DNA of 64,000 nt from an uncultured bacterium (GCA_963740635.1 CAVUEQ010000001.1:145026-209025), one strand, 5' to 3'; counted from the first letter of the stretch, positions 1 to 64,000 are shown. The notes: generated by a model from the letters alone, not told the origin. Translations and numbers: made by a program.

Positions 1-120
1 CGGCCGGGTCAGATTGCCCCCGGAGGCTTTCTCGACATTGGTCCAGATCTGGTCCAGCCAGCCGTCGATCGTCAGACCAGCCGCCTGGGCCGCTTGCGCG
101 ATGGCACCCTCTTGAAACAT
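1..120 (-). CDS. hypothetical protein, first 40 codons only (gene continues past the left edge)
   Basis: ATG at 120-118 with GAAAGG 7 nt upstream. Open frame MFQEGAIAQAAQAAGLTIDGWLDQIWTNVEKASGGNLTRP runs to position 1. No family is recognisable from 40 aa. Confidence 0.4.
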   Translation of the reverse strand, partial: MFQEGAIAQAAQAAGLTIDGWLDQIWTNVEKASGGNLTRP

Positions 121-159
121 GGCCTAACCTTTCATGGGAGCCGGACAGGAACTAAACAC

Positions 160-183
160 AAAAAGCCCGCTCATGGGAGCGGT
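160..183 (-). terminator. intrinsic terminator-like hairpin in front of the left-edge gene
   Basis: Minus strand CCGCTC (182-177), loop CCAT, GAGCGG (172-167), then GC and TTTTT (164-160). Confidence 0.5.
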
Positions 184-225
184 GCCGGGTGTTTCTCTCT
201 ACCTAATCGTGAACGTTCGAACCAG

Positions 226-312
226 CTACCGCTCGTATATCTCCATACACACACAGGCACAGCCGAACTGGGCGGCTTGCCGAGTGGTAAGGATTGCGCG
301 GGTAACGGTCAT
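226..312 (-). CDS. candidate leaderless small ORF, 28 aa, Cys-rich (MTVTRAILTTRQAAQFGCACVCMEIYER)
   Basis: ATG at 312 lies 6 nt after a -10-like hexamer. Stop TAG at 228-226 abuts a segment able to pair with the downstream terminator arm. No homology evidence is available. Confidence 0.25.
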   Translation of the reverse strand: MTVTRAILTTRQAAQFGCACVCMEIYER

Positions 313-318
313 GGTCCG

Positions 319-347
319 AAATTAACACATTGCGAGGGGCTTGTCAA
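319..347 (-). promoter_or_regulatory. sigma70-like promoter (TTGACA-17 nt-TAATTT)
   Basis: Minus strand TTGACA at 347-342, 17 nt spacer, TAATTT at 324-319. Confidence 0.4.
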
Positions 348-363
348 AATAATTGCGTTGGGG

Positions 364-399
364 ACGGCGGAACGGGGGACAGTGCCCCCGTTCCGCCGT
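364..399 (-). terminator. perfect 15-bp-stem hairpin downstream of the 421-1437 gene
   Basis: ACGGCGGAACGGGGG (364-378), loop ACAGTG, CCCCCGTTCCGCCGT (385-399). It lies 22 nt after the minus-strand stop at 421. ATTATTTT follows on the minus strand after an 11-nt gap. Confidence 0.6.
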
Positions 400-420
400 T
401 GGTGCGTTCAGCCGCCTTGG

Positions 421-1437
421 CTAGGACGCGGCGCCGGCAGTGAGCGCCGGGCGGGTTGCTCTGGCCATGAGCGCTTCCAGCTCATCGTCCTCGAGCGGTG
501 AATAGGTGTTGATTGCCAGGTCGCCCAGCCTGTCGAGGGCGGCCTGGCTGACGTAGCCGCGGTGGTTCACGTTGGATATCACGTAGGCCAGCGTGAGCTT
601 GATCCTGGTGCGTCGTGACGCGAAGTCGCCGATCTCGCGGTCGTGGGCGTCGAGGGTCCGCCTCACGAGGATGCCGAGCTCCTCGTCACTGAGCTCCCGG
701 CGCTCGACGCTGAAGATCTCGAGCGTGGACACCGGGAAGTACTCGGCCACCAGGTCGTTCCAATCGGGCGGGTACTGGAGTTCGAGCGGCCGGGGCCAAT
801 GCGAGCTTGAGCGAGAGCCAGAGACCATCTTCTGGATTACCTCGAGCGGCTCCGGTCCCTCCCGGAACTTGGCGAGCAGCTCGGCGAACAGTTGCTGCCC
901 GAGCCCCCACAGTCGTTCCTTGTCGGGGACGTATCCGGAGCCGGCGAGGATTTGCGCGCGGGCCTCGGGCAAGGTGACGCGTTCCAGGGACTGCCACAGC
1001 CGGCGCTCGACCGTGATCAGCTCGCTAGTAGACGGGGGAGTGTCGTCCGAATGGAGGCTCTTCCAGATTCGCAGCTGTTCGCGAATGCCTGCGCCTTCAC
1101 GCTCTACTTGCGCTCGGATGCTGAACAGGCGGATGGCTTGATCGAGATCACCGTTGCGGTCAAGACGATCGGCCATGGTTGCCGGCGACAACTTGCCCTT
1201 CGGGTGGAGGTAGGCATTGTAAGACCGCGCGATGTCGTTTTGGGCGGCCTGGTCGCCGGCGAGGGCGTGGTCGAGCAGCTCGCCGAAATCGCTCAGTTGC
1301 TGGGCTTCGCTGGCCTGCTGGGCGGCCTCAGCCGTGGCCATTGTCTTTGCCACGTGTTGGGCGTACAGCCAGAGGCCGAGGAGGTAGAGGCCAACAACGC
1401 CTGCGCCGGCGATCAAAGCAATGATCAGTGGATTCAT
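421..1437 (-). CDS. hypothetical N-terminally membrane-anchored protein (338 aa)
   Basis: Taken from the ATG at 1437 (MNPLIIALIAGAGVVGLYLLGLWLY = one TM helix). That ATG overlaps the stop of the upstream lipoprotein gene by 4 nt (ATGA). The longer 481-aa form in the ORF track overlaps that gene and is R/P-rich. Confidence 0.6.
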   Translation of the reverse strand: MNPLIIALIAGAGVVGLYLLGLWLYAQHVAKTMATAEAAQQASEAQQLSDFGELLDHALAGDQAAQNDIARSYNAYLHPKGKLSPATMADRLDRNGDLDQAIRLFSIRAQVEREGAGIREQLRIWKSLHSDDTPPSTSELITVERRLWQSLERVTLPEARAQILAGSGYVPDKERLWGLGQQLFAELLAKFREGPEPLEVIQKMVSGSRSSSHWPRPLELQYPPDWNDLVAEYFPVSTLEIFSVERRELSDEELGILVRRTLDAHDREIGDFASRRTRIKLTLAYVISNVNHRGYVSQAALDRLGDLAINTYSPLEDDELEALMARATRPALTAGAAS

Positions 1438-1973
1438 GAGCGAACCTTTCGGTAGGGCCCCCGCTGGGGGGCGGCTTGCGGGCCGGGACTTGCACCGGGG
1501 CAATCCAGCGCGTAGCTGGTCCCGGTGGGGGTGACGATGGTCCAGCCCGGCATCATCCGGCTGGCCAGCGGCTTGAGACCGGCGATGACGCCGGCGCAAT
1601 CTGTCTGGACAAGCCATTCGTATTGGCCTTGCCAGTGAGTGACTTTGACCGTGTGACTGGCGTCGCGCCGGGGGGTGGCGGGGGCAGACAGGTCGAGATA
1701 GACCTCCCGCACTTGGTAGCCGGCGCTGCCAGTGACCACTTTGGTCTGGCGCAGGTTGGCGGGGCTGATCCACTGCCCCGGAGGATTGGCCGCTGTGAGG
1801 CAGGCCTGGGGCAGCTTGGCCAGGTCCACGAGCTGCCGGACCGGCGGAGTACTGGGCATGACGCAATTGGCGGCCGGCGGGTTCGGCTGGTTGGTGTCAA
1901 AACCCGGGTTCGTGCAGCCCGTGGCCAGCGCGGCGGCCACTAGTGCGGCCAGGATAAAGGTGATGAGCCTCAT
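1434..1973 (-). CDS. putative lipoprotein (179 aa)
   Basis: Signal peptide plus lipobox: MRLITFILAALVAAALATGC. Translationally coupled to the next gene. Confidence 0.65.
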   Translation of the reverse strand: MRLITFILAALVAAALATGCTNPGFDTNQPNPPAANCVMPSTPPVRQLVDLAKLPQACLTAANPPGQWISPANLRQTKVVTGSAGYQVREVYLDLSAPATPRRDASHTVKVTHWQGQYEWLVQTDCAGVIAGLKPLASRMMPGWTIVTPTGTSYALDCPGASPGPQAAPQRGPYRKVRS

Positions 1974-2059
1974 GCGGTGTACCTCTCTCTTGGACGCAGC
2001 TGGGCAGGGGTGCTGGATGGGTGTGCATTCTGAGGCCCTGAGGCCGTTGAACGGTGCAA

Positions 2060-2088
2060 ATAATACAATTTATACGTGCTGGAGTAAA
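2060..2088 (-). promoter_or_regulatory. candidate promoter for the lipoprotein operon (TTTACT-17-TATTAT)
   Basis: Minus strand TTTACT at 2088-2083 and TATTAT at 2065-2060, about 85 nt upstream of the ATG at 1973. Confidence 0.3.
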
Positions 2089-2421
2089 GCGCAGGCGGAA
2101 TAAGGGGGCGCTCGGAGGAAGTCTGGGTTGAGAAAATTATGGTTTAGTAATGTTTTACCCTCAATTAGTGAGGAGGAACGGGTGAATTTGCCTTGATGCC
2201 TGGCATAGGCCGGCCTGGAAGTATCGGCGGATCTGAGTGCGCGAGTAGTCTCTATCTGTTGAGCCTATTATGCCATCATTTTTGCGGAACAAAGGCCCTC
2301 CGAGCAAGGCGGTCTCGGAAAAAACTATGCTCTAAATATCTTTCGCCCCCGCTGCTCACCCGGCTGCCTTGCCGCCCATCTGACGGCACGGTAAACTGGT
2401 AGGGATGAAAGTACTCGCCCT

Positions 2422-3477
2422 ATGATCAACCGGGTATTGGGACTGTTGTCCCACGACATCGGTATCGACCTTGGCACCGCCAATACGTTGGTGTATGTGC
2501 GCGGGAAGGGGATTGTGATCAACGAGCCGAGCGTGGTGGCGGTAAACGTGAAGACCAAGCAAGTGCTGGCGATCGGCGACGAGGCCAAGAAGATGGTGGG
2601 CAAAACCCCGGCCAGCATTGTGGCCACGCGGCCGCTGGTGGACGGGGTGGTGAGCGACTTCGAGGTCACCGAGCAGATGCTCAAGTACTTTATTAATAAG
2701 GTGCATAACGAGACCTATGCGATTTTTCCGCGGCCGCGCGTGGTGGTAGGCATTCCGAGCGGGGTGACCGAGGTGGAGAAGCGGGCCGTGGAGGATGCGG
2801 CCACGAATGCCGGCGCGCGGCAGACCTTTTTGATCGAGGAGCCGATGGCGGCGGCGATTGGCAGCCGCCTGCCAATCCAGGACGCGGCGGGGAGCATGAT
2901 TGTGGACATCGGCGGGGGCACGACTGAGGTGGCGATTATTTCGCTGGGCGGAATTGTGGCTTCGAGGAGCCTTAGAATCGCCGGGGACGAACTGAGTGAC
3001 GACATTATTCAATACGCGCGGGAGCAGTTTAACCTGCAGATCGGGGAGCGGACGGCGGAGAACATTAAGATCGCGATCGGGTCGGCGTATGCGTCTGACG
3101 GGCCGAAAGAAATGCCGATGCGGGGCCGGGACTTGGTGACGGGCCTGCCGAAGGAAATCGCGGTGACAAGCGAGCAGGTGCGGGCGGCGTTGAACAAGAG
3201 CGTGCGGGAAATTGTGGAGGCGGTGAAGATCACGATCGAGGAGACGCCGCCCGAGCTGGTGGCCGACATTATGGAGCGGGGCGTGTTCCTAGCCGGCGGC
3301 GGGGCGTTGCTCAAAGGCCTCGACACGATGCTGGCACGGGAAACCAAGATGCCGGTGCATGTGGCCGAGGACCCGTTGACGGCGGTGGCACGAGGGACGG
3401 GGTTGGTGCTGGAAGACATTGACGCGCTCAAAGAAGTGCTTGTTCCAACACAGTACGGCAAAATACCCCGGGGTTAG
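2422..3477 (+). CDS. mreB: rod shape-determining actin homologue MreB
   Basis: DIGIDLGTANTLVY, MIVDIGGGTTEVAIISLGG and GVFLAGGGALLKGLD are actin/MreB phosphate and adenosine motifs. mreC and mreD follow. Confidence 0.95.
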   Translation: MINRVLGLLSHDIGIDLGTANTLVYVRGKGIVINEPSVVAVNVKTKQVLAIGDEAKKMVGKTPASIVATRPLVDGVVSDFEVTEQMLKYFINKVHNETYAIFPRPRVVVGIPSGVTEVEKRAVEDAATNAGARQTFLIEEPMAAAIGSRLPIQDAAGSMIVDIGGGTTEVAIISLGGIVASRSLRIAGDELSDDIIQYAREQFNLQIGERTAENIKIAIGSAYASDGPKEMPMRGRDLVTGLPKEIAVTSEQVRAALNKSVREIVEAVKITIEETPPELVADIMERGVFLAGGGALLKGLDTMLARETKMPVHVAEDPLTAVARGTGLVLEDIDALKEVLVPTQYGKIPRG

Positions 3478-3516
3478 GGTAAACGCAGGAGAGGGCGCAT
3501 TTCATGAAGTGGCCGA

Positions 3517-4314
3517 ATGAATAGATCGAAGGCAAACCGCCGGATCATCATCGTGGTGGCGGTGGGCGCACTGCTCGTGGCCCTCGGCGTGAGCGGCCGG
3601 CTGGGGCCGGTGCGGTGGCTGTTTGACCACACGGTGGTGCCGGTGGCGTCGGGTTTGAGCGCGGCAGGCTCGACGGCCGGCGAGGCCATAAGCAACCTGT
3701 CGCGGATAAGCTCGCTGGCGAAAGATAACTCGCGGCTGCAAAACGAGAATGCCGACCTGCGCCAGCGGCTGGCGTCCGACGCCGAAACCCGCCACGACAA
3801 CGAGCTGCTGCGCGAGCAATTGGGCTTGCAGGTGGCGGGGGCGCCCAAGCAGGTGGCTGCCGAGGTGGTGCTGTTCGCGCCGGATTCGTACCGGCAATTC
3901 GTGACGATTAACCGGGGATCGTCGTCGGGGATCGCGCCGGGTATGGCGGTGACGTCGAGAGGGGTACTGATCGGCACAATTGCCGATGTCCAGAAAGACA
4001 CGAGCCGTATAACGTTGGTAACGGACCCGGAATTTAAGCTGGCTGCCAAGGATCAGGACACCGGCGCCACCGGCATTTTGCGCGGGCAGGTCGGCAATGG
4101 CCTGGAACTCGACGAAATCGGCCAAACCGACACCGTGAAACCCGGAGATTCCGTGACCACTGCCGGGCTGGGCGGGCAAATTACGCCGGGGCTGCTGATC
4201 GGCAAGCTGCAGTCGGTGAACACGCGTTCGAATGTGGTGTTTCAGTCGGCGCAGGTGGAAACGGAATTTAGGGTGGCCGGATTGCGGTTTGTGTTTGTGG
4301 TGACGGGTCAATGA
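3517..4314 (+). CDS. mreC: rod shape-determining protein MreC
   Basis: N-terminal TM, a coiled-coil stretch (SRLQNENADLRQRLASD) and a beta-rich C-terminal half. Located between mreB and mreD. Confidence 0.85.
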   Translation: MNRSKANRRIIIVVAVGALLVALGVSGRLGPVRWLFDHTVVPVASGLSAAGSTAGEAISNLSRISSLAKDNSRLQNENADLRQRLASDAETRHDNELLREQLGLQVAGAPKQVAAEVVLFAPDSYRQFVTINRGSSSGIAPGMAVTSRGVLIGTIADVQKDTSRITLVTDPEFKLAAKDQDTGATGILRGQVGNGLELDEIGQTDTVKPGDSVTTAGLGGQITPGLLIGKLQSVNTRSNVVFQSAQVETEFRVAGLRFVFVVTGQ

Positions 4315-4811
4315 GACGGCTGGCGGCAGCCTTGGTGGTGGCGGCGGCGGTCCTCATCCAGCTCAGCCTGCTGCCGGCGCTGCGGCCGTTTGGGGTGGTG
4401 CCAAACTTGCTGTTGGTGGTGATTGTGTTGGTGTGCCTGAGCCTGCCGACCAGCGAAGTGCTGGTGGCCGCCGCGGCCGGGGGGCTGGTGCTTGACCTGG
4501 GCAGTGGTGCGAACTTCGGGCTGTGGACCGGCGTATTAATGCTGGTGGCACTGGTCGGAGGTGTGCTGCACCGGGCCGGGATTGAGCTCGACCGGGCACC
4601 GGTGGCGCCGGCGCTGGTGGCGGTAGGGACAATTTTGATCGCGGTGGGGGTGTGGATTGGGCTGCTGAAGTCGGGCGGGCCGTGGCCGGGCCTGTCGCCC
4701 GGCGGGCGGCTCCTGGTCGAACTCGTGATAAACTTGAGCTTAACGATGTTGCTGCGCGGGCCGCTGGGGTGGCTGATGGGGATGGGGCGGCAGGCGAGCG
4801 CGGGGGGCTAG
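4311..4811 (+). CDS. mreD: rod shape-determining protein MreD
   Basis: 166-aa polytopic hydrophobic protein. ATGA overlap with mreC; the position in the cluster supports the call. Confidence 0.75.
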   Translation: MRRLAAALVVAAAVLIQLSLLPALRPFGVVPNLLLVVIVLVCLSLPTSEVLVAAAAGGLVLDLGSGANFGLWTGVLMLVALVGGVLHRAGIELDRAPVAPALVAVGTILIAVGVWIGLLKSGGPWPGLSPGGRLLVELVINLSLTMLLRGPLGWLMGMGRQASAGG

Positions 4812-6812
4812 GTGCGGCGATCGATTTTTGGCTATCTTGAGGGAGTTTCGGGGCAGGATGGGCTGAGGCTCAGCCGGGAGGTGGCGCGCCACGAGGAGTG
4901 GAGCGAGGCGATTTTGCCGGCCGATGTGCAAATGGACGCGCCGGAGGGCGACACCAACCGCCGGCCGCTAATGGTATTTGCGGCGGTGGGCTTGCTGGCG
5001 CTGGCCGTGTTGGGGCTACGGTTGTTTAGCCTCCAGGTCCTGGCCGGCAGCGACAACCTGGCGCTGGCCAACGGCAACCGGATCCGGGAACGCGTGGCCC
5101 GGGCGCCGCGCGGCATGATCTATGACCGCAACAAGATGGTGCTGGCCCGCAACCAGGCGAGCTACGACGTGACCGTGGTGCCGCAGCTGCTCCCCGAAAA
5201 CCCGGCCGTACGGGCGGCGGAGTACGCCAAACTCGGGGGCATGATCGGGATGAGCGCGGCCGACGTGCAGGCCAAAGCCGAAGCGGTGTGCAAAACCCAC
5301 GACCCGGCTTGCATGCGCAGCCCGGTGGCTGAGCTGGTGGCCAGCGGCGTGCCGCGCGACAGCTCACTGGTGGTGGAGCAGTCGGCGGATATGCTGCCGG
5401 GGTTTGCCCTCGACGTTAACCCGATCCGCGAGTATGGCGATGATAACCTGCTGAGTGTGTTTTTGGGCTACACCGGGCGCGTGAGCCCCGACGAGGTGGC
5501 CGGAGATTCGAGCTATGGCCCCACGGACCTGATTGGCAAGCTGGGGCTCGAGAAGCAATATGAGGCGCAGTTGCGCGGCACCAACGGCGGCGAACGGACC
5601 GAGGTGGACGCCACCGGCCGGCCCATCCGGGTGCTGGAGAACGTGGATCCGGTGCCCGGCAACAACCTCGTGCTGTCGGTCGACATGGGGCTGGAGCGGA
5701 CATTCGCGGCCGCGATTTCCAAGCAGATGCAAGCCTCCGGCGCCAAGCGGGCGGCCGGGGTGGCGATCAATCCCAAGACCGGCGAGGTGCTGGCGGCGGT
5801 GAGCCTGCCCAGCTACGACAATAACGAATTTAGCCGGGGGATATCCCAGTCCGACTACCAGAAACTCACTAGTGATCCGGGGCAGCCGTTGTTTAACAAA
5901 GTGATATCGGGGGCGTACCCGTCGGGGTCGATTATTAAGCCGCTGGGTGCGAGCGCGGCGCTGCAGGAAGGCATAATTACGCCCAGCACCACTATTAATG
6001 ACACCGGCCAGCTCGACGTTGTGAACCCCTACGACAATTCGACTCACTACATTTACAAAGGCTGGGAACATAGCGGATTGGGGGTGGTGAACTTGTTTTC
6101 GGCGATCGCGCGCAGTTCGGACATTTACTTTTACACGATCGCGGGCGGGTTCACGAACTTCACGCATTACCTGGGGGTGGAAAAGCTGACGGCTTATTAT
6201 CAGAAATTTGGCTTGGGCAAGCGCACGGGCGTGGACATTCCGGGCGAGACGGCGGGCCGGGTGCCGACGCCCGAGTGGAAGAAGAAGTTTTCGGGATTGC
6301 CGTGGTACACCGGCGATACGTACAACATCGCGGTGGGGCAGGGTGACATCCTGGTGTCGCCTCTGCAGATGGCCACCTCGATCGCGGCTATTGCCAACGG
6401 CGGAACACTGCTCGTGCCGCACTTTGTGTCGCAGGTGCAGGATGCGGCGGGCAAAGTAGTGAGCTCTGCGAAGCCCGAGGTGGCGCGCAAGGATTTCATT
6501 TCTCCGCAATATCTCAGCCTGGTGCGTCAAGGTATGAGGGCGGCGGTGCACGAATCATATGGGACGGCCTGCTGCTTTATGGACCGCGACGTCCCGGTGG
6601 CGGTGGCCGGCAAGACGGGTTCGGCCGAAACCGATCCGGCCAACAACATTCCGCCGCACTCGTGGTTCGAAGCGTTTGCGCCGTACGATGACCCTCAAAT
6701 TGTGACCGTAGTGCTGCTCGAGAAGGCGGGGGAGGGCGCGCAATATGCCGTGCCGGCCACGCGTGAGACCTTGGCCTGGTATTTCACACAGGGCGCAGGC
6801 GCGAAACACTAG
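4812..6812 (+). CDS. mrdA: penicillin-binding protein 2 (elongation transpeptidase)
   Basis: N-terminal TM. SxxK = GSIIKPL, SxD = RSSDIYF, KTG = GKTGSAE. GTG start lies directly after the mreD stop. Confidence 0.9.
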   Translation: MRRSIFGYLEGVSGQDGLRLSREVARHEEWSEAILPADVQMDAPEGDTNRRPLMVFAAVGLLALAVLGLRLFSLQVLAGSDNLALANGNRIRERVARAPRGMIYDRNKMVLARNQASYDVTVVPQLLPENPAVRAAEYAKLGGMIGMSAADVQAKAEAVCKTHDPACMRSPVAELVASGVPRDSSLVVEQSADMLPGFALDVNPIREYGDDNLLSVFLGYTGRVSPDEVAGDSSYGPTDLIGKLGLEKQYEAQLRGTNGGERTEVDATGRPIRVLENVDPVPGNNLVLSVDMGLERTFAAAISKQMQASGAKRAAGVAINPKTGEVLAAVSLPSYDNNEFSRGISQSDYQKLTSDPGQPLFNKVISGAYPSGSIIKPLGASAALQEGIITPSTTINDTGQLDVVNPYDNSTHYIYKGWEHSGLGVVNLFSAIARSSDIYFYTIAGGFTNFTHYLGVEKLTAYYQKFGLGKRTGVDIPGETAGRVPTPEWKKKFSGLPWYTGDTYNIAVGQGDILVSPLQMATSIAAIANGGTLLVPHFVSQVQDAAGKVVSSAKPEVARKDFISPQYLSLVRQGMRAAVHESYGTACCFMDRDVPVAVAGKTGSAETDPANNIPPHSWFEAFAPYDDPQIVTVVLLEKAGEGAQYAVPATRETLAWYFTQGAGAKH

Positions 6813-6815
6813 CGG

Positions 6816-6824
6816 TTATCCACA
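6816..6824 (+). promoter_or_regulatory. perfect DnaA-box 9-mer TTATCCACA
   Basis: Exact match to the consensus, 4 nt after the mrdA stop. It is a single copy, so its function is unknown. Confidence 0.35.
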
Positions 6825-6902
6825 CGTCAAGCTGTTATTTCGCACTTGACGCCAGGGGGACGTTGAGCGAGTATATTAGGACAAAATACTACTCTCAGGG
6901 CT

Positions 6903-6929
6903 CGGGGCTAACCCCCCGGGGTATTTTTT
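6903..6929 (+). terminator. G/C hairpin followed by T6, located upstream of the greA RBS
   Basis: GGGGCTAACCCC / CCCCGGGG self-complementary run, then TATTTTTT (T-run 6924-6929). Confidence 0.45.
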
Positions 6930-6968
6930 AACCCATTGGGCCGCACGGGAGGAGAAGGAGTGGACATT

Positions 6969-7439
6969 ATGACCCCAGCAGTCAAAAACGAATTTCACCT
7001 GACCGCGGAAGGCCTTCAGGCGCTCAAGGATGAGCTTCACGAGCTCACGACGGCCAAGCGCGGGGAAATTGCCGGCCGCCTCAAAGAGGCCAAAGCCGAT
7101 GGTGACCTGAGCGAGAACGCCATGTATGACGCTGCCCGCGACGAGCAGAGCTTCGTGGAGGGGCGGATCGCGGAAATTGAGCACATTCTGAAGCACGCGG
7201 CGGTAATTTCGAACAAGAGCAGCAGCTCGGTGGCGCTGGGCTCCAAGGTGCACGTGCAGCTGGAAGACGGCGAGCAGGAGTACGTGATCGTAGGCTCCAC
7301 CGAAGCCAACCCGGACAAGGGCTACATTTCGGACCAATCGCCGATTGGCAAGGCGCTTTTGGGCCGCAAAAAAGGCGACGAGGTGGAGGTGGAAGTGCCT
7401 TCGGGAACGATTAAGTACCGGATTAAGAACGTCGGTTAA
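6969..7439 (+). CDS. greA: transcription elongation factor GreA
   Basis: GGAGAAGGAG RBS, then ATG at 6969. N-terminal coiled coil (NAMYDAARDEQSFVEGRIAEIE). C-terminal SPIGKALLGRKKGDEVEV. Confidence 0.9.
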   Translation: MTPAVKNEFHLTAEGLQALKDELHELTTAKRGEIAGRLKEAKADGDLSENAMYDAARDEQSFVEGRIAEIEHILKHAAVISNKSSSSVALGSKVHVQLEDGEQEYVIVGSTEANPDKGYISDQSPIGKALLGRKKGDEVEVEVPSGTIKYRIKNVG

Positions 7440-7455
7440 TCATCGCTAATAAAGG

Positions 7456-7487
7456 AAAGTCCCCTCTGGGGGCTTTTTCTTTTTTTG
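7456..7487 (+). terminator. intrinsic terminator after greA
   Basis: AAAGTCCCC-TCT-GGGGGCTTT stem-loop followed by a long T tract. Confidence 0.7.
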
Positions 7488-7523
7488 CCCGATGCATTTT
7501 TTCAAGGCGCACCCTTTGCAGGG

Positions 7524-7595
7524 GTGTTCCAGTATATGGAATTTTTGACTGATTTTACGCTCAGGATTTTGAGCAAATTCCATATACTGGAACAC
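7524..7595. repeat. perfect 21-bp inverted repeat with a 30-nt spacer
   Basis: GTGTTCCAGTATATGGAATTT (7524-7544) and its exact reverse complement AAATTCCATATACTGGAACAC (7575-7595). Confidence 0.9.
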
Positions 7596-7647
7596 TACCC
7601 AAGTGGGCGTAAGACTTTTATTTCGCGATCGGGGAAATTCCGTTAGA

Positions 7648-9195
7648 ATGAGCGGCATGACTGAGCAAAATAATCGGGATTGGCTAGACCAGCTGGCGGA
7701 GCAGGTGACGGAGCGTTACCCACAGGGGGAGATTGTGGTGTCGAGCGGGCACTCGCCGTCCGGAACCTACCATGTGGGCACGCTGCGCGAAATAATGACG
7801 GCCAACGCCATCACCTGGGCGCTGAAGAAGGCCGGGCGTGACGCCAAGCACATCGATTTTATCGACGACTTCGACGCGTTTCGGAAGGTTCCGAAATTTG
7901 TTCCAGAGGAATGGGCCAAGTATGTCGGGCAGCCGGTGAGCGTGGTGCCGGATCCGTTCGGCTGCCACGGTAATTACAGCGAGCATTTCGTGACCCAGCT
8001 GCATGAGGGATTGATGGCACTCGGCGCCATGCCCGATGAGACGGTGTATGGGCACGATACGTACCCCAGCGGGGTGTTGGCCGACCAGATCGTGGCGGCG
8101 CTCGATAAGCTGGATGAAGCCCGCCAAATTTTGACGGAGGTTGGCGGGAGGCAGCTCGACGAACATTGGTCGCCGGTGCAGATTCTGGATGAGAATAATA
8201 ATCTGCGCACGCGGAAATTTGCCGGCTGGGACAGTGCCAAGCGCGAGGTGACCTGGCGCGGCAACCAGGGGGAGTCCGGCGTGGTGGCGGCCGGCAGCGG
8301 GCTGGTGAAGCTGGACTGGCGGCTGGATTGGCCGGCGCGGTGGGCGAAGTGGGGCGTGCGGGTGGAGCCGTTTGGGCGCGACCATGCTACCAAGGGCGGG
8401 TCGTACGATACCGGCAAGGTGCTCGTGGAGCGGATATTCGGCGGCACAGCGCCCTATCCGGTGCCGTATGAGTTTATTAATTCGATAGGCGAGACCAAGA
8501 AAATGAGCAAGTCGGTGGGCAATGTGCTCACGCCCCAGGATGCGCTCGAGGTAATGCCGCCGGAGATTTTGCGCTACTTCGTGATATCGGCCCGGCCCGG
8601 GCGGACGCTGAATTTTGATTCCGGCTTGGGTCTGTACACTCTGATCGATGGATTTTCCCGGGCCGATGCGTCCGCGCCGACCACGGCGATGGAATACGCC
8701 CGGGCCGGTTCGAAGGCCGGGATGATCGCCCGGGTTCCGTTTAACCATTTGGTGGCAGTGTTTCAGGCGGCGCGCGAGCGGCCGGAAGAGGTGCGGGCAA
8801 TTCTTGAACGCACGGGTTATGCCGATGCTGTTCGTGACGAGTGGCCGGTGGTCGAGCGGGAGCTGGGGTTTGTGAAGAACTGGCTGGAAAAATACGCGCC
8901 TGACAGTGTGAAATTCCGGGTGCAGGATAAGCTGCCGGAGGCAGAGCTGACTGCCGAGGCGAGGACATTCTTGGCCAAATTGGCCGCTACGATGGAAGCC
9001 GAGAAAGACTTGAACGGGCAGGGGATGCATGACGCGATTTATGCGGCGTCAGAGGTGGCGGGGATTAAGCCTAGTCAGGCGTTTATGGCTTTGTACAGGG
9101 TAATTTTGGGGCAGGACTCCGGGCCTAAGGCCGGGTGGTTTTTGGCTTCGCTGGACCGCGAGTGGCTGGTGCGGCGGCTGCGGCTGGAGGCCTAG
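7648..9195 (+). CDS. lysK: lysyl-tRNA synthetase, class I type
   Basis: SPSGTYHVGTLRE (HIGH-like) and KKMSKSVGN (KMSKS). The architecture is unlike class II LysRS. Start chosen at the ATG at 7648 (MSGMTEQ); 7657 is also possible. Confidence 0.88.
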   Translation: MSGMTEQNNRDWLDQLAEQVTERYPQGEIVVSSGHSPSGTYHVGTLREIMTANAITWALKKAGRDAKHIDFIDDFDAFRKVPKFVPEEWAKYVGQPVSVVPDPFGCHGNYSEHFVTQLHEGLMALGAMPDETVYGHDTYPSGVLADQIVAALDKLDEARQILTEVGGRQLDEHWSPVQILDENNNLRTRKFAGWDSAKREVTWRGNQGESGVVAAGSGLVKLDWRLDWPARWAKWGVRVEPFGRDHATKGGSYDTGKVLVERIFGGTAPYPVPYEFINSIGETKKMSKSVGNVLTPQDALEVMPPEILRYFVISARPGRTLNFDSGLGLYTLIDGFSRADASAPTTAMEYARAGSKAGMIARVPFNHLVAVFQAARERPEEVRAILERTGYADAVRDEWPVVERELGFVKNWLEKYAPDSVKFRVQDKLPEAELTAEARTFLAKLAATMEAEKDLNGQGMHDAIYAASEVAGIKPSQAFMALYRVILGQDSGPKAGWFLASLDREWLVRRLRLEA

Positions 9196-9633
9196 TTGGC
9201 GGGGAAGGCAATAAAGCTTGGGGTGGGCATTATGTTGCTGAACGAGGCCGGGCAGGTGCTGCTGGGGCGGCGCAAGCACGCCGAGAACGGGCCGGGAGAA
9301 TTTGCGATGCCGGGAGGGCAAATTGAATATGGGGAGAGCTTTGAGGCCGCGATGCGCAGGGAGCTGGCGGAGGAATGCGGGGATCATCTGCGCATTGAGG
9401 GTTTGCGCAAAATCAGCGTGATTAACTGGCGCCGGCCCGGGCGCGACCAATGGCTGGGATTTGGCGGGTTTGCTCGCCTAGTGGAGGGTGAACCAAAGCA
9501 AATGGAGCCCTATAAAATGGGGGCGTGGGGGTGGTATGAGCTTGATGCGCTGCCGAGACCGCTATACGAGCCGTCAGCGTGGAATATTGAGGCCTACCAG
9601 ACCGGCAAAGTTTGGTTTGATAGTGATGATTAG
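9196..9633 (+). CDS. NUDIX hydrolase
   Basis: Nudix box GGQIEYGESFEAAMRRELAEECG. TTG start lies directly after the lysK stop. Confidence 0.8.
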   Translation: MAGKAIKLGVGIMLLNEAGQVLLGRRKHAENGPGEFAMPGGQIEYGESFEAAMRRELAEECGDHLRIEGLRKISVINWRRPGRDQWLGFGGFARLVEGEPKQMEPYKMGAWGWYELDALPRPLYEPSAWNIEAYQTGKVWFDSDD

Positions 9634-9721
9634 GCTTCTAAGTGAAAGTCAGGGCGCCTGCCCGTCTTGGAATTTTTAGCTTTCCCGCGCCAGCCCGCAG
9701 GAGTTTTATACGCTGCTGGCT

Positions 9722-10009
9722 TTGACCGATAAAACCCTGCATGGCTACGGGATTCGGGATGAAGTTGCATTCATTTCTGAGAGTTCCGTAATAATGGCGA
9801 CGGGGACTGTATACAGCTTGCTTAAAAGGCTGGTCAGTAAGAGATGGGTCGAGCGAGTGAATTCGCTAGGTGAACGTTCAAAAGTAACTATTCGATATAG
9901 ACTGACCGAAAGCTGGCGCCGGCATCTCGAACTGGAAGCTCGACGGCTACGGCGAGCCGCGGATCATGCTCGATATAAATTATCCGTTTCGCAAAAGTTT
10001 TTATCTTAA
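9722..10009 (+). CDS. PadR-family winged-helix regulator (start uncertain or N-terminus truncated)
   Basis: LHGYGIRDEV...GTVYSLLKRLVSKRWVE...RYRLTE is PadR-like. The only in-frame start is TTG at 9722. Helix-1-like residues lie upstream of it, behind a TAG at 9677. Confidence 0.65.
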   Translation: MTDKTLHGYGIRDEVAFISESSVIMATGTVYSLLKRLVSKRWVERVNSLGERSKVTIRYRLTESWRRHLELEARRLRRAADHARYKLSVSQKFLS

Positions 10010-10018
10010 CGCTCACGT

Positions 10019-10047
10019 TTGTGGAGCTGAGCTCGCCGACGTATAAT
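10019..10047 (+). promoter_or_regulatory. candidate serS promoter (TTGTGG-17-TATAAT)
   Basis: TTGTGG at 10019-10024 and consensus TATAAT at 10042-10047, 20 nt before the serS ATG. Confidence 0.4.
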
Positions 10048-10067
10048 TGAGGCACAATGGAGGCAAA

Positions 10068-11300
10068 ATGATAGATATCCGCGAGCTTCGCGCTAAGCCT
10101 GACGTGTACCGAGAAGCCGCTAAATCGAAGGGAATCGGCGAGCGCTATGTCGACGAGACCCTGGCCTGCGATGAGCACCGGCGCAAGCTCCTGACCGAGG
10201 TCGAGCAGCTTCGCAGCCAGCTCAACGTCAAGGGCAAGCCGACTCCCGCCCAGCTCAAGCAACTCCAAGAAGTGAAGGCCGAACTGGCAGATCTCGAGGG
10301 CAAATTGAACAAAATAAATACTCAATTTGAGGATGCCATAGCCCGAATCCCGAATTTGCTGGCGCCGGGCACGCCGGAGGGCGGTGAAGAAGCCAACCGC
10401 GAGGAGCGGACGTGGGGCGAGCACCCGAAGTTTGAGTTCGCGCCCAAGGACCACCAGGAGCTGGCCGAGGCGCACGGTTGGTTGGATTTTGAGCGCGGAG
10501 CCAAGGTGGCGGGCAGTAAGTTTTATTACCTGTTTGGGCCGCTGGTGAAGCTGGAACTGGCCATTACTAATATGGTTGTGGATATGCTCGAGTATCAGGG
10601 TTTTGTGCCGGCCATAGTGCCCAACCTGGTGACCTCGCGCGTGGCGGCCGGGTCCGGGTATTTGCCGAGAGGGGAGGAGCGGCAAATTTACAAAATCGAG
10701 GGGGAGGATCTCAACCTGATCGCCACCTCGGAGATGGCTCTCACCGGATTGTACGCCGATGAAATTCTGGAGCAGGCGCAGTTGCCCAAGACATTCGTGG
10801 GTTACAGCCCGTCGTACCGGATGGAGGCGGGGGCTTATGGCAAGTACTCGAAGGGTTTGTACCGGGTGCACCAGTTTAACAAGCTGGAAATGTACGTGTT
10901 TTGCCGGCCGGATGACAGCGCCCAATGGCACGAAAAGCTGCTGGCATTGGAGGAAAAAATCTGCCACACGCTGGAGCTGCCGTACCGGGTGGTCCGGATA
11001 GCGGCGGGTGACATGGGCGCGCCGGCCTATAAAAAATTTGACGTGGAGTATTGGTCGCCATTGGAGCAAACTTATCGAGAGCTAATGAGTGTTTCGAACG
11101 TTACGGATTACCAGGCGCGGAGGCTGAATATCAGATACCGCGACGCTGAGGGCAAAGTCCAATATGTGCATACGCTAAATGGCACGGCGGCGGCGTTTAG
11201 CCGGATGCCGATCGCCATAATTGAGAATTTCCAGCAGGCCGACGGGAAGGTAAAGGTCCCGGAAGCTTTGGTGAAGTATTACGGGAAGGAGTGGGTATGA
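10068..11300 (+). CDS. serS: seryl-tRNA synthetase
   Basis: GGAGG RBS plus ATG at 10068. N-terminal coiled-coil arm. Class II motifs GLYRVHQFNKLE and LNGTAAAFSR. Confidence 0.95.
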   Translation: MIDIRELRAKPDVYREAAKSKGIGERYVDETLACDEHRRKLLTEVEQLRSQLNVKGKPTPAQLKQLQEVKAELADLEGKLNKINTQFEDAIARIPNLLAPGTPEGGEEANREERTWGEHPKFEFAPKDHQELAEAHGWLDFERGAKVAGSKFYYLFGPLVKLELAITNMVVDMLEYQGFVPAIVPNLVTSRVAAGSGYLPRGEERQIYKIEGEDLNLIATSEMALTGLYADEILEQAQLPKTFVGYSPSYRMEAGAYGKYSKGLYRVHQFNKLEMYVFCRPDDSAQWHEKLLALEEKICHTLELPYRVVRIAAGDMGAPAYKKFDVEYWSPLEQTYRELMSVSNVTDYQARRLNIRYRDAEGKVQYVHTLNGTAAAFSRMPIAIIENFQQADGKVKVPEALVKYYGKEWV

Positions 11301-11698
11301 TGAAGTGCGATGTGACCGGGCGGAATTTCGGGGTCGACGACAAAATGCGGGCTTACATTGATGAGAAAATTGGCGGGTTGGAGAAATACCTGCCGCGGCA
11401 GGTCCGCGAAACCGCCAGCTGCGCGGTGGTGCTGGAGGATGACCCGAGCGGGCGCGAGGACAACCGTTACGTCTGCGACGCCGTGCTGACGGTGCGCGGC
11501 GCCCAGCTCGTGAGCCGGGAGGGGACGGTGAACGTATACGCGGCGGTGGACATAGTGGAGGCTAAGCTGCACGCTCAGCTGGCGAAGTACAAGGACAAGC
11601 ACACGCTGGAGCCGCGGCGCGGCCGCATGCTGCCCAAATGGCTGGGGCGGCGGACCGGGAAGGCCGAGACCCCGACAAGTCCGGACACAGCGGAGTAG
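11297..11698 (+). CDS. hpf: ribosome hibernation promoting factor / RaiA family
   Basis: VTGRNFGVDDKMRAYIDEKIGGLEKY...NVYAAVDIVEAKLHAQLAKYKDK is HPF/YfiA-like. ATGA overlap with serS. Confidence 0.85.
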   Translation: MMKCDVTGRNFGVDDKMRAYIDEKIGGLEKYLPRQVRETASCAVVLEDDPSGREDNRYVCDAVLTVRGAQLVSREGTVNVYAAVDIVEAKLHAQLAKYKDKHTLEPRRGRMLPKWLGRRTGKAETPTSPDTAE

Positions 11699-11709
11699 AA
11701 TAGAACTTT

Positions 11710-14305
11710 ATGGCCTATAAACTGCTAACAAAAATCTTAGGTGACCCCAACGTCCGCGAAGTCAAGCGGGCGCGGGCGCAGGTGGAGCGGGCGGGCGCCC
11801 ATGAGGCCGCCATGAAGAAGCTCGGTGATGAAGCGCTCAAGGAGCAGACGGCGAAGTTTAAGAAACGCCTGGAGAAGGGCGAAGCGCTGGACAAGCTGCT
11901 GCCGGAGGCGTTCGCGGCGGTGCGCGAGGCGGCCGGCCGGGTGATAGGACAAAGGCATTATGACGTGCAGTTTGTGGGCGGAATTGTGCTTCACCAAGGC
12001 AAAATCGCTGAGATGCGGACCGGTGAAGGCAAGACGCTGGTGGCTACGGCGCCGTCGTATCTGAACGCATTGACCGGCAAGGGCGTGCATGTGGTGACCG
12101 TCAACGATTACCTGGCGAGTTTGCACGGCGGCTGGATGGGTTCGGTGTACTACGCGCTGGGCCTGACGACCGGCGTGATCGTGCACGATGCTGCCTACGT
12201 GTACGACCCCGAGTTCAATAGCCAGGAGCACTCCGATGACCGTATGAACCACCTGCGGGCAGTGAGCCGGCAGGAGGCCTACCAGGCCGACATCACCTAC
12301 GGCACCAACAATGAATTCGGCTTTGATTACCTGCGCGACAATATGGTGGACGACCTGAGCAAGATGGTGCAGCGGCCGTTACACTTCGCCATCGTGGACG
12401 AGGTGGACTCGATATTGATCGATGAGGCCCGGACGCCGCTGATTATTTCAGCGCCGGCCAATGAGGCCACCGACAAGTATTATGACTTCGCGCGGCTGGC
12501 CGGCACACTGACGCCGGAAACCGATTATACGCTCGATGAGAAACTAAAGGCCGTAAGCCTCACTGACGAAGGGGTGGAGAAGATTGAGCGGGCGCTGGGC
12601 ATAGACAACGTGTATGAAGCCGGCCGCATCGACGATGTGCATCAATTGAGCAAGCGGTGCGGGCGCAGGCGCTGTACCTGCGCGACAAGGATTACGTGGT
12701 GCGCGAAGGCGAAATTATCATCGTGGATGAATTTACCGGCCGCCTGATGCCGGGCCGGCGCTGGAACGAAGGGTTGCACCAGGCTATGGAGGCCAAAGAG
12801 GGCGTTGAGATCCAGCAGGAGTCGCTGACGCTGGCCACGATAACATTTCAAAACTATTTCCGGCTGTACGAAAAACTATCTGGAATGACCGGTACGGCGG
12901 CAACGGAAAAGGAGGAGTTTCACAAGATTTACAAACTGGATGTGGTGACAATCCCGACGCACCGGCCGATGGTGCGTAACGACATGCCCGACCGGATATA
13001 TAAGAGCGAGGCCGGCAAATTCCGGTCGGTGGCCAGGGAGGTGGCGGCGATGCACGAGAAGGGCCAGCCGGTGCTGATAGGTACCGTCAGCATCGCCAAG
13101 AACGAGCTGCTGAGCCAGTATTTGAACGAGCTGGGCGTGCCGCACCAGGTGCTAAATGCCAAGAACAACGAGACAGAAGCCGAGACCATCGCGTCGGCCG
13201 GGCGGCGCGGGGCGGTGACGCTGGCGACCAACATTGCCGGCCGCGGTACCGACATTATGCTGGAGCGGGGGTGGACAAACTGGGCGGGTTGCACGTGCTG
13301 GGTACTGAGCGCCACGAGAGCCGGCGGATTGATAACCAGCTGCGCGGCCGGACCGGACGCCAGGGCGACCCGGGTTCGAGCCAGTTTTATGTGAGCCTGG
13401 AAGACGACCTGATGCGCATATTCGGCTGCGAGCGCATTGCCGGAATTATGGACTCGCTGGGACTCGACGACGAGACGCCGATAGAGAACAAGCTGGTGAG
13501 CCGCAGTCTCGAGAGCGCGCAGAAGAAGGTGGAGGGGCACAACTTCGATACCCGCAAGCAACTGGTGGAGTATGACGATGTCATGAACCGGCATCGCGAG
13601 GTGATCTATGCGCGGCGGCGCAAAGCTTTGGCGGCCGAGACTCTGCGCGAAGACATAATGGAAATGATGCGCAAAGAAGTGGCGGCGATGGTGGTGGCGC
13701 ACACGAACGCCCGCACCGGCGAGCTTGATAACGAGGCCTTGCGCGAGGCAATTTCGAGCATTGTGCCGGTGCTGGATGAATTGTCGCGGAAGCTCGAGGG
13801 AGCGCACGAAAGCGAAATAACCGGCCTGGTGATGGATGAGGCAACGGCGGTGTACGATGCGCGCACCGAATCATTCAGTGAGCCGGTGATGCGGATGGTG
13901 GAGCGGTTTACCTATATTAACGCTCTAGACCGGCTTTGGATTGAACATTTGGAGGCGATGGACAGTCTGAGGTCGGGGATAGGGCTACGGGCGATTGGGC
14001 AGAAGGAACCGCTGGTGGAGTACAAGCGTGAGGGCTTTAGGATGTTTAAACAACTGATTGCGCTGCTTGATGCCGAAGTGGCGACGATGATCTTTAAGGT
14101 GAGCATTAGCACCAACGCGCCTCCGGTAGCGGCGCCGGTGGAAACGGCGCTCACGCGGGCGGCGGAGCAGGCCTCCACCAACGCCGGCGCCGATGGGGTC
14201 CAGGCTCCAGGATTGGCCGGCGGGCCCTCGCGGCAGGAGCGGCGGGCCAAAACCCGGCCGATCGGAAGCAACAGCGCCACTAAAAAACACAAAAAGCGCA
14301 GGTGA
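11710..14305 (+). pseudogene. secA: preprotein translocase ATPase SecA, interrupted by two -1 frame changes (pseudogene or sequence error)
   Basis: Three consecutive ORFs (frames 1, 0, 2) together give a colinear SecA. Motifs: [84 protein letters not shown]. The breaks are near 12640-12650 and in the G5 run at 13267-13271. Confidence 0.85.
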
Positions 14306-15588
14306 GTATGAAAGTCGCAGTGATCGGTGGCGGGGTCGAGGGGCAAGCGGCAATACGGTATTGGACAGCCAAAGGCGCTGAGGTAACGGTGCACGACCAG
14401 AACCCACAGCTGCGGGTGCCCGAGGGGACCAAAACAGTACTGGGTGAGGATTACCTCAAGGGCCTGGGCAAGTACGACCTGGTGGTGCGCTCGCCGGGCG
14501 TTAAACCAAGCAGCATTAAGACGTCGGCGCCGGTGACTTCGGGCGTGCGGGAGTTTTTTGAGCACTGCCCGGCGCGCATTATCGGTATTACCGGCACCAA
14601 GGGCAAGGGCACGACCGCATCGCTGATCGCGCGCATATTGGGCGAGGCCGGGTGGCGGGTGTGGCTGGGCGGCAACATTGGCCGCTCGCCGCTGGATTTT
14701 TTGGGCAAAGTGAAGGCCAGCGAGCTGGTGGTGCTGGAATTATCGAGTTTTCAGTTGATGGACCTGGACGTCAGCCCGCATATCGCGGTGTGTTTGATGA
14801 TCGCGCCGGAGCACCTCGATTGGCATAAGAATATCCGTGAATACGTGGCGGCCAAGGGCAATTTGTTTTGGCATCAGCAGCCAGGTGACGTGGCCATTTA
14901 CGATGCCGAGAATGATTATTCAACCCAAATTGCCCAACTGTCGCCGGGGAATAAAGTGCCGTACCTCAAAGCGCCCGGGGCCAGGATTGAAAGCGGCAAG
15001 ATTGTGATTGCAGGCGCCCAGATTTGCCGGACCAGCGAGGTGGGGCTGATTGGCCCGCACAACCTGGAGAATGTGTGCGCGGCGGTGACCGCGGCCCACG
15101 AGATCCTGGGCGACAACCTGGACCCGGTGCGGCGGGCGGTGCGCGACTTTAGGGGCCTGGAGCACCGGCTGGAGTACGCCGGCGAGATTGACGGCGCGAA
15201 GTATTACGACGATTCGTTTTCGACGACGCCCGAGACGGCTATGGCGGCCATCGCGTCGTTTGCCGGACCGAAGGTGCTGATACTGGGCGGGTCGGACAAG
15301 AAATCGAACTACACGGAGCTGGGACGGGCGGTGGCGCGCGGGAACGTCCGCGAGGTGGTGCTGGCGGGGCAGATGGCCGGCAAACTGCGCGAGGCCCTGA
15401 CTGCGTCCGGCTTCACTGCTATCAGGCGCGGTGGCAGTACGATGGATGAAATTATGGATGATGTAAAGATTGCCGCGCGGCCGGGTGACGTGGTGCTGTT
15501 ATCGCCGGCGTGCGCGTCGTTTGATATGTTCCGCAACTATAAAGACCGTGGTGACCAGTTCAAGGCGGCAGTGAAGCGCAGGGCCTGA
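14302..15588 (+). CDS. murD: UDP-N-acetylmuramoylalanine--D-glutamate ligase
   Basis: VAVIGGGVEGQA Rossmann N-terminus and the Mur ligase P-loop GITGTKGKGTT. GTGA overlap with the secA stop (an alternative ATG is at 14308). Confidence 0.9.
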   Translation: MSMKVAVIGGGVEGQAAIRYWTAKGAEVTVHDQNPQLRVPEGTKTVLGEDYLKGLGKYDLVVRSPGVKPSSIKTSAPVTSGVREFFEHCPARIIGITGTKGKGTTASLIARILGEAGWRVWLGGNIGRSPLDFLGKVKASELVVLELSSFQLMDLDVSPHIAVCLMIAPEHLDWHKNIREYVAAKGNLFWHQQPGDVAIYDAENDYSTQIAQLSPGNKVPYLKAPGARIESGKIVIAGAQICRTSEVGLIGPHNLENVCAAVTAAHEILGDNLDPVRRAVRDFRGLEHRLEYAGEIDGAKYYDDSFSTTPETAMAAIASFAGPKVLILGGSDKKSNYTELGRAVARGNVREVVLAGQMAGKLREALTASGFTAIRRGGSTMDEIMDDVKIAARPGDVVLLSPACASFDMFRNYKDRGDQFKAAVKRRA

Positions 15589-15589
15589 G

Positions 15590-16387
15590 ATGGCGAAGGC
15601 CGCAAAGCCGGTGGCGCTGGTGACGGGGGTGTCCGGGGGTATTGGCCTGGCGACGGCGAGAGCGTTTGCGGCGCGCGGGTGGATAGTGGTGGGAACTGTG
15701 CGGGGCCGGTCGCGCCCGGCGGCGTTGCGCGGGGCGGCTTTGGATTTGCAGGCGGCCGACATGCTCAAGCCGCGCGACTTGGAGCGGGTGGTGAAAACGG
15801 CTTGGCGTACGTACGGCCGCCTTGACGCGCTGGTGTGCAATGCCGGCTACGGGCTGCTGGGGTCGATTGACACGCTGGATTACGCCCAAATGGAGGAGGA
15901 AATTAAGGTCAACGTGGTGGCGCAGGCCGAGTTGGCGCGGCAAGTTGTGCCGCTGATGCGCCGCCAGCGCAGCGGCGTAATTATCGGGATGTCGAGTATG
16001 GCCGGGCGCATGGGGTTTAGCGGCTACAGCCTGTATTCGGCTTCGAAGTACGCTCTGGAGGGTTTGTTTGAAGCCTTGCACATGGAGCTGGCGCCGAGCG
16101 GTGTGCGGGTGAAACTGATTGAGCCGAGCTCGGTCGAGACCAGCTTTTGGACTAATTTGCAATACGGGCGGGGGCAGCAAAGCGGGGTTGATCATGGGTT
16201 TGGAAGCGGGCATGGCAAGGGCTTGCCGGCGAGCGCCGTGGCGGCGACGGTGGTGCGGGCGGCTTTGGACCGCAGCAACCGGCTGCGTTATCCGTTGGGC
16301 CAAACGCGGCTGCTCAACCTGGGCCGGCGAGTGTTGCCCGAGCGATGGTTTTTGAGGCTGATGCGCCGGATTGTGACAGGTAATTAA
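15590..16387 (+). CDS. short-chain dehydrogenase/reductase (SDR)
   Basis: TGVSGGIGLA (TGxxxGxG) and YSASKYALEG (YxxxK). Confidence 0.85.
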   Translation: MAKAAKPVALVTGVSGGIGLATARAFAARGWIVVGTVRGRSRPAALRGAALDLQAADMLKPRDLERVVKTAWRTYGRLDALVCNAGYGLLGSIDTLDYAQMEEEIKVNVVAQAELARQVVPLMRRQRSGVIIGMSSMAGRMGFSGYSLYSASKYALEGLFEALHMELAPSGVRVKLIEPSSVETSFWTNLQYGRGQQSGVDHGFGSGHGKGLPASAVAATVVRAALDRSNRLRYPLGQTRLLNLGRRVLPERWFLRLMRRIVTGN

Positions 16388-16401
16388 GCCAGGAGAGCAC
16401 C

Positions 16402-17679
16402 ATGAAGCACAAGGTTTTTGAACACAAATTGAGCTCGGGGGCAAGCGGTTTGGTGGTCGACGTGCCGGGCAGCGCGGTGGTAAATCTTCGCGTGACGTTC
16501 CATTCAGGTTTCCAGTTTGCCAAGACCGGCAGCTATGAAGTTCCTCATATTATGGAGCACTTGCTGGCAACGGTTACGAAGCGTCACTCAAGGCCGAACG
16601 CGTTTATTATTGACGCGCAACGTAACGGTGCGTACGTTAATGCCTCCACGAGCGCCGAGACCAATGAGTATATATACGAATGTGCCGCCTTTGAGCTGGA
16701 GCGGATCTTGGGCCTGATAGAGGAGCAGATTTGCGAGCCGCTGTTTGCCGAGGCGCCGTTTGAGGCTGAGCGAAGCAACGTGCGGGAGGAGCTTACGCGC
16801 AATACTACGCAGCACGGCTCGGTGTGTGCGATCAAGCTGGCGGAGCAGGCCGCTCCGAAGCTGTGGCTGGATTACCCCGACCGGATAAAGCAGCTCGACA
16901 GCATAAAGCTGGAGGAGCTCCAGGAACATTATGGGGCTACGCACACCGCGGCCAACGCCCGGTTTTATGCGGCCGGGCATTTCCCGGACGGCGGGAAGGA
17001 GCTGGCGGCGCGGTTTGAGGGGCTGTTTGGCCGGCTCCCGCGCGGCCGGCGCCTGGGTTTGGTCCATGACATTGGGCTCGGTAACTCGGCGCCGATAGTA
17101 ACGCATCGTGACATCGACCAGCTGTACTACCGGACTGGTGTATATTTTGGCGAGCTGGATGAGCAGGGGAGGGCCGTGTTCTCGCTGCTGCGGATGCTGC
17201 TGGTGGGGGGCATGGGCTCGCGCGTGCTGGGCGAGGCCCGGCGGCGCGGCTTGGCCTATGGGGTGGGCGGCGTGGCCTACAGTGAGCCGGGCAATAGCGC
17301 CTTTGGGTTTTCGGGCTATGTGACGCCAAAAAACGCCGGGCCGTTGTTTGAGGTGATGGCCCGAAATGTGGCCGGGGTCGCAGACGGCCAGGTGACCGGA
17401 CCAGAGCTGAAGGCCGCCAAAGACCTCCTGGTAGGTTCGGTGATGCGCTCAACCCAAACCGCCTCCGATATTTTGCAATGGTACGTGGACCGGTACGACG
17501 ATGAGGGGGTAATTCACGACTTTGATCAAGGGCTTAAGCGGATAGGAACGGTGACGGTAGACGAAATAGTGGAGCTAATGGGGACGGTCGCGAGTTCCCG
17601 CCGGCGGGGCGTGAGCCTGCTAGGACGGCTCAATACAAGTGAAGCGGCCGGGTACAATGAGGTGCTGCAAAGCGCCTGA
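16402..17679 (+). CDS. M16 (pitrilysin) family zinc peptidase
   Basis: Inverted zinc motif HxxEH = HIMEH near the N-terminus. Length is typical of the family. Confidence 0.8.
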   Translation: MKHKVFEHKLSSGASGLVVDVPGSAVVNLRVTFHSGFQFAKTGSYEVPHIMEHLLATVTKRHSRPNAFIIDAQRNGAYVNASTSAETNEYIYECAAFELERILGLIEEQICEPLFAEAPFEAERSNVREELTRNTTQHGSVCAIKLAEQAAPKLWLDYPDRIKQLDSIKLEELQEHYGATHTAANARFYAAGHFPDGGKELAARFEGLFGRLPRGRRLGLVHDIGLGNSAPIVTHRDIDQLYYRTGVYFGELDEQGRAVFSLLRMLLVGGMGSRVLGEARRRGLAYGVGGVAYSEPGNSAFGFSGYVTPKNAGPLFEVMARNVAGVADGQVTGPELKAAKDLLVGSVMRSTQTASDILQWYVDRYDDEGVIHDFDQGLKRIGTVTVDEIVELMGTVASSRRRGVSLLGRLNTSEAAGYNEVLQSA

Positions 17680-17703
17680 TCTTCAAAAGCGTAACCGTTA
17701 CGA

Positions 17704-17732
17704 TTGACAGCCAGCTTTATTTATGGTATCCT
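17704..17732 (+). promoter_or_regulatory. candidate promoter of LPXTG gene 1 (TTGACA-17-TATCCT)
   Basis: TTGACA at 17704-17709 and TATCCT at 17727-17732. The spacer shares TTATTTATGGTA with the promoter of the paralogue. Confidence 0.45.
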
Positions 17733-17770
17733 GCCTTAACGCTATTTTTGAGTGTTAAGGGAGGCCCGTT

Positions 17771-18856
17771 TTGAACAAACTGTTGACCGTAGTAACGAAA
17801 TTTGCCCGCGTTTTGGCGGCTAGTTTAATTGTGGTCACGGTGGGCCTGCCGGTGGCAGCCAATGCTGATGGGGGCCGGGACTGTGTGGCCAACTCAATAA
17901 TGTGGTGCGGCGCCCTCACTAAAACCGAGTGGGTGAATAAGGTCCACGCCGGTGACGGCCACAATTCGGCCGCCAATATCCAACAGATTTATTTTAAGGA
18001 AGGCCGCGGCATTACCGAGGCGGACTTCAAGAGCTCGTGCACGGTTGACGGGGTGGCTTATAAGGACGGCCGCGTGGTTGTGGGCGGCAAAACCGTCGCG
18101 ACCGGCGCGAAAAGTATTGGCCGCGCCCAGCAGCCGGGGGCGGTGCGCAGCGGCAGCGTCTGGATGACTCCGAACCAAAATGCGTTTTTGTCGGGTTCAA
18201 TTTCGGCCTGGGTGGATATGTGCGGCGGCCAATTTCACTGGTTTATCTTGAAGTCTTGCGGTAATGCCGGGGTGGGCATGGCGGTGGCGAAGCCCACGCC
18301 TGCCCCGACGCCAAAGCCGGCCCCCAAGATTAGCCCCACTCCTAAACCCACGCCGGCCCCGGTGCTGTCATTTAAGTGCCTCTCATTGCGCGAATTCAAG
18401 CCCGCGGACCAGCCGGATGTGTTTAGGTTCACCGTGGACAGCAATGTGGATGGAGTGACGCTCACGGGCTTCCGCTTCACTGCGCAGCAGGAAGGCTCCG
18501 ATAACGCTGCGGATGTGAGCGACACCGACGCCGGCACGAATTTTAAAGACTACTCGTTTGCTTCGGGGACTTGGGTGGTGCAGGCGCAGGTAAAGACGAG
18601 TGCCGGCATTACCGCCATCAATGATGACTGCACCGCTATGGTGACCGTGCCGGTTGCGCCTTCGACCTCGCCGTCGCCGGCGCCGAAGCCCACAGGTGAG
18701 GTGCTGGGTGCCGCGACGCTACCGGCCACCGGCCCGGAAGTGTTGTTGGGTGGAGCCGCGGGCCTCACGGCTATCGGTTATGCCGGCCGGGCCTACCTGC
18801 GCTCGCGTAAGTCGCTGCTGGCGGCTATGCGCACCGACCGCACCAACAAATCCTAA
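17771..18856 (+). CDS. LPXTG-type surface protein, paralogue 1 (361 aa)
   Basis: AAGGGAGG RBS plus TTG start. Signal peptide, Cys-containing N-domain, PT-rich linker (KPTPAPTPKPAPKISPTPKPTPAP), beta-rich domain, PS linker, LPATG, TM, basic tail. Confidence 0.75.
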   Translation: MNKLLTVVTKFARVLAASLIVVTVGLPVAANADGGRDCVANSIMWCGALTKTEWVNKVHAGDGHNSAANIQQIYFKEGRGITEADFKSSCTVDGVAYKDGRVVVGGKTVATGAKSIGRAQQPGAVRSGSVWMTPNQNAFLSGSISAWVDMCGGQFHWFILKSCGNAGVGMAVAKPTPAPTPKPAPKISPTPKPTPAPVLSFKCLSLREFKPADQPDVFRFTVDSNVDGVTLTGFRFTAQQEGSDNAADVSDTDAGTNFKDYSFASGTWVVQAQVKTSAGITAINDDCTAMVTVPVAPSTSPSPAPKPTGEVLGAATLPATGPEVLLGGAAGLTAIGYAGRAYLRSRKSLLAAMRTDRTNKS

Positions 18857-18927
18857 CCGCGCGTCCGCGGGGCTCCGGCCCCGGAACGTGTAATTGACGC
18901 CCTTCGCGCACATGGCGCGCATAGGCT

Positions 18928-18956
18928 AAAAACCTCCCCAAATGCGGGAGGTTTTT
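18928..18956 (+). terminator. intrinsic terminator after LPXTG gene 1
   Basis: AACCTCCC-CAAATGC-GGGAGGTT followed by TTTT. Confidence 0.7.
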
Positions 18957-18982
18957 ATGTTTGCATATTGACATTGTGTACA

Positions 18983-19011
18983 TTGACAGGTTGTTATTTT
19001 TATGGTAATGT
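18983..19011 (+). promoter_or_regulatory. candidate promoter of LPXTG gene 2 (TTGACA-17-TAATGT)
   Basis: TTGACA at 18983-18988 and TAATGT at 19006-19011. Confidence 0.45.
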
Positions 19012-19052
19012 GTTATGACTTTTTATTTGAGTGACAGAGGGAGGGGCCGGTT

Positions 19053-19748
19053 ATGTATAATTTTTTGGTACATAAACGGCCGTTGCGGGTTATTGCGGCT
19101 ATTTTAGTGGGTGGCTGCTTGTGCTTGCCTGTCCTGGCAGCCGCAGGTTCTTCAACGCCTGCTCCCGGTTCGAAGCCGGCTCCCGGTCCGATCGGCACTT
19201 TCTCGTGCGTGGCCCTGGTGCCGGTCCAGCCCGATTTTGTGGGTAACCCAAGCCGGTGGCGTTTCACCGTGAGCCCGCATATCGCCGAGGGAGTGACGGT
19301 GACAGGCTACCGGTTTACGCGTCATCAAGAAGGGGAGGATACTACCCCAACCGAGGTTTTCGACACCGACGCCGCCACGAACTTTATCGAGTTTACATTT
19401 GGACCTGGCACTTGGCTGGTGACCGGACAAATCATGACCACATCCGGAATCACGGCCGTGAGCCAAAAATGCTCGGTGATAACGACCATGCCCGTGGGCA
19501 CGAGTCCGGCGTCACAGCCGGTCTCGGCGCAGTCACCGGGGCAGGGCGGCCAGGGGCAGGGCGGCCAGGGTCAGGGCCAGGGTCAGGGCCAGGTGTTGGG
19601 GTCGGCGTCACTGCCGGACACTGGCCCCGCAGCAATGCTGGCCGGGGCACTTGGGCTGACGGCGATCGGCTATGCCGCCCGGGCGTACCTGCGATCGCGC
19701 CAGTCATTGCATCAGCTGCATCGGAGCGACCGGACGAACAAATCTTAA
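19053..19748 (+). CDS. LPXTG-type surface protein, paralogue 2 (231 aa)
   Basis: GAGGGAGGGG RBS plus ATG. Signal peptide, the same beta-rich domain as paralogue 1, a GQ-repeat linker, LPDTG, TM, and a conserved tail RAYLRSRQSL...DRTNKS. Confidence 0.75.
   Translation: MYNFLVHKRPLRVIAAILVGGCLCLPVLAAAGSSTPAPGSKPAPGPIGTFSCVALVPVQPDFVGNPSRWRFTVSPHIAEGVTVTGYRFTRHQEGEDTTPTEVFDTDAATNFIEFTFGPGTWLVTGQIMTTSGITAVSQKCSVITTMPVGTSPASQPVSAQSPGQGGQGQGGQGQGQGQGQVLGSASLPDTGPAAMLAGALGLTAIGYAARAYLRSRQSLHQLHRSDRTNKS
19539..19592 (+). repeat. in-frame tandem GGN-CAG repeat encoding GQGGQGQGGQGQGQGQGQ
   Basis: Read directly: ggg cag ggc ggc cag ggg cag ggc ggc cag ggt cag ggc cag ggt cag ggc cag. Confidence 0.9.
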
Positions 19749-19756
19749 GGACGGTC

Positions 19757-19786
19757 AAAAACCTCCTCAAAACCGGGGAGGTTTTT
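19757..19786 (+). terminator. intrinsic terminator after LPXTG gene 2
   Basis: AACCTCC-(10 nt loop)-GGAGGTT followed by TTTT. Sequence is similar to the terminator at 18928. Confidence 0.7.
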
Positions 19787-19820
19787 GGGTACAGAACTAG
19801 ACAAAACGGCGCCCTCAGGT

Positions 19821-19829
19821 TGTGGATAA
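19821..19829 (-). promoter_or_regulatory. perfect DnaA-box 9-mer (TGTGGATAA = reverse complement of TTATCCACA)
   Basis: Exact consensus match, 9 nt upstream of the candidate -35 of the mraZ promoter. Confidence 0.35.
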
Positions 19830-19837
19830 CATTGCAC

Positions 19838-19889
19838 TGGACAGTGGGTTAAAGTGGGGATTATACTGGCTTCAGTGGGTTGCAGTGGG
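19838..19889 (+). promoter_or_regulatory. candidate dcw (mraZ) promoter with four GTGGG MraZ-box-like direct repeats
   Basis: TGGACA (19838-19843), 18 nt spacer, TATACT (19862-19867). AGTGGG repeats start at 19843, 19853, 19874 and 19884, forming two pairs with 10-bp phasing. Confidence 0.55.
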
Positions 19890-19916
19890 TAGCACAACCA
19901 CGGTAGGAATCACAAA

Positions 19917-20270
19917 TTGGATTACTTCGAACGAAAACTGGACGACAAGAACCGTCTGACGATTCCGTCAGAGCTGCGTCACGAGTTCGAAGGCGGCCAA
20001 GTGGTGCTCACCAGGGGATTTGCCAAGTACCTGCATCTGTACACTGAAAAAGTCTGGAACGAAGAAATGGAAGTGGCTCTCGGAGGCAATATCCTCGACG
20101 AGCACACCGCCGACCTCAACGTTCAGTTCAGAAGCGGTAAGACGGTCGCGGGCATGGATGCCAAGCAGGGCCGGATTACCATCGAGCATCACCTTTTGGA
20201 ATACGCTGGAATTGGCAAGGAGGTGGTGGCGGTAAGGGCCGGAAAATACTGGCGCATTACCGCAAAATAA
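19917..20270 (+). CDS. mraZ: transcriptional regulator MraZ (short form, 117 aa)
   Basis: Two SpoVT/AbrB-like halves with LDDKNRLTIPSELR and MDAKQGRITIEHHLLEY. TTG start. First gene of the dcw cluster. Confidence 0.8.
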   Translation: MDYFERKLDDKNRLTIPSELRHEFEGGQVVLTRGFAKYLHLYTEKVWNEEMEVALGGNILDEHTADLNVQFRSGKTVAGMDAKQGRITIEHHLLEYAGIGKEVVAVRAGKYWRITAK

Positions 20271-20584
20271 TATATTCGATTTTTTACCAAAAAAAGAACC
20301 TTCAAATACAAATACAAACATTTTAAAGGCAGCTATTCGGCAGTCAGCAAGACGGCCATTAGGCTCCCGTTAACCAAACTCAGCCTTGAACCTCCGATCG
20401 TAAACTCCACCTCACAACACACTCTTTTTAGGAATTATCAACTCTCACGAGCGATAATTCCTTACCGCACTGCTAGGTCTTCCTCGGCCTAGCAACTCCA
20501 CTCAGCACCGCCAGAGTTAAAACCGCGGTAAAAAAACAAAAACTTTTACACAAACAGCTGGCTGCTGAATAGGTGACCTTGAAA

Positions 20585-21511
20585 ATGAATACCCCAGATC
20601 ACACACCAGTAATGCTTAGGCAGGTACTCGAGGTGCTCGAGCCCAAAACAGGCGACACCTACCTTGATTGCACAGCCGGATACGGTGGGCACGCCGCTTC
20701 GGTTCTTGAGCGTGTCGGGCCCAGCGGACAGGCGATACTGGTGGACCGGGACGCCAATGCCACGAGGGCGTTGGACGAGCGGTTTGGCGGTGAAGTGGAT
20801 GTGATCCACGCGGATTTCCTGGAGGCGGCCGGCCGGCTGTGTGATGAGGGGATGCGGGTGGATAGGATCCTGCTAGATCTGGGGGTGTCGTCACCACAAT
20901 TTGACAATGCGGAGAGGGGATTCAGCTTTAAGGCTGATGTGCCGCTCGACATGCGCATGGACCGCTCGCAATCATACACGGCGGCCGATGTGGTCAACCG
21001 CCTGCCGGAACGCCGGCTGGCCGAGATCATCAAGGCGTATGGCGAGGAGCCGAAAGCCCGCGCTGTGGCCCGGGCCATCGTGGCGGCCAGGCCGCTGCGA
21101 ACCACGGGCGAATTGGCCAAAGTCGTACGCCGCGTGGCCGTGCAAGGCGACATCGACGCCGCGACGCGTACGTTTCAGGCGATCCGGATCGAAGTCAACG
21201 GCGAGCTCGACCAATTGCGCGAGGCTCTGCCAAAATTAGCAAAGCTCTTGAGCTTTGGCGGAAGACTTGTTACAATAAGCTTCCATTCCCTAGAAGACCG
21301 CATCGTCAAACAGTTCTTTGAATATGAATCCCGTGACTGTATCTGCCCCCCAAAGCAGCCCGTGTGTACTTGCGACCACGTGGCCAGCTTGCGTAAAATT
21401 ACCACCAAGCCGCTAGTCCCGGATTCCACCGAAATTGCTATCAATCCGCGCGCCAGGAGTGCAAAGCTCCGGGCCGCCGAAAAAATAAACAAAAACAAAA
21501 GGAGGGACTAA
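20585..21511 (+). CDS. rsmH: 16S rRNA (cytosine1402-N4)-methyltransferase RsmH
   Basis: HTPVMLRQVLEVL, DCTAGYGGHA, LLDLGVSSPQFD and FHSLEDRIVK are RsmH/MraW signatures. Confidence 0.92.
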   Translation: MNTPDHTPVMLRQVLEVLEPKTGDTYLDCTAGYGGHAASVLERVGPSGQAILVDRDANATRALDERFGGEVDVIHADFLEAAGRLCDEGMRVDRILLDLGVSSPQFDNAERGFSFKADVPLDMRMDRSQSYTAADVVNRLPERRLAEIIKAYGEEPKARAVARAIVAARPLRTTGELAKVVRRVAVQGDIDAATRTFQAIRIEVNGELDQLREALPKLAKLLSFGGRLVTISFHSLEDRIVKQFFEYESRDCICPPKQPVCTCDHVASLRKITTKPLVPDSTEIAINPRARSAKLRAAEKINKNKRRD

Positions 21512-21574
21512 ATGTCCATCAAGGTCGAAGGACGCTCACGACGCGTCGCAATCAAGGTCCGCGTTAAGAAATAA
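21512..21574 (+). CDS. candidate 20-aa basic small ORF (MSIKVEGRSRRVAIKVRVKK)
   Basis: The ATG lies directly after the rsmH TAA, with AAAGGAGGG 5 nt upstream. There is no other support. Confidence 0.2.
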   Translation: MSIKVEGRSRRVAIKVRVKK

Positions 21575-21689
21575 CGTAGGCCTATTGGCTGTGCGTGGCC
21601 ACAATATATCTGGGCCGCGCACAGCCGCCAGTAACCGCACCAAAAAAACGCACCAAACGCACCCAAAAATAAAAAAAGAAACACAAAAA

Positions 21690-22010
21690 ATGTCTACCGC
21701 TACTCTTACGGCGCGCCGTAACCAAAATTTGTATCGCCAGCCGACCAGCATTGTGCTTGGCCCGACTTCGGCGACCTTCGTGGTGATCGCACTTATCAGT
21801 GTGCTTGCTTTGCTGTATTTGCATCAGATTACTAAGACCGGCACGCTGGGTTACCGCGTGACTGATTTGGCGGCGACCCGCGACAAAGTCCTGCATGAGC
21901 GCCAGGACCTGAGCGTGGAAGCGGCCAGGCTGCAATCGATTCAGGCCACCAAGAGTTCGGCGGCGGTGGCGGCCATGGTGCCGACGACCCAGGTCTCGTA
22001 CGCGAAGTAA
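21690..22010 (+). CDS. ftsL: FtsL-like bitopic cell-division protein
   Basis: 106 aa: short basic N-terminus, one TM (FVVIALISVLALLYL), then a coiled-coil-like segment. The call rests on its position between rsmH and ftsI. Confidence 0.6.
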   Translation: MSTATLTARRNQNLYRQPTSIVLGPTSATFVVIALISVLALLYLHQITKTGTLGYRVTDLAATRDKVLHERQDLSVEAARLQSIQATKSSAAVAAMVPTTQVSYAK

Positions 22011-22143
22011 TTCCATGCACGTTCCATCGATCATAATAATAGCAACCCTAGCCGGCCGGTCGTGTGCTTTTTGTTGCACCGAACGGTTGCAGGAGTGGCG
22101 GTACCGCTGGGCGGTGGCACATGAGGGACACTAGAATAAGCCA

Positions 22144-23907
22144 ATGACTAGCACCTTCGACCGAATCCGTCAGCGCCGGCGCATCAGCACCCTCACGGTG
22201 CTGCTGATTGTGTTTGGGGTGGGCTTAAGCGCGCGGCTGACGTATTTGCAGGTGCTGCAACACGGGCGTTATTTGACGCAGGCGGCTAACGAGCACACGC
22301 GCAAATATGAAGTGCCGGCCCGGCGGGGCGAATTATACGTGCACGACGCAGACGCTATGAGTGCCGTGGCGCTAAATCAGACGCTGGCTTTGGTGTATGC
22401 GGATCCGCGCTATGTGACGGACAAGAACGACGCCGCAGGCAAGCTGGCCGGAGTACTGGGCGGGACCCCGCAATCGTATCTGCAGAAGTTGAATAACGGT
22501 ATCGAGTACGCCGTGCTGGCTACCCGCGTGCCCCGGGACCAGGCCAATAAGGTGAAGGCGCTGGGGATCGCCGGGGTAACGGCGGTGGACCGCGATTACC
22601 GCACATACCCGGAGGGGCAGCTGGCGGCCCAGGCCTTGGGGTTTGTGAACGCCGACGGGCAGGGGCAGTACGGCATTGAGGGGTATCTGGATGATTCGCT
22701 GGCCGGCACAGCGGGGCAATTGTCGGGCAAAACCGACGCTCACGGTTTGCCGATCTATACGTCGGCGGCCGATGTGCCGAAGCAGCCGGTGGACGGCACG
22801 AGCTATTTGCTCACGATTGACCGCAACATCCAGGCGATGGCCGAGCAGGAGCTGGCCGCGCAGGTACAGAAGGTGAAGGCCAAATCCGGCAGTATCATTG
22901 TGCTCGACCCCTCGAACGGGGCGGTGCGGGCGATGGCGAATTTTCCCACCTTTGACCCCAATGCCTATAGCAGAGTGAGCGATTATGGCGTGTTTGTGAA
23001 CCAGGCGGTGTCGAACCAGTTTGAGCCGGGGTCGGGCATGAAGGCATTCACCATGGCGACCGGCCTCGACCAGGGCAAGGTGAAGCCCGATACCACCTAT
23101 GACGACCCGGGGTGCTTTAAGGTGGACGACCGGCAGGTGTGTAATGCCAGCGGCGACAAGCCCGGCAAGGGCAAAACCATGACCGTGGTGCTGCGGGATT
23201 CGCTCAACACCGGCATTATGTTCGTTTTGAGGCTGTTGGGCGGGGATCCGAATAAATTTACGCTGGCCGGTAAGAAGACGCTTTACAGCTACTTCACTGC
23301 TCATTTCGGGTTTGGCGAGCGAACCGGTATCGAGCAGTCAAATGAGGCTGCGGGCTCCATAACCAAGCCGAGCAACGCCGCCGGTAATAATGTGACCTAC
23401 GCCAACATGGCCTTTGGCCAGGGTCTGAGCGTGACCATGATCCAGATGACGGCGGCCATGGCGGCAATGGCCAACGGCGGGCATTTGTACCAGCCGCATC
23501 TGGTGGAAGGGACGATTAAGCCCGATGGGACCGTGGCCGCCAAGACCTATAAGTCACTAAAGGACTCGGTGATAAATCCGCAGGCCGCGGCCGACCTGAA
23601 CGGCATGCTGCAGGTGGTGGTGCAGCATGGTTCAGGCTACATCGCCGGCGGCATGAACCCGGGCTACAAGATCGCGGGTAAGACCGGGACAGCACAGATT
23701 CCAAAGCCCGACGGCACGGGCTACATCGATGGCGCCAACATCGGCTCGTTTTTGGGCTTCGCGCCGGCAGAGAGCCCTAAATTTGTGGTGATGGTGCGCA
23801 TCAACGAGCCAGGCGTGCCGGGCTATGCCGAGACGACGACGGTGCCGGTGTTTGGCGACGTTTGCCGATGGCTGTTCAAATATTACGGCATTCCGCCGTC
23901 GTCGTAG
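22144..23907 (+). CDS. ftsI: division-specific class B penicillin-binding protein (FtsI/PBP3-like)
   Basis: N-terminal TM. SxxK = GSGMKAF, SxN = DSLNTG, KTG = GKTGTAQ. Confidence 0.9.
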   Translation: MTSTFDRIRQRRRISTLTVLLIVFGVGLSARLTYLQVLQHGRYLTQAANEHTRKYEVPARRGELYVHDADAMSAVALNQTLALVYADPRYVTDKNDAAGKLAGVLGGTPQSYLQKLNNGIEYAVLATRVPRDQANKVKALGIAGVTAVDRDYRTYPEGQLAAQALGFVNADGQGQYGIEGYLDDSLAGTAGQLSGKTDAHGLPIYTSAADVPKQPVDGTSYLLTIDRNIQAMAEQELAAQVQKVKAKSGSIIVLDPSNGAVRAMANFPTFDPNAYSRVSDYGVFVNQAVSNQFEPGSGMKAFTMATGLDQGKVKPDTTYDDPGCFKVDDRQVCNASGDKPGKGKTMTVVLRDSLNTGIMFVLRLLGGDPNKFTLAGKKTLYSYFTAHFGFGERTGIEQSNEAAGSITKPSNAAGNNVTYANMAFGQGLSVTMIQMTAAMAAMANGGHLYQPHLVEGTIKPDGTVAAKTYKSLKDSVINPQAAADLNGMLQVVVQHGSGYIAGGMNPGYKIAGKTGTAQIPKPDGTGYIDGANIGSFLGFAPAESPKFVVMVRINEPGVPGYAETTTVPVFGDVCRWLFKYYGIPPSS

Positions 23908-23970
23908 CGCCGTACCCGGCCGCTGAGCTCAGATATGCTAAACTAATTAAGATCCGGAAAACCTGCAAAA

Positions 23971-25032
23971 ATGTCATTTCTACCACCTATCAACTTCATT
24001 CACGCACACCAGGTAACTTCGCTGTCACGGGTGGGGATATTGGCGTTCGGGGCGTTTGGGTTGTCGATGCTGCTGACCCCGGTGTATACCCGGCTGGCGT
24101 TCAAACACAAGCTCTGGAAACAGCAGCGGACCGAGGCGGTGACCGGGGAAAAAGCGCCGGTGTACGCCAAGCTGCATGCCGCTAAGCACAAAGGCAACAT
24201 CCCGACCATGGGCGGGGTGGTGACCATTGTGGCAATTGCCGTGATTACGCTCTTATTTAACTTGTCGCGCAACCAAACCTGGCTGCCGTTGTTTGTGCTG
24301 GTAGCGGCCGGACTGGTGGGCTTGTTTGACGATTACCTGAATATCCGGGCTGAGGGCGTGGGGTTGGGCGTGGCCGGCCTGCGGGCCAAGATCAAATTCA
24401 GCCTTATTTCGAGCATCGCCATCATTGGGGCGCTGTACTTTTACTTTAAGCTTGATTACAACCTGATTCACATTCCGGCGGTAGGCGATTATAACATCGG
24501 GTGGCTGTACATTCCGTTGTTTATCGGGCTGGTAGTATCGACGGCTAATGCCGTGAACATTACCGACGGCCTCGATGGGCTGTCGGGCGGGCTGCTGTCT
24601 ACCGCGTTCGGAGTGTACACCGTGATCGCGTATTTCCAGGGCAACTACGGTATCGCCGGGTTTTGCGCGACGGTGGTGGGAGCGTTGCTGACGTTTACCT
24701 GGTTTAACATTTACCCGGCGCGGTTCTTCATGGGCGATTCGGGGGCTTTTGGGTTGGGGACGGCGCTGGGCGTGATCGTGATGCTGACCAATACGGTGGC
24801 GGTATTCCCGATCATCGCGGCAGTGTTTGTGGTGGAGGCAGGGTCGAGCGCGCTCCAGATCCTGTCGAAGAAAATCCGGCACAAGAAAATATTTTTGTCG
24901 GCGCCTTTGCACCATCACCTGGAGGCGATCGGCTGGCCCGAGACCAAGGTAACGATGCGGCTGTGGGTGATTGGGCAAGTGGTCGGGGCTTTGGGGCTGG
25001 TGCTGGCCCTGCTGGGGAATAAACTTTCGTGA
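23971..25032 (+). CDS. mraY: phospho-N-acetylmuramoyl-pentapeptide transferase
   Basis: Polytopic protein with NAVNITDGLDGLSGG and FMGDSGAFGLG motifs. Confidence 0.92.
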   Translation: MSFLPPINFIHAHQVTSLSRVGILAFGAFGLSMLLTPVYTRLAFKHKLWKQQRTEAVTGEKAPVYAKLHAAKHKGNIPTMGGVVTIVAIAVITLLFNLSRNQTWLPLFVLVAAGLVGLFDDYLNIRAEGVGLGVAGLRAKIKFSLISSIAIIGALYFYFKLDYNLIHIPAVGDYNIGWLYIPLFIGLVVSTANAVNITDGLDGLSGGLLSTAFGVYTVIAYFQGNYGIAGFCATVVGALLTFTWFNIYPARFFMGDSGAFGLGTALGVIVMLTNTVAVFPIIAAVFVVEAGSSALQILSKKIRHKKIFLSAPLHHHLEAIGWPETKVTMRLWVIGQVVGALGLVLALLGNKLS

Positions 25033-26261
25033 CCAAAGCGGGAGTGTCACCGGCTAGGGTTCACCGCATTGACTACACGATTGCGTTGGTGGTGACGGTG
25101 CTGCTCGCGGTCGGCCTGGTGATGATGTACTCGATTAGCCCCATCCTGAGCCATAAACTCACGGGCAGCGCCGACCGCAATTATTACTTCGTCAATCAAA
25201 TCCGGTATGTGGTGCTGGGTCTTGCGGGCTGGATCGCGGCCACGGCCATCCCGTACACGGTGTGGCGGCGGCATGCACCAAAGGTCCTAGGCGTGGCGGC
25301 GGTGGCGGTAGTGGCGCTGATGGTGCCGGGGCTGGCGCAGAACTCGCATGGCGCCACGCGCTGGCTGCAGATTGGGCCGGTGAGCGTGCAGCCGGCGGAG
25401 TTGCTCAAGCTGGCACTGATCTTGTATTTGGCGGCTTGGTTTGAGCGCCGGGAGAGCGAGTTGCGCTCGTGGTGGGACGGTGTGGTGCCGTTTAGCATCA
25501 TGGTGGGCGCGGCGTGCTTTGTGATTGTGGTGCTGCAGCGTGACATGGGAACCATGGTGGTGCTGCTGGCGGCGGTGCTGGCTATGTTCTACGCCGCCGG
25601 TATGCGCCTCACGCACCTGGGCGCGCTGCTGGCCGCCGGCGGGGCGTTGGGCTGGGCGGCCATCGCCATGTTTCCGCACCGGGTGAGCCGCTTGGCGACC
25701 TTCCTCGATCCGCACTGCAATGACCCCAAATACGCGCTCGATAGTTCGCTGCACGTCTGCCAGGCGCTGCTGGGCGTGGGCTCGGGGGGTATTTTGGGCT
25801 TGGGCTTGGGTCACAGCATTCAGGTTTACGGCTATTTGCCCGAGGCTGCCAACGACTCGATTTTTGCCATTATCGCCGAGGAGTTCGGCCTCATTGGCTC
25901 GCTGGTGGTTATTGGACTATTTGGGCTTTTGGTGTATCGCGGATTCAAAGTGGCCCGGTCGGCGCCGGATATGTTCGCCCGGCTTGTGGCCACGGGCATT
26001 TCGGTGTGGCTGCTGTTTCAGGCCGTTATTAATATAGGGGCGATGCTGTCACTGGTGCCGCTGACCGGTATTCCTCTGCCATTTATTTCCTACGGCGGCA
26101 CAAGCCTGGTGGTGACACTGTTTGCAGTGGGGATTTTACTCAATATTTCGAAGTACACTGTAAGAGAGGTAAGCGATGCGAGTAGTAGTGAGCGGCGGGG
26201 GGTCAGCCGGCCACATTTTGCCGACCTTGGCAACCAGCGACGCGTTAAAGTCGCTCGATAG
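25029..26261 (+). CDS. ftsW: SEDS-family peptidoglycan polymerase FtsW
   Basis: Polytopic protein with LPEAANDSIFAIIAEEFGLIG and PLPFISYGGTS, which are SEDS signatures. GTGA overlap with mraY. Its 3' end overlaps murG by 86 nt. Confidence 0.88.
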   Translation: MTKAGVSPARVHRIDYTIALVVTVLLAVGLVMMYSISPILSHKLTGSADRNYYFVNQIRYVVLGLAGWIAATAIPYTVWRRHAPKVLGVAAVAVVALMVPGLAQNSHGATRWLQIGPVSVQPAELLKLALILYLAAWFERRESELRSWWDGVVPFSIMVGAACFVIVVLQRDMGTMVVLLAAVLAMFYAAGMRLTHLGALLAAGGALGWAAIAMFPHRVSRLATFLDPHCNDPKYALDSSLHVCQALLGVGSGGILGLGLGHSIQVYGYLPEAANDSIFAIIAEEFGLIGSLVVIGLFGLLVYRGFKVARSAPDMFARLVATGISVWLLFQAVINIGAMLSLVPLTGIPLPFISYGGTSLVVTLFAVGILLNISKYTVREVSDASSSERRGVSRPHFADLGNQRRVKVAR

Positions 26262-27354
26262 CGATCTCGAGCTGCTGTACGTGGGCCAGGCCGGCGGCAT
26301 GGAGGCCAAGATTGTGGCGGCTTCGGGCTTGAAATTCGCGCCGATCGCGGCGGGTAAGTTCCGGCGCAACCACTTTGACTCGGGCCTCAGCAAGGTCTTT
26401 AACTTAACTACTCTCGGCCCGAATGCCCGTGACAGCCTTAAGACCGTTCAGGGCGTGGGCCAGGCATTAACGATCCTGCGCAGCTTCAAGCCGGATGTGG
26501 TGTTTTTGAAGGGTGGTTTCGTGTGCCTGCCGGTGGGGTGTGCTGCCAAAATGCTGGGCATACCGTTTGTGATCCACGAATCTGACGCCACGCCGGGGCT
26601 GACGAACCGGATACTGAGCCGTTGGGCGGACAAAATTGCGGTTGGGTTTCCGGTGAAGGCCTACCGCATGCTCGACCCGGCCAAGCTGGTGTACGTGGGT
26701 AACCCGGCGCGCGCGGATATTTCGGCCAGTCACCGGCTGGAGGGCCTGGCGCATTTTGATTTGGACGAAAGTGTGCCCGTGGTCTTGATTACCGGCGGCT
26801 CCCAGGGCGCGGCGCAAATTAATAACATTGTGCTCGGGGCGCTGCCGGAGCTGGTGGCCGATTACCAGATTATCCACCAAACCGGCGACCGGGAGATCGC
26901 CCGGATCCAGTTTGAATTGCGCGGGCATATGAAAGAGCCGCATATGGATCGCTACCATCCGTTTGGTTTTCTCATGGGCGATATGGGCCTGGCGCTGGCC
27001 GCGGCCGATTTGGTCGTGGGCCGGGCCGGCGTGAACACTATTAACGATTCAGCCATTCTGGGGAGGCCAACCATATTGATCCCGAACACCGAAATGGCCG
27101 GCCACCAGGTGGAGAACGCCAAGGTGCTGTCGCGGCAGGGGGCGGTGCGGGTGCTGGACGGGGATAAGCTGACTCCGGCCGGGCTGGTGGCCGAGATCAA
27201 GGCGGTTTTGGGTGACGATGCCGAGCAAGCCCGGTTGTCGGCGGCTATCCGGAAGTTTGGCCGGCCGGACGCGGCTGAGGCTCTGGCCAAGCTCATTGCG
27301 GAACGGGCGCAAGCCCATAGCAAACAAAAACCGAACACTGAGGACGACGAGTGA
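26176..27354 (+). CDS. murG: UDP-GlcNAc:lipid I N-acetylglucosaminyltransferase MurG
   Basis: N-terminal G-loop SGGGSAGHILP, then ITGGSQGA and GRAGVNTI. AAGAGAGG RBS. Confidence 0.9.
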   Translation: MRVVVSGGGSAGHILPTLATSDALKSLDSDLELLYVGQAGGMEAKIVAASGLKFAPIAAGKFRRNHFDSGLSKVFNLTTLGPNARDSLKTVQGVGQALTILRSFKPDVVFLKGGFVCLPVGCAAKMLGIPFVIHESDATPGLTNRILSRWADKIAVGFPVKAYRMLDPAKLVYVGNPARADISASHRLEGLAHFDLDESVPVVLITGGSQGAAQINNIVLGALPELVADYQIIHQTGDREIARIQFELRGHMKEPHMDRYHPFGFLMGDMGLALAAADLVVGRAGVNTINDSAILGRPTILIPNTEMAGHQVENAKVLSRQGAVRVLDGDKLTPAGLVAEIKAVLGDDAEQARLSAAIRKFGRPDAAEALAKLIAERAQAHSKQKPNTEDDE

Positions 27355-28157
27355 GCGAGCGCCGGGTACACGTTTCGGGCCGTCCGACCTACGGCCGGGT
27401 GCAGCCACCCGGCCGGCCGCCGAGAAGACCCGGCATGAAGCGGGGGAGTATGTCGCCGCTGCAGCGCCGGCTTCTGGTGGTGGTTGTGGTGATGGCGCTG
27501 GCGGGGTGGGGGATAGGGCAGTTGTTCGCGCTGCGTACCGTGGCCGTGCAGGCGCCCTCGCGGAAAGCCGAAATCGAATCCGAGGCCCGCAAGGTGGCAG
27601 CCAGCAATTGGCAATGGGGGAACCTGGTGACGTTTGATAATGGGGCATTCGTGTCAAAATTACAACAGGCCGACCCCTTGCTGCGCAACGTGACCGTGAG
27701 GCGGAAATGGTTGCATACGATCGTGGTGACAGCCGTTCTCAAACAGCCGAGTTTGGGTTGGAGCACCGGCAACGTTACCTACGTGCTCGACCGGGACGGG
27801 ACGGTGATAGGGCAGGGGGGAGCCACGCCGGGCTTGCCGGTGGTATACGACGGCAGTAACCTGCCGGTCCAGCTTGGGCAGCGGGCGGCGAACGAACATT
27901 TTGTGGGGTTTGTGACGCAGATTATGCCGGCCCTGGCGGCGCAGGGGATAGGGGTAACCCGCCTGGATATCAAGGAAACCACGCTCGATCTTACAGCCAC
28001 GACCAACAAGGGCTACCGGTTGCTGTTTGACACCGGCCGGGACGCTCAGGAGGAGGTGGGTGACTTGGCGGCCGTACAACGGTTGCTGGTGAGCCAAAAG
28101 CGCACTCCGGCCGAATACATCGACCTGCGCATCGCCGGCAAGGCCTACTATAAATAG
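27351..28157 (+). CDS. ftsQ: cell division protein FtsQ (POTRA domain)
   Basis: Basic N-terminus, one TM, a POTRA-like segment (LRTVAVQAPSRKAEIESEARK...) and a beta-rich C-domain. GTGA overlap with murG. Confidence 0.75.
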   Translation: MSERRVHVSGRPTYGRVQPPGRPPRRPGMKRGSMSPLQRRLLVVVVVMALAGWGIGQLFALRTVAVQAPSRKAEIESEARKVAASNWQWGNLVTFDNGAFVSKLQQADPLLRNVTVRRKWLHTIVVTAVLKQPSLGWSTGNVTYVLDRDGTVIGQGGATPGLPVVYDGSNLPVQLGQRAANEHFVGFVTQIMPALAAQGIGVTRLDIKETTLDLTATTNKGYRLLFDTGRDAQEEVGDLAAVQRLLVSQKRTPAEYIDLRIAGKAYYK

Positions 28158-28569
28158 CCTCAGAGTCTCCCACTCTCCCCTGATTAAGTTCGGTTTTTGT
28201 ACCACCTGTTTTGAGGAAGTTTTCGCACGGGTGCACGCCGGGGATTTTCGGGAAAAAATATCTATGGATAATAGGGTGAAGCGCGCAAAAAATGAAATTT
28301 ATGAATATCCGGGTTTAAACCGGTTTTGGTGCTAAAACGACGATTTAGCTGGTTTAGGCCGTAAAATATACATTGTGCGACACTGCTATTTATTGCTCTG
28401 AGATGACTACTTCTACCTCTACTTTGGGCTTTGTGGAGCCTAGAAGAGCTTGTAAGGTCATGAATTGCTTGCCACTTCTCGCGGTTATGCACGTATCGTG
28501 ATTAGCTATCACGTGATTAGTAATCAGCTGATAGCTAAAACGGCGCAAATGAAGTCTGGACACTTCCGT

Positions 28570-31425
28570 TTAGCGGAAGCTAATTGGCTGGCCGGGTTCA
28601 ATCGGATTTGGCGCGGTCTGTGTGCGGTGTACGGCCGGCTCACGCGTTTCTGCGGGCGCCTGAGGCGCCGAAGGGCGGTAGGGGACGCCCGGCTCGGGGT
28701 TTCGGGTGGCTCTCCCCTCGCCTCCCCGATGGTCGGGGCGGTCTCCCCCGCCTGGACGTCCGCCTCCGCCGCGGTTGTCACGGCCGCTTCCCTGCTCGAA
28801 GCGGCGGCCGCTCCCTTGTTCGCTTGGCCTATCCCCTGCCCGGCGCTCGGGTGGGTGGAAATCTCGGCGGGGGTTAGCCGGTGCAGAGGGATTCTTGAGC
28901 GCGTTGAGTAAGTCTTTGTTCGGTCTTTGTTCAGGCTGACCGGCGCCGACCGCCCGGTTGCCCTCATCATGGGCGCCGGCGGTGCGGCTGCGGATATCGG
29001 CATCTACCAGGTCGCGGGTACTGGCCAGCTTCTCGCGCGTCATTTGGACGATACTGGCCGTGAGGTCGTTTTCGGGATCGGGCATGCGCAGGGTGCTGGC
29101 GGAGAAGGGCGGGGCCTTCTCGCCGTCGATGATCATGGAGATGAAGATGTTTTGGTTGTGGAGCTTGGTAAGGTCGATAGCTTCAAAGACCGGCTCGTAG
29201 TATTTGCCGAGTACTGTGGCGTCGTTGGGACCGATGCGGAAGCTCACCATAGTGCCGACGTTGCCGAAGACGGCGTCGCGGACCACTTCGGGCATCTGGG
29301 AGACGTACTGGTTCGCCACGGTGAGGTTGAGGCCGTACTTGCGGGCCTCAGACAGGATGACGGCGAACGAGTCGGTGGCAAAATTCTGGAACTCGTCGAC
29401 GTAGAGGTAGAAGGGGCGGCGGTCTTCGAGGGGCATGTCGGCGCGGGACATGGCTGCCAGCTGGATCTTGGTGACCATGAGCGCGCCCAGGATGGCGGCG
29501 TTGTCTTCCCCGACCTGGCCGCGGCTGAGGTTGACGAGCAGGATTTTGCCTTCGTCCATGATTTGGCGGATGTTGAAGGCCGATTTCTTCTGGCCGACGA
29601 TGTTGCGCACCAGCGGGTTGGCCACGAACGCGCCCACCTTGTTGAGCACCGGAGCAACGGCTTCGGAGGCGAATTTCTCGTTCCAGCTGGCAAACTCAGT
29701 CACCCAGAAGCTCTTGACGATCGGGTCTTGGATGTGGGAGATTACCTCTTTGCGGAAGGTTTTTTCGTTGAGCATGCGCGGGATGTCGAGCATGGTGGCC
29801 CCTTCGTAGTCGAGCAGGCCGAGGATGGTGTAGCGCAAGATGTACTCCAGCCGGGGTCCCCAGGAGTCGAACATGCGCTTGAGTACGCCCACGAGCTCGG
29901 AGCTGATATGGTCTTTCATGGCTGGGTCTGTCATCTCCATGGGATTGAAAGCCATTGGGAATTCGCGGTCGGCCGGGTTGAGGTAGACCACATCGTTTAG
30001 GCGGTGTTCGGGGATGTACTTCATGATATCGGTCGCGAAATCGCCGTGCGGGTCGACGATGGCGAAGCCCACGTCGTGGTAAATGTCGGAGAGCGTCAGT
30101 AGTTGGAGCAAGAATGACTTACCGGCGCCGGTTTGGCCGATGATGTACATGTGCCGGCCGCGGTCGCGGCGCTTAATGCCGAACTTGAGGTGACGGCCGC
30201 GGAAGTTGGTGAGGCCAAACAGGCTGATGTCGCCCGGCTCGCTGATGCCCTCCACGGGGATATTTGAGGGCGGCTCGGAGGTTTTGGCGGTGGTCCAGAC
30301 CATGTTGGGCGTTTCCACCGACTTGTGCGGCAGGTGGTACAGGCTGGCGAGCTCTTCGATGTTGAGAATGTAGCCGCTGTCGAAGAACAGGCGGGCTTGG
30401 TAATCGCCCAGGAACTCCTTGGAGTTGTACATTTTGGCGTTGGTGAAACCGTTGAGGTTGGTGGTATTGAACTGCTTGAAGCCGCCGACGATGGCTTGCA
30501 GGCGCTGGCGGGCGGAGGGCTCGTCGGGGCCGAGGTAGGCGATGCGGATTTTGACCTCGTAACCGAGTTTGGTGATCTTCTCTTCCACGGCCTTCATAAC
30601 GGCTTGCTGACCGGTGCCGAGCTCCACTTTACCGGCATTGGGCTTTTCTTTGGCGCTCGGAGGCTGGAAGAGGGCCAGGAAGAAATTGCTGACGATGTAG
30701 GCCGGCAGCTCGAGCAGGCCTTTGCTAAACAGGGAGCCGAGCCCGCCGGTGCTAGTCCCCCCTTTGATGGCTTCCACGTAGCGTTTACCTTCGTCTTGCC
30801 AGGTGTCGTCGGTAGGCCGGGCCAGGATTTGGATCCAGACCTCCTCCCCCGTTTGCTCGAGCTTGGCCAGTACGCCGGTGATGCCGGCCAGCGGGTCGAC
30901 CTCGAAGCTGGCGAAGGTCTTGATGGGCAGGTGCGTGTCTTTGGTGAGGCCGAGTTCGGTGCCGTAGATGGTGCGGTCGGCGACCTCCACGGCGGCATAG
31001 TCCAGCGGCCCCTCCTTGATCTGGACGGTCGGGTACTGGGCATACACCTGGCTTTCCACGAAGTCCTTGAGGTGCTTGGGTGTCCAGATATAGAACTGGA
31101 TCGAATTGAGCTTGGAGACAATTTCGAAGCTGATGTGTTCCTGGACGGAGCCTTCGCGGTTGAGCTCGGACTTGGGACGCAAAATGCCGTGCAGCGAAGC
31201 AAACATCTGCTCTGCCGACAGCTCTTTTTTCTCGTTGTCTTTGGGGACTTCGATTAGCAGCAGGATATTTTCGGTGGTGCCAAGCCAGCGTTCCCGGCGG
31301 CGGTTTTGCCAAAACAGGTAACCGAGTACGGCTACCACTATCACCCACCCGTAAAAACGAAACATCACCAGACCGATGATCTGGAAGATCGCCGTGATGG
31401 GGCTGAGAAGTGTTTGGATGTTCAT
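28570..31425 (-). CDS. membrane-anchored TraD/VirD4/FtsK-HerA-type P-loop ATPase with a large unknown N-domain and an RG-rich tail (951 aa)
   Basis: N-terminal hydrophobic hairpin (ITAIFQIIGLVMFRFYGWVIVVAVLGYLF). About 380 aa are unassigned. Walker A YIIGQTGAGKSF (about 30115-30141). Walker B FYLYVDEFQNF (about 29383-29412). The C-terminal roughly 130 aa are low-complexity R/G/P-rich. Confidence 0.8.
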   Translation of the reverse strand: MNIQTLLSPITAIFQIIGLVMFRFYGWVIVVAVLGYLFWQNRRRERWLGTTENILLLIEVPKDNEKKELSAEQMFASLHGILRPKSELNREGSVQEHISFEIVSKLNSIQFYIWTPKHLKDFVESQVYAQYPTVQIKEGPLDYAAVEVADRTIYGTELGLTKDTHLPIKTFASFEVDPLAGITGVLAKLEQTGEEVWIQILARPTDDTWQDEGKRYVEAIKGGTSTGGLGSLFSKGLLELPAYIVSNFFLALFQPPSAKEKPNAGKVELGTGQQAVMKAVEEKITKLGYEVKIRIAYLGPDEPSARQRLQAIVGGFKQFNTTNLNGFTNAKMYNSKEFLGDYQARLFFDSGYILNIEELASLYHLPHKSVETPNMVWTTAKTSEPPSNIPVEGISEPGDISLFGLTNFRGRHLKFGIKRRDRGRHMYIIGQTGAGKSFLLQLLTLSDIYHDVGFAIVDPHGDFATDIMKYIPEHRLNDVVYLNPADREFPMAFNPMEMTDPAMKDHISSELVGVLKRMFDSWGPRLEYILRYTILGLLDYEGATMLDIPRMLNEKTFRKEVISHIQDPIVKSFWVTEFASWNEKFASEAVAPVLNKVGAFVANPLVRNIVGQKKSAFNIRQIMDEGKILLVNLSRGQVGEDNAAILGALMVTKIQLAAMSRADMPLEDRRPFYLYVDEFQNFATDSFAVILSEARKYGLNLTVANQYVSQMPEVVRDAVFGNVGTMVSFRIGPNDATVLGKYYEPVFEAIDLTKLHNQNIFISMIIDGEKAPPFSASTLRMPDPENDLTASIVQMTREKLASTRDLVDADIRSRTAGAHDEGNRAVGAGQPEQRPNKDLLNALKNPSAPANPRRDFHPPERRAGDRPSEQGSGRRFEQGSGRDNRGGGGRPGGGDRPDHRGGEGRATRNPEPGVPYRPSAPQAPAETREPAVHRTQTAPNPIEPGQPISFR

Positions 31426-31447
31426 GCTGTGGGCGCCCTCTGGTACA

Positions 31448-31475
31448 ATTTTACCCCTGCGGGAGGTTTGGACAA
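31448..31475 (-). promoter_or_regulatory. candidate promoter of the ATPase gene (TTGTCC-16-TAAAAT)
   Basis: Minus strand TTGTCC at 31475-31470 and TAAAAT at 31453-31448, 22 nt upstream of the ATG at 31425. Confidence 0.35.
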
Positions 31476-31547
31476 AATTTACTTTTAATGAGTGACTTCC
31501 GCGGCATTAGCCGGAGCGCATCATATTCTGGTACTATGGCGTTTTTT

Positions 31548-31588
31548 AGATCATATATGGTATTAGGCAGATATCATATAAGGTATTA
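31548..31588. repeat. two direct copies of an AT-rich ~18-bp motif (AGAT(AT)CATATA(A/T)GGTATTA)
   Basis: AGATCATATATGGTATTA (31548-31565) and AGATATCATATAAGGTATTA (31569-31588). A partial third copy, CATCATATTCTGG, is at 31519-31531. Confidence 0.8.
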
Positions 31589-31669
31589 AAAACGCTATGC
31601 ACTCGGGACACGGCATCCCGCCGGGATGGTACGCCCGGGGAGATTACCTCGTTTGCTTATAAGTAAAAG

Positions 31670-32704
31670 CTAATCTTTAAGCTTGTACGTCGCTTTGGCC
31701 GTGCGCTGGAACTGGTCCTTTTCCTGGAGGTTGAGGATGATGGTGGTGGTTTTGACCTGGCGCTTCAGGAGGACGCGGCGGACGATTTCGTCTTTGTGGA
31801 GCGGCTGCTCCTCGCGCAGTACGCTGGCAATAATCTCGGCGACGGTGCCGGGGGTGTAGCCCCACTCGGCGAGGGCATAAATGCCGCGGCCAATGAGGAT
31901 GAAGCGGGCGTCCTTGATGAGCTCGTTGTGGACAGCCTGCACGGTGACATTGCGCTTCGTGACACCGAGGCCTCGCACGTGCTTGGCGATCTCGGAGAAA
32001 TGCAGCGGGCGGCCGTGGCGGCTGAGCACCAGGTAGGTCTTGTCGCGAATGCTCTTGGGATTGACCTCCGGCCAGCTGATAAGGCCCCACTTGCCGTCGA
32101 AGTAAGCCAGCTTCTTGGAGATGCGCATGAGTTGCTCGATGGTGGCGCCGTCGAGCTCGGAGGGCAGCTTAACCTTCAGCTTGGCCAGAGTGATCGGCTT
32201 GGCGTAGTCTTTGACGGTCTTGATGATCTCGGTGAGGAGCTGGCTGACTTGGCTGCGGGAGTAAATCTGGGCGAGGCCGATGGCCTGGCGGACGTCGTCG
32301 TCCTCCTCGATGAGGTCAACGTTGGGGCTAAGCAAAGCCAGAAACACGATGTAAGGAATGTCGGTTTCGGGGGCGCCGAGGATTTCGGCCACGTCGGCTA
32401 CCGGCAAGATGCCGCCTTCGGCCGCGGCAATTTCGCGCAGTAACTCGCCGGCGCCGGCGATTTCGGCCGCGCCGGAAGCACGCATTTTCGTGATGGCAGC
32501 CTTCTCGATTTGGCGGACGCGTTCCCGGGTGATTTCGAAGTCACTCCCGATTTTTTCGAGAGTGAGGCGGCGGGTCAAACCAAAGCCAAACCGGCGGGCA
32601 ATTATCTGCCGGTCGCGGTCGCGCCGCAACTCGGTAAGTATTTGCTCAACGGCTGCTTTGTAGTCGTATTTAATTGGGGTCTTCGTGGTCATAACATTAG
32701 TCAT
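31670..32704 (-). CDS. sigma-70 region-4-like HTH protein fused to HARE-HTH-like domains (344 aa)
   Basis: RDRQIIARRFGFGLTRRLTLEKIGSDFEITRERVRQIEKAAITKMR matches sigma region 4. The C-terminal half (TYLVLSRHGRPLHFSEIAKHV...GRGIYALAEWGY) resembles HARE-HTH. Start taken at the ATG at 32704. Confidence 0.7.
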   Translation of the reverse strand: MTNVMTTKTPIKYDYKAAVEQILTELRRDRDRQIIARRFGFGLTRRLTLEKIGSDFEITRERVRQIEKAAITKMRASGAAEIAGAGELLREIAAAEGGILPVADVAEILGAPETDIPYIVFLALLSPNVDLIEEDDDVRQAIGLAQIYSRSQVSQLLTEIIKTVKDYAKPITLAKLKVKLPSELDGATIEQLMRISKKLAYFDGKWGLISWPEVNPKSIRDKTYLVLSRHGRPLHFSEIAKHVRGLGVTKRNVTVQAVHNELIKDARFILIGRGIYALAEWGYTPGTVAEIIASVLREEQPLHKDEIVRRVLLKRQVKTTTIILNLQEKDQFQRTAKATYKLKD

Positions 32705-32711
32705 CGTAGAG

Positions 32712-32740
32712 ATTATAAAACATATGATATGCAGTGTCAA
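32712..32740 (-). promoter_or_regulatory. perfect consensus sigma70 promoter (TTGACA-17-TATAAT) 7 nt before the ATG
   Basis: Minus strand TTGACA at 32740-32735, 17 nt spacer, TATAAT at 32717-32712, then CTCTACG and ATG at 32704. Confidence 0.6.
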
Positions 32741-32842
32741 CACATATTGTATTGCGACGAGTGTCGCCCTTGAGGGCGAAAAGACCTCCACATATTATAA
32801 TATTTGGCGACACATGTAAATAGCAGTCGCGCTATTTTTTGG

Positions 32843-33691
32843 TCAGGAGCTCAAATCTGGCGTTTGGGCGCCGGCTATGACCTGGTTGGCGTGCAGCCAA
32901 GCGCCGACTGTGCCGGTGTCGAGGTACTGCCCTTTCGCCTTGTAAACCAGGATATCTTCACTTTGGGCGGCGTCGGTAAGGGCATCCGTGATGTATTTCT
33001 CAGTGTTTTCGGGGCGGGGTTCGACCTTGGCAACCATCTGCTGCAAGGCCGGACTGAGAATATATTTGGATATATTGGCGAGATTTGAAGGGGCCTCCCC
33101 TACCGCCGGTTTTTCGGCGATGGCCGACAGGTAGTCGCGGGTGCCGCGGCGGCGGACATCGAGGGCGGCCAAGCGGCTGATGGTGGCGTCGTCGAGCTCG
33201 GTGGTCATGAGCGCACTGGTGGCTTCGGAATTGGCGAACGCGGCGAAAAAGGGCTCAAACACGCTGGCGCCGTGGTTCCAGATAAAATCATCGCCCGAGC
33301 AAACCACAACCGGCCGGTCGTTGGAGATGTGGCGCAGGCCGGCCCAGGCTCCGGCGGCTGTGCCGTAACCGTCTTCAGGGGTTTGCGCTACAAATTCAAA
33401 CTTGGCTTGGTAATGGATTCGCTGCAGGGCGGCGAGCTCCGTGGTTTTGCCCAGGCGCTTGAGAGTGTCCTCATATCCGGGGTTACCCGCGTAATAATCC
33501 TGGAGGCCGGTTTGATCCGGCCGGACCACGAACACTATGCGCTCAATGCCGGCAGCTATCAGATCGGCCACGACGTAGTCGACTACCGGCCGGTTGAGCA
33601 CCGGCAGCAGCTCTTTTTGGACAGCGCTGGTGACCGGTAGCAACCGGGTGCCGGTGCCGGCGGCCAGAATGACGGCGGTTGTGGGCTTCAT
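32843..33691 (-). CDS. sugar-phosphate nucleotidyltransferase (GalU/UTP-glucose-1-phosphate uridylyltransferase-like)
   Basis: N-terminal AVILAAGTGTRLLPVTSAVQKELLPV (GxGTRxxP...K) signature. Confidence 0.75.
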   Translation of the reverse strand: MKPTTAVILAAGTGTRLLPVTSAVQKELLPVLNRPVVDYVVADLIAAGIERIVFVVRPDQTGLQDYYAGNPGYEDTLKRLGKTTELAALQRIHYQAKFEFVAQTPEDGYGTAAGAWAGLRHISNDRPVVVCSGDDFIWNHGASVFEPFFAAFANSEATSALMTTELDDATISRLAALDVRRRGTRDYLSAIAEKPAVGEAPSNLANISKYILSPALQQMVAKVEPRPENTEKYITDALTDAAQSEDILVYKAKGQYLDTGTVGAWLHANQVIAGAQTPDLSS

Positions 33692-34686
33692 TAACTAAAA
33701 TAAATCCGCATAATTAGCCGCGCGACCTTGTCGGAGTCGTGGCGGATGAGGGTGCGCGGTATCAGCTGCTCGGACGGCTTGAGCTTGGGGATATTTGAGC
33801 TCACAAGGTTTTCGCCGATGGGTAAGGCATGGTGGTGCTCGAATGCTTTAGGATCATATTCGACCGCGAATTCACCGGCTTTGGCGTAGCGGTGCAGGAG
33901 CTCGTCGGAGGGCTTGTGGTTGTTGTAGATGACGTAATCGACGGTTTTGCTGCCGATAAACCGCTCGATCTCGCGCACATAATCGTGGACTTTGAAGCCG
34001 TCGGTTTGGCCGGGCTTGGTTACCAGATTGGACACGTAAACGAGAGTGGCCTTGGTTTTGTCCAGGGCCTCGCTGATGCCCGAGACCATCAGGGTGGGCG
34101 CCAGCGAAGTGTAGAGGTTGCCAGGGGCGATGACCACGATGTCGGCGGCTTCGATGGCGGCGCGGGCTTCGGGGTTAAGCTCGGCGTTGGGTTCGAGTGA
34201 GAGGTTGGGCTCCTTGGAGTCGAAATGGTGCTGCACGATCTGGTACTCCCCCTTCACGACCTCGCCGCTGTGCATGGTATACACCAGTTTGACGTTCTCG
34301 AGGGTCACCGGAACCACGTGGCCGGTGATTTTGAGGATGTCACCGGCGGTTTTGACGGCCTGTGCGAAGCTGCCGGTGGTTTTCTCGAGGGCGGTCAGGA
34401 AAATGTTGCCAAACGAGTGGCCGCCGAAGGTGCCTTCGTCGAAGCGGTAATTGAACAGATCGCGCAGGGACTGGTCTGATTCCGAGAGGGCGACCAGGCA
34501 CTGGCGGACGTCGCCGGGCGGTAAGGCGCCGAGTTCGTCGCGCAGGATGCCGGTACTGCCACCGTCGTCGCTCATATTGACGATGGCGGTGATATCGCGG
34601 GCGTAATACTTGAGCGCGGTGAGGATGGTGAACGTGCCGGTGCCGGCGCCAATGACGACGACCCGGGGGCCGGTAACATTTGCCAT
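33691..34686 (-). CDS. yvcK: YvcK/CofD-like gluconeogenesis-factor family protein
   Basis: VVVIGAGTGTFTIL and VNMSDDGGSTGILR signatures. TAATG overlaps with both neighbours. Confidence 0.82.
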   Translation of the reverse strand: MANVTGPRVVVIGAGTGTFTILTALKYYARDITAIVNMSDDGGSTGILRDELGALPPGDVRQCLVALSESDQSLRDLFNYRFDEGTFGGHSFGNIFLTALEKTTGSFAQAVKTAGDILKITGHVVPVTLENVKLVYTMHSGEVVKGEYQIVQHHFDSKEPNLSLEPNAELNPEARAAIEAADIVVIAPGNLYTSLAPTLMVSGISEALDKTKATLVYVSNLVTKPGQTDGFKVHDYVREIERFIGSKTVDYVIYNNHKPSDELLHRYAKAGEFAVEYDPKAFEHHHALPIGENLVSSNIPKLKPSEQLIPRTLIRHDSDKVARLIMRIYFS

Positions 34687-36077
34687 TAGAAGGCCTCCAA
34701 TAATTTTGCAGCTTGCTCGGGCAGTTCAGCGATTTTGACGCGGGTCTGCTCCATGGTGTCGCGGTGGCGGATGGTGACGGCGTGGTCGGTAAGGGTGTCG
34801 AAATCGATGACCACGCACAGCGGGGTGCCGATTTCGTCCTGGCGGCGGTAGCGTTTGCCAATGTTGCCGTTGTCGTCGTACACGACGTTGCCGAATTTGG
34901 CCTTCAGGGTGCGGTAAACGGCTCGAGCTTGCTCTACCAGCTCGGGTTTGTTGCGCAGGAGTGGGCTCACAGCGATCTTGACCGGCGCCAGCTCGGGTTT
35001 GAACTTGAGTACGACTCGCGTATCGTCCTCCCCCACTTTCTCCTCGTGGTAGGCGGCGCTCATGACGGCCAGCACGTGGCGGTCGAGGCCGAAGGTGGGC
35101 TCGAGGACGTGCGGGATGAATTTCTTGCCGGTTTCGGGATCGAGGTAGCTCATGTTGGTGCCGGAGTGCTTGGTGTGGTTTGAGAGGTCGAAGTCGGTGC
35201 GGTAGGCAAACCCGCCGATTTCGTCGAATTTGTGCGGGAACCGGAAATGGTAATCCACGGTGCGCTTGGAGTAATGGGCGCGGTCGGCCTCGGGGACCTC
35301 TACCTCCTTGATATCAGCGTCGGCCAGGCCAATGCGGCGGTACCAGTCGCGGATGGATTTGTGGAGCAGTTCGAATTGCGCTTTCCACTCCCCTTCCCGG
35401 ATGAAGTATTCAAATTCCATAATTTCGAGCTCGCGCACGCGGAAAATGAAGTCTTTGGGGGTAATTTCGTTCCGGAAATTCTTGCCGATTTGAGCCAGGC
35501 CGAAGGGCAATTTGGGGTGAAGGGTATCGAGGACGTTCTTGAAATTTACGAACATGCCCTGGGCGGTCTCGGGGCGCAGGTAGACCAGGGCCGAGGTGTC
35601 GTCGATGGGGCCGATCTGGGTGCGGAACATCATGTTAAACAGGCGCACGGGAGTGAGCTCGTTGCCTTCGGGGCTCTTGAGTTTGAGCTCTTCGAGCTTG
35701 GCGTCCATTTCGGGGATGGTGAGCTCGGCGGCGTTGTCGACCCCGTTGTCTTCGAGCAGGTGGTCGGCGCGGTAGCGGATGTGCGTGACTTTGTCTTCCA
35801 CCAGCGGGTCGGCGAAGCCCGCGCCGGTGTGGCCACTGGCCTCCCAGACTTTGGCGTTCATGAGGATGGCAGTATCGAGGCCGTACATGTCATCGCGCTC
35901 GGTGACGAAATGAGACCACCACAGGGCTTTGATGTTGTTTTTGAGCAACACTCCGTAGGGGCCGTAGTCCCAGGTGCCGGCCAGGCCGCCGTAGATTTCG
36001 GAGCCTTGAAAGATAAAACCGCGCCGTTTGGCGAGGGCAACGATGGTGTCGAGGGATGTAGTGGTGGATTTGGGCAT
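34686..36077 (-). CDS. glyQS: glycyl-tRNA synthetase (alpha2 dimeric type)
   Basis: RRGFIFQGSEIYGGLAGTWDYGPYG N-terminus, FRNEITP and PHVLEPTFGLDR motifs, and a C-terminal anticodon-binding domain. Confidence 0.93.
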   Translation of the reverse strand: MPKSTTTSLDTIVALAKRRGFIFQGSEIYGGLAGTWDYGPYGVLLKNNIKALWWSHFVTERDDMYGLDTAILMNAKVWEASGHTGAGFADPLVEDKVTHIRYRADHLLEDNGVDNAAELTIPEMDAKLEELKLKSPEGNELTPVRLFNMMFRTQIGPIDDTSALVYLRPETAQGMFVNFKNVLDTLHPKLPFGLAQIGKNFRNEITPKDFIFRVRELEIMEFEYFIREGEWKAQFELLHKSIRDWYRRIGLADADIKEVEVPEADRAHYSKRTVDYHFRFPHKFDEIGGFAYRTDFDLSNHTKHSGTNMSYLDPETGKKFIPHVLEPTFGLDRHVLAVMSAAYHEEKVGEDDTRVVLKFKPELAPVKIAVSPLLRNKPELVEQARAVYRTLKAKFGNVVYDDNGNIGKRYRRQDEIGTPLCVVIDFDTLTDHAVTIRHRDTMEQTRVKIAELPEQAAKLLEAF

Positions 36078-36080
36078 AAA

Positions 36081-36386
36081 TTAAAACCTGAGGTTATCCG
36101 GTTCGGTGAGGTCATTATAGTCGTCCTCGCTGATTCGGCCAAGACTTAGGAGGTATGCGAGGTCGGCGACGTAGTTGCCCACGACCCGTTCGTAGTGCGG
36201 TGAGCGCTTGTCGAGCAGGATGCGGCAGGTGGCGATGGAGTCGCGGATGAACTCCTCGATCTCGTCGTCGCTCATCATCTCCCCCTCTGTTGAGTCAGGG
36301 TGGCTGACAATGCGGGCCGGCGGGTCGATGTCCTGCTGGCGATAGTCGGCCAGGACCCAGCTAAGTTCAGAATGAAACGCGTTCAC
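36081..36386 (-). CDS. hypothetical acidic protein (101 aa)
   Basis: The ORF is packed between recO and glyQS with 19-nt and 3-nt gaps. No family recognised. Confidence 0.5.
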   Translation of the reverse strand: MNAFHSELSWVLADYRQQDIDPPARIVSHPDSTEGEMMSDDEIEEFIRDSIATCRILLDKRSPHYERVVGNYVADLAYLLSLGRISEDDYNDLTEPDNLRF

Positions 36387-36405
36387 GGCGCATATAATAA
36401 CATAA

Positions 36406-37125
36406 TTAAAATGACTTGCCTAGATGGTGTTCACAGAATTCGTTGGCGGCGGCGAGGCTGGCGGCGGCCAGGGCGGGGGCGTTTGAGATTTGGCTAATGG
36501 TGGCATAGGGGTAATCGCAGAGCAGTCGCCACAATTTGATGGTCTGGGCATCTATGGGGCGCGATAGCGGGTCGGAGTCGGCGTCGCAGGTGATACCGCC
36601 GCGAGCCGGGTCGATGCGGTAACTGGTGGCCTCGTCGTGGCGGCCGCAAACCACGCAAGCGCCGAGCTCCGGGCGCAGGCCCGCGATTTGCAGCAGGCGG
36701 AGCTTGTACCACAATTCGGGCAGCGAGCCGGATGCGCCGGCGTCGACGGCGTGCAGGGCCTCGGACAGGTGCCTGTAGAGCTCCGGCTGGGGCTGGCGCT
36801 CCTGGGCGATGTGATTGGCCATGGCGGCCATGGTGAAGGCCAGTTGCATGCGGGCGTAATCGGCGGCGAGTTGGTGCGGGTACCATGCGAGCCGCGCCGA
36901 GGTGATGGTCTCCAGACTCCCCCGCCCCGCGTGCAGCATGAGGCTGACCTCGCCGAACAGCTCCAGGTGGCCGCCGGAGCGCGATTTGATCCGGCGCACG
37001 CCCTTGGCGACCGCGCTGAGTTTGCCCTGGTCGGGGGTGAGAAACCGCACTACCCTATCGGCCTCGCCGAAGTTGGTGCGGCCGATGACGATGCCGGTGG
37101 CTTGGTAGGAGGGTTTGGATGGCAT
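36406..37125 (-). CDS. recO: DNA repair protein RecO
   Basis: GIVIGRTNFGEADRVVRFLTPDQGKLSAVAKGVRR is the OB-fold N-terminus. A Cys pair CVVCGR is present. Start taken at the ATG at 37125. Confidence 0.85.
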   Translation of the reverse strand: MPSKPSYQATGIVIGRTNFGEADRVVRFLTPDQGKLSAVAKGVRRIKSRSGGHLELFGEVSLMLHAGRGSLETITSARLAWYPHQLAADYARMQLAFTMAAMANHIAQERQPQPELYRHLSEALHAVDAGASGSLPELWYKLRLLQIAGLRPELGACVVCGRHDEATSYRIDPARGGITCDADSDPLSRPIDAQTIKLWRLLCDYPYATISQISNAPALAAASLAAANEFCEHHLGKSF

Positions 37126-37365
37126 GTTCTTATAAGTATAGGGTGTCCTCTGTTTGCCCTGGGCATGAGCGCGAGCGACGGGTTGTGGCATATTGGGCGC
37201 TAACGTGTGCGCAACTATACTCCAAAGGGGTATACCTACAATTTATACTAAATTATTGTATAACTTTGGGCTTCAGAGAGCCAAAAACTAGTGAATATTA
37301 AGACATACGTCCGTACTTCGTCAAAACTATACGCCCTTTGTGAGTATAGTCGAGCTAAGTCATGC

Positions 37366-37409
37366 TTGAAAAAATCAGGGGTGAGCACGGCGCAATGCCA
37401 TGCCCACCC
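37366..37409 (-). terminator. intrinsic terminator ending the kinase-transporter operon
   Basis: Minus strand GGGTGGGCATGGC-ATTGC-GCCGTGCTCACCC (11 of 13 pairs), followed by CTGATTTTTTC. Confidence 0.6.
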
Positions 37410-37446
37410 ATCGTTGCGGGTTTCGGAATATTGCAAGGAATGGGGT

Positions 37447-38208
37447 TTATATGGCGTGGATACCGAGGCTGTTTAGGATTAGCTTCAGGACTGAGAAAGC
37501 TACTACTAGGACGAGTATCGCCTTGATGTACGCGTCCCCTCGCTTGAGCGCCACCCCAATGCCTACCCAGCTGCCAATGGCGAAACCAGCGCCTAGGGCG
37601 AGGCCCAATCGGTAGTTAATGAGGCCGTGGGCGGCAAAAATTACCGCCGCGACGAGGGATGTGCAAGTGCCAATTACACGCGCGATCCCAGCACTGTCGA
37701 TGAAGCTAAAACCGAATAGGACAAGCAGCAGCGTCCAAAACACTCCCGCCCCTGCCCCAAAAAAGCCGGCGTAAAAGCCCATGAAGGCGGTTGCGATGCC
37801 GAGCCACACGGTGTGGCGGCGGGTAAGGGCCCGCTCCTTAATGCCTAGACGCTCTTTGTTCAGGAGCACAATAGCGACCAGGACGAGCAAGACGGCGATT
37901 ATTAAGTTTAGGACCTTTGGATCAAGGCTGATGAGAACATTGACGCCGATGATCGTACCGATCATGCCGATGAGACCCAGGATTAACCCGAGCCGGAGGT
38001 TGAGTTTGCCGGCACGGTAGAACCGAAGTGAGCTGGTGAGTTCTAGGATTACAGCACCCAAGCGCTGTGTTCCTAGGGCAACCGGCGTCGGTAAGCCCAT
38101 CAGAATGAGGAGCGGAAGCGAGACCAGGGCGCCACCGCCCACCGTCGAGCCGTAAAATCCCCCGGCCAGGCCGCCCAGAAATATTACGAGGAGTTGGATG
38201 ATTTCCAT
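37447..38208 (-). CDS. TauE/SafE (DUF81) family anion exporter
   Basis: 253-aa polytopic protein with Gly-rich TM repeats (GGLAGGFYGSTVGGGALV; FFGAGAGVF). Confidence 0.75.
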   Translation of the reverse strand: MEIIQLLVIFLGGLAGGFYGSTVGGGALVSLPLLILMGLPTPVALGTQRLGAVILELTSSLRFYRAGKLNLRLGLILGLIGMIGTIIGVNVLISLDPKVLNLIIAVLLVLVAIVLLNKERLGIKERALTRRHTVWLGIATAFMGFYAGFFGAGAGVFWTLLLVLFGFSFIDSAGIARVIGTCTSLVAAVIFAAHGLINYRLGLALGAGFAIGSWVGIGVALKRGDAYIKAILVLVVAFSVLKLILNSLGIHAI

Positions 38209-38637
38209 CTACTTTTTATAGGTGAAGGCGATGAAAATGCCGAAGCAGGCCAAGCCGATGCCGAGAATTTGGACGGGACTGAGGCGCTCATTCCAGATGA
38301 GGAACCCGGCTAGCAGGCCGTAGATTATTAACGTGATATAGAAGAGTGGTGTGAACTGTGACTGCGGCGCGCCGAGGGACAGTGTCTTGATGACACCGAA
38401 GTTGCCGAGGCTAATGAGTGTGCCAATTCCGAGAGCGAGGAGTAATGATTTCCCGGTAAGCTGGACGTTTTTTTGCGGATGGGTCGAGAGATGCAAAGTC
38501 AGCATCAGTAAAACGCCGATGGCAGACGCGTACGCGTTAATGAGGAAAATCGGTGCGTCCTTGGGGAGCAACCGGGAGAGAGATTGGAAACTGACGAAGA
38601 AAATTGGGACAGAGACGGCTAGGATGCGCCAGTCCAC
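38209..38637 (-). CDS. small EamA/DMT-like membrane protein (single EamA repeat, 142 aa)
   Basis: Four to five predicted TM helices. Abuts the TauE gene with no gap. Confidence 0.55.
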   Translation of the reverse strand: MDWRILAVSVPIFFVSFQSLSRLLPKDAPIFLINAYASAIGVLLMLTLHLSTHPQKNVQLTGKSLLLALGIGTLISLGNFGVIKTLSLGAPQSQFTPLFYITLIIYGLLAGFLIWNERLSPVQILGIGLACFGIFIAFTYKK

Positions 38638-38641
38638 CTCC

Positions 38642-39049
38642 CTATTTGTCGCCTGAGTGGGCCTTGTGGCCGGAGTTGCCGAGAACCTTCACGGCTTTTT
38701 GGACGACTTCGTCGGGGGTGTGGTGGCTTTTGATCAGGTAGTCGTTGACGCCGAGGGCCTTGGCCAGCTCCTGGTTCATGTCGACTTCGGCCTGCCCGAG
38801 GTTGGTGAGCAGAATTACGGGGATTTGGCGCAGGTCGGGCTGCTTCTTGATTTCTTTGAGGACGTGGAAGCCGTTGAGCTTGGGCATTAGGATATCGAGC
38901 AGGATAAGGTCGGGTTGGAATTCGCCCAGGATGCGCAGACACTCCTCGCCGTTGGTGGCTACTTTGACGTCGTGTCCTTCGAGTTCAAATTTGGCCTGGT
39001 ACATTTCTACCAGGATGGTGTCGTCCTCAACTAGCAGAATTTTCGCCAT
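38642..39049 (-). CDS. receiver-only (CheY-like) response regulator
   Basis: ILLVEDD, DLILLDILMP (phospho-Asp), ILLTN and a conserved Lys in DYLIKS. No output domain. Confidence 0.85.
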   Translation of the reverse strand: MAKILLVEDDTILVEMYQAKFELEGHDVKVATNGEECLRILGEFQPDLILLDILMPKLNGFHVLKEIKKQPDLRQIPVILLTNLGQAEVDMNQELAKALGVNDYLIKSHHTPDEVVQKAVKVLGNSGHKAHSGDK

Positions 39050-39082
39050 AAATGAGTACCTCTTAAACTAGTTTACCAGACT

Positions 39083-42000
39083 TTACTCGATCAACGGAAG
39101 TTGCTTTGCAATCGGCAGGCTGAAATTAAATTTGCTGCCCTTGCCTTCCACGCTGGCCACCCAGATCCGGCCGTTGTGGGACTCCACCAGGTTTTTGACG
39201 ATGTAGAGCCCCAACCCGGTGCCGCCGGCCTGGACGCTAAGGGGGTTGAAGATGCGGCCGAATTTGGTGAACAGGCGCTCGATCTGGGACTTGCCGATGC
39301 CCACGCCGTGGTCGGTGACGGTGGTGACGAGCTCGTCGCCGGCCACGCGGAAGCCGACCTCGACCTCGGTGCCGGGCATGGAGTATTTGATGGCGTTGTC
39401 GACCAGGTTGAGCACAATCTGGTGGAGGCGGGTTTCGTCGGCCAGCACGAGCGGCAGGCGCTGGCGGCGCCGGACGTTGACCATGATGCCGCCCGCGGCT
39501 CCCTTGCCGGCCACCTCGGAGACCACGCCGGCCACCACGGAGTCGAGGGCTACCGGGGTAATGTTGAGGGTGATTTTGCCAGACTCGATGTAGGTGGCAT
39601 CCATGAGGTCTTCGACCAGGTCGATCATGCGTTGGTTACTTTGGTAGACGCGGCTGAGGTAGTGGTACTGCTTTTCGGTCAGCGATCCGAAGTCGTGCTT
39701 GAGCGTCATGGAGAGGAAGCCCTTGATGGCGGTGAGGGGCGTGCGGAGCTCGTGGCTGACGATCGAGATGAAGTCGCTCTTGATTTCTTCGACCTCGCGG
39801 TCTTTGGTGGTGTTGCGGATGATGGCGATGCCGGAGGTCACGCGGCCGGCGTCGTCGAAAATCGGCGAGTAGCTGATTTCGGTCCATACCCGCGTGCCGC
39901 CGCGGTTTTCGATGAGCTGCTCGCTCTTGGCGATGGTAACGCCCTCGTCGAGCACGCGCTCGATGGAGCCGATGCTGGTGCCGGTGATGGAATCGGGGCC
40001 GACATTTTTAATGATCTTCGTGAATGGCTTGCCGATGGCTTCGGACGGCGGATATTGGGTGATTTGGGTGCAAGCCGGGTTGAAGCCGACGATGGTGCCG
40101 CCGCGGTCGAAAATCACAATCCCCTCCTCGGTGAAGCGGAATACGGCTTCCCAGCGCTCGCGGCGGGCGTTGACGTCGTGGTAGAGCGCGGCGTTTTCGA
40201 CCAAGACGGCCAGCCGGGTGCCGACCATGCGCAGCAGCTTGGCTTCGTGTTCGCCGTACTTGCCGGCGGTGCGGCTCACCAGCAGTACGCCCAGTGTCTT
40301 GGAGTGGTGCGTGATCGGCAGGGCGATGCGGTGCGGCTCGCCAGCGGCGCCGCCGGCCGAGATGGTCTGCCGGGTGGTGAAAGCCCGGGCGGCGATATGC
40401 TTGGCGCCGAGCTCGAGGGTGGGCGGGTCGCCGGTGGCCGGGCCGGTAGTCTGGTCCGCAGTGAGCCGTTGCTTGCCGGGGCTGTACAGGTACAGCGACA
40501 CCAACGTGGATTCGAGCAGGGTGGCGGTCTTGGACAGGTAGCGCTGGTAGATGCTCGATACGTTGAAGCCGACGATGCCGGAGAGCTCGGCTAGTTGCGA
40601 CAACTCGCGCAAGTGGCGGTGGGCCTTGGCGGCCATCTCGTTGGCCTCCACGGTTTTTTCGATGAGAGCGGTGATGTCGCGGGCGGTGGCGACGGCGCCG
40701 GTGATGTGGTTGCCGATGATGATGGGATTGATCGACAGCTGCACGTGGCGGCTGTGGACCAGGTCATGGGCATAGCAGGTGGTGCGCTTGCCCTTGAGCA
40801 CGGCGCGGATCATGTCGGCGGGATTGTGGTCGCAAATGATGTTTTTGCGTTTGGCTAGCATTTCGAAGAACGGCTGGCCGTGCATGTCCCCTTCCACGTC
40901 AAATAGCCGGATCCATTCCTGGTTGAGCTCGATGGTATTGCCGTCTTCGCCGATCAGGATGAGACCGTCGGAGATGCCGTTTTGCACAGCCTGGAGTTTT
41001 TCTTTTTCCAGATAGAGCGGGGTGATGTCGCGGATGTTGACGAGCGCGCCGATGCGGGTGCCCTTGGTGTCGAGGTAGGGAGAGAAAATGGCCTCGTAAT
41101 ATTGAGAGCTGATCTCGCCCTCGACCGAAAACTGCGTGCGTCCGAGAGCACCCTGGAGCGCCAGGCCCAGCGTGCGGTCGAGCTCACCCGCGTCGATTTT
41201 GAGCTCGGGGATAGACTTGAACCGGCGCAAGGCCAGGCGTTTCATGAGGTGCTCCGGCCGCAGTCGCAACACGCTGCCGGCAGCCGCATTGTAGTAGTGG
41301 AGCCGGTGGTCGAGGTCGAATACCAGCAGGCCGTCGCGCATGAGGTTGCGGGTTTGCTCGATTTCGTTACTGGCTTTGCGCAAGCCGGCGTGAAGGTTGG
41401 CGTTGGTGATGGCGATGCCGGTGTGCTCGGCCAGGCTCTGTCCGAAACGCAGCTCGGCGTAGGTAAAAGTGCGCGGTGTTTTGGAGATTAACACGAGTAC
41501 GCCGATGAGGCGGTCGCCGGAAAAGACCGGGGTCACGAGGGCGCATTTCACGCCTTCGCGTTTGGCTAGCGCCTGGTCGCCGCCGATGACCGGCGTCTGG
41601 TCGAGATTGTGGAGCTGGATCGGTTCGCGCTCCTTAGCGAGCCGCCGGATGAGGGATGAATCCTTGGCAATGCGCATTTGGCTGATGTACTCGGGCGACA
41701 GGCCAACGGCTTGGTCGATGAAATACTCGCGTCCGCCCGGCGCCGTCAGGGCTAGAGCGGCTGCATCGGCCCGGAAGAATTTGCGGGCCTGAGTAAGCAA
41801 GGTGGCCGAAACCTTATCGAAGTCGAGCGAGCCGGTGATCACCTGGGTGATGCGTTGGAGGGTGATGGCCTCGGCTAAGCTGCTCTTGGTGGTCTGCTCA
41901 AGCATGTTGGCCTTGAGGTGGGCCGCTAGCTGGTTAGCCGTATTCTGGAGCGCGGCCTGGGCTTCGGGTGTGACTTCCCCGCCCCAGACCACGATGCCGC

Positions 42001-42358
42001 CGAGGTGCCCGCCGCGCCAGACCAGATCGTAGAGCCTGGCTTCGGGGCCGTCCGGCCAGCCGGTGACGCGGCCCTCCGGCGTCAGCCCGCCGGGGTAGGT
42101 TATGGCGCCGCGGACAGCGGCCGGGAGGGCAAGCTCTGCCACCACCGGCTGGCCCTCGGCGTCCGAAGCAAAGCCGCTGACAGGTACCCCCAGCAGGCCG
42201 CTGAGATTTTTGCAGGCCTGGGTCATAAACGCTTGGGGTGATTTGGCGGCGGCCACCCCGGTCACGAGCTGGTTGATCTCGGACAGGGACAGGGCCGCGA
42301 TGGTAGCCGGGGGTTTCGAAGTTGGCACTAGTCGTTCGAGCCGCCTTTCTATCCCCAA
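39083..42358 (-). CDS. soluble multi-sensor (GAF/PAS repeats) histidine kinase, 1091 aa
   Basis: H-box FISIVSHELRTPLTAIKG, N-box LVDNAIKYS, G-boxes TDHGVGI and GGTGLGLYIV. The long N-terminal region has repeated PAS/GAF-like segments and no TM helix. Confidence 0.9.
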   Translation of the reverse strand: MGIERRLERLVPTSKPPATIAALSLSEINQLVTGVAAAKSPQAFMTQACKNLSGLLGVPVSGFASDAEGQPVVAELALPAAVRGAITYPGGLTPEGRVTGWPDGPEARLYDLVWRGGHLGGIVVWGGEVTPEAQAALQNTANQLAAHLKANMLEQTTKSSLAEAITLQRITQVITGSLDFDKVSATLLTQARKFFRADAAALALTAPGGREYFIDQAVGLSPEYISQMRIAKDSSLIRRLAKEREPIQLHNLDQTPVIGGDQALAKREGVKCALVTPVFSGDRLIGVLVLISKTPRTFTYAELRFGQSLAEHTGIAITNANLHAGLRKASNEIEQTRNLMRDGLLVFDLDHRLHYYNAAAGSVLRLRPEHLMKRLALRRFKSIPELKIDAGELDRTLGLALQGALGRTQFSVEGEISSQYYEAIFSPYLDTKGTRIGALVNIRDITPLYLEKEKLQAVQNGISDGLILIGEDGNTIELNQEWIRLFDVEGDMHGQPFFEMLAKRKNIICDHNPADMIRAVLKGKRTTCYAHDLVHSRHVQLSINPIIIGNHITGAVATARDITALIEKTVEANEMAAKAHRHLRELSQLAELSGIVGFNVSSIYQRYLSKTATLLESTLVSLYLYSPGKQRLTADQTTGPATGDPPTLELGAKHIAARAFTTRQTISAGGAAGEPHRIALPITHHSKTLGVLLVSRTAGKYGEHEAKLLRMVGTRLAVLVENAALYHDVNARRERWEAVFRFTEEGIVIFDRGGTIVGFNPACTQITQYPPSEAIGKPFTKIIKNVGPDSITGTSIGSIERVLDEGVTIAKSEQLIENRGGTRVWTEISYSPIFDDAGRVTSGIAIIRNTTKDREVEEIKSDFISIVSHELRTPLTAIKGFLSMTLKHDFGSLTEKQYHYLSRVYQSNQRMIDLVEDLMDATYIESGKITLNITPVALDSVVAGVVSEVAGKGAAGGIMVNVRRRQRLPLVLADETRLHQIVLNLVDNAIKYSMPGTEVEVGFRVAGDELVTTVTDHGVGIGKSQIERLFTKFGRIFNPLSVQAGGTGLGLYIVKNLVESHNGRIWVASVEGKGSKFNFSLPIAKQLPLIE

Positions 42359-42410
42359 GTTAGCATCTCGTGCTCATAACACTCAAGCATGAGACGGATG
42401 GAATGCGGGG

Positions 42411-43124
42411 CTAGGGATTGACCTTGGCCTGAGCTAGAATTTCATTATATTGGGTGGCGAATTTCGGGTCTTCAGTGGCAAAAAGCAGGACTTTGTCGCG
42501 AATCGGGACCACCACCAGCCGCACGGTTTTCTTGTCGTTAAACGTGCCGGTGAAGTCGTAGGCCGGCTGTCCAGACACAATCGTATTGGCTCGCTTGAGG
42601 GTGCCTTTTTTAACGGCGGCGTCGTATTGCTTGAGGTACTGGGTCTGGGGCGTAGCCAGGAGGGTTACGCGGGCGGCTACCACATTTTCGGTGCCTCCGG
42701 TTTTGCGAACGAAGTCAGGATTCATCACGAGCACGACCTGGTTTCCGTAAGCTTCTTCATCGACGCTCGAGCTCCAGGTCTTGGGGAAGTTGATCACGAA
42801 AGAGCCATCGGTTTCGGGTGCAGTGTAGGCTCGGAACGGTGATTCGCCGGCCTTAATGTAGGCCGCGTCGTCGAACTTTTTCTGGGCGTCGGCGGCGGCT
42901 TTGGCGCTGGCGGTCTTTTCGGCGCTGAGGGTTTTGGTGGCGGTGTTGGCCTTGGTCGCGAACGTGATGGTGAGAACCCCAAAGACGAGGGTGCCTAATC
43001 CCAGGAGCACTACGAGTATGGGCAGTAGCGAACCACCACTGCGACCGCCGCCGCCGACACCCCCACTGGGAACGGTGGAGTTAAACGGCCCGGCACTACC
43101 TGGCGTAAGGGTCTGGTCATTCAT
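42411..43124 (-). CDS. hypothetical membrane-anchored protein (237 aa)
   Basis: Gly-rich N-terminus, one TM (LLPILVVLLGLGTLVFGVLTITF) and an extracytoplasmic alpha/beta-looking domain. No family recognised. Confidence 0.55.
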   Translation of the reverse strand: MNDQTLTPGSAGPFNSTVPSGGVGGGGRSGGSLLPILVVLLGLGTLVFGVLTITFATKANTATKTLSAEKTASAKAAADAQKKFDDAAYIKAGESPFRAYTAPETDGSFVINFPKTWSSSVDEEAYGNQVVLVMNPDFVRKTGGTENVVAARVTLLATPQTQYLKQYDAAVKKGTLKRANTIVSGQPAYDFTGTFNDKKTVRLVVVPIRDKVLLFATEDPKFATQYNEILAQAKVNP

Positions 43125-43166
43125 GCTTACTGCTTATGCTATACCGAGAGTGAGCTTAATTCAAGT

Positions 43167-43670
43167 TCAGGACTTTACCGGGTACTCATAAACGTAGGTG
43201 TTGTTGTTTTCCCGGATGGGGGTGCGGCCCGGGAGTTTGAAGACGTATGAGATGACGCGGGTGGGGCGGGTGATCTCGGCGGAAAATTTGGCGTCGAGGC
43301 GGGCCATGTATTTATCGAGGATAAAAATGTAGATGGCGTCGGCCGGCGGGAGCTTGATGCCCCAGATATCGGCGGCGTGGATGGTGACCAGCCGGCGGTA
43401 GCGCCAACAGACGAGGCGCGAGATGAGCACCAGGAAGGGGTTGACCTCGTAGCCGATGCAGCGGATGCCCTGGCTGGCCGCCGCCCGTAGCAGCCGGCCG
43501 TCGCCGGAGCCGAGGTCAATCAGGGTTTGGCCGGACTTGAGGCCGGTGAGATGCAGCAAGCGGGTGCTGTCGCGCTTGAGGATCGGCACGTACGGGGCCC
43601 CGATGAGCGCCGCGACCCCGAACGGGAGCACGATGACCAACAGGACTAGCGTGACGACATTAGGATCCAA
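43167..43670 (-). CDS. class I SAM-dependent methyltransferase with N-terminal TM
   Basis: Motif I LIDLGSGDGRLL. Start taken at the TTG at 43670, which overlaps the xseB stop. The longer 244-aa ORF runs through xseB in another frame. Confidence 0.65.
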   Translation of the reverse strand: MDPNVVTLVLLVIVLPFGVAALIGAPYVPILKRDSTRLLHLTGLKSGQTLIDLGSGDGRLLRAAASQGIRCIGYEVNPFLVLISRLVCWRYRRLVTIHAADIWGIKLPPADAIYIFILDKYMARLDAKFSAEITRPTRVISYVFKLPGRTPIRENNNTYVYEYPVKS

Positions 43671-43962
43671 AGAGGCCGGCCTGGTCTGATGGTTCGCGCG
43701 ACTCCAGAGGCGGTTCGCCGGCTGGTTCGGGGGGCTCGGCGGGTTCGGCCGACATTTCGGGGCGGGCAGTGGCAAAGCGCTCGCGGATTTTTTCGACGCG
43801 GTTTTCGACCGAAGCCAGGTGGGATTTGAGTTCACTGGCCAGCTCCATCCCCCGCTCGAACTTCGCCAGCCCGGCGTCGAGGTCGACGTCGGGCGATTCA
43901 AACCAGCCCGTAATTTCTTCTAATTCTTTGAGTGATTTCTCGAATTCAAATGGTTTTGTCAT
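43660..43962 (-). CDS. xseB: exodeoxyribonuclease VII small subunit
   Basis: FEKSLKELEEITGWFES...LDAGLAKFERGMELASELKSHL is XseB-like. It has a Pro/Glu-rich tail and overlaps xseA. Confidence 0.85.
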   Translation of the reverse strand: MTKPFEFEKSLKELEEITGWFESPDVDLDAGLAKFERGMELASELKSHLASVENRVEKIRERFATARPEMSAEPAEPPEPAGEPPLESREPSDQAGLFGS

Positions 43963-45205
43963 GACTGTCTGTGACCAATGTTTTGATATGACCTTCGGCC
44001 AATTGTATCATGAGCGCGGCACCGGGCCGGGTGTCGGCGGCGCGTTTGAGTACGCGGTGCTCGCCGGTCCGGACTATCGAGTAGCCGCGCTTCAGGACCG
44101 CCTGCGGGTCGAACCCGCGCAGCAGGCGCTCGAGGCTCAGTGTGCGCTGGCTGCGGGCCGCGATGAGGTGTGTGAGCCGGTCGCCCAGGCGGTGCTCCAG
44201 GGCGGCGGCGAGCTGCGCCTGGGCGCGGCCGGTGGCCAGCAGGCGGTCAAGGCCGCGCTCGAGCCGGGCAACCGCCGCCGACACGCGCTCCTGGGGACCG
44301 CGCAGGGCCGACTCGAGCCGGTTTAAGGCCTGGTCGGTGCGGCGGTGGTAACGGCTTGCCAGGCCGGCTAGAGCGGCGCGCTGGCGGGCGCTGAGATGGC
44401 TGATGCGCGCCGCGACCTCGGTGCGGTCGGGTACGGCCAGGCGGGCGGCGTCGGTGGGCGTGGCGGCACGCAGGTCGGCGGCGTAGTCGGCTAGCGACGT
44501 GTCCACCTCGTGCCCCACGCCGACAATGATGGGAGTGCGGCTGGCAGCGACCGCGCGGGCGACCGGCTCGGTGGAAAAGGCGCTGAGGTCCTCGAGCGAG
44601 CCGCCGCCGCGCGCCAGCACCAGGACGTCGGCCGGCGGGCTGAGGTGGTTGAAGTACTCGATGGCGCCGACGATTTGGTCGGGCGCCTGCACCCCCTGCA
44701 CGCTGACGTCGGCCAGCAGGATCTCCACGCCGCCCCACCGGGCGCTCAGGATTTTCACGAAGTCGGCGTAGGCGGCGGAGCTGCCGGAGGTAATGAGGCC
44801 GAGCCGCACCGGGAATTTCGGGACGGGGCGCTTGCGGCTGACGTCGAACAGGCCTTCGGCCTCGAGCTTTTTGCGCAGCAGCTCCATAGCCCGGCGCAGT
44901 TCGCCCTCCCCCGCCAGCTCGATGTCGCGGACCGTCAGCGAAAACCGGCTCGATTTCGGAAATACCTTGGGTGAGCCGGTCGCCCGCACTTTCATGCCGT
45001 CTTCGATGGGCAATTTGAGGTCGCGGGCCATCATGAAGCACCCGAGCTGGCCTTTTTCGTCCTTGAGGTCAAAAAACGCGAATTTGCCCTGGCTGATCTT
45101 AAAACCCGACACTTCCCCTTCCACGACCACTTGCGGGTAAGCAAACGCCAGGGTTTCGTTGATGATAGTGAGAAATTCGCTGACCGAAATGACTTGCGGG
45201 TTCAT
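43946..45205 (-). CDS. xseA: exodeoxyribonuclease VII large subunit
   Basis: N-terminal OB fold (VVVEGEVSGFKISQGKFAFFDLKDEKGQL), GLITSGSSAAYADF and ARGGGSLEDL motifs. Start taken at the ATG at 45205. Confidence 0.9.
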   Translation of the reverse strand: MNPQVISVSEFLTIINETLAFAYPQVVVEGEVSGFKISQGKFAFFDLKDEKGQLGCFMMARDLKLPIEDGMKVRATGSPKVFPKSSRFSLTVRDIELAGEGELRRAMELLRKKLEAEGLFDVSRKRPVPKFPVRLGLITSGSSAAYADFVKILSARWGGVEILLADVSVQGVQAPDQIVGAIEYFNHLSPPADVLVLARGGGSLEDLSAFSTEPVARAVAASRTPIIVGVGHEVDTSLADYAADLRAATPTDAARLAVPDRTEVAARISHLSARQRAALAGLASRYHRRTDQALNRLESALRGPQERVSAAVARLERGLDRLLATGRAQAQLAAALEHRLGDRLTHLIAARSQRTLSLERLLRGFDPQAVLKRGYSIVRTGEHRVLKRAADTRPGAALMIQLAEGHIKTLVTDSHDKTI

Positions 45206-45270
45206 GTGCGCATTATATCTCATAGGCGGTGTTGCGCGATCAGGCAAACTATTGATATAATTGTAGAATT

Positions 45271-46428
45271 ATGTCGTCACTTAATTACATCGCAGTACTG
45301 GGACGCCAGCCGGAGCTGGGCTTGGTGGAGCTGGAATCCTTGCTCGGGCCCGCCGAGGTGCAGCCGTTTGGGCGCCAGGCGGCGCTGGTTGATCGTGAAC
45401 CCGACATGAGCCGGCTTGGCGCATCAGTGAAGCTGGGACGGGTAATTGGGCGCCTGCCAGCGGACGATCCCGAGGGCCTGGTGTTTAGTCCGGGGGTTTT
45501 TGATGAGCTTATGGAAATGGGTGCCCGAGAGGGCAAACTGGTGTTTGGCATATCTGTATACGGAGGCAAACGCCGTCAATCTGAGGTGAATTCGGCCGGT
45601 ATTCAACTGAAACCGCATTTTGCTATACGGGCGGGCTCGGTTCGCTACGTGAGGCCGGACGCGCGGAGCACCGTCTTGACTGCCGCACAACTGAAATTTA
45701 ACCGTGTAATAGAGCGTGGTTTCGAGCTGCTGGTAGTGTATGCGGGCAATGAGGCAGTTCTGGCAGTAACGACAGCCGTTCAAGACATTGATTGGTACTC
45801 CAAGCGCGACTACGACCGCCCGGCCCGCAGCGCCAAGGTGGGAATGCTGCCGCCGAAGCTGGCGCAGGTGCTGGTGAACTCTGTGCAGGCGCAGCTGATT
45901 TGCGATCCCTTTTGCGGCACCGGAGTGATATTGCAGGAGGCGCTGCTGATGGGCCGGAAGGTGGTGGGTTCGGATATTGCACCCGAGATGGTGGCGGCTA
46001 CGCACATGAATATGAAGTGGTTAGCGCGGCAGGTAAATGGTGATTTGATTGGTTGGCACGTCCAGGCTGCCGACGCCCGCACGGTGAAGCTGCCGGCCGG
46101 CTGCGCCGTGGTGAGCGAGGGGTATCTGGGGCCGAATTTGTCGGCTGCTCCAGGGGCCGGGCAGCTGGGGGCCATTCGGGTTGAGCTTTTGGCTTTGTAT
46201 AAGGAATCTTTGACCAACTGGGGCAAGCAGCTACCCGCCGGCGCTGAGGTGAGTTTGTGCGTGCCGGCCTGGCGGAATGGCAAGGGGTGGCAGTACCTGG
46301 GATTGGTTGACGAATTGCCCAGATTAGGCTACACTCCTAGGAGTTTTGAGCACGTCCGGACCCCTCTGCTCTATGCCCGGGATGATCAGACGGTCGGGCG
46401 TCAATTATTGTTACTAAGGAAGAATTAA
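45271..46428 (+). CDS. putative RNA methyltransferase (THUMP-like N-domain plus class I MTase)
   Basis: Motif I DPFCGTGVILQEALLMG. The N-terminal roughly 170 aa are THUMP-like by layout. TATAAT lies 9 nt before the ATG. Confidence 0.65.
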   Translation: MSSLNYIAVLGRQPELGLVELESLLGPAEVQPFGRQAALVDREPDMSRLGASVKLGRVIGRLPADDPEGLVFSPGVFDELMEMGAREGKLVFGISVYGGKRRQSEVNSAGIQLKPHFAIRAGSVRYVRPDARSTVLTAAQLKFNRVIERGFELLVVYAGNEAVLAVTTAVQDIDWYSKRDYDRPARSAKVGMLPPKLAQVLVNSVQAQLICDPFCGTGVILQEALLMGRKVVGSDIAPEMVAATHMNMKWLARQVNGDLIGWHVQAADARTVKLPAGCAVVSEGYLGPNLSAAPGAGQLGAIRVELLALYKESLTNWGKQLPAGAEVSLCVPAWRNGKGWQYLGLVDELPRLGYTPRSFEHVRTPLLYARDDQTVGRQLLLLRKN

Positions 46429-46431
46429 GCT

Positions 46432-46713
46432 ATGTCACACACAAAAGCCGGCGGTTCAGTCAAGACTGGCCGCGATAGTCAATCCAAGCGCCTCGGAGTT
46501 AAGCTCTTCGGCGGCCAGTTTGTGCGCTCGGGCGGTGTGCTGGTGCGCCAGCGCGGCAGCCGCATGGAAGCCGGCGTGGGAGTGGGCATGGGCAACGACC
46601 ACACTCTATTCGCCCTCACCGACGGCACGGTGGAGTTTTCGACTAAGAAGGTCCAGAAGTTTTCGGGCACCAGGGTGCGCCGGACGTTTGTCTCGGTTGT
46701 CGACGACAAATAA
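46432..46713 (+). CDS. rpmA: 50S ribosomal protein L27
   Basis: [31 protein letters not shown]...GNDHTLFAL. Confidence 0.95.
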
Positions 46714-46730
46714 CTACACCAAACAACTAT

Positions 46731-46772
46731 GAGCCCCCGACCGTGGCCGAAAAGCTCAAAGTCGTGGGGCTC
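46731..46772. terminator. hairpin between convergent rpmA and the 274-aa gene
   Basis: GAGCCCCCGAC (46731-46741) pairs with GTCGTGGGGCTC (46761-46772), with one bulge. Confidence 0.45.
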
Positions 46773-46774
46773 TG

Positions 46775-47599
46775 TTACGCTGTCAGACCGAGGTGACCCA
46801 AGAGGTCTGGTCCGGCGATGACCGCTGCTGTCGCTCTGAGACATTGTCCGTAAGCACAGGACATTATGGTTTCATCATCGCTCAAGTATGGCGCCAGTCG
46901 CATCACCCGGTTCGGACTTTCTAAGTCTTCCGGGAATGTGAGCGCGTTGTCCGTCCAGCCGAGTGGACTGTAGCGCTTGGTTTCAGCCGGAATGGCGTCC
47001 GCATAAGCCGGGTCCAGCATGAGCGTGGCGCAGTACATGATGAGCGGCTCCCAGACGGTCGCGTTATCTTCCTCGCCCACCCCGCTAACACCAATGAGGA
47101 CGCGGCTTAAGGAAACCGTGCCCAGATGGCCCTCCCCGTACCTCATGCCGATCAGCTCGGGCAGCCCGAGTTTGCGCGCGATGATGTCAGCGCACAAAAA
47201 TGGCAACACGCGCTGATTGTCGGGAAAGAGCCGCGGGAAAGGTCGGAATCTGGCCGATTCGGCCGAGTTCCTGGCGCTTGGACCGCGCGCCCCAATCATT
47301 ACTTTAGGGTAGTGCTGCTGTGAGCATTGCGCCTCAGCAATTAGTGCTGGCTGGAGCCCTCGCGGGATCTGACATGTAAATGTACTGACGACTCCTTCGT
47401 GGGTCGAGGAGTGCCGGAGTCCAGTGAGCGTCTGCAGCTTGCGCGTCCCAGGTAGGTGGCGGAAGATTGAGAGCGATCCGACCGGCTGCCAATCCACTCC
47501 GTGCTCGACGATCTCCGGGAGGCGGGCAGGATAGCGATAGCCGGGCAAGTTTGGCAGCTGGGCCAGCTCCTTTGCCGTGTAAACGCACAGTTCGTCCAT
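46775..47599 (-). CDS. hypothetical protein (274 aa), no recognisable family
   Basis: AAAGGGGGAA RBS plus ATG at 47599 (MDELCVYTAKEL...). The longer ORF-track form adds 39 low-quality residues. Confidence 0.5.
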   Translation of the reverse strand: MDELCVYTAKELAQLPNLPGYRYPARLPEIVEHGVDWQPVGSLSIFRHLPGTRKLQTLTGLRHSSTHEGVVSTFTCQIPRGLQPALIAEAQCSQQHYPKVMIGARGPSARNSAESARFRPFPRLFPDNQRVLPFLCADIIARKLGLPELIGMRYGEGHLGTVSLSRVLIGVSGVGEEDNATVWEPLIMYCATLMLDPAYADAIPAETKRYSPLGWTDNALTFPEDLESPNRVMRLAPYLSDDETIMSCAYGQCLRATAAVIAGPDLLGHLGLTA

Positions 47600-47981
47600 G
47601 GTCGTTCCCCCTTTCGCGGGTGGGATAGGTTTGGCGGAGTGGCATAGGTTTGGTGGGCATGTCGATGAGCGTAACGTAATCATACGCAATAATTTTCTGC
47701 TAGAAAGAGAGGACACAGCGTTCCCCGATCTTGTTGCAGGATCTGCTCGGAGGGACCGTTGTTCCTGAAAAATGTGTCGTAATATGCCTTAGGTTCAACG
47801 AGGCAGTACTTTGGGTTTGATGTCAAAAGTTGGGGGCGTTCAGGGACCGCTCTGCGATCAAAATTCTTGGCATGGGCGAGGGTTCTCTACTCACCTGAGT
47901 CGAAAATGTAGCTATGCCATAATTTTGTGAAACGCTGCTCCCTCCGAGGGAGGGCCAGCTGGCTAAAAAACGGGTTAGGCC

Positions 47982-48383
47982 TTATTCGGTGGCTTGGGGC
48001 TCCTTCAGGCCGAGGTGGAAGCGGATGCGCTTCATGACGTCGGCGATGACGGCTTGGGACTTCACGAGGAATTCGTCGGCGCCGAGGTCTTTGGCGCGCT
48101 GCTTGTCGGCCGGCTGCGAGAGCGCTGTGAGGATGATTATCTTAGTGTGCGCTGTTTCTTTGGTGTTGCGCAAAATGTCGAGCACGTCGAAGCCGGAAAT
48201 TTTGGGCATCATGATGTCGAGCAAAATCAGATCGGGGTGATACTCAAGGGCCTCTTGCATGGCCTCCTCACCGTTGGGGCAGTGGCGGACGTCGAAGCCC
48301 TCCGCTTCCATGCGCACGCGGTAGGCCGTGGCTAAGGCTAGGTCGTCTTCCACGAGCAAGATGCGAGGCTTTTTGTTGGTCAT
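47982..48383 (-). CDS. receiver-only (CheY-like) response regulator
   Basis: ILLVEDD, DLILLDIMMP, IIILTA, FLVKS. ATGA overlap with the pyrG stop. Confidence 0.85.
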   Translation of the reverse strand: MTNKKPRILLVEDDLALATAYRVRMEAEGFDVRHCPNGEEAMQEALEYHPDLILLDIMMPKISGFDVLDILRNTKETAHTKIIILTALSQPADKQRAKDLGADEFLVKSQAVIADVMKRIRFHLGLKEPQATE

Positions 48384-50050
48384 AGCTCAACTATACTACG
48401 TTTGGAAGCGCTTTGAGCAGTCTGCAGGTTGTGGACCTGGCCGGCGGCTTTGATGAAGCCGTCGAACAGCGGGTGCGGGCGGTTGGGCCGCGACTTGAAC
48501 TCGGGGTGGAACTGTGACCCCACAAAGTAGGGGTGGCCGGCGATTTCGATGATTTCCACCAGGCGCTTGTCGGGACTGAGTCCGGCGATCACCAGGCCGG
48601 CTTTGGTGAGGCGCTCGCGGTAGGCGTTGTTGAATTCGAAGCGGTGGCGGTGGCGTTCTTGGATTTGCCCCCGGCCGTAGGCTTTGGCCGTGTGGGTGTG
48701 CTTGGTGATCACGCAGGGGTAATTGCCTAGCCGCATGGTGCCGCCTTTGTCGGAGATATCCCGCTGGTCGGCCATGATGTCTATCACCGGGTGCTTGGTA
48801 TCTTCATCGATTTCGGTGGTGTTGGCATCGGTGAGGCCGGTTTTGCGGGCCAGGGCGATGACCGCCGTTTGCATGCCCAGGCAGAGCCCCAGGTATGGCA
48901 CGCCGTGGTCCATGGCGTAGCGGCCGGCGGTGATTTTGCCCTCCACGCCGCGGCTGCCAAAGCCGCCGGGTACCACCAGGCCGTCGTAACCGGCCAGCAG
49001 CGCCGGATCGGTGTTGATTTTTTCGGCGTCAATCCAGTGAATTTCGGGCTGGATGCGGTTGGCCCAGCCGGCGGCTTTAATGGCTTCGAAGACACACAGG
49101 TACGTATCTTCGTTGTCCATGTATTTGGCGACTACGCCGATCTTGATGGTGCGGTGGTCGGGGTGCTTAATGAGCTCGACCAGACGGTGCCAATCAGCTA
49201 ATTTGGCGCGGTGCGACTTGAGACCGAGCTTGCGCGTGATGTAGCTGCCAATGCTGGCTTCTTCGAGCAATAGCGGTACCTCGTAGACCGTTTTAACCGT
49301 CTGCATAGGCACAATCCCCTCCTCCTCGACGTCGCAGAACAGGCTGAGCTTGTGGATGACGTTGGCATTTACGGGTTTTTCGGCGCGGGCCACGATGATA
49401 TCGGGCTGAATGCCCGCCTCGCGCAGGTCGCGGACGGTGTTTTGGGCCGGCTTGGTCTTGAGTTCGTGGCTGGCCTCAAGGTAGGGCAGGTAGACCACGT
49501 GGACGTAGAGTGTGTTCTCGTGGCCCACGCGCCGGCGCAGCTGGCGGATGGCTTCCAGGAAGGCCAGGGATTCGATGTCGCCGACGGTGCCGCCGATCTC
49601 GACGATGTGGAAGTCGTGGCCGTGGCCGGCTTCGAGGATGCGCTTAACGATTTCGTTGGTGACGTGCGGAACGATCTGGACGGTTTTGCCAAGATACTTG
49701 CCGGCCCGTTCATCGGCGATGACGGAGGCGTAGATGCGGCCGTTCATGAGCGAACTGCCGCGCGTGAGCTCTTCGTCCAGGAAGCGCTCGTAGTGGCCGA
49801 GGTCGAGGTCGGTTTCGGCGCCGTCCTTGGTGACGAACACCTCGCCGTGCTCCGCCGGGTTCATGGTGCCGGCGTCGGTATTGAGGTAGGGGTCGCATTT
49901 TTGGATGTTAACTGAAAAACCGCGAGCTTTGAGGATGGTCCCGATCGAAGCTGCGGTGATGCCTTTTCCTAGGCCGGAAAGTACTCCCCCTGTTACAAAA
50001 ATGAATTTAGTCTGGCTTTTTCCCGCCACACTTAACCTTTCTTTACCCAC
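48380..50050 (-). CDS. pyrG: CTP synthase
   Basis: FIFVTGGVLSGLGKGI, the GIQPDIIV region, and the glutaminase GLCLGMQ plus FVGSQFHPEF. The true start may be the GTG about 21 nt inside the ORF. Confidence 0.95.
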   Translation of the reverse strand: MGKERLSVAGKSQTKFIFVTGGVLSGLGKGITAASIGTILKARGFSVNIQKCDPYLNTDAGTMNPAEHGEVFVTKDGAETDLDLGHYERFLDEELTRGSSLMNGRIYASVIADERAGKYLGKTVQIVPHVTNEIVKRILEAGHGHDFHIVEIGGTVGDIESLAFLEAIRQLRRRVGHENTLYVHVVYLPYLEASHELKTKPAQNTVRDLREAGIQPDIIVARAEKPVNANVIHKLSLFCDVEEEGIVPMQTVKTVYEVPLLLEEASIGSYITRKLGLKSHRAKLADWHRLVELIKHPDHRTIKIGVVAKYMDNEDTYLCVFEAIKAAGWANRIQPEIHWIDAEKINTDPALLAGYDGLVVPGGFGSRGVEGKITAGRYAMDHGVPYLGLCLGMQTAVIALARKTGLTDANTTEIDEDTKHPVIDIMADQRDISDKGGTMRLGNYPCVITKHTHTAKAYGRGQIQERHRHRFEFNNAYRERLTKAGLVIAGLSPDKRLVEIIEIAGHPYFVGSQFHPEFKSRPNRPHPLFDGFIKAAGQVHNLQTAQSASKRSIVEL

Positions 50051-50229
50051 TCACAACTCGGTGCCATGCACCAATTGGTTCAGATTGTACCTGAGTCTTG
50101 ATAGGAGGGCAAGTAAAACTTTTATGCTTGGATATACTTGTTAAGAGGATGTCCGGAAATATTTTCTTATATAAAGGAAATGTTCCTCTGTAAGGATCAC
50201 GAGCTTTTCGCACATTCGGATAGCCTACC

Positions 50230-50331
50230 ATGTAGATCAACTACATAGGTATCCATAAAAGGCTTTACGAAGCCATTATTTTTAGCTTAAGCAAGCCATT
50301 CGCGTGTTTGGTATGTAGTTCGTCTACATAG
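50230..50331. promoter_or_regulatory. two copies of a palindromic motif ATGTAG-N5-CTACATAG
   Basis: ATGTAGATCAACTACATAG (50230-50248) and ATGTAGTTCGTCTACATAG (50313-50331), 83 bp apart in an AT-rich gap upstream of pyrG. Confidence 0.6.
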
Positions 50332-50379
50332 TTGGTGTGGCGTGGTCAGGATGTTTTGGGCTGGATGGTCAATATGGAT

Positions 50380-50412
50380 CAGGGCCCCGGACTCAAAGCA
50401 TCCGGGGCCCTG
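50380..50412 (-). terminator. 12-bp-stem hairpin after the HAD-like gene
   Basis: CAGGGCCCCGGA (50380-50391), 9-nt loop, TCCGGGGCCCTG (50401-50412). There is no clear U tract. Confidence 0.5.
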
Positions 50413-50432
50413 GGCGCAGCGAGTAATTTCGC

Positions 50433-51092
50433 TTAACGTAGCTCGTCGAACGAAGTGATCTTGCGGATTGCCGGGTTGGTGGACCCGGGGTAGCGCTGCC
50501 CGGGGCGGACGACCTGGACCCGGCGGATGTTGGGGCGTGGATTTACGGCCTCAATCTGGGACGGATCATCGTCGACCACTGTCGCTTCGTCGTAAACGAC
50601 ACCGAGAAATACGATACTCTCGGCCCAGTCCTTGTTGATGACGGTGCCCTTGTTGCGTTGCACGACGCGGTACGGAATGTCACTGAGCTCGTCCTCGCAC
50701 AGGTCGAGTTTGAACTGGAAGTTTTCGTCCGGGTTACGCGACATGAGGGCAACGGTAGTGCCGGGAGTGGCCCGGAGACGCTTGAATGCGGTGGCTACTT
50801 CGGGGTACAGGAAACTGTTGCGGCTGGTCAGCCGTTTGTGGACGGCTGTGGTTGCCTCGACCAACTTGCGCCACTTTGCGCGGTCGGTCAGATCTATCCC
50901 CAGGTCGGCGAAATGCCCCATAATGTCCCAGCCGGCCGCGTTGTAATGCGGCTTGAGCTGGCTGCGAAATTCCTCGGGCGTTATGCTGATTTCAGGGAAG
51001 GCCTCGATCGCAGCGATCGGGAGGGCTTCGATGAAGGCCGGGATATCGAGTACGGTGCTGTCTACGTCGGACAATACCAGGCGGCTTATCAT
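50433..51092 (-). CDS. HAD-superfamily-like hydrolase (219 aa)
   Basis: N-terminal LSDVDSTVLD matches HAD motif I (DxDxT). The rest is unassigned. Confidence 0.5.
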   Translation of the reverse strand: MISRLVLSDVDSTVLDIPAFIEALPIAAIEAFPEISITPEEFRSQLKPHYNAAGWDIMGHFADLGIDLTDRAKWRKLVEATTAVHKRLTSRNSFLYPEVATAFKRLRATPGTTVALMSRNPDENFQFKLDLCEDELSDIPYRVVQRNKGTVINKDWAESIVFLGVVYDEATVVDDDPSQIEAVNPRPNIRRVQVVRPGQRYPGSTNPAIRKITSFDELR

Positions 51093-51150
51093 GTGCGGAC
51101 ATCTCCCTTCGAGGGTTGAGTTCGATACGAGCTAAGATATTATAACATAT

Positions 51151-52320
51151 TTACTTGAGTAGTTCCAGGGCTTTGTCGAGTTGGGGGTCGCGATTGGCGT
51201 TGAAGTCGTCGGTGGTGAGTTTGGTTTCAACGTCGGGCTTGATTCCCTCTTTGTTGATGTTGACGCCGGCGGGGGTGTACCAGTGGGCTACGGTGACTTT
51301 GAGCTGAGCGCCGCCGGGCAGGTCTTTGATCTCCTGGACGCTGCCCTTGCCGAAGCTGGTTTCGCCTACGAGGCGGGCGGCGTGGTTGTCGTGCAGGGCG
51401 CCGGCGACGATTTCGGAGGCACTGGCGGACCCGCCGTTTATGAGCACGACCGTGGGCAGGCCATGGAGCTTGCCCCCAGCACTAGCGGCGAGCGTGCTGG
51501 TGGTTTTCCCGTTGGTGCGTTCCGAGACGACGGTTTTGCCCTCGTCCAGGAACTGGCTGGCTACGGCCACACCGGCATCAAGATAGCCGCCGCCGTCGTT
51601 GCGCAGGTCGAGAATGACCTTGGTGGCGCCTTGGGCCTTGAGACTGGTGGCGGCTTGGTCGACCAGGTCGGCCGTGTCGGGCCCGAACCGGGTGATGTCG
51701 ATGTAGGCCACGTTGCCGTTTTTAAGGCTGGATTTGACGCTGGGGACGGTAATGTCGGCCCGGGTGATGGTGACGTCAAACGGGTCGGCGCCGGAGCGGG
51801 CGATCTTGAGCGTGACCTTGGTTCCCGCCTGGCCCCGGATTTTGGAGACGGCGGTATCCACGCTCATGCCGGAGGTGTCCTCGCCGTTAATGCGGGCGAT
51901 GATGTCACCGGTTTTGAGGCCGGCGGCAGCGGCCGGCGTATCGGCGATGGGCGCGATGACGGTGAGCAGGTTGCTTTTGATGCCAATTTCGGCGCCAATG
52001 CCGGACAGCTTGCCGGTGAGGTCGTTGGAGAGGTCTTTGGCTTCGGCGGGGGTGAGGTAGACGGTGTAAGGATCGCCGCCGGCGGCTACCAGGCCGGCTT
52101 TGGCGCCGTCAACGGCCTTTTGGTCGGTGATGGTGCCGTCGAAATTGCGCTGCATGAGGCCGTAGAGCGAGTTGAGGCTGGAGAAGTCTGCCTGACGGAC
52201 CGGCTTGAGTAGCGGCAGCGGCACCACACCGCCGCTGGCGTCTCCGGCGTAGAAGCCCGCGAAAGCTATTAATATGGCCGCGCCTCCGAGAACAAGGGGG
52301 TTGAGCTCGACTTTTTTCAA
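51151..52320 (-). CDS. ctpA: S41 carboxy-terminal processing protease (PDZ domain)
   Basis: PDZ segment GLKTGDIIARINGEDTSGM and catalytic region LINGGSASASEIVAGAL. N-terminal TM. TTG start. Confidence 0.88.
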   Translation of the reverse strand: MKKVELNPLVLGGAAILIAFAGFYAGDASGGVVPLPLLKPVRQADFSSLNSLYGLMQRNFDGTITDQKAVDGAKAGLVAAGGDPYTVYLTPAEAKDLSNDLTGKLSGIGAEIGIKSNLLTVIAPIADTPAAAAGLKTGDIIARINGEDTSGMSVDTAVSKIRGQAGTKVTLKIARSGADPFDVTITRADITVPSVKSSLKNGNVAYIDITRFGPDTADLVDQAATSLKAQGATKVILDLRNDGGGYLDAGVAVASQFLDEGKTVVSERTNGKTTSTLAASAGGKLHGLPTVVLINGGSASASEIVAGALHDNHAARLVGETSFGKGSVQEIKDLPGGAQLKVTVAHWYTPAGVNINKEGIKPDVETKLTTDDFNANRDPQLDKALELLK

Positions 52321-52356
52321 ACCTAATGACCTTTCTGTAATTGTTTTGGATTGCGA

Positions 52357-53517
52357 TTAAAAGTGGATAAAGCTGAGGCCGCCGGACGGGATGGTCATGG
52401 TGCTGAAGGTGCCTGGGGTGCCGTAGTTGTACTGGCTCACGAAGATGTTGCCGCCGCTCACAGCCTCCACGTACATGGCGTGGCCGTAGGGGCCGGCCAT
52501 GGAGATGGCGACGTCGCCGGCCCGGGGGCTGCCGTCGACCGGGATGCCGGACGAGCGGGCGTTACTGGGCCACTGGTTGGCGTTGCCGGCGCCGCCCCAG
52601 TAGGGCATGTGGCGGCCACTGGCGGCCACTTTGAAGGCTGTGTAACTGACACATTCACGGTTGTACATGCCCCAGGGGTCGACAACGGTGTCTTGGGCGG
52701 CGTTGCAGAGGTAGCCGGGGTAACCGCCGCCGCAAGCCGCGCCGCCCGAAAACTTGCTGCCGAAGCGCGCCAGCAGGATGGCCTGCTGCTGTGCCTTGAG
52801 GCTGGCAATTTGGCCGTTGCCCGCTTTCACCTGCTGGTCGGCGGCGGCGGCGTTTTGGGCGGCCAGCGCGGCCAGCTGGTTGGCCTCGGCCGTCATGGCG
52901 ACTAGCTGTTGCTGCTGGCCCTTTTGGTCGGCCAGAATCTGGCTGACCTGGGCCTGCTGGGTGGTGAGCTGCTGCTGAATCGCCTGGATTTCAGCCATGG
53001 CGTCCTGGATCTTGGACTTGATCTTGTCCTGGTGCTGTTGAGCATCGAGAAAGTCCGAGAAGTTGTGGCTACTGGCCAGCATTTCCAGCGGAGTGACGGT
53101 TGAGTCGAAGTACATCGTCTTGATGTTGGCCGCCAGCACCACTTTTTGCTGGTCGAGCTTGACCTGGTTGTCGGCGATGGCCGCGCTAATTTTGTTGTAC
53201 TTGGCTTGGTTTAGGTCGATTTGGCTCTGGAGGGCGGCGCTTTGGGCCCGGAGCTGGGCTACGCGGGTGGCGGCGTCGTTGGCCTGGGCGTGCAGGCTGG
53301 CGGCCTGGGCCTGCTGCGCGGCGACCTGGGCGCGGAGCGAGGAAATTTGATCGTCGAAAGAGTCGGCGGAGGCAATACCCGAAAATGATGACAGGACAAC
53401 CGCGAGACTGAGTATGGTCCCGAACTTTTTTGTTTTAAGGTTGTGATTCAGATTGAAACGAATGGTCTTGCCCCTCCAAGGTACGTTCATAGTAGGCCCA
53501 GGTATGGTATCTGTCAA
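52357..53517 (-). CDS. secreted coiled-coil plus CHAP-domain peptidoglycan hydrolase (PcsB-like)
   Basis: Signal or anchor (FGTILSLAVVLSSFSGIASA). About 230 aa are Q/A-rich heptad-like coiled coil. C-terminal CHAP: NRECVSYTAFKV (Cys) ... GHAMYVEAV (His). An alternative ATG start is at 53490. Confidence 0.8.
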   Translation of the reverse strand: MTDTIPGPTMNVPWRGKTIRFNLNHNLKTKKFGTILSLAVVLSSFSGIASADSFDDQISSLRAQVAAQQAQAASLHAQANDAATRVAQLRAQSAALQSQIDLNQAKYNKISAAIADNQVKLDQQKVVLAANIKTMYFDSTVTPLEMLASSHNFSDFLDAQQHQDKIKSKIQDAMAEIQAIQQQLTTQQAQVSQILADQKGQQQQLVAMTAEANQLAALAAQNAAAADQQVKAGNGQIASLKAQQQAILLARFGSKFSGGAACGGGYPGYLCNAAQDTVVDPWGMYNRECVSYTAFKVAASGRHMPYWGGAGNANQWPSNARSSGIPVDGSPRAGDVAISMAGPYGHAMYVEAVSGGNIFVSQYNYGTPGTFSTMTIPSGGLSFIHF

Positions 53518-53590
53518 ACTGGTTGTGCTATTGACGAGCTTCCAATTTCATTGGTTAACTTTCGCGAATATTCTGGAACTTCGACCAGCG

Positions 53591-54511
53591 TTAGAGCTTG
53601 AGGTAACGGCTCATGGCCAGTAGTGAGGAAAAAGCGCCGATGCAAATGCCGATCACAAGCTCGCCGATGATTACCAGTGCCGGGTAGTCGCGGAAGAATG
53701 CGATGGTTGATTTGACGTCGATGTAGCTTGATAGTTTTGGACCGGCGCCGAGCAGCAACGCATAGGTCAGCGAGGCCGCGATTACGGCCGCGACAATGCC
53801 ATAGAGGGCGGCCTCGAACACAAACGGCCCGCGGATAAACCATTTCGTGGCGCCAACAAGTTTCATGATTTCAATTTCTTCCTTGCGCGTGAAGATCGCC
53901 ATCCGGATGGTGTTGAAGATGATGAGAGTGGATATGATCACGAAGATAACACTGGCAATGAGGCCGGTGGATTTGAAGAAGTTGGAGATCTTGACGATGC
54001 GGTCGATAGTGACCTTGTTTTGGCCCGAGTAGCTGGGAGCGGCCTTGGGATCGGGGTCGAGATAGACTTTGTTGTCGGGCTGGTTGACGAGGTCGATGAT
54101 GGTGCTGAATTTCTTGGGATCGCGGGCTTGAACGTGGAGCTCCGGGTCGAGCGGGTTGCCGGTGATGTCCAGGCCCTTGATGAGGGTGGTGTCGTTGGCG
54201 TGGTCACGGCGGTATTGGGCCAATACCTCATCGCGGGATTTGTATGTCACCGATTCGACGTTGCTGTTGGCTTCGAGCTTGGACTTGAGGCTTTGTACTT
54301 GCGCCGGGGTAATGTCGGTTTTGAGATAAATTGAGATATCGATTTTGTCGGTGACGCCCTTGATGGTACTGGTGAGGGCGGAATTTGAAATGAACGACAC
54401 GATGATGATGGACAACGTGATCGTCATCACCGCGGTGGCGGCGGTGGACAGCCAGGCATTGCGCATGAAGTTGCGCGCGCCGGCGATGAGCACCCTCCAG
54501 AGCTGAATCAT
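53591..54511 (-). CDS. ftsX: cell division permease-like protein FtsX
   Basis: TM1, a large extracytoplasmic loop, then three TMs. MKLVGATKWFIRGPF signature. ATGA overlap with ftsE. Confidence 0.88.
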   Translation of the reverse strand: MIQLWRVLIAGARNFMRNAWLSTAATAVMTITLSIIIVSFISNSALTSTIKGVTDKIDISIYLKTDITPAQVQSLKSKLEANSNVESVTYKSRDEVLAQYRRDHANDTTLIKGLDITGNPLDPELHVQARDPKKFSTIIDLVNQPDNKVYLDPDPKAAPSYSGQNKVTIDRIVKISNFFKSTGLIASVIFVIISTLIIFNTIRMAIFTRKEEIEIMKLVGATKWFIRGPFVFEAALYGIVAAVIAASLTYALLLGAGPKLSSYIDVKSTIAFFRDYPALVIIGELVIGICIGAFSSLLAMSRYLKL

Positions 54512-55209
54512 TGCTTGCCGCCCTCCAGGGTGTAGCGGCCCTGCTCTTCGTCCTTGATGATGCGGCCGCGGTTGATGGTGATGACGCGGCGCTTGAGGGC
54601 GTTGACGATCTCTTTGTTGTGGGTGGTGAGCAGCACGGTGGTACCGAAACGGTTAATTTTGAGCAGCAGCTCGATGATTTCCCAGGCGTTTTTGGGGTCG
54701 AGGTTGCCGGTGGGCTCGTCGGCGATGAGGATTTTGGGCTGGCGGATGAGGGCGCGGGCGATGGCGACACGCTGGCGCTCGCCGCCGGAGAGTTCGGCGG
54801 GATAATTGTTGGACTTACTGGTGAGTCCCACGAGGGTGAGCATCTTGGGTACTGCGCGCTTGATCTCGCGGCCGCGGGCGCCGGAGACCTCGAGCGCGAA
54901 GGCCACGTTTTCGCTCACGCGGCGGCCGGGCAGTAGCTTGAAATCCTGGAACACCACGCCGATGCGGCGGCGCACCAGCGGCACGTCGCGGGGTGTGATG
55001 GTGTCGTAGTCGAGGCCGCCCACGATGATTTTGCCGGAGCTGTGGACCTCTTCGCGGGTGAGCAGTTTGATGAGCGTGGACTTCCCTGCCCCGCTGGAGC
55101 CGACGATGGTCACAAATTCTTTGGGCTGGATATGGAGGTTAAGGCCACTAAGTGCAACCATCTGATTCGGGTAGACTTTAGTGACTCGGTCGAAGAGAAT
55201 CATTTGCAT
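54508..55209 (-). CDS. ftsE: cell division ATP-binding protein FtsE
   Basis: Walker A GSSGAGKST, ABC signature LSGGERQR, Walker B ILIADEPT. Confidence 0.93.
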   Translation of the reverse strand: MQMILFDRVTKVYPNQMVALSGLNLHIQPKEFVTIVGSSGAGKSTLIKLLTREEVHSSGKIIVGGLDYDTITPRDVPLVRRRIGVVFQDFKLLPGRRVSENVAFALEVSGARGREIKRAVPKMLTLVGLTSKSNNYPAELSGGERQRVAIARALIRQPKILIADEPTGNLDPKNAWEIIELLLKINRFGTTVLLTTHNKEIVNALKRRVITINRGRIIKDEEQGRYTLEGGKQ

Positions 55210-55239
55210 TCAGTGTAACATGGTTGGTTTACATGAGAC

Positions 55240-55267
55240 GGTCCCGGTACAGCGCTGTACCGGGACC
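55240..55267 (-). terminator. perfect 28-bp palindrome/hairpin between the hydrolase gene and ftsE
   Basis: GGTCCCGGTACAGC|GCTGTACCGGGACC. Confidence 0.5.
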
Positions 55268-55276
55268 ATAAGCACC

Positions 55277-56206
55277 TCAACTGGGTGAGCCGAAGGACTG
55301 CCTTATTTCAGTCATCCAGTTTTCGATTACGGCTACCAATTCGTCTCGACACTCCCCTAGAACCGCGTGGCCTGGCGTTGATAGCATAGCGGTCCGGCTC
55401 TTTTTGTTTGGGAACGCTGCCAGCCATTTATCCAGGCAAGGCCGGACAAGTGTGTCGCCTGGTCTTTGAATGATCAGCGCGGGAGTTGGGAACTCCCCTG
55501 GCTTAAGCTGCGGGCCCTCCCGGAGAAGTGCCGCGGAGTTCGCGATATTGGCGGCCGGAATACTTCTAACCCTTTCGATTTCGCGCAGTGCGGTGACCGC
55601 GTCGAGTTTGCCCATCTCCCCAGAAGCGAATCTAGCCACAATTGCTTTCGCTTCGCGGTGGTTCATCCAGCGCCAAACGAGAACGCTGATCGGTCCGCCG
55701 GCAAGAAGATGAGTTGCCAGGTGGATCGTCCGGCTCGGCCAAATTACGTCATCCGGAGTTGCCGGACCCATCATCAAGATGATTCCCGGGACATGGGTGT
55801 CCCCCATCAGGAGCAATCTCAGGCAACGCACGGCTGTGTTTGTGCCCAGAGACAGCCCCACGGGGATGACCGGTCCGGGACCTCGAAGGTTCTTTTGCAT
55901 CTCGATGACGTATGAAAGCGCAAATGTCTGCGGCGTGTCTCTCACCAAGCCGCCGTTGAGTGTGTGCACGACCTCGCCCTGCGTGGTCAGGTAAGGCACG
56001 ATTGGGTCGAACTGCGTTTCATCGCCCTGCATTCCGTGAAATGTAGCGATTAGCAGATGCGAGTAGCGTTTTGGGTTGACAAAGCGGAACGACGGCAAGG
56101 CTTGCCTTGCCAGGCGCGGCTGGGTGTATTCCCCGACGAGTGCAGCGCTCACAAGCCCGGCCAATGAGATTGCTGGGCGGAGGATCGGTGCATAGGACAT
56201 GACCAA
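55277..56206 (-). CDS. alpha/beta-hydrolase-fold protein (309 aa)
   Basis: Nucleophile-elbow-like GLSLG and a late His (STPGHAV). N-terminal hydrophobic segment. Family not resolved. Confidence 0.5.
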   Translation of the reverse strand: MVMSYAPILRPAISLAGLVSAALVGEYTQPRLARQALPSFRFVNPKRYSHLLIATFHGMQGDETQFDPIVPYLTTQGEVVHTLNGGLVRDTPQTFALSYVIEMQKNLRGPGPVIPVGLSLGTNTAVRCLRLLLMGDTHVPGIILMMGPATPDDVIWPSRTIHLATHLLAGGPISVLVWRWMNHREAKAIVARFASGEMGKLDAVTALREIERVRSIPAANIANSAALLREGPQLKPGEFPTPALIIQRPGDTLVRPCLDKWLAAFPNKKSRTAMLSTPGHAVLGECRDELVAVIENWMTEIRQSFGSPS

Positions 56207-56320
56207 CCTCTCTCTCCCGGATCCGGGCTAGTTGTTTTATGAAGGTGCTACAAAGATTGTACCGCCTAAATGATTATTATTTGGTCAAATGCCCATGTAT
56301 AGCAGCGATTAGGTCACAGT

Positions 56321-57433
56321 TTAGTCGCCGGTGCCGATTTGGGCTTGTAGGTAGGCCTCGATGAAGAGGCTGAGGTCGCCGTCGAGCACGGCCTGGGCGT
56401 CGGCGGTTTCGGCGCCGGTGCGTACGTCTTTGACCTTAGTGTAGGGGTGGAGGACGTAATTGCGGATCTGGCTCCCCCATTCGGCGGCTTTGTCGCTGGC
56501 GCGCAGCTCGGTGAGGCTTTGTTTGTGCTCGGCCTCCATGAGGGCGGCCAGGCGGGATTTGAGCACCGCCATGGCTTTTTCGCGGTTCTGCAGCTGCGAG
56601 CGCTCGTTTTGGATGGCGACGACGGTGCCGGTGGGCAGGTGCGTGATGCGCACGGCGGAGTCGGTGGTGTTGACGCTCTGGCCGCCGTGGCCGCCCGAGC
56701 GGTAAACGTCGATGCGCAGGTCTTCGGGGGCGATTTCGAGCTCGGCCTGGGGCTCGATCTGCGGGAGGACTTCCACGAGGGCGAAGCTGGTTTGGCGGAG
56801 GTTGTCGGAGTTGAAGGGGCTCAGCCGCACCAGCCGGTGGACGCCGGCCTCGCCCTTGAGCTTGCCGTAGACATAGGGGCCGTTGACCTCGAAGGTGGTG
56901 CTCTTGAGGCCGGCCTCCTCGCCCGGGCTGGTGGATAGGATTTCGACCGCGAAGCCCTCATGCTCCGCCCAGCGCAGGTACATGCGCTGCAGCATCTGGG
57001 CCCAATCCTGGGCGTCGGTGCCGCCGGTGCCGGCGTGGATTTCGACGATGGCGGCGGCGCGGTCGTGCGGGCCCGATAGCTTGAGTTCAAACTGGCGGTG
57101 CTCGATGTCGGCGTGGGCGTGGGCGTACAACCCGCGGACCTGCTCGGTGGTGGATTCGTCGGCGCCGGATTGCTCAAGCCGGGCCAGCTCCAGCGCCTCA
57201 TCGACCTCGGTCTGCAGGCCGGTCCAGCCGGCAATGTGGCGGCTTAGCTCGGCGAGCCGGCGGCTGGTGGCCGCGGCGGCCTGGGAATCAGTCCAGAAAT
57301 CCGGGGCCTGGGTTTGGGCTTCCAACTCGCGGGCGCGCCGGATGTCGGCCCCGAGCCCGATTTTGGCTGTGGCCTGCCGGATGGCGGCGGACAACTCTTC
57401 AAGTTGGCGGATGAGTTCCTGCATGCTAGGCAT
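56321..57433 (-). CDS. prfB: peptide chain release factor 2 (uninterrupted frame)
   Basis: SPF tripeptide (VRLSPFNS) and GGQ (SGGHGGQSVNTT). A single 370-aa ORF. Confidence 0.93.
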   Translation of the reverse strand: MPSMQELIRQLEELSAAIRQATAKIGLGADIRRARELEAQTQAPDFWTDSQAAAATSRRLAELSRHIAGWTGLQTEVDEALELARLEQSGADESTTEQVRGLYAHAHADIEHRQFELKLSGPHDRAAAIVEIHAGTGGTDAQDWAQMLQRMYLRWAEHEGFAVEILSTSPGEEAGLKSTTFEVNGPYVYGKLKGEAGVHRLVRLSPFNSDNLRQTSFALVEVLPQIEPQAELEIAPEDLRIDVYRSGGHGGQSVNTTDSAVRITHLPTGTVVAIQNERSQLQNREKAMAVLKSRLAALMEAEHKQSLTELRASDKAAEWGSQIRNYVLHPYTKVKDVRTGAETADAQAVLDGDLSLFIEAYLQAQIGTGD

Positions 57434-57450
57434 TATAGCTTGCCCGCCGG

Positions 57451-59961
57451 TCAGTTGCTGAACGGGTTGGGAATTGGGCTGGGCGGGAGGTGTCTAAGTT
57501 GGCCCGGAGGCAGGTTGGGGATGACGATCGGCTGGGTGGTGGGCAACGGGATGTTTTCGGGCCCCGGGGTATTGCTGGGTGATGGCGACGGCTTGGGCGC
57601 ATAGCTGGCACATTTTTTGCCCGGCATGGAATCGCTCATGAAGAATTCGTTGTAGCCGGTGTCCCAAGGGTTGGCGAGTCCGCCGTCGGCGGCGCAGACC
57701 TTGGCCATCGTGATACCCGGCGGCACAGTGAAGCTGATGGACGGTTGGTCTGCCAGGGCTGCTTCCATGTAGTCGTGCCAGATGGGCGCCGCGCCGGTGA
57801 TACCGTCGACGTTGTACATGGGGGTGTGATCGTTGTTGCCGACCCAAACGGCCGTGACGAGCTGAGGGGTGTAGCCGACGGTCCAGTTGTCGCGGAAGTC
57901 GTTGGTGGTACCGGTTTTGGCGGCGACCGGCCGGCCGCCAAGCGTGAGCGGGCCGTTGGCCGGGAATTCGGGCTGGCGGGCGCTGTCGTCGGACAGGATG
58001 TTGGTGATCATATAGGCGATGCGCGGGTCGAGCACGGCTTTCGGGGCGGCCGCGGGCTTGGTGACGTCGGCGCCGGAGCGGCTGGTGACCTGCAGGATAG
58101 AGCGGGGCTCCACGCGGACGCCGCCGTTGGCGAAGGTGCCGTAGACGGTTGCCATATCGATGGGGCGCACTTCCCCGCCGCCCAGCACCAGGCTGAGGCC
58201 GTAACGGCTGGGCTCGTTGAGGGTAGTGATACCCAGGTCGTGGGCGGTCTGGAGGGTATCGGGGAGGCCGGCAAACTGCAGCACTTTGACCGCCGGGACG
58301 TTGAGCGAGTTGTCGAGGGCGTGGCGCAGCGTGATGGTGCCGTGGAAGCGCAGGTCGTAGTTTTGGGGGGCGTAAATGGTGCCGTCGCCGCCGGGGAAGG
58401 CTACGGGCGCATCCAGGATGGTGGTGGCGCCGGTCCAGCCTTTTTTGAAGGCGGTGGCATAGGCGATGGGCTTGAAGCTGGACCCGGGCTGGAGATCGGA
58501 CAGGGTGACGTTGACGTTGCCAAAACCGGGGGCGTTGTAGTCGGCACTGCCCACCATGGCCACAATGTCGCCGGTTTTGGGTTCGATGGAGATGAGGCCG
58601 CCGTTGGTGACGTGGTGGTCGCTCAAACGGTTAATCTGGGCCGACACGGTGCTCTCGGCCAGCTGTTGCTTGCTGAGGTCGAGCGTGGTGCGGACGGTAA
58701 TGCCGCCGTTTTCGACCATGTCTTCGCCGTATTGACTGCGGAGTTGGTCGAGCACGTAGAACACGAAGTGCGGCGCACGGATGGTGATGGTTTTGGGATA
58801 AACCACCATCGCGTTCGGGGTGGCCTCGGCAGGAGTGCCAGCTAGCACTATGGGCTGGGCCTTGGCGGCTTTGGCCTGAGCCTGGGTGATTTTCCCAATG
58901 TCGGCCATGCGGCTGAGGACATAATCCCGCCGCCCCGTGGCGCTGGCGATATCAAAGTTGGGGTCGAAGCGGGTGGGGCCGAGCGGCAGTCCGGCTAGCA
59001 ATGCGGACTCCCCGAGGGTTAATTGCCCGAACGGCTTGTGGAAGTAAGTTGCACTCGCCGCCGCGACGCCCGATGAGCCCTCGCCGTAGAAGGTTTCATT
59101 GAGGTACATCTGGAAAATCTGGTCTTTGGTGTAGCGGTGTTCGAGCTCGACCGAAAGCAGGATCTCCTGGTATTTGCGCTGGAAATTTTTGTCGGAAGTG
59201 AGGAGGGCATTTTTAATGAGCTGTTGAGTGAGGGTGGAGCCGCCTTCGGCGGTGTTTTGGTGGGTAATGTCGTTGATGGCGGCCCGGGCGGTCCCGCGCA
59301 ACGAGAAGCCCTGATGGTCGTAAAAACCCGGGTCTTCGGCTGCTAGGGTGGCATTGCGCAGAGTCATGGGGACGTCTTTTAAGTCAACCAGTTGGGTGTC
59401 CTGAGCGCCGTAACCCTCGAACAACACTTGGCCGTTGCGGTCGAGAATGGTGGTGCCGGTTTTCTTCTTGGCGAGAATTGAGGCGGGGCTGGAGATATCG
59501 GCGGCGTAGTTGTGCAGGGTGGTGGTGGCGGTGACGCCGGTAACCACGACCAGGGCCAGGCCGGCGCCGGCGGCTGTCATGAGATAGAGGCTGCGGGCCT
59601 GGGGGCTGCGCAGCCGGTGTCCGATGCGGTCGGCGTAAATTGCGGCGTCGGTGGCCATGGCCGGCGTGTAATGCAGGGTAGCGCTGCCGGCGTAGCGGGC
59701 GGCCATGAGGCCAGACCAGGCCCAGTCCGCCATGGCCCGCGTAGCGGCCAGCCCGGCTTGCCGGATTTGTGACGCGATGAGGCGCCAAGCCGGCCCAGCA
59801 AGTTGGCGGGCCGCCTGCCAGGCTTCGGTGAGAGTTTGGCCGGCTACCTTCAGCGTGCTTGGGACATCGCCGACTCCGGCTGTGGGCACGAACGCCGCCG
59901 GGATGGCTTCGTAGAAGTCATTGCGCTGGGGTTTGCGGTTTTTGCGTTTAGGTTTCGCCAT
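57451..59961 (-). CDS. class A (bifunctional) penicillin-binding protein
   Basis: GT51 motifs AAEDPGFYDHQGF and RKYQE. Transpeptidase motifs GSSFKP, NSLNVPA and KTGTTND. Long N-terminal cytoplasmic extension and a Pro-rich C-tail. Confidence 0.9.
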   Translation of the reverse strand: MAKPKRKNRKPQRNDFYEAIPAAFVPTAGVGDVPSTLKVAGQTLTEAWQAARQLAGPAWRLIASQIRQAGLAATRAMADWAWSGLMAARYAGSATLHYTPAMATDAAIYADRIGHRLRSPQARSLYLMTAAGAGLALVVVTGVTATTTLHNYAADISSPASILAKKKTGTTILDRNGQVLFEGYGAQDTQLVDLKDVPMTLRNATLAAEDPGFYDHQGFSLRGTARAAINDITHQNTAEGGSTLTQQLIKNALLTSDKNFQRKYQEILLSVELEHRYTKDQIFQMYLNETFYGEGSSGVAAASATYFHKPFGQLTLGESALLAGLPLGPTRFDPNFDIASATGRRDYVLSRMADIGKITQAQAKAAKAQPIVLAGTPAEATPNAMVVYPKTITIRAPHFVFYVLDQLRSQYGEDMVENGGITVRTTLDLSKQQLAESTVSAQINRLSDHHVTNGGLISIEPKTGDIVAMVGSADYNAPGFGNVNVTLSDLQPGSSFKPIAYATAFKKGWTGATTILDAPVAFPGGDGTIYAPQNYDLRFHGTITLRHALDNSLNVPAVKVLQFAGLPDTLQTAHDLGITTLNEPSRYGLSLVLGGGEVRPIDMATVYGTFANGGVRVEPRSILQVTSRSGADVTKPAAAPKAVLDPRIAYMITNILSDDSARQPEFPANGPLTLGGRPVAAKTGTTNDFRDNWTVGYTPQLVTAVWVGNNDHTPMYNVDGITGAAPIWHDYMEAALADQPSISFTVPPGITMAKVCAADGGLANPWDTGYNEFFMSDSMPGKKCASYAPKPSPSPSNTPGPENIPLPTTQPIVIPNLPPGQLRHLPPSPIPNPFSN

Positions 59962-60031
59962 GCCGAAACAGGCCCACGTTAGTTGTAATATTAGACAAAT
60001 ATCGTAACTAGTATTGGGAGATATTACAAGA

Positions 60032-62356
60032 TTACGATTTTACAATGCGCCGGCGGCGGGATTTGGCCGGGGCGGCGTCGAGCATGGCCTTGGCTTGATC
60101 AATTTCGATGCCTGCCGGGTCGGTGCCTTTGGGAATTTTGGCATTTTTCTTGCCGTCGGTGACGTAGGGGCCGAAACGGCCGTTGAGAATCACAATGGTG
60201 GTGCCGTCGAAGGCCTTGATGCGTTTGGCGGCGTCGGCGGCGGCTTTTTCGGCTATGAGTCGGCGGGCGCGGTCGAGGGTGATGGTGAAGGGGTCGTCGG
60301 GCTTGATGGAGACGTAGCTGCTGCCCCATTTGGCATAAGGACCAAAGCGGCCGAAATTTACGCCGATGTCGACGCCCTCCGCGGTTTGGCCGATGATGCG
60401 CGGCAGCCGGAAGAGCTCCAGGGCTTCGTCGAGGGTGACTTCGTCGAGGCGGCGGCCCGAAGGCAGTGGGGCGAACTTGGGCTTCACCTCTTTACCATCC
60501 TTGTCTTTGTCTTCGGCCTCGCCGAGCTGCAGCATGGGGCCGTAGCGGCCGAGCCGGGCGATGATGGGCTTGCCGGTTTTGGGGTCGGCGCCGAGCTCAC
60601 GGGCGCCGGCGGCTTCTAGCCGGGTGATGGAATCGGCGGCCTCGATGGTCTGGTGGAAGGGGCCGTAGAATTCGGCGATCATTTTGTTCCAGGCTTGCTT
60701 GCCGTCTTCGATGTCGTCGAACTCTTCTTCGACCCGGCGGGTGAAGTCGTAGTCGACAATGCCGGCGAAATGGGCCACCAGGAAGTCGCTCACCAGCATG
60801 CCGACCGACGTGGGCAGGAGTTTGTTGCGGTCGGCGCCGTAGGTTTCGGCGGTGTCGGTGGCGGTAACGGTGCCGTTTGCGAGCTCGAATTTCTTCACCG
60901 GACGGTCACGGCCCTCAAGGTCGCCCTTAATAATGTATTCGCGGTCCTGGATGGTGGAAATGGTGGGAGCGTAGGTCGAGGGCCGGCCAATGCCCATTTC
61001 TTCCAGGTTTTTAACCAGGCTGGCCTCGGTGTAGCGGGGCTTGGGGCGGTCATACACCTGCACGGCCTGCATGGAGTGCAGACCGAGCTCCTGGCCGGCC
61101 TCAAGCGGGGGCAGTATCCCCTGCTCTTCCGGGGTTTCGTCGGAGTCGTGGGCCAGATAGAGTTTGAGGAAACCGTCGAATTTCACAACCTCGCCCTTGG
61201 CTGTGAGGGTCTCGGGCCGGGTAGAGACGGCGACAATGGCGGTGGTGCGCTCCAGAATGGCGTCGGCCATCTGGGAAGCCACGGCGCGCTTCCAGATGAG
61301 GTCGTAGAGCTTCACCTCACCGGATTCGCCGGTGATCGCATCGCGCATGAAATCCGACGGCCGGATGGCCTCGTGGGCCTCCTGGGCGCCGGCCGTTTTG
61401 GTGGTGTATTGGCGTTTCATATAATACTGTTTGCCAAATTTGTCTTTTATGGCAGCGGCCGCGCCGTCGATGGCTTGGTCCGAAAGGTGGACCGAGTCGG
61501 TGCGCATGTAGGTAATGCGGCCGGCCTCGTACAGCCGCTGGGCCAGCACCATGGTTTGCTTCACGCTGAAGCCTAATTTGCGGGCGGCTTCCTGCTGGAG
61601 CGTGGAGGTGGTGAACGGTGCGGCCGGCTTGCGCTCACCGGGCTTGGTCTCGACGCCGGCAATGCTGAATTTCGCGGGGATGGCGTCCTCGAGGAATTTG
61701 CGAGCTTCCTCGGGGGTTTTGAAGCGGGTGGGCAGCTCGGCCATAAATTGGTTGCCGTCGGCGTCGAACTCGCCGGTAACCCTAAACGCGAAGCCGGTGG
61801 TGAAGTTTTCGATTTCGCGTTCGCGCTCCACTATCAGGCGTACGGCCACGCTCTGCACCCGGCCGGCGCTCAACCCGCCTTGCACCTTTTTCCACAGCAC
61901 CGGCGAGAGTTCGTAGCCCACCAGCCGGTCGAGCACCCGGCGGGCCTGCTGGGCGTCTACCAGGTGCTGGTCGACGGTGCGTGGGTTGGCGATGGCCCGC
62001 TCTATGGCCGGCTTGGTGATTTCGTGAAATACGATGCGCTTGGTGACCTTGGGGTCGAGGCCGAGCGCCACGCACAGGTGCCAACTAATGGCCTCCCCTT
62101 CGCGGTCTTCATCGGAGGCCAGCCAGACGGTGTCGGCGGTTTTCGCTAATTTCTTAAGCTCGTTTACGCGCTTGCGTTTGTCGGGACTGATCTCGTAGGT
62201 GGGCGTGAAATCATGCTCGATGTCGATCGACATGCCCGATTTGGGCAGGTCGCGAATGTGGCCATACGAAGCCTCAACCTGGTAATCTTTGCCCAGGAAT
62301 TGGGCGATGGTCTTGCCCTTGGCGGGGCTCTCAACGATGACGAGATTTTTGCTCAT
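60032..62356 (-). CDS. topA: DNA topoisomerase I
   Basis: Toprim N-terminus LVIVESPAKGKTI. Catalytic Tyr region GRITYMRTDSVHLS. Repeated C-terminal GRFGPY/GRYGPM modules and a basic tail. Confidence 0.95.
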   Translation of the reverse strand: MSKNLVIVESPAKGKTIAQFLGKDYQVEASYGHIRDLPKSGMSIDIEHDFTPTYEISPDKRKRVNELKKLAKTADTVWLASDEDREGEAISWHLCVALGLDPKVTKRIVFHEITKPAIERAIANPRTVDQHLVDAQQARRVLDRLVGYELSPVLWKKVQGGLSAGRVQSVAVRLIVEREREIENFTTGFAFRVTGEFDADGNQFMAELPTRFKTPEEARKFLEDAIPAKFSIAGVETKPGERKPAAPFTTSTLQQEAARKLGFSVKQTMVLAQRLYEAGRITYMRTDSVHLSDQAIDGAAAAIKDKFGKQYYMKRQYTTKTAGAQEAHEAIRPSDFMRDAITGESGEVKLYDLIWKRAVASQMADAILERTTAIVAVSTRPETLTAKGEVVKFDGFLKLYLAHDSDETPEEQGILPPLEAGQELGLHSMQAVQVYDRPKPRYTEASLVKNLEEMGIGRPSTYAPTISTIQDREYIIKGDLEGRDRPVKKFELANGTVTATDTAETYGADRNKLLPTSVGMLVSDFLVAHFAGIVDYDFTRRVEEEFDDIEDGKQAWNKMIAEFYGPFHQTIEAADSITRLEAAGARELGADPKTGKPIIARLGRYGPMLQLGEAEDKDKDGKEVKPKFAPLPSGRRLDEVTLDEALELFRLPRIIGQTAEGVDIGVNFGRFGPYAKWGSSYVSIKPDDPFTITLDRARRLIAEKAAADAAKRIKAFDGTTIVILNGRFGPYVTDGKKNAKIPKGTDPAGIEIDQAKAMLDAAPAKSRRRRIVKS

Positions 62357-62534
62357 GGTGAATAAGGTATCAGTTCTTACGCTTTAACGTCTAGGGCAAT
62401 ATTTGGCGGGCAGTTATGCACTGGGAGCCGACGTTAACAGGTGCACAGGTGGCAAGTCAAGACGTAATGTGTACACAAACGAAGGAGGGCCCGAAAGCCG
62501 CGGACAATAATGTCCTCTCCTTCGAGCCCTGGGC

Positions 62535-63227
62535 TCACATGAGGTGGATGAAACCACGAACGAACGGTACGGCGTTGCGCCTGCCGGTCGTGGCGTTGCA
62601 CCCTGCGGTCTGCATTGCCTCTCGGAATTCGGGATTGTCGGATACGCCGACGATGCTGCCCGTGAAGCCCCAGGAGCGAGCGAGCCTGATGATGTCGACT
62701 GCGCTGGCCGGGAATTGGCCTTCAGTTTCAAGGCCGAGGCTGCTGTCGCCGATCACGATCAGCCTGAGGTACGATAGCCCCATGTCCCTTGTCAGGAAGT
62801 TGCGCAGACTCTTGAGCGCGTCGTGGGCGTTTGTGTAGGCGCCATGGCTCCAGCCTCCGAGGAATATATCGCCCCAGGCCTTGAGCGTGCTTGAGGCGCC
62901 GTCCACGAGTAGCGCGTTGCGGGGTACGGTTCCGTGGCTGGCCCTCGCGCCCTCGATCAATTCCTCGAGCATTTCGCAATACCGAGTCCGGTTGCCGGTA
63001 AAGGCGCGTCCGAAGAACCAGTGGTGTAGCAGCGCACCGGGACGGAAAGAGGCCATGCTACTTTCGGCGGCAGAGGTGGGCTTGTGCGGTTCGGCAAAAG
63101 CACTGCTCCAGATAAGTTCCTGGATAACGCTGCCGAGCCAGTTTGCCTTCGCCATGCTTGCGGGGCTGGCAGTGGCGGTGTAGTCGCCGGTTACATCGTC
63201 GAATGTGACTGTCACGTTAGCGCTCAT
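62535..63227 (-). CDS. hypothetical protein (230 aa), no recognisable family
   Basis: A clean ORF with ordinary amino-acid composition (MSANVTVTFDDVTGDYTATASP...). Divergent from the FAD-oxidase gene. Confidence 0.5.
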   Translation of the reverse strand: MSANVTVTFDDVTGDYTATASPASMAKANWLGSVIQELIWSSAFAEPHKPTSAAESSMASFRPGALLHHWFFGRAFTGNRTRYCEMLEELIEGARASHGTVPRNALLVDGASSTLKAWGDIFLGGWSHGAYTNAHDALKSLRNFLTRDMGLSYLRLIVIGDSSLGLETEGQFPASAVDIIRLARSWGFTGSIVGVSDNPEFREAMQTAGCNATTGRRNAVPFVRGFIHLM

Positions 63228-63404
63228 GACGCTCCTTTGGGGTTGGGAAAGATCGGGTAAAGCGTAGGCCGCATGTAATTGTGGAACAAAGTTGCTGGGT
63301 TGTCAAGATTGGAACTAGCAGGTTTGCAAGCGTAGTGTAGATGTGGGATAACCAGATTGCGCCTTCCTGGTGCACTTTCTTACGAGTCGCCAAGGAGGCG
63401 AACT

Positions 63405-64000
63405 TTGAAAACCCCAAATTTGGTCAGGGACCTTCGCCGGCGGGTCCGGAAAGGCTATGTCCAAGACGACGCGCAAATTAACCGGACCTTCGGGTTTGAG
63501 CCAACCGGCCGGTTTACCTACGACGGCTCGATTGACGTGGTCGTGCATCCGGGCACAGTCGGCGAGCTGGCGGCGGTGCTGGGGTACCTGGGCGACAATG
63601 GTCGCTTGATTCCGAACATACCCGTGGCCGGCGGCACAGGCTCCGTGGGGGGACAAGTCCCGCGGCGGGGAGCCCCGGCGCCGGTGATCATTAGCGTCGA
63701 CCGGCTTAATTGGATCGGCGAACCCTCACCTACCGGATTGATAACGGTGGGCGCGGGGGTGCCGCTATACAGGCTCGATGAAGTCTGCCCTCCCGGCTAC
63801 GCCTTTGGCCTGGACATCGGGTCGAAGGGAGCCGCCATGGTCGGCGGCGCCGGCGGTACTAATGCCGGCGGTCGCCTGGGTCTGCGGTATAGGCGGATGC
63901 GCGATCAGCTGCGGGGGGTGACTTTTGTGCTCCCGACCGGCCAGGTGGTGAAACATCTGGCCGAAGTGCCGGGCCTGCCGCCCAACCTCGGCGATCTGGC
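63405..64000 (+). CDS. FAD-binding (PCMH/FAD_binding_4-type) oxidoreductase, N-terminal part only
   Basis: AAGGAGG RBS plus TTG at 63405. My own translation gives VVVHPGTVGELAAVLGYL...VAGGTGSVGGQ...IISVDRLNWI...ITVGAGVPL...GGAGGTNAGGRLGLRY. The frame is open to the window end and is absent from the ORF track because it has no stop. Confidence 0.7.
   Translation, partial: MKTPNLVRDLRRRVRKGYVQDDAQINRTFGFEPTGRFTYDGSIDVVVHPGTVGELAAVLGYLGDNGRLIPNIPVAGGTGSVGGQVPRRGAPAPVIISVDRLNWIGEPSPTGLITVGAGVPLYRLDEVCPPGYAFGLDIGSKGAAMVGGAGGTNAGGRLGLRYRRMRDQLRGVTFVLPTGQVVKHLAEVPGLPPNLGDL

Follow-up and report, generated by a model that had tools for sequence, protein, structure and literature searches.

What does a VirD4-type coupling ATPase do when its gene stands apart from any conjugation or secretion locus? 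This question is raised by a 951-aa protein encoded in the 64-kb stretch of DNA analyzed here (the window). No T4SS, relaxase or pilin families were detected among the window ORFs scanned with Pfam and NCBIfam, the other large ORFs being judged by eye from their translations. Our own profiles, run in six frames, found no second VirB4-like, T4CP-like, DUF8128 or Replic_Relax ORF in the window. The preliminary description was thus confirmed on the lack of T4SS genes for 30 kb on either side, and also on the position beside the dcw cluster and a sigma-like/HARE-HTH gene, the latter from Pfam matches on ftsQ and on the upstream neighbor (Sigma70_r4, E 3e-13; HARE-HTH, E 1e-8). The locus contains the following features:

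28570..31425, minus strand: whole gene, DUF8128 plus VirD4-type coupling ATPase in fused form, 951 aa (ORF; ATG start)
31306..31425, minus strand: N-terminal hydrophobic hairpin, a putative membrane anchor, then basic NRRRERW (aa 1-40; hydropathy and model)
30241..31275, minus strand: DUF8128 domain, alpha/beta fold (aa 51-395; annotation and AF2 model)
28981..30240, minus strand: VirD4/TrwB-type P-loop motor (aa 396-815; Pfam, Foldseek, motifs)
29437..29925, minus strand: mainly helical insertion inside the motor (aa ~501-663; secondary structure of the full-length model)
28573..28980, minus strand: disordered, basic, G/P/R-rich tail of 136 aa (aa 816-951; composition and model)
28573..28602, minus strand: terminal peptide IEPGQPISFR (aa 942-951; motif conserved in orthologues)
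31670..32692 (ORF to 32791), minus strand: Sigma70_r4 plus HARE-HTH gene, 340 aa from the ATG at 32692 (Pfam)
27351..28157, plus strand: ftsQ, end of the dcw cluster, convergent (Pfam FtsQ_DivIB_C and POTRA_1)
31577..31550 and 31475..31448, minus strand: two promoter-like sites in the 244-bp upstream gap (consensus scan, 9/12 each; weak)

The four-part layout originally proposed (hairpin, N-domain, motor and disordered tail) was borne out by the ORF, its motifs, Pfam and the structure model. An identical protein (P0001), encoded on an 828,923-bp contig, carries the precomputed annotations PF26449, PF10412 and PF01935, and phrog_5156 matches aa 67-785 of the 951-aa protein (E 3e-81). Kyte-Doolittle windows exceed 1.6 from aa 3 to 21, within a hydrophobic stretch of about aa 3-40, and the structure model forms two helices here (3-23 and 26-50). 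This hairpin is predicted to act as a membrane anchor, and the topology is likewise a prediction. The helical insertion is broken by a single short strand (628-632) in the full-length model, and the TrwB_AAD_bind/TrwB alignment runs across it; on the model, it is taken as the putative counterpart of the T4CP all-alpha domain. Model confidence falls beyond about aa 815.

The VirD4/TraD-type nature of the motor was supported by T4CP families scoring above their cut-offs and by superposition on TrwB. Matches in our local Pfam copy were confined to aa 419-737 and comprised TrwB_AAD_bind (PF10412; 36.5 bits, cut-off 20.5), DUF87 (32.4 bits, cut-off 23.2), T4SS-DNA_transf (PF02534; 23.6 bits, cut-off 20.1) and TraG-D_C (PF12696; 22.9 bits, cut-off 22). 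The motor motifs are intact, with Walker A GQTGAGKS at 430-437, Walker B YLYVDE at 673-678 and VANQ at 703-706. TrwB was the top sequence match among solved structures (1e9r, E 9e-6). Foldseek aligned the motor to TrwB with a TM of 0.65-0.69 (TrwB-normalised), an rmsd of 4-6 A and 17-19% identity, and the superposition was far better on TrwB than on TrwK. Of the features that define a T4CP, the protein has a signature-family motor, a helical domain inserted in that motor and a predicted N-terminal membrane anchor; linkage to virB4 and/or a relaxase was not found in the window or the orthologue loci examined.

Other identities were rejected. A VirB4-type motor scored poorly (AAA_10, 17.9 bits, below its cut-off of 27.5; own VirB4 profile, only 16.3 bits), and FtsK/SpoIIIE fell below threshold (PF01580, 17.5 bits against 24), with no gamma, alpha or 4TM families detected by Pfam. 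For the defence ATPases (MADS mad8, HerA, DndH), PADLOC matched the generic motor alone (mad8 E 1e-17), and this reading was dropped because no defence partners lie nearby and the housekeeping synteny is kept across species. A recent mobile element was also discounted: the GC content of the gene is similar to its surroundings, the context is kept in 80 species, and no integrase or relaxase is present.

The region of about 380 aa first described as unknown proved to be Pfam DUF8128, which lies within an existing T4CP subfamily; the family itself is functionally uncharacterised. Our local Pfam copy, which lacks the DUF8128 model, gave no match for aa 1-418. Both the identical protein and every listed homologue bar two carry the DUF8128 (PF26449) annotation, and our own DUF8128 profile scored 448 bits on the window ORF. 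The N-domain family comprises 2,551 clusters, and the AF2 model of aa 51-395 (pLDDT 85.3, pTM 0.81) offers a first structural handle on it. Foldseek searches of the PDB with this domain returned 13 TrwK matches (E 9e-6 to 2.5e-4) at a TM of only 0.33-0.41. In a viral structure library, it matched phage G gp156 (E 4e-21, TM 0.61) and the VirB-like phage gp155 (E 1e-7). The whole-protein model was collinear with VirB4 over ~900 columns (E 3e-15). At the sequence level, hhalign profile-profile comparison of DUF8128 with actinobacterial VirB4 gave a probability of 0.1%, and the DUF8128 profile found no PDB sequence at E<=10; neither result supports sequence homology to VirB4. A relationship of DUF8128 to the N-terminal domain of VirB4 is a possibility suggested by the modest fold match of the model.

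The tail (aa 816-951) contains 15% G, 15% P and 15% R, with a net charge of +5 and only two RGG triplets. Its description as disordered and R/G/P-rich stands for this protein, but the RG-richness is particular to this high-GC lineage, and an RGG-type tail was rejected as a conserved trait. The trait that orthologues share is a disordered tail of basic character, which in many cases terminates in a short peptide or a poly-Arg/Lys patch. Each of the 69 Saccharimonadia species whose C-termini were complete had such a tail (median 124 aa; K+R 18% vs D+E 11%). The motif G[QEDK]x[IV]x[FL]R occurred within the last 20 aa of 54/126 orthologues vs 1/2,520 shuffled tails, and a looser phi-x-phi-[RKH] ending in 35/69 species vs 0.4% of shuffles. 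Split Parcubacteria-type ATPases share the same terminal-peptide ending. Many Saccharimonadia carry poly-Arg/Lys in place of the peptide with the upstream partner gene retained, and other classes have a zinc ribbon instead of the basic tail.

More than 6,695 homologues were found. Nearly all Patescibacteria keep the gene chromosomally, and the examined copies lie far from T4SS genes with no nickase nearby. T4SS genes were never adjacent in any of ~100 loci examined, and no Replic_Relax gene occurred within +/-10 kb of 80 orthologue loci. Surveying the neighborhoods of these orthologues identified one conserved partner, the sigma-r4/HARE-HTH gene, directly upstream in 79/80 Saccharimonadia loci (one per species) and also in the loci of three Parcubacteria-type proteins (L002-L006). 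This partner was rejected as a diverged Replic_Relax (hhalign probability 0.2%). Additionally, topA lies upstream in 61/80 loci, dcw genes lie downstream in 48-54/80 Saccharimonadia loci, and ftsQ is a frequent, not obligatory, downstream neighbor (48/80). The fused form occurs in 79/80 Saccharimonadia loci; Parcubacteria-type genomes have a split form in the order partner, DUF8128, ATPase. The motor is 53% identical between classes. In a distant fused lineage (L092, L094), both the partner and the tail are missing. Published counts give 5,713 VirD4-like homologues in Patescibacteria, only 148 of them near virB4. VirD4-type homologues are reported in 2,918/3,035 genomes and VirB4 in only 2,417, and Saccharibacteria have a reported chromosomal T4SS elsewhere in the genome.

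Outside Patescibacteria, DUF8128 plus motor, fused or as an adjacent-gene pair, is, as judged from sequence, a recurrent T4CP form in conjugation clusters and Bacillus phages. Its hosts are Bacillota, Actinomycetota and haloarchaeal plasmids, in addition to the Bacillus phages. The motor is 27-31% identical to T4CPs from plasmid clusters of Embleya and B. subtilis, in which PrgI, VirB4-like and Replic_Relax genes are also present. In plasmid clusters and phage operons, the DUF8128 profile picked out either the T4CP gene itself or its immediate upstream neighbor; it scored 111 bits on Pontibacillus, 82 on Natrinema, 63 on Bacillus and 25 on Embleya, and tblastn with the N-domain matched 45 plasmid records. 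In Natrinema, the DUF8128 gene sits between the VirB4 and T4CP genes. A Replic_Relax nickase accompanies DUF8128 plus motor in five of the contexts examined. No sigma4/HARE partner was found beside plasmid, phage or distant-lineage copies in these contexts.

Published data on Southlakia epibionticum ML1 (Wang et al. 2023) allow a functional view. SEML1_0293 is 921 aa long, carries PF10412 at 402-719 and has the same product name. Immediately upstream lies a sigma-like gene, followed by a hypothetical gene and by topA; downstream are a hypothetical gene and cas9, whereas the dcw cluster is found here. From name, length, domain coordinates and synteny rather than its sequence, we infer that SEML1_0293 is the orthologue. 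It is flagged as a core, Patescibacteria-enriched family, and Quinonero-Coronel et al. (2025) include it in their set of 't4cp homologues'. In Tn-seq, this presumed orthologue is non-essential (NE/NE/NE) with a mild fitness cost (reads 5817 to 1372). The Southlakia T4SS is essential, and its cluster has no recognisable T4CP. Also essential are SEML1_0294, upstream of the presumed orthologue, and SEML1_0142, a second T4CP-like paralogue that is the more likely candidate for T4SS partner. FtsK is a separate, complete (4TM, alpha, motor, gamma) and essential gene, so the protein is not an FtsK substitute in this model species.

Taken together, we put at about an even chance that the gene encodes a domesticated DNA-handling T4CP of the DUF8128 subfamily. 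The protein would assemble, like TrwB, into a hexamer on the cytoplasmic side of the membrane, where ATP would power the movement or holding of DNA. The terminal peptide and the basic tail, whose place is taken by a zinc ribbon in other classes, may recruit DNA or a partner, possibly the neighboring DNA-binding protein. Patescibacteria copies have lost the Replic_Relax nickase of their conjugative and phage relatives. The job would be accessory, and the Patescibacteria T4SS would fulfil its essential function without it, because SEML1_0293 is non-essential while the T4SS is essential. A DNA role is probable from ancestry, tail chemistry (basic tails, poly-Arg/Lys ends, zinc ribbon) and neighbors; counting against it is the lack of a relaxase to make a transferable strand.

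A smaller but real chance is given to a distant-encoded coupling protein of the chromosomal Patescibacteria T4SS, handing protein effectors or DNA to the channel. The hairpin and VirB4-like N-domain of such a protein would provide its docking contact with the VirB3/VirB4/VirB6/VirB8-like complex of the inner membrane. The collinearity of the whole model with VirB4 favors this, as does the part of the VirB4 N-terminal domain as a platform for VirB3 and VirB8 tails. Moreover, the motor and DUF8128 derive from a conjugation-cluster kind said to be ancestral to the Patescibacteria T4SS, a T4CP gene often lies apart from virB4, and no T4CP is recognisable in the Southlakia T4SS cluster. Loss of the gene would be tolerated in culture since the role that makes the T4SS essential (e.g. 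pilus-related) would need no T4CP; in Agrobacterium, VirD4 is unnecessary for T-pilus formation. However, the Tn-seq phenotype is unlike that of T4SS genes, the essential SEML1_0142 is the better partner candidate, and the gene was never beside T4SS genes in the loci examined. T4SS-independent action, raised in the preliminary description, is a possibility that three results favor: the non-essential gene against an essential T4SS, the presence of VirD4-type homologues in more genomes than VirB4 and the homologues in lytic phages, which have no T4SS.

It is doubtful, though worth stating, that the ATPase was re-wired after nickase loss to the essential sigma-r4/HARE-HTH protein, giving a device that translocates DNA with no need of a relaxase and possibly none of a T4SS. 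In this scheme, the DNA-bound partner would be caught by the tail peptide or poly-basic end, and DNA would be driven by the hexamer across the membrane or along it. SEML1_0294 is essential and SEML1_0293 is not, which indicates that the pair is not strictly co-functional. The same Tn-seq result, an essential factor with a non-essential modulator, would fit a regulator, in which the membrane protein tethers and releases the upstream sigma-region-4 factor through its terminal peptide in anti-sigma-like fashion, possibly with use of ATP or secretion-coupled release. The sigma-like gene is followed by the membrane protein in nearly all Saccharimonadia and in all Parcubacteria-type loci examined, and peptide and partner co-occur in those two lineages and are both absent from plasmid copies and from L092/L094. 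Nevertheless, the intact and highly conserved motor points to translocase work, many Saccharimonadia swap the peptide for poly-Arg/Lys yet keep the partner, and to our knowledge there is no precedent for a T4CP as anti-sigma factor; we consider a regulator unlikely. Least probable, and very unlikely, is an FtsK/SpoIIIE-like chromosome pump at division, which the convergent ftsQ, the frequent dcw genes downstream, a motor of the FtsK/HerA superfamily and a mild fitness cost resembling that of non-essential DNA pumps would suggest, but which is opposed by the separate essential FtsK of Southlakia, the subthreshold FtsK_SpoIIIE score with no gamma domain, and the absence of dcw linkage in Southlakia, Parcubacteria-type genomes and L092/L094.

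Patescibacteria, ultra-small bacteria that depend on hosts and draw resources from them, account for a large part of bacterial diversity. In the one species where it was tested, the T4SS proved essential, yet neither a coupling protein nor a relaxase is recognised for it. It was already known that thousands of VirD4-like genes are scattered in Patescibacteria, far from virB4, and that one is non-essential in Southlakia epibionticum. Herein, one scattered family is tied to the DUF8128 plus motor T4CP subfamily of conjugative plasmids and phages, and a separate essential paralogue is singled out as the likelier T4SS partner. Among the sampled copies, only those of Patescibacteria carry the sigma-r4/HARE-HTH neighbor, basic tail and terminal peptide. 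A vague remark on an 'exapted t4cp' thereby becomes a set of testable questions in a genetically tractable species. If true, the re-wired device would give biosynthetically poor epibionts a second route of DNA uptake or export besides ComEC competence.

Several known systems resemble this protein. Among phages, gp156 of phage G aligns with the N-domain and motor (aa 41-815), with 25.5% identical residues across 93% of the query, and SPO1 gp27.4 and 0305phi8-36 ORF201 also align with both. The SPO1 sigma factor gp28 lies 2.4 kb from gp27.4 on the other strand, which we take as coincidence. In the phages, the ATPase gene has a Replic_Relax nickase and an actin-like partition protein as its partners, whereas the Patescibacteria copies have no nickase. 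This phage 'DNA translocation operon' was published as a relaxase and a coupling ATPase (Pathria et al. 2012, PMC3357382); it is non-essential in laboratory conditions, like SEML1_0293, and 0305phi8-36 ORF201 has no transmembrane segment (PMC3357382).

Plasmid counterparts include an 812-aa T4CP with DUF8128 and the same motor clade (Embleya plasmid NZ_CP108778) and split pairs of 395 aa and 1027 aa (Natrinema pNVE500) and of 272 aa and 412 aa (B. subtilis plasmid CP121709). In the Pontibacillus copy, as here, 'LLEV...' comes after a TM segment. These T4CPs lie in clusters with VirB4-like genes, in which PrgI, pilin-like, NlpC/P60 and Replic_Relax genes vary by cluster; unlike the gene studied here, they have no terminal peptide and no sigma4/HARE neighbor.

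VirB4/TrwK shares the two-part layout of a ~385-aa N-terminal domain and a motor, and TrwK is the sole significant PDB fold match of the N-domain, at an rmsd of 9-12 A. The VirB3 TM hairpin wraps the VirB4 N-terminal domain, an arrangement that the hairpin and DUF8128 resemble here. Unlike VirB4/TrwK, the motor is nearer VirD4. Compared with TrwB (R388), VirD4, TraD and TraG, the protein differs in the ~350-aa DUF8128 between anchor and motor, in a sigma-r4/HARE-HTH neighbor instead of a relaxase, with no T4SS or relaxase gene in 64 kb, and in its chromosomal location, apparently inherited vertically across the phylum given the stable synteny across species. Common to both are the N-terminal anchor and the P-loop motor with a helical insertion and Walker A and B motifs. 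The C-terminal tail is of the kind that T4CPs use to recognise partners, as in TraD, which binds TraM via its C-terminal tail.

The gene under study and its surroundings are listed below.

Window 28570..31425, minus strand: intact open reading frame, 951 aa, presumed membrane-anchored coupling ATPase
Residues ~3-40 of its product: hydrophobic stretch, followed by NRRRERW; two helices in the predicted model
On one side, ending at this gene: mreBCD, pbp2, greA, lysS, serS, secA, murD, rsmH, ftsI, mraY, ftsW, murG, ftsQ
Beyond this gene: sigma-like gene, galU-like, cofD-like, glyS, recO, histidine kinase, xseA, pyrG, ftsEX, prfB, PBP1, topA

The protein is identical to one on an 828,923-bp contig in the database. 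Its C-terminal half matched Pfam TrwB_AAD_bind at 36.5 bits, with DUF87, T4SS-DNA_transf and TraG-D_C also above their cut-offs, and FtsK_SpoIIIE and AAA_10 below theirs. TrwB is the closest solved structure by sequence, and the Walker A, Walker B and VANQ motifs were confirmed where the preliminary description had placed them. Together with the hydrophobic N-terminus, these matches bear out its reading of a membrane-anchored TraD/VirD4-like ATPase. The N-terminal region of about 380 residues, which it had called unknown, is so only for the Pfam release used, which predates PF26449 and gave no match within residues 1-418, whereas homologues carry PF26449 (DUF8128) there. A database search returned more than 6,695 homologues; among the matches listed, all carried PF26449, and the source names, where given, were Saccharimonadales or Patescibacteria, with one Dormibacteraeota. 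At 50% identity, a search with the N-domain (residues 51-395) alone gave 2,551 clusters.

The window is a Saccharimonadia-type chromosome segment, its gene names backed in part by family searches and otherwise assigned by eye from translations. Family and profile searches of these 64 kb found no T4SS, relaxase or pilin family and no second related ATPase, so the gene lies, as proposed, outside any recognisable conjugation or secretion locus. Several other features of the window were recorded. The secA gene at 11710-14305 (+) is split over three frames (11710-12747, 12657-13394 and 13271-14305), to which a Parcubacteria SecA aligns as residues 3-312, 310-532 and 518-800 in frames 3, 2 and 1, respectively. 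Since secA is normally essential, the two frameshifts are read as assembly indel errors or a pseudogene. Two predicted proteins between the M16 peptidase gene and rsmH (17771-18856 and 19053-19748, +) have N-termini that are hydrophobic and signal-peptide-like by eye, and matched no Pfam or NCBIfam family. GC skew on the plus strand is positive in all 2-kb windows but one (about -0.01 to 0.24), yet gene orientation switches at ~28.5 kb. Taking the skew as a marker of the leading strand would place transcription of the right half, including glyS, pyrG, prfB and topA, head-on against replication.

Parcubacteria-type genomes encode stand-alone DUF8128 proteins of ~425 aa in the order Sigma70_r4 + HARE-HTH gene (~355 aa), DUF8128 gene, TrwB/DUF87 ATPase gene (~600 aa), the split ATPase carrying a treble-clef zinc finger. 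Two genes that are separate there are thus fused in the window protein. This fused form was found in 79 of the 80 Saccharimonadia species, and the sigma4/HARE gene stands immediately upstream of the orthologue, likewise in 79/80. The dcw genes lie downstream at only 48-54 of the 80 loci (topA is upstream at 61), so the dcw adjacency pointed out earlier is secondary. Between classes, identity is 53% for the motor (residues 396-815), 35% for the partner and 31% for the N-domain; the partner is well conserved, its C-terminal half most. The pairing is not universal: no sigma4/HARE gene was found at L092 and L094, two loci of a distant fused lineage with the coupling-protein gene between gatB and mfd. 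Downstream of that gene, this tail-less lineage encodes a conserved ~190-aa protein (L092 10384-11013, L094 10499-11074) with a '...GDQVTIMVPK' strand similar to the Saccharimonadia terminal tail peptide.

The partner's own start was also considered. A perfect TTGACA-17-TATAAT at window 32712-32740 (-) falls inside the long ORF 31670-32791, so the likely start of the gene is the ATG at 32692 (340 aa), the one also called on contig L001. The C-terminal part of this protein (31670-32692, -) also matches the RNA-polymerase delta model. Its Southlakia epibionticum counterpart, SEML1_0294, with sigma region 4 and HARE-HTH, is reported as essential. Our literature search touching on the sigma4/HARE protein found no paper describing it.

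G, P and R each make up 15% of the tail (residues 816-951), in keeping with the RG-rich character first ascribed to it, but this richness is limited to closely related proteins of high-GC genomes, and orthologues further off have tails rich in K/E/N or lack a tail. A net basic tail of 75-265 aa is present in all 69 Saccharimonadia species with complete C-termini. In 35/69 species its last residues form a phi-x-phi-[RKH] peptide, compared with 0.4% of shuffled tails; that of the window protein is IEPGQPISFR. Split Parcubacteria-type ATPases carry a zinc ribbon and then the same terminal peptide, which was not found in plasmid coupling proteins. In at least 11 other species a poly-Arg/Lys patch replaces the peptide, and by sequence the two endings look like alternative solutions for the end of the tail. 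Many Saccharimonadia proteins, among them those of Nanosynbacter sp. TM7-087 (L043), L024, L031 and L039, end in 'PKKRRRRRKK...', not phi-x-phi-R.

The nearest annotated relatives of the motor are coupling proteins (T4CPs) of monoderm conjugation clusters. The Embleya cluster contains PrgI, a VirB4-like protein, the T4CP, Replic_Relax and NlpC/P60; that of a B. subtilis plasmid contains a hypothetical gene, a DUF87 gene, Replic_Relax and a VirB4-like gene. The DUF8128 profile matched the B. subtilis upstream gene, the N-region of the Embleya T4CP, a Natrinema plasmid gene between VirB4 and T4CP, and a frameshifted Pontibacillus gene at 63, 25-27, 82 and 111 bits, respectively. With the window N-domain, tblastn retrieved 45 plasmid records from Bacillota and haloarchaea. 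A viral fold library matched the N-domain to phage G gp156 (E 4e-21, TM 0.61), phage JL and phage Slash; a query of residues 41-815 aligned with gp156, SPO1 gp27.4 and 0305phi8-36 ORF201, and phrog_5156 covers residues 67-785. A Replic_Relax protein goes with the T4CP in five contexts: SPO1 (gp27.3), phage G, Embleya, B. subtilis and a metagenomic element. The phage version has been described as a relaxase and coupling-ATPase 'DNA translocation operon', dispensable in the laboratory (Pathria et al. 2012, PMC3357382). The sigma4/HARE neighbour was not found next to any plasmid or phage copy examined.

The sigma4/HARE protein itself is not a Replic_Relax relative, being unrelated by profile comparison. 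The Pontibacillus gene (L091, plasmid NZ_CP062975, 343693-344964 and downstream) is a fused DUF8128-T4CP with an apparent frameshift just after Walker A, annotated in 'hypothetical' pieces. On Sulfitobacter mediterraneus plasmid NZ_CP081110 (L087, 99994-101181), a motor-only ORF of 395 aa is 42.5% identical to the Patescibacteria motor and closer to it than any Gram-positive T4CP; because transposases flank it and the plasmid is alphaproteobacterial, it may reflect horizontal transfer or a fragment.

By descent, the window protein is a DUF8128-subfamily coupling ATPase; the rest of the subfamily is linked to nicking and transfer of DNA. The Patescibacteria copy is most likely domesticated: it is chromosomal, stands apart from T4SS genes, has no nickase nearby and bears lineage-specific additions. 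A published survey (Quinonero-Coronel et al. 2025) put VirD4-type homologues at 5,713, spread over 2,918/3,035 Patescibacteria genomes, with VirB4 in 2,417; just 148 of the 5,713 lie near virB4, relaxases are hardly seen, and its authors remarked that t4cp was possibly exapted. The window protein may act independently of a T4SS. The wider spread of VirD4-type homologues than of VirB4 favours this, as do homologues in lytic phages. So does Tn-seq in Southlakia. The presumed orthologue there, SEML1_0293, shares the product name, has 921 aa with PF10412 at 402-719, and directly follows a sigma-like gene. Tn-seq called it non-essential, in contrast to the essential T4SS genes (SEML1_0006-0019); its reads dropped 5817, 2940, 1372, a T2/T0 ratio of 0.24, and 28 of 30 non-essential protein-coding genes in the portion of the dataset compared had a higher ratio. 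Southlakia has its canonical FtsK as a separate, essential gene (SEML1_0096). A second T4CP-like paralogue, SEML1_0142, is essential, again favouring independence, and could be the true coupling protein of the T4SS. SEML1_0142 has 1,019 aa, a P-loop domain at 381-800 and the annotation 'TraM recognition domain'; a small essential hypothetical gene precedes it.

Alternatively, the protein may depend on the T4SS. Its ancestry lies in conjugation clusters, and the Southlakia T4SS cluster, without any other T4CP, is reported to lack 'recognizable coupling and relaxase proteins'. Non-essentiality would fit dependence too. T4CPs are not known to be required for pilus assembly.

Of the roles considered, an accessory one in DNA handling seems to us the likeliest, a view held with about even confidence. 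That t4cp genes are scattered and non-essential has been published before. In the searchable literature we found no description of the DUF8128 architecture or its fold, of its occurrence in both split and fused form, of a connection with the Replic_Relax modules of plasmids and phages, or of the conserved sigma4/HARE neighbour and terminal peptide.

Structure prediction of the N-domain, proposed at the outset, gave a confident model (pLDDT 85, pTM 0.81) whose only significant PDB matches were TrwK/VirB4 (13 hits, E 9e-6 to 2.5e-4), at TM of only 0.33-0.41; another TrwK chain followed at E >= 1.6e-3 and unrelated structures at E >= 8e-3. The full-length model (pLDDT 87) is collinear with full-length TrwK (E 3e-15, ~900 columns), and the motor alone fits TrwB much better (TM 0.65-0.69). 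Profile-profile comparison of DUF8128 with actinobacterial VirB4 gave no match (probability 0.1%). Given the low TM and this failed test, we treat the apparent likeness to VirB4 as a fold-level lead, with homology unestablished. VirB4 dimerisation goes through the TrwK N-terminal domain (residues 15-400), around which VirB3 wraps, adding a TM hairpin. The hairpin followed by DUF8128 in the window protein parallels this arrangement of a VirB3 hairpin around the VirB4 N-terminal domain.
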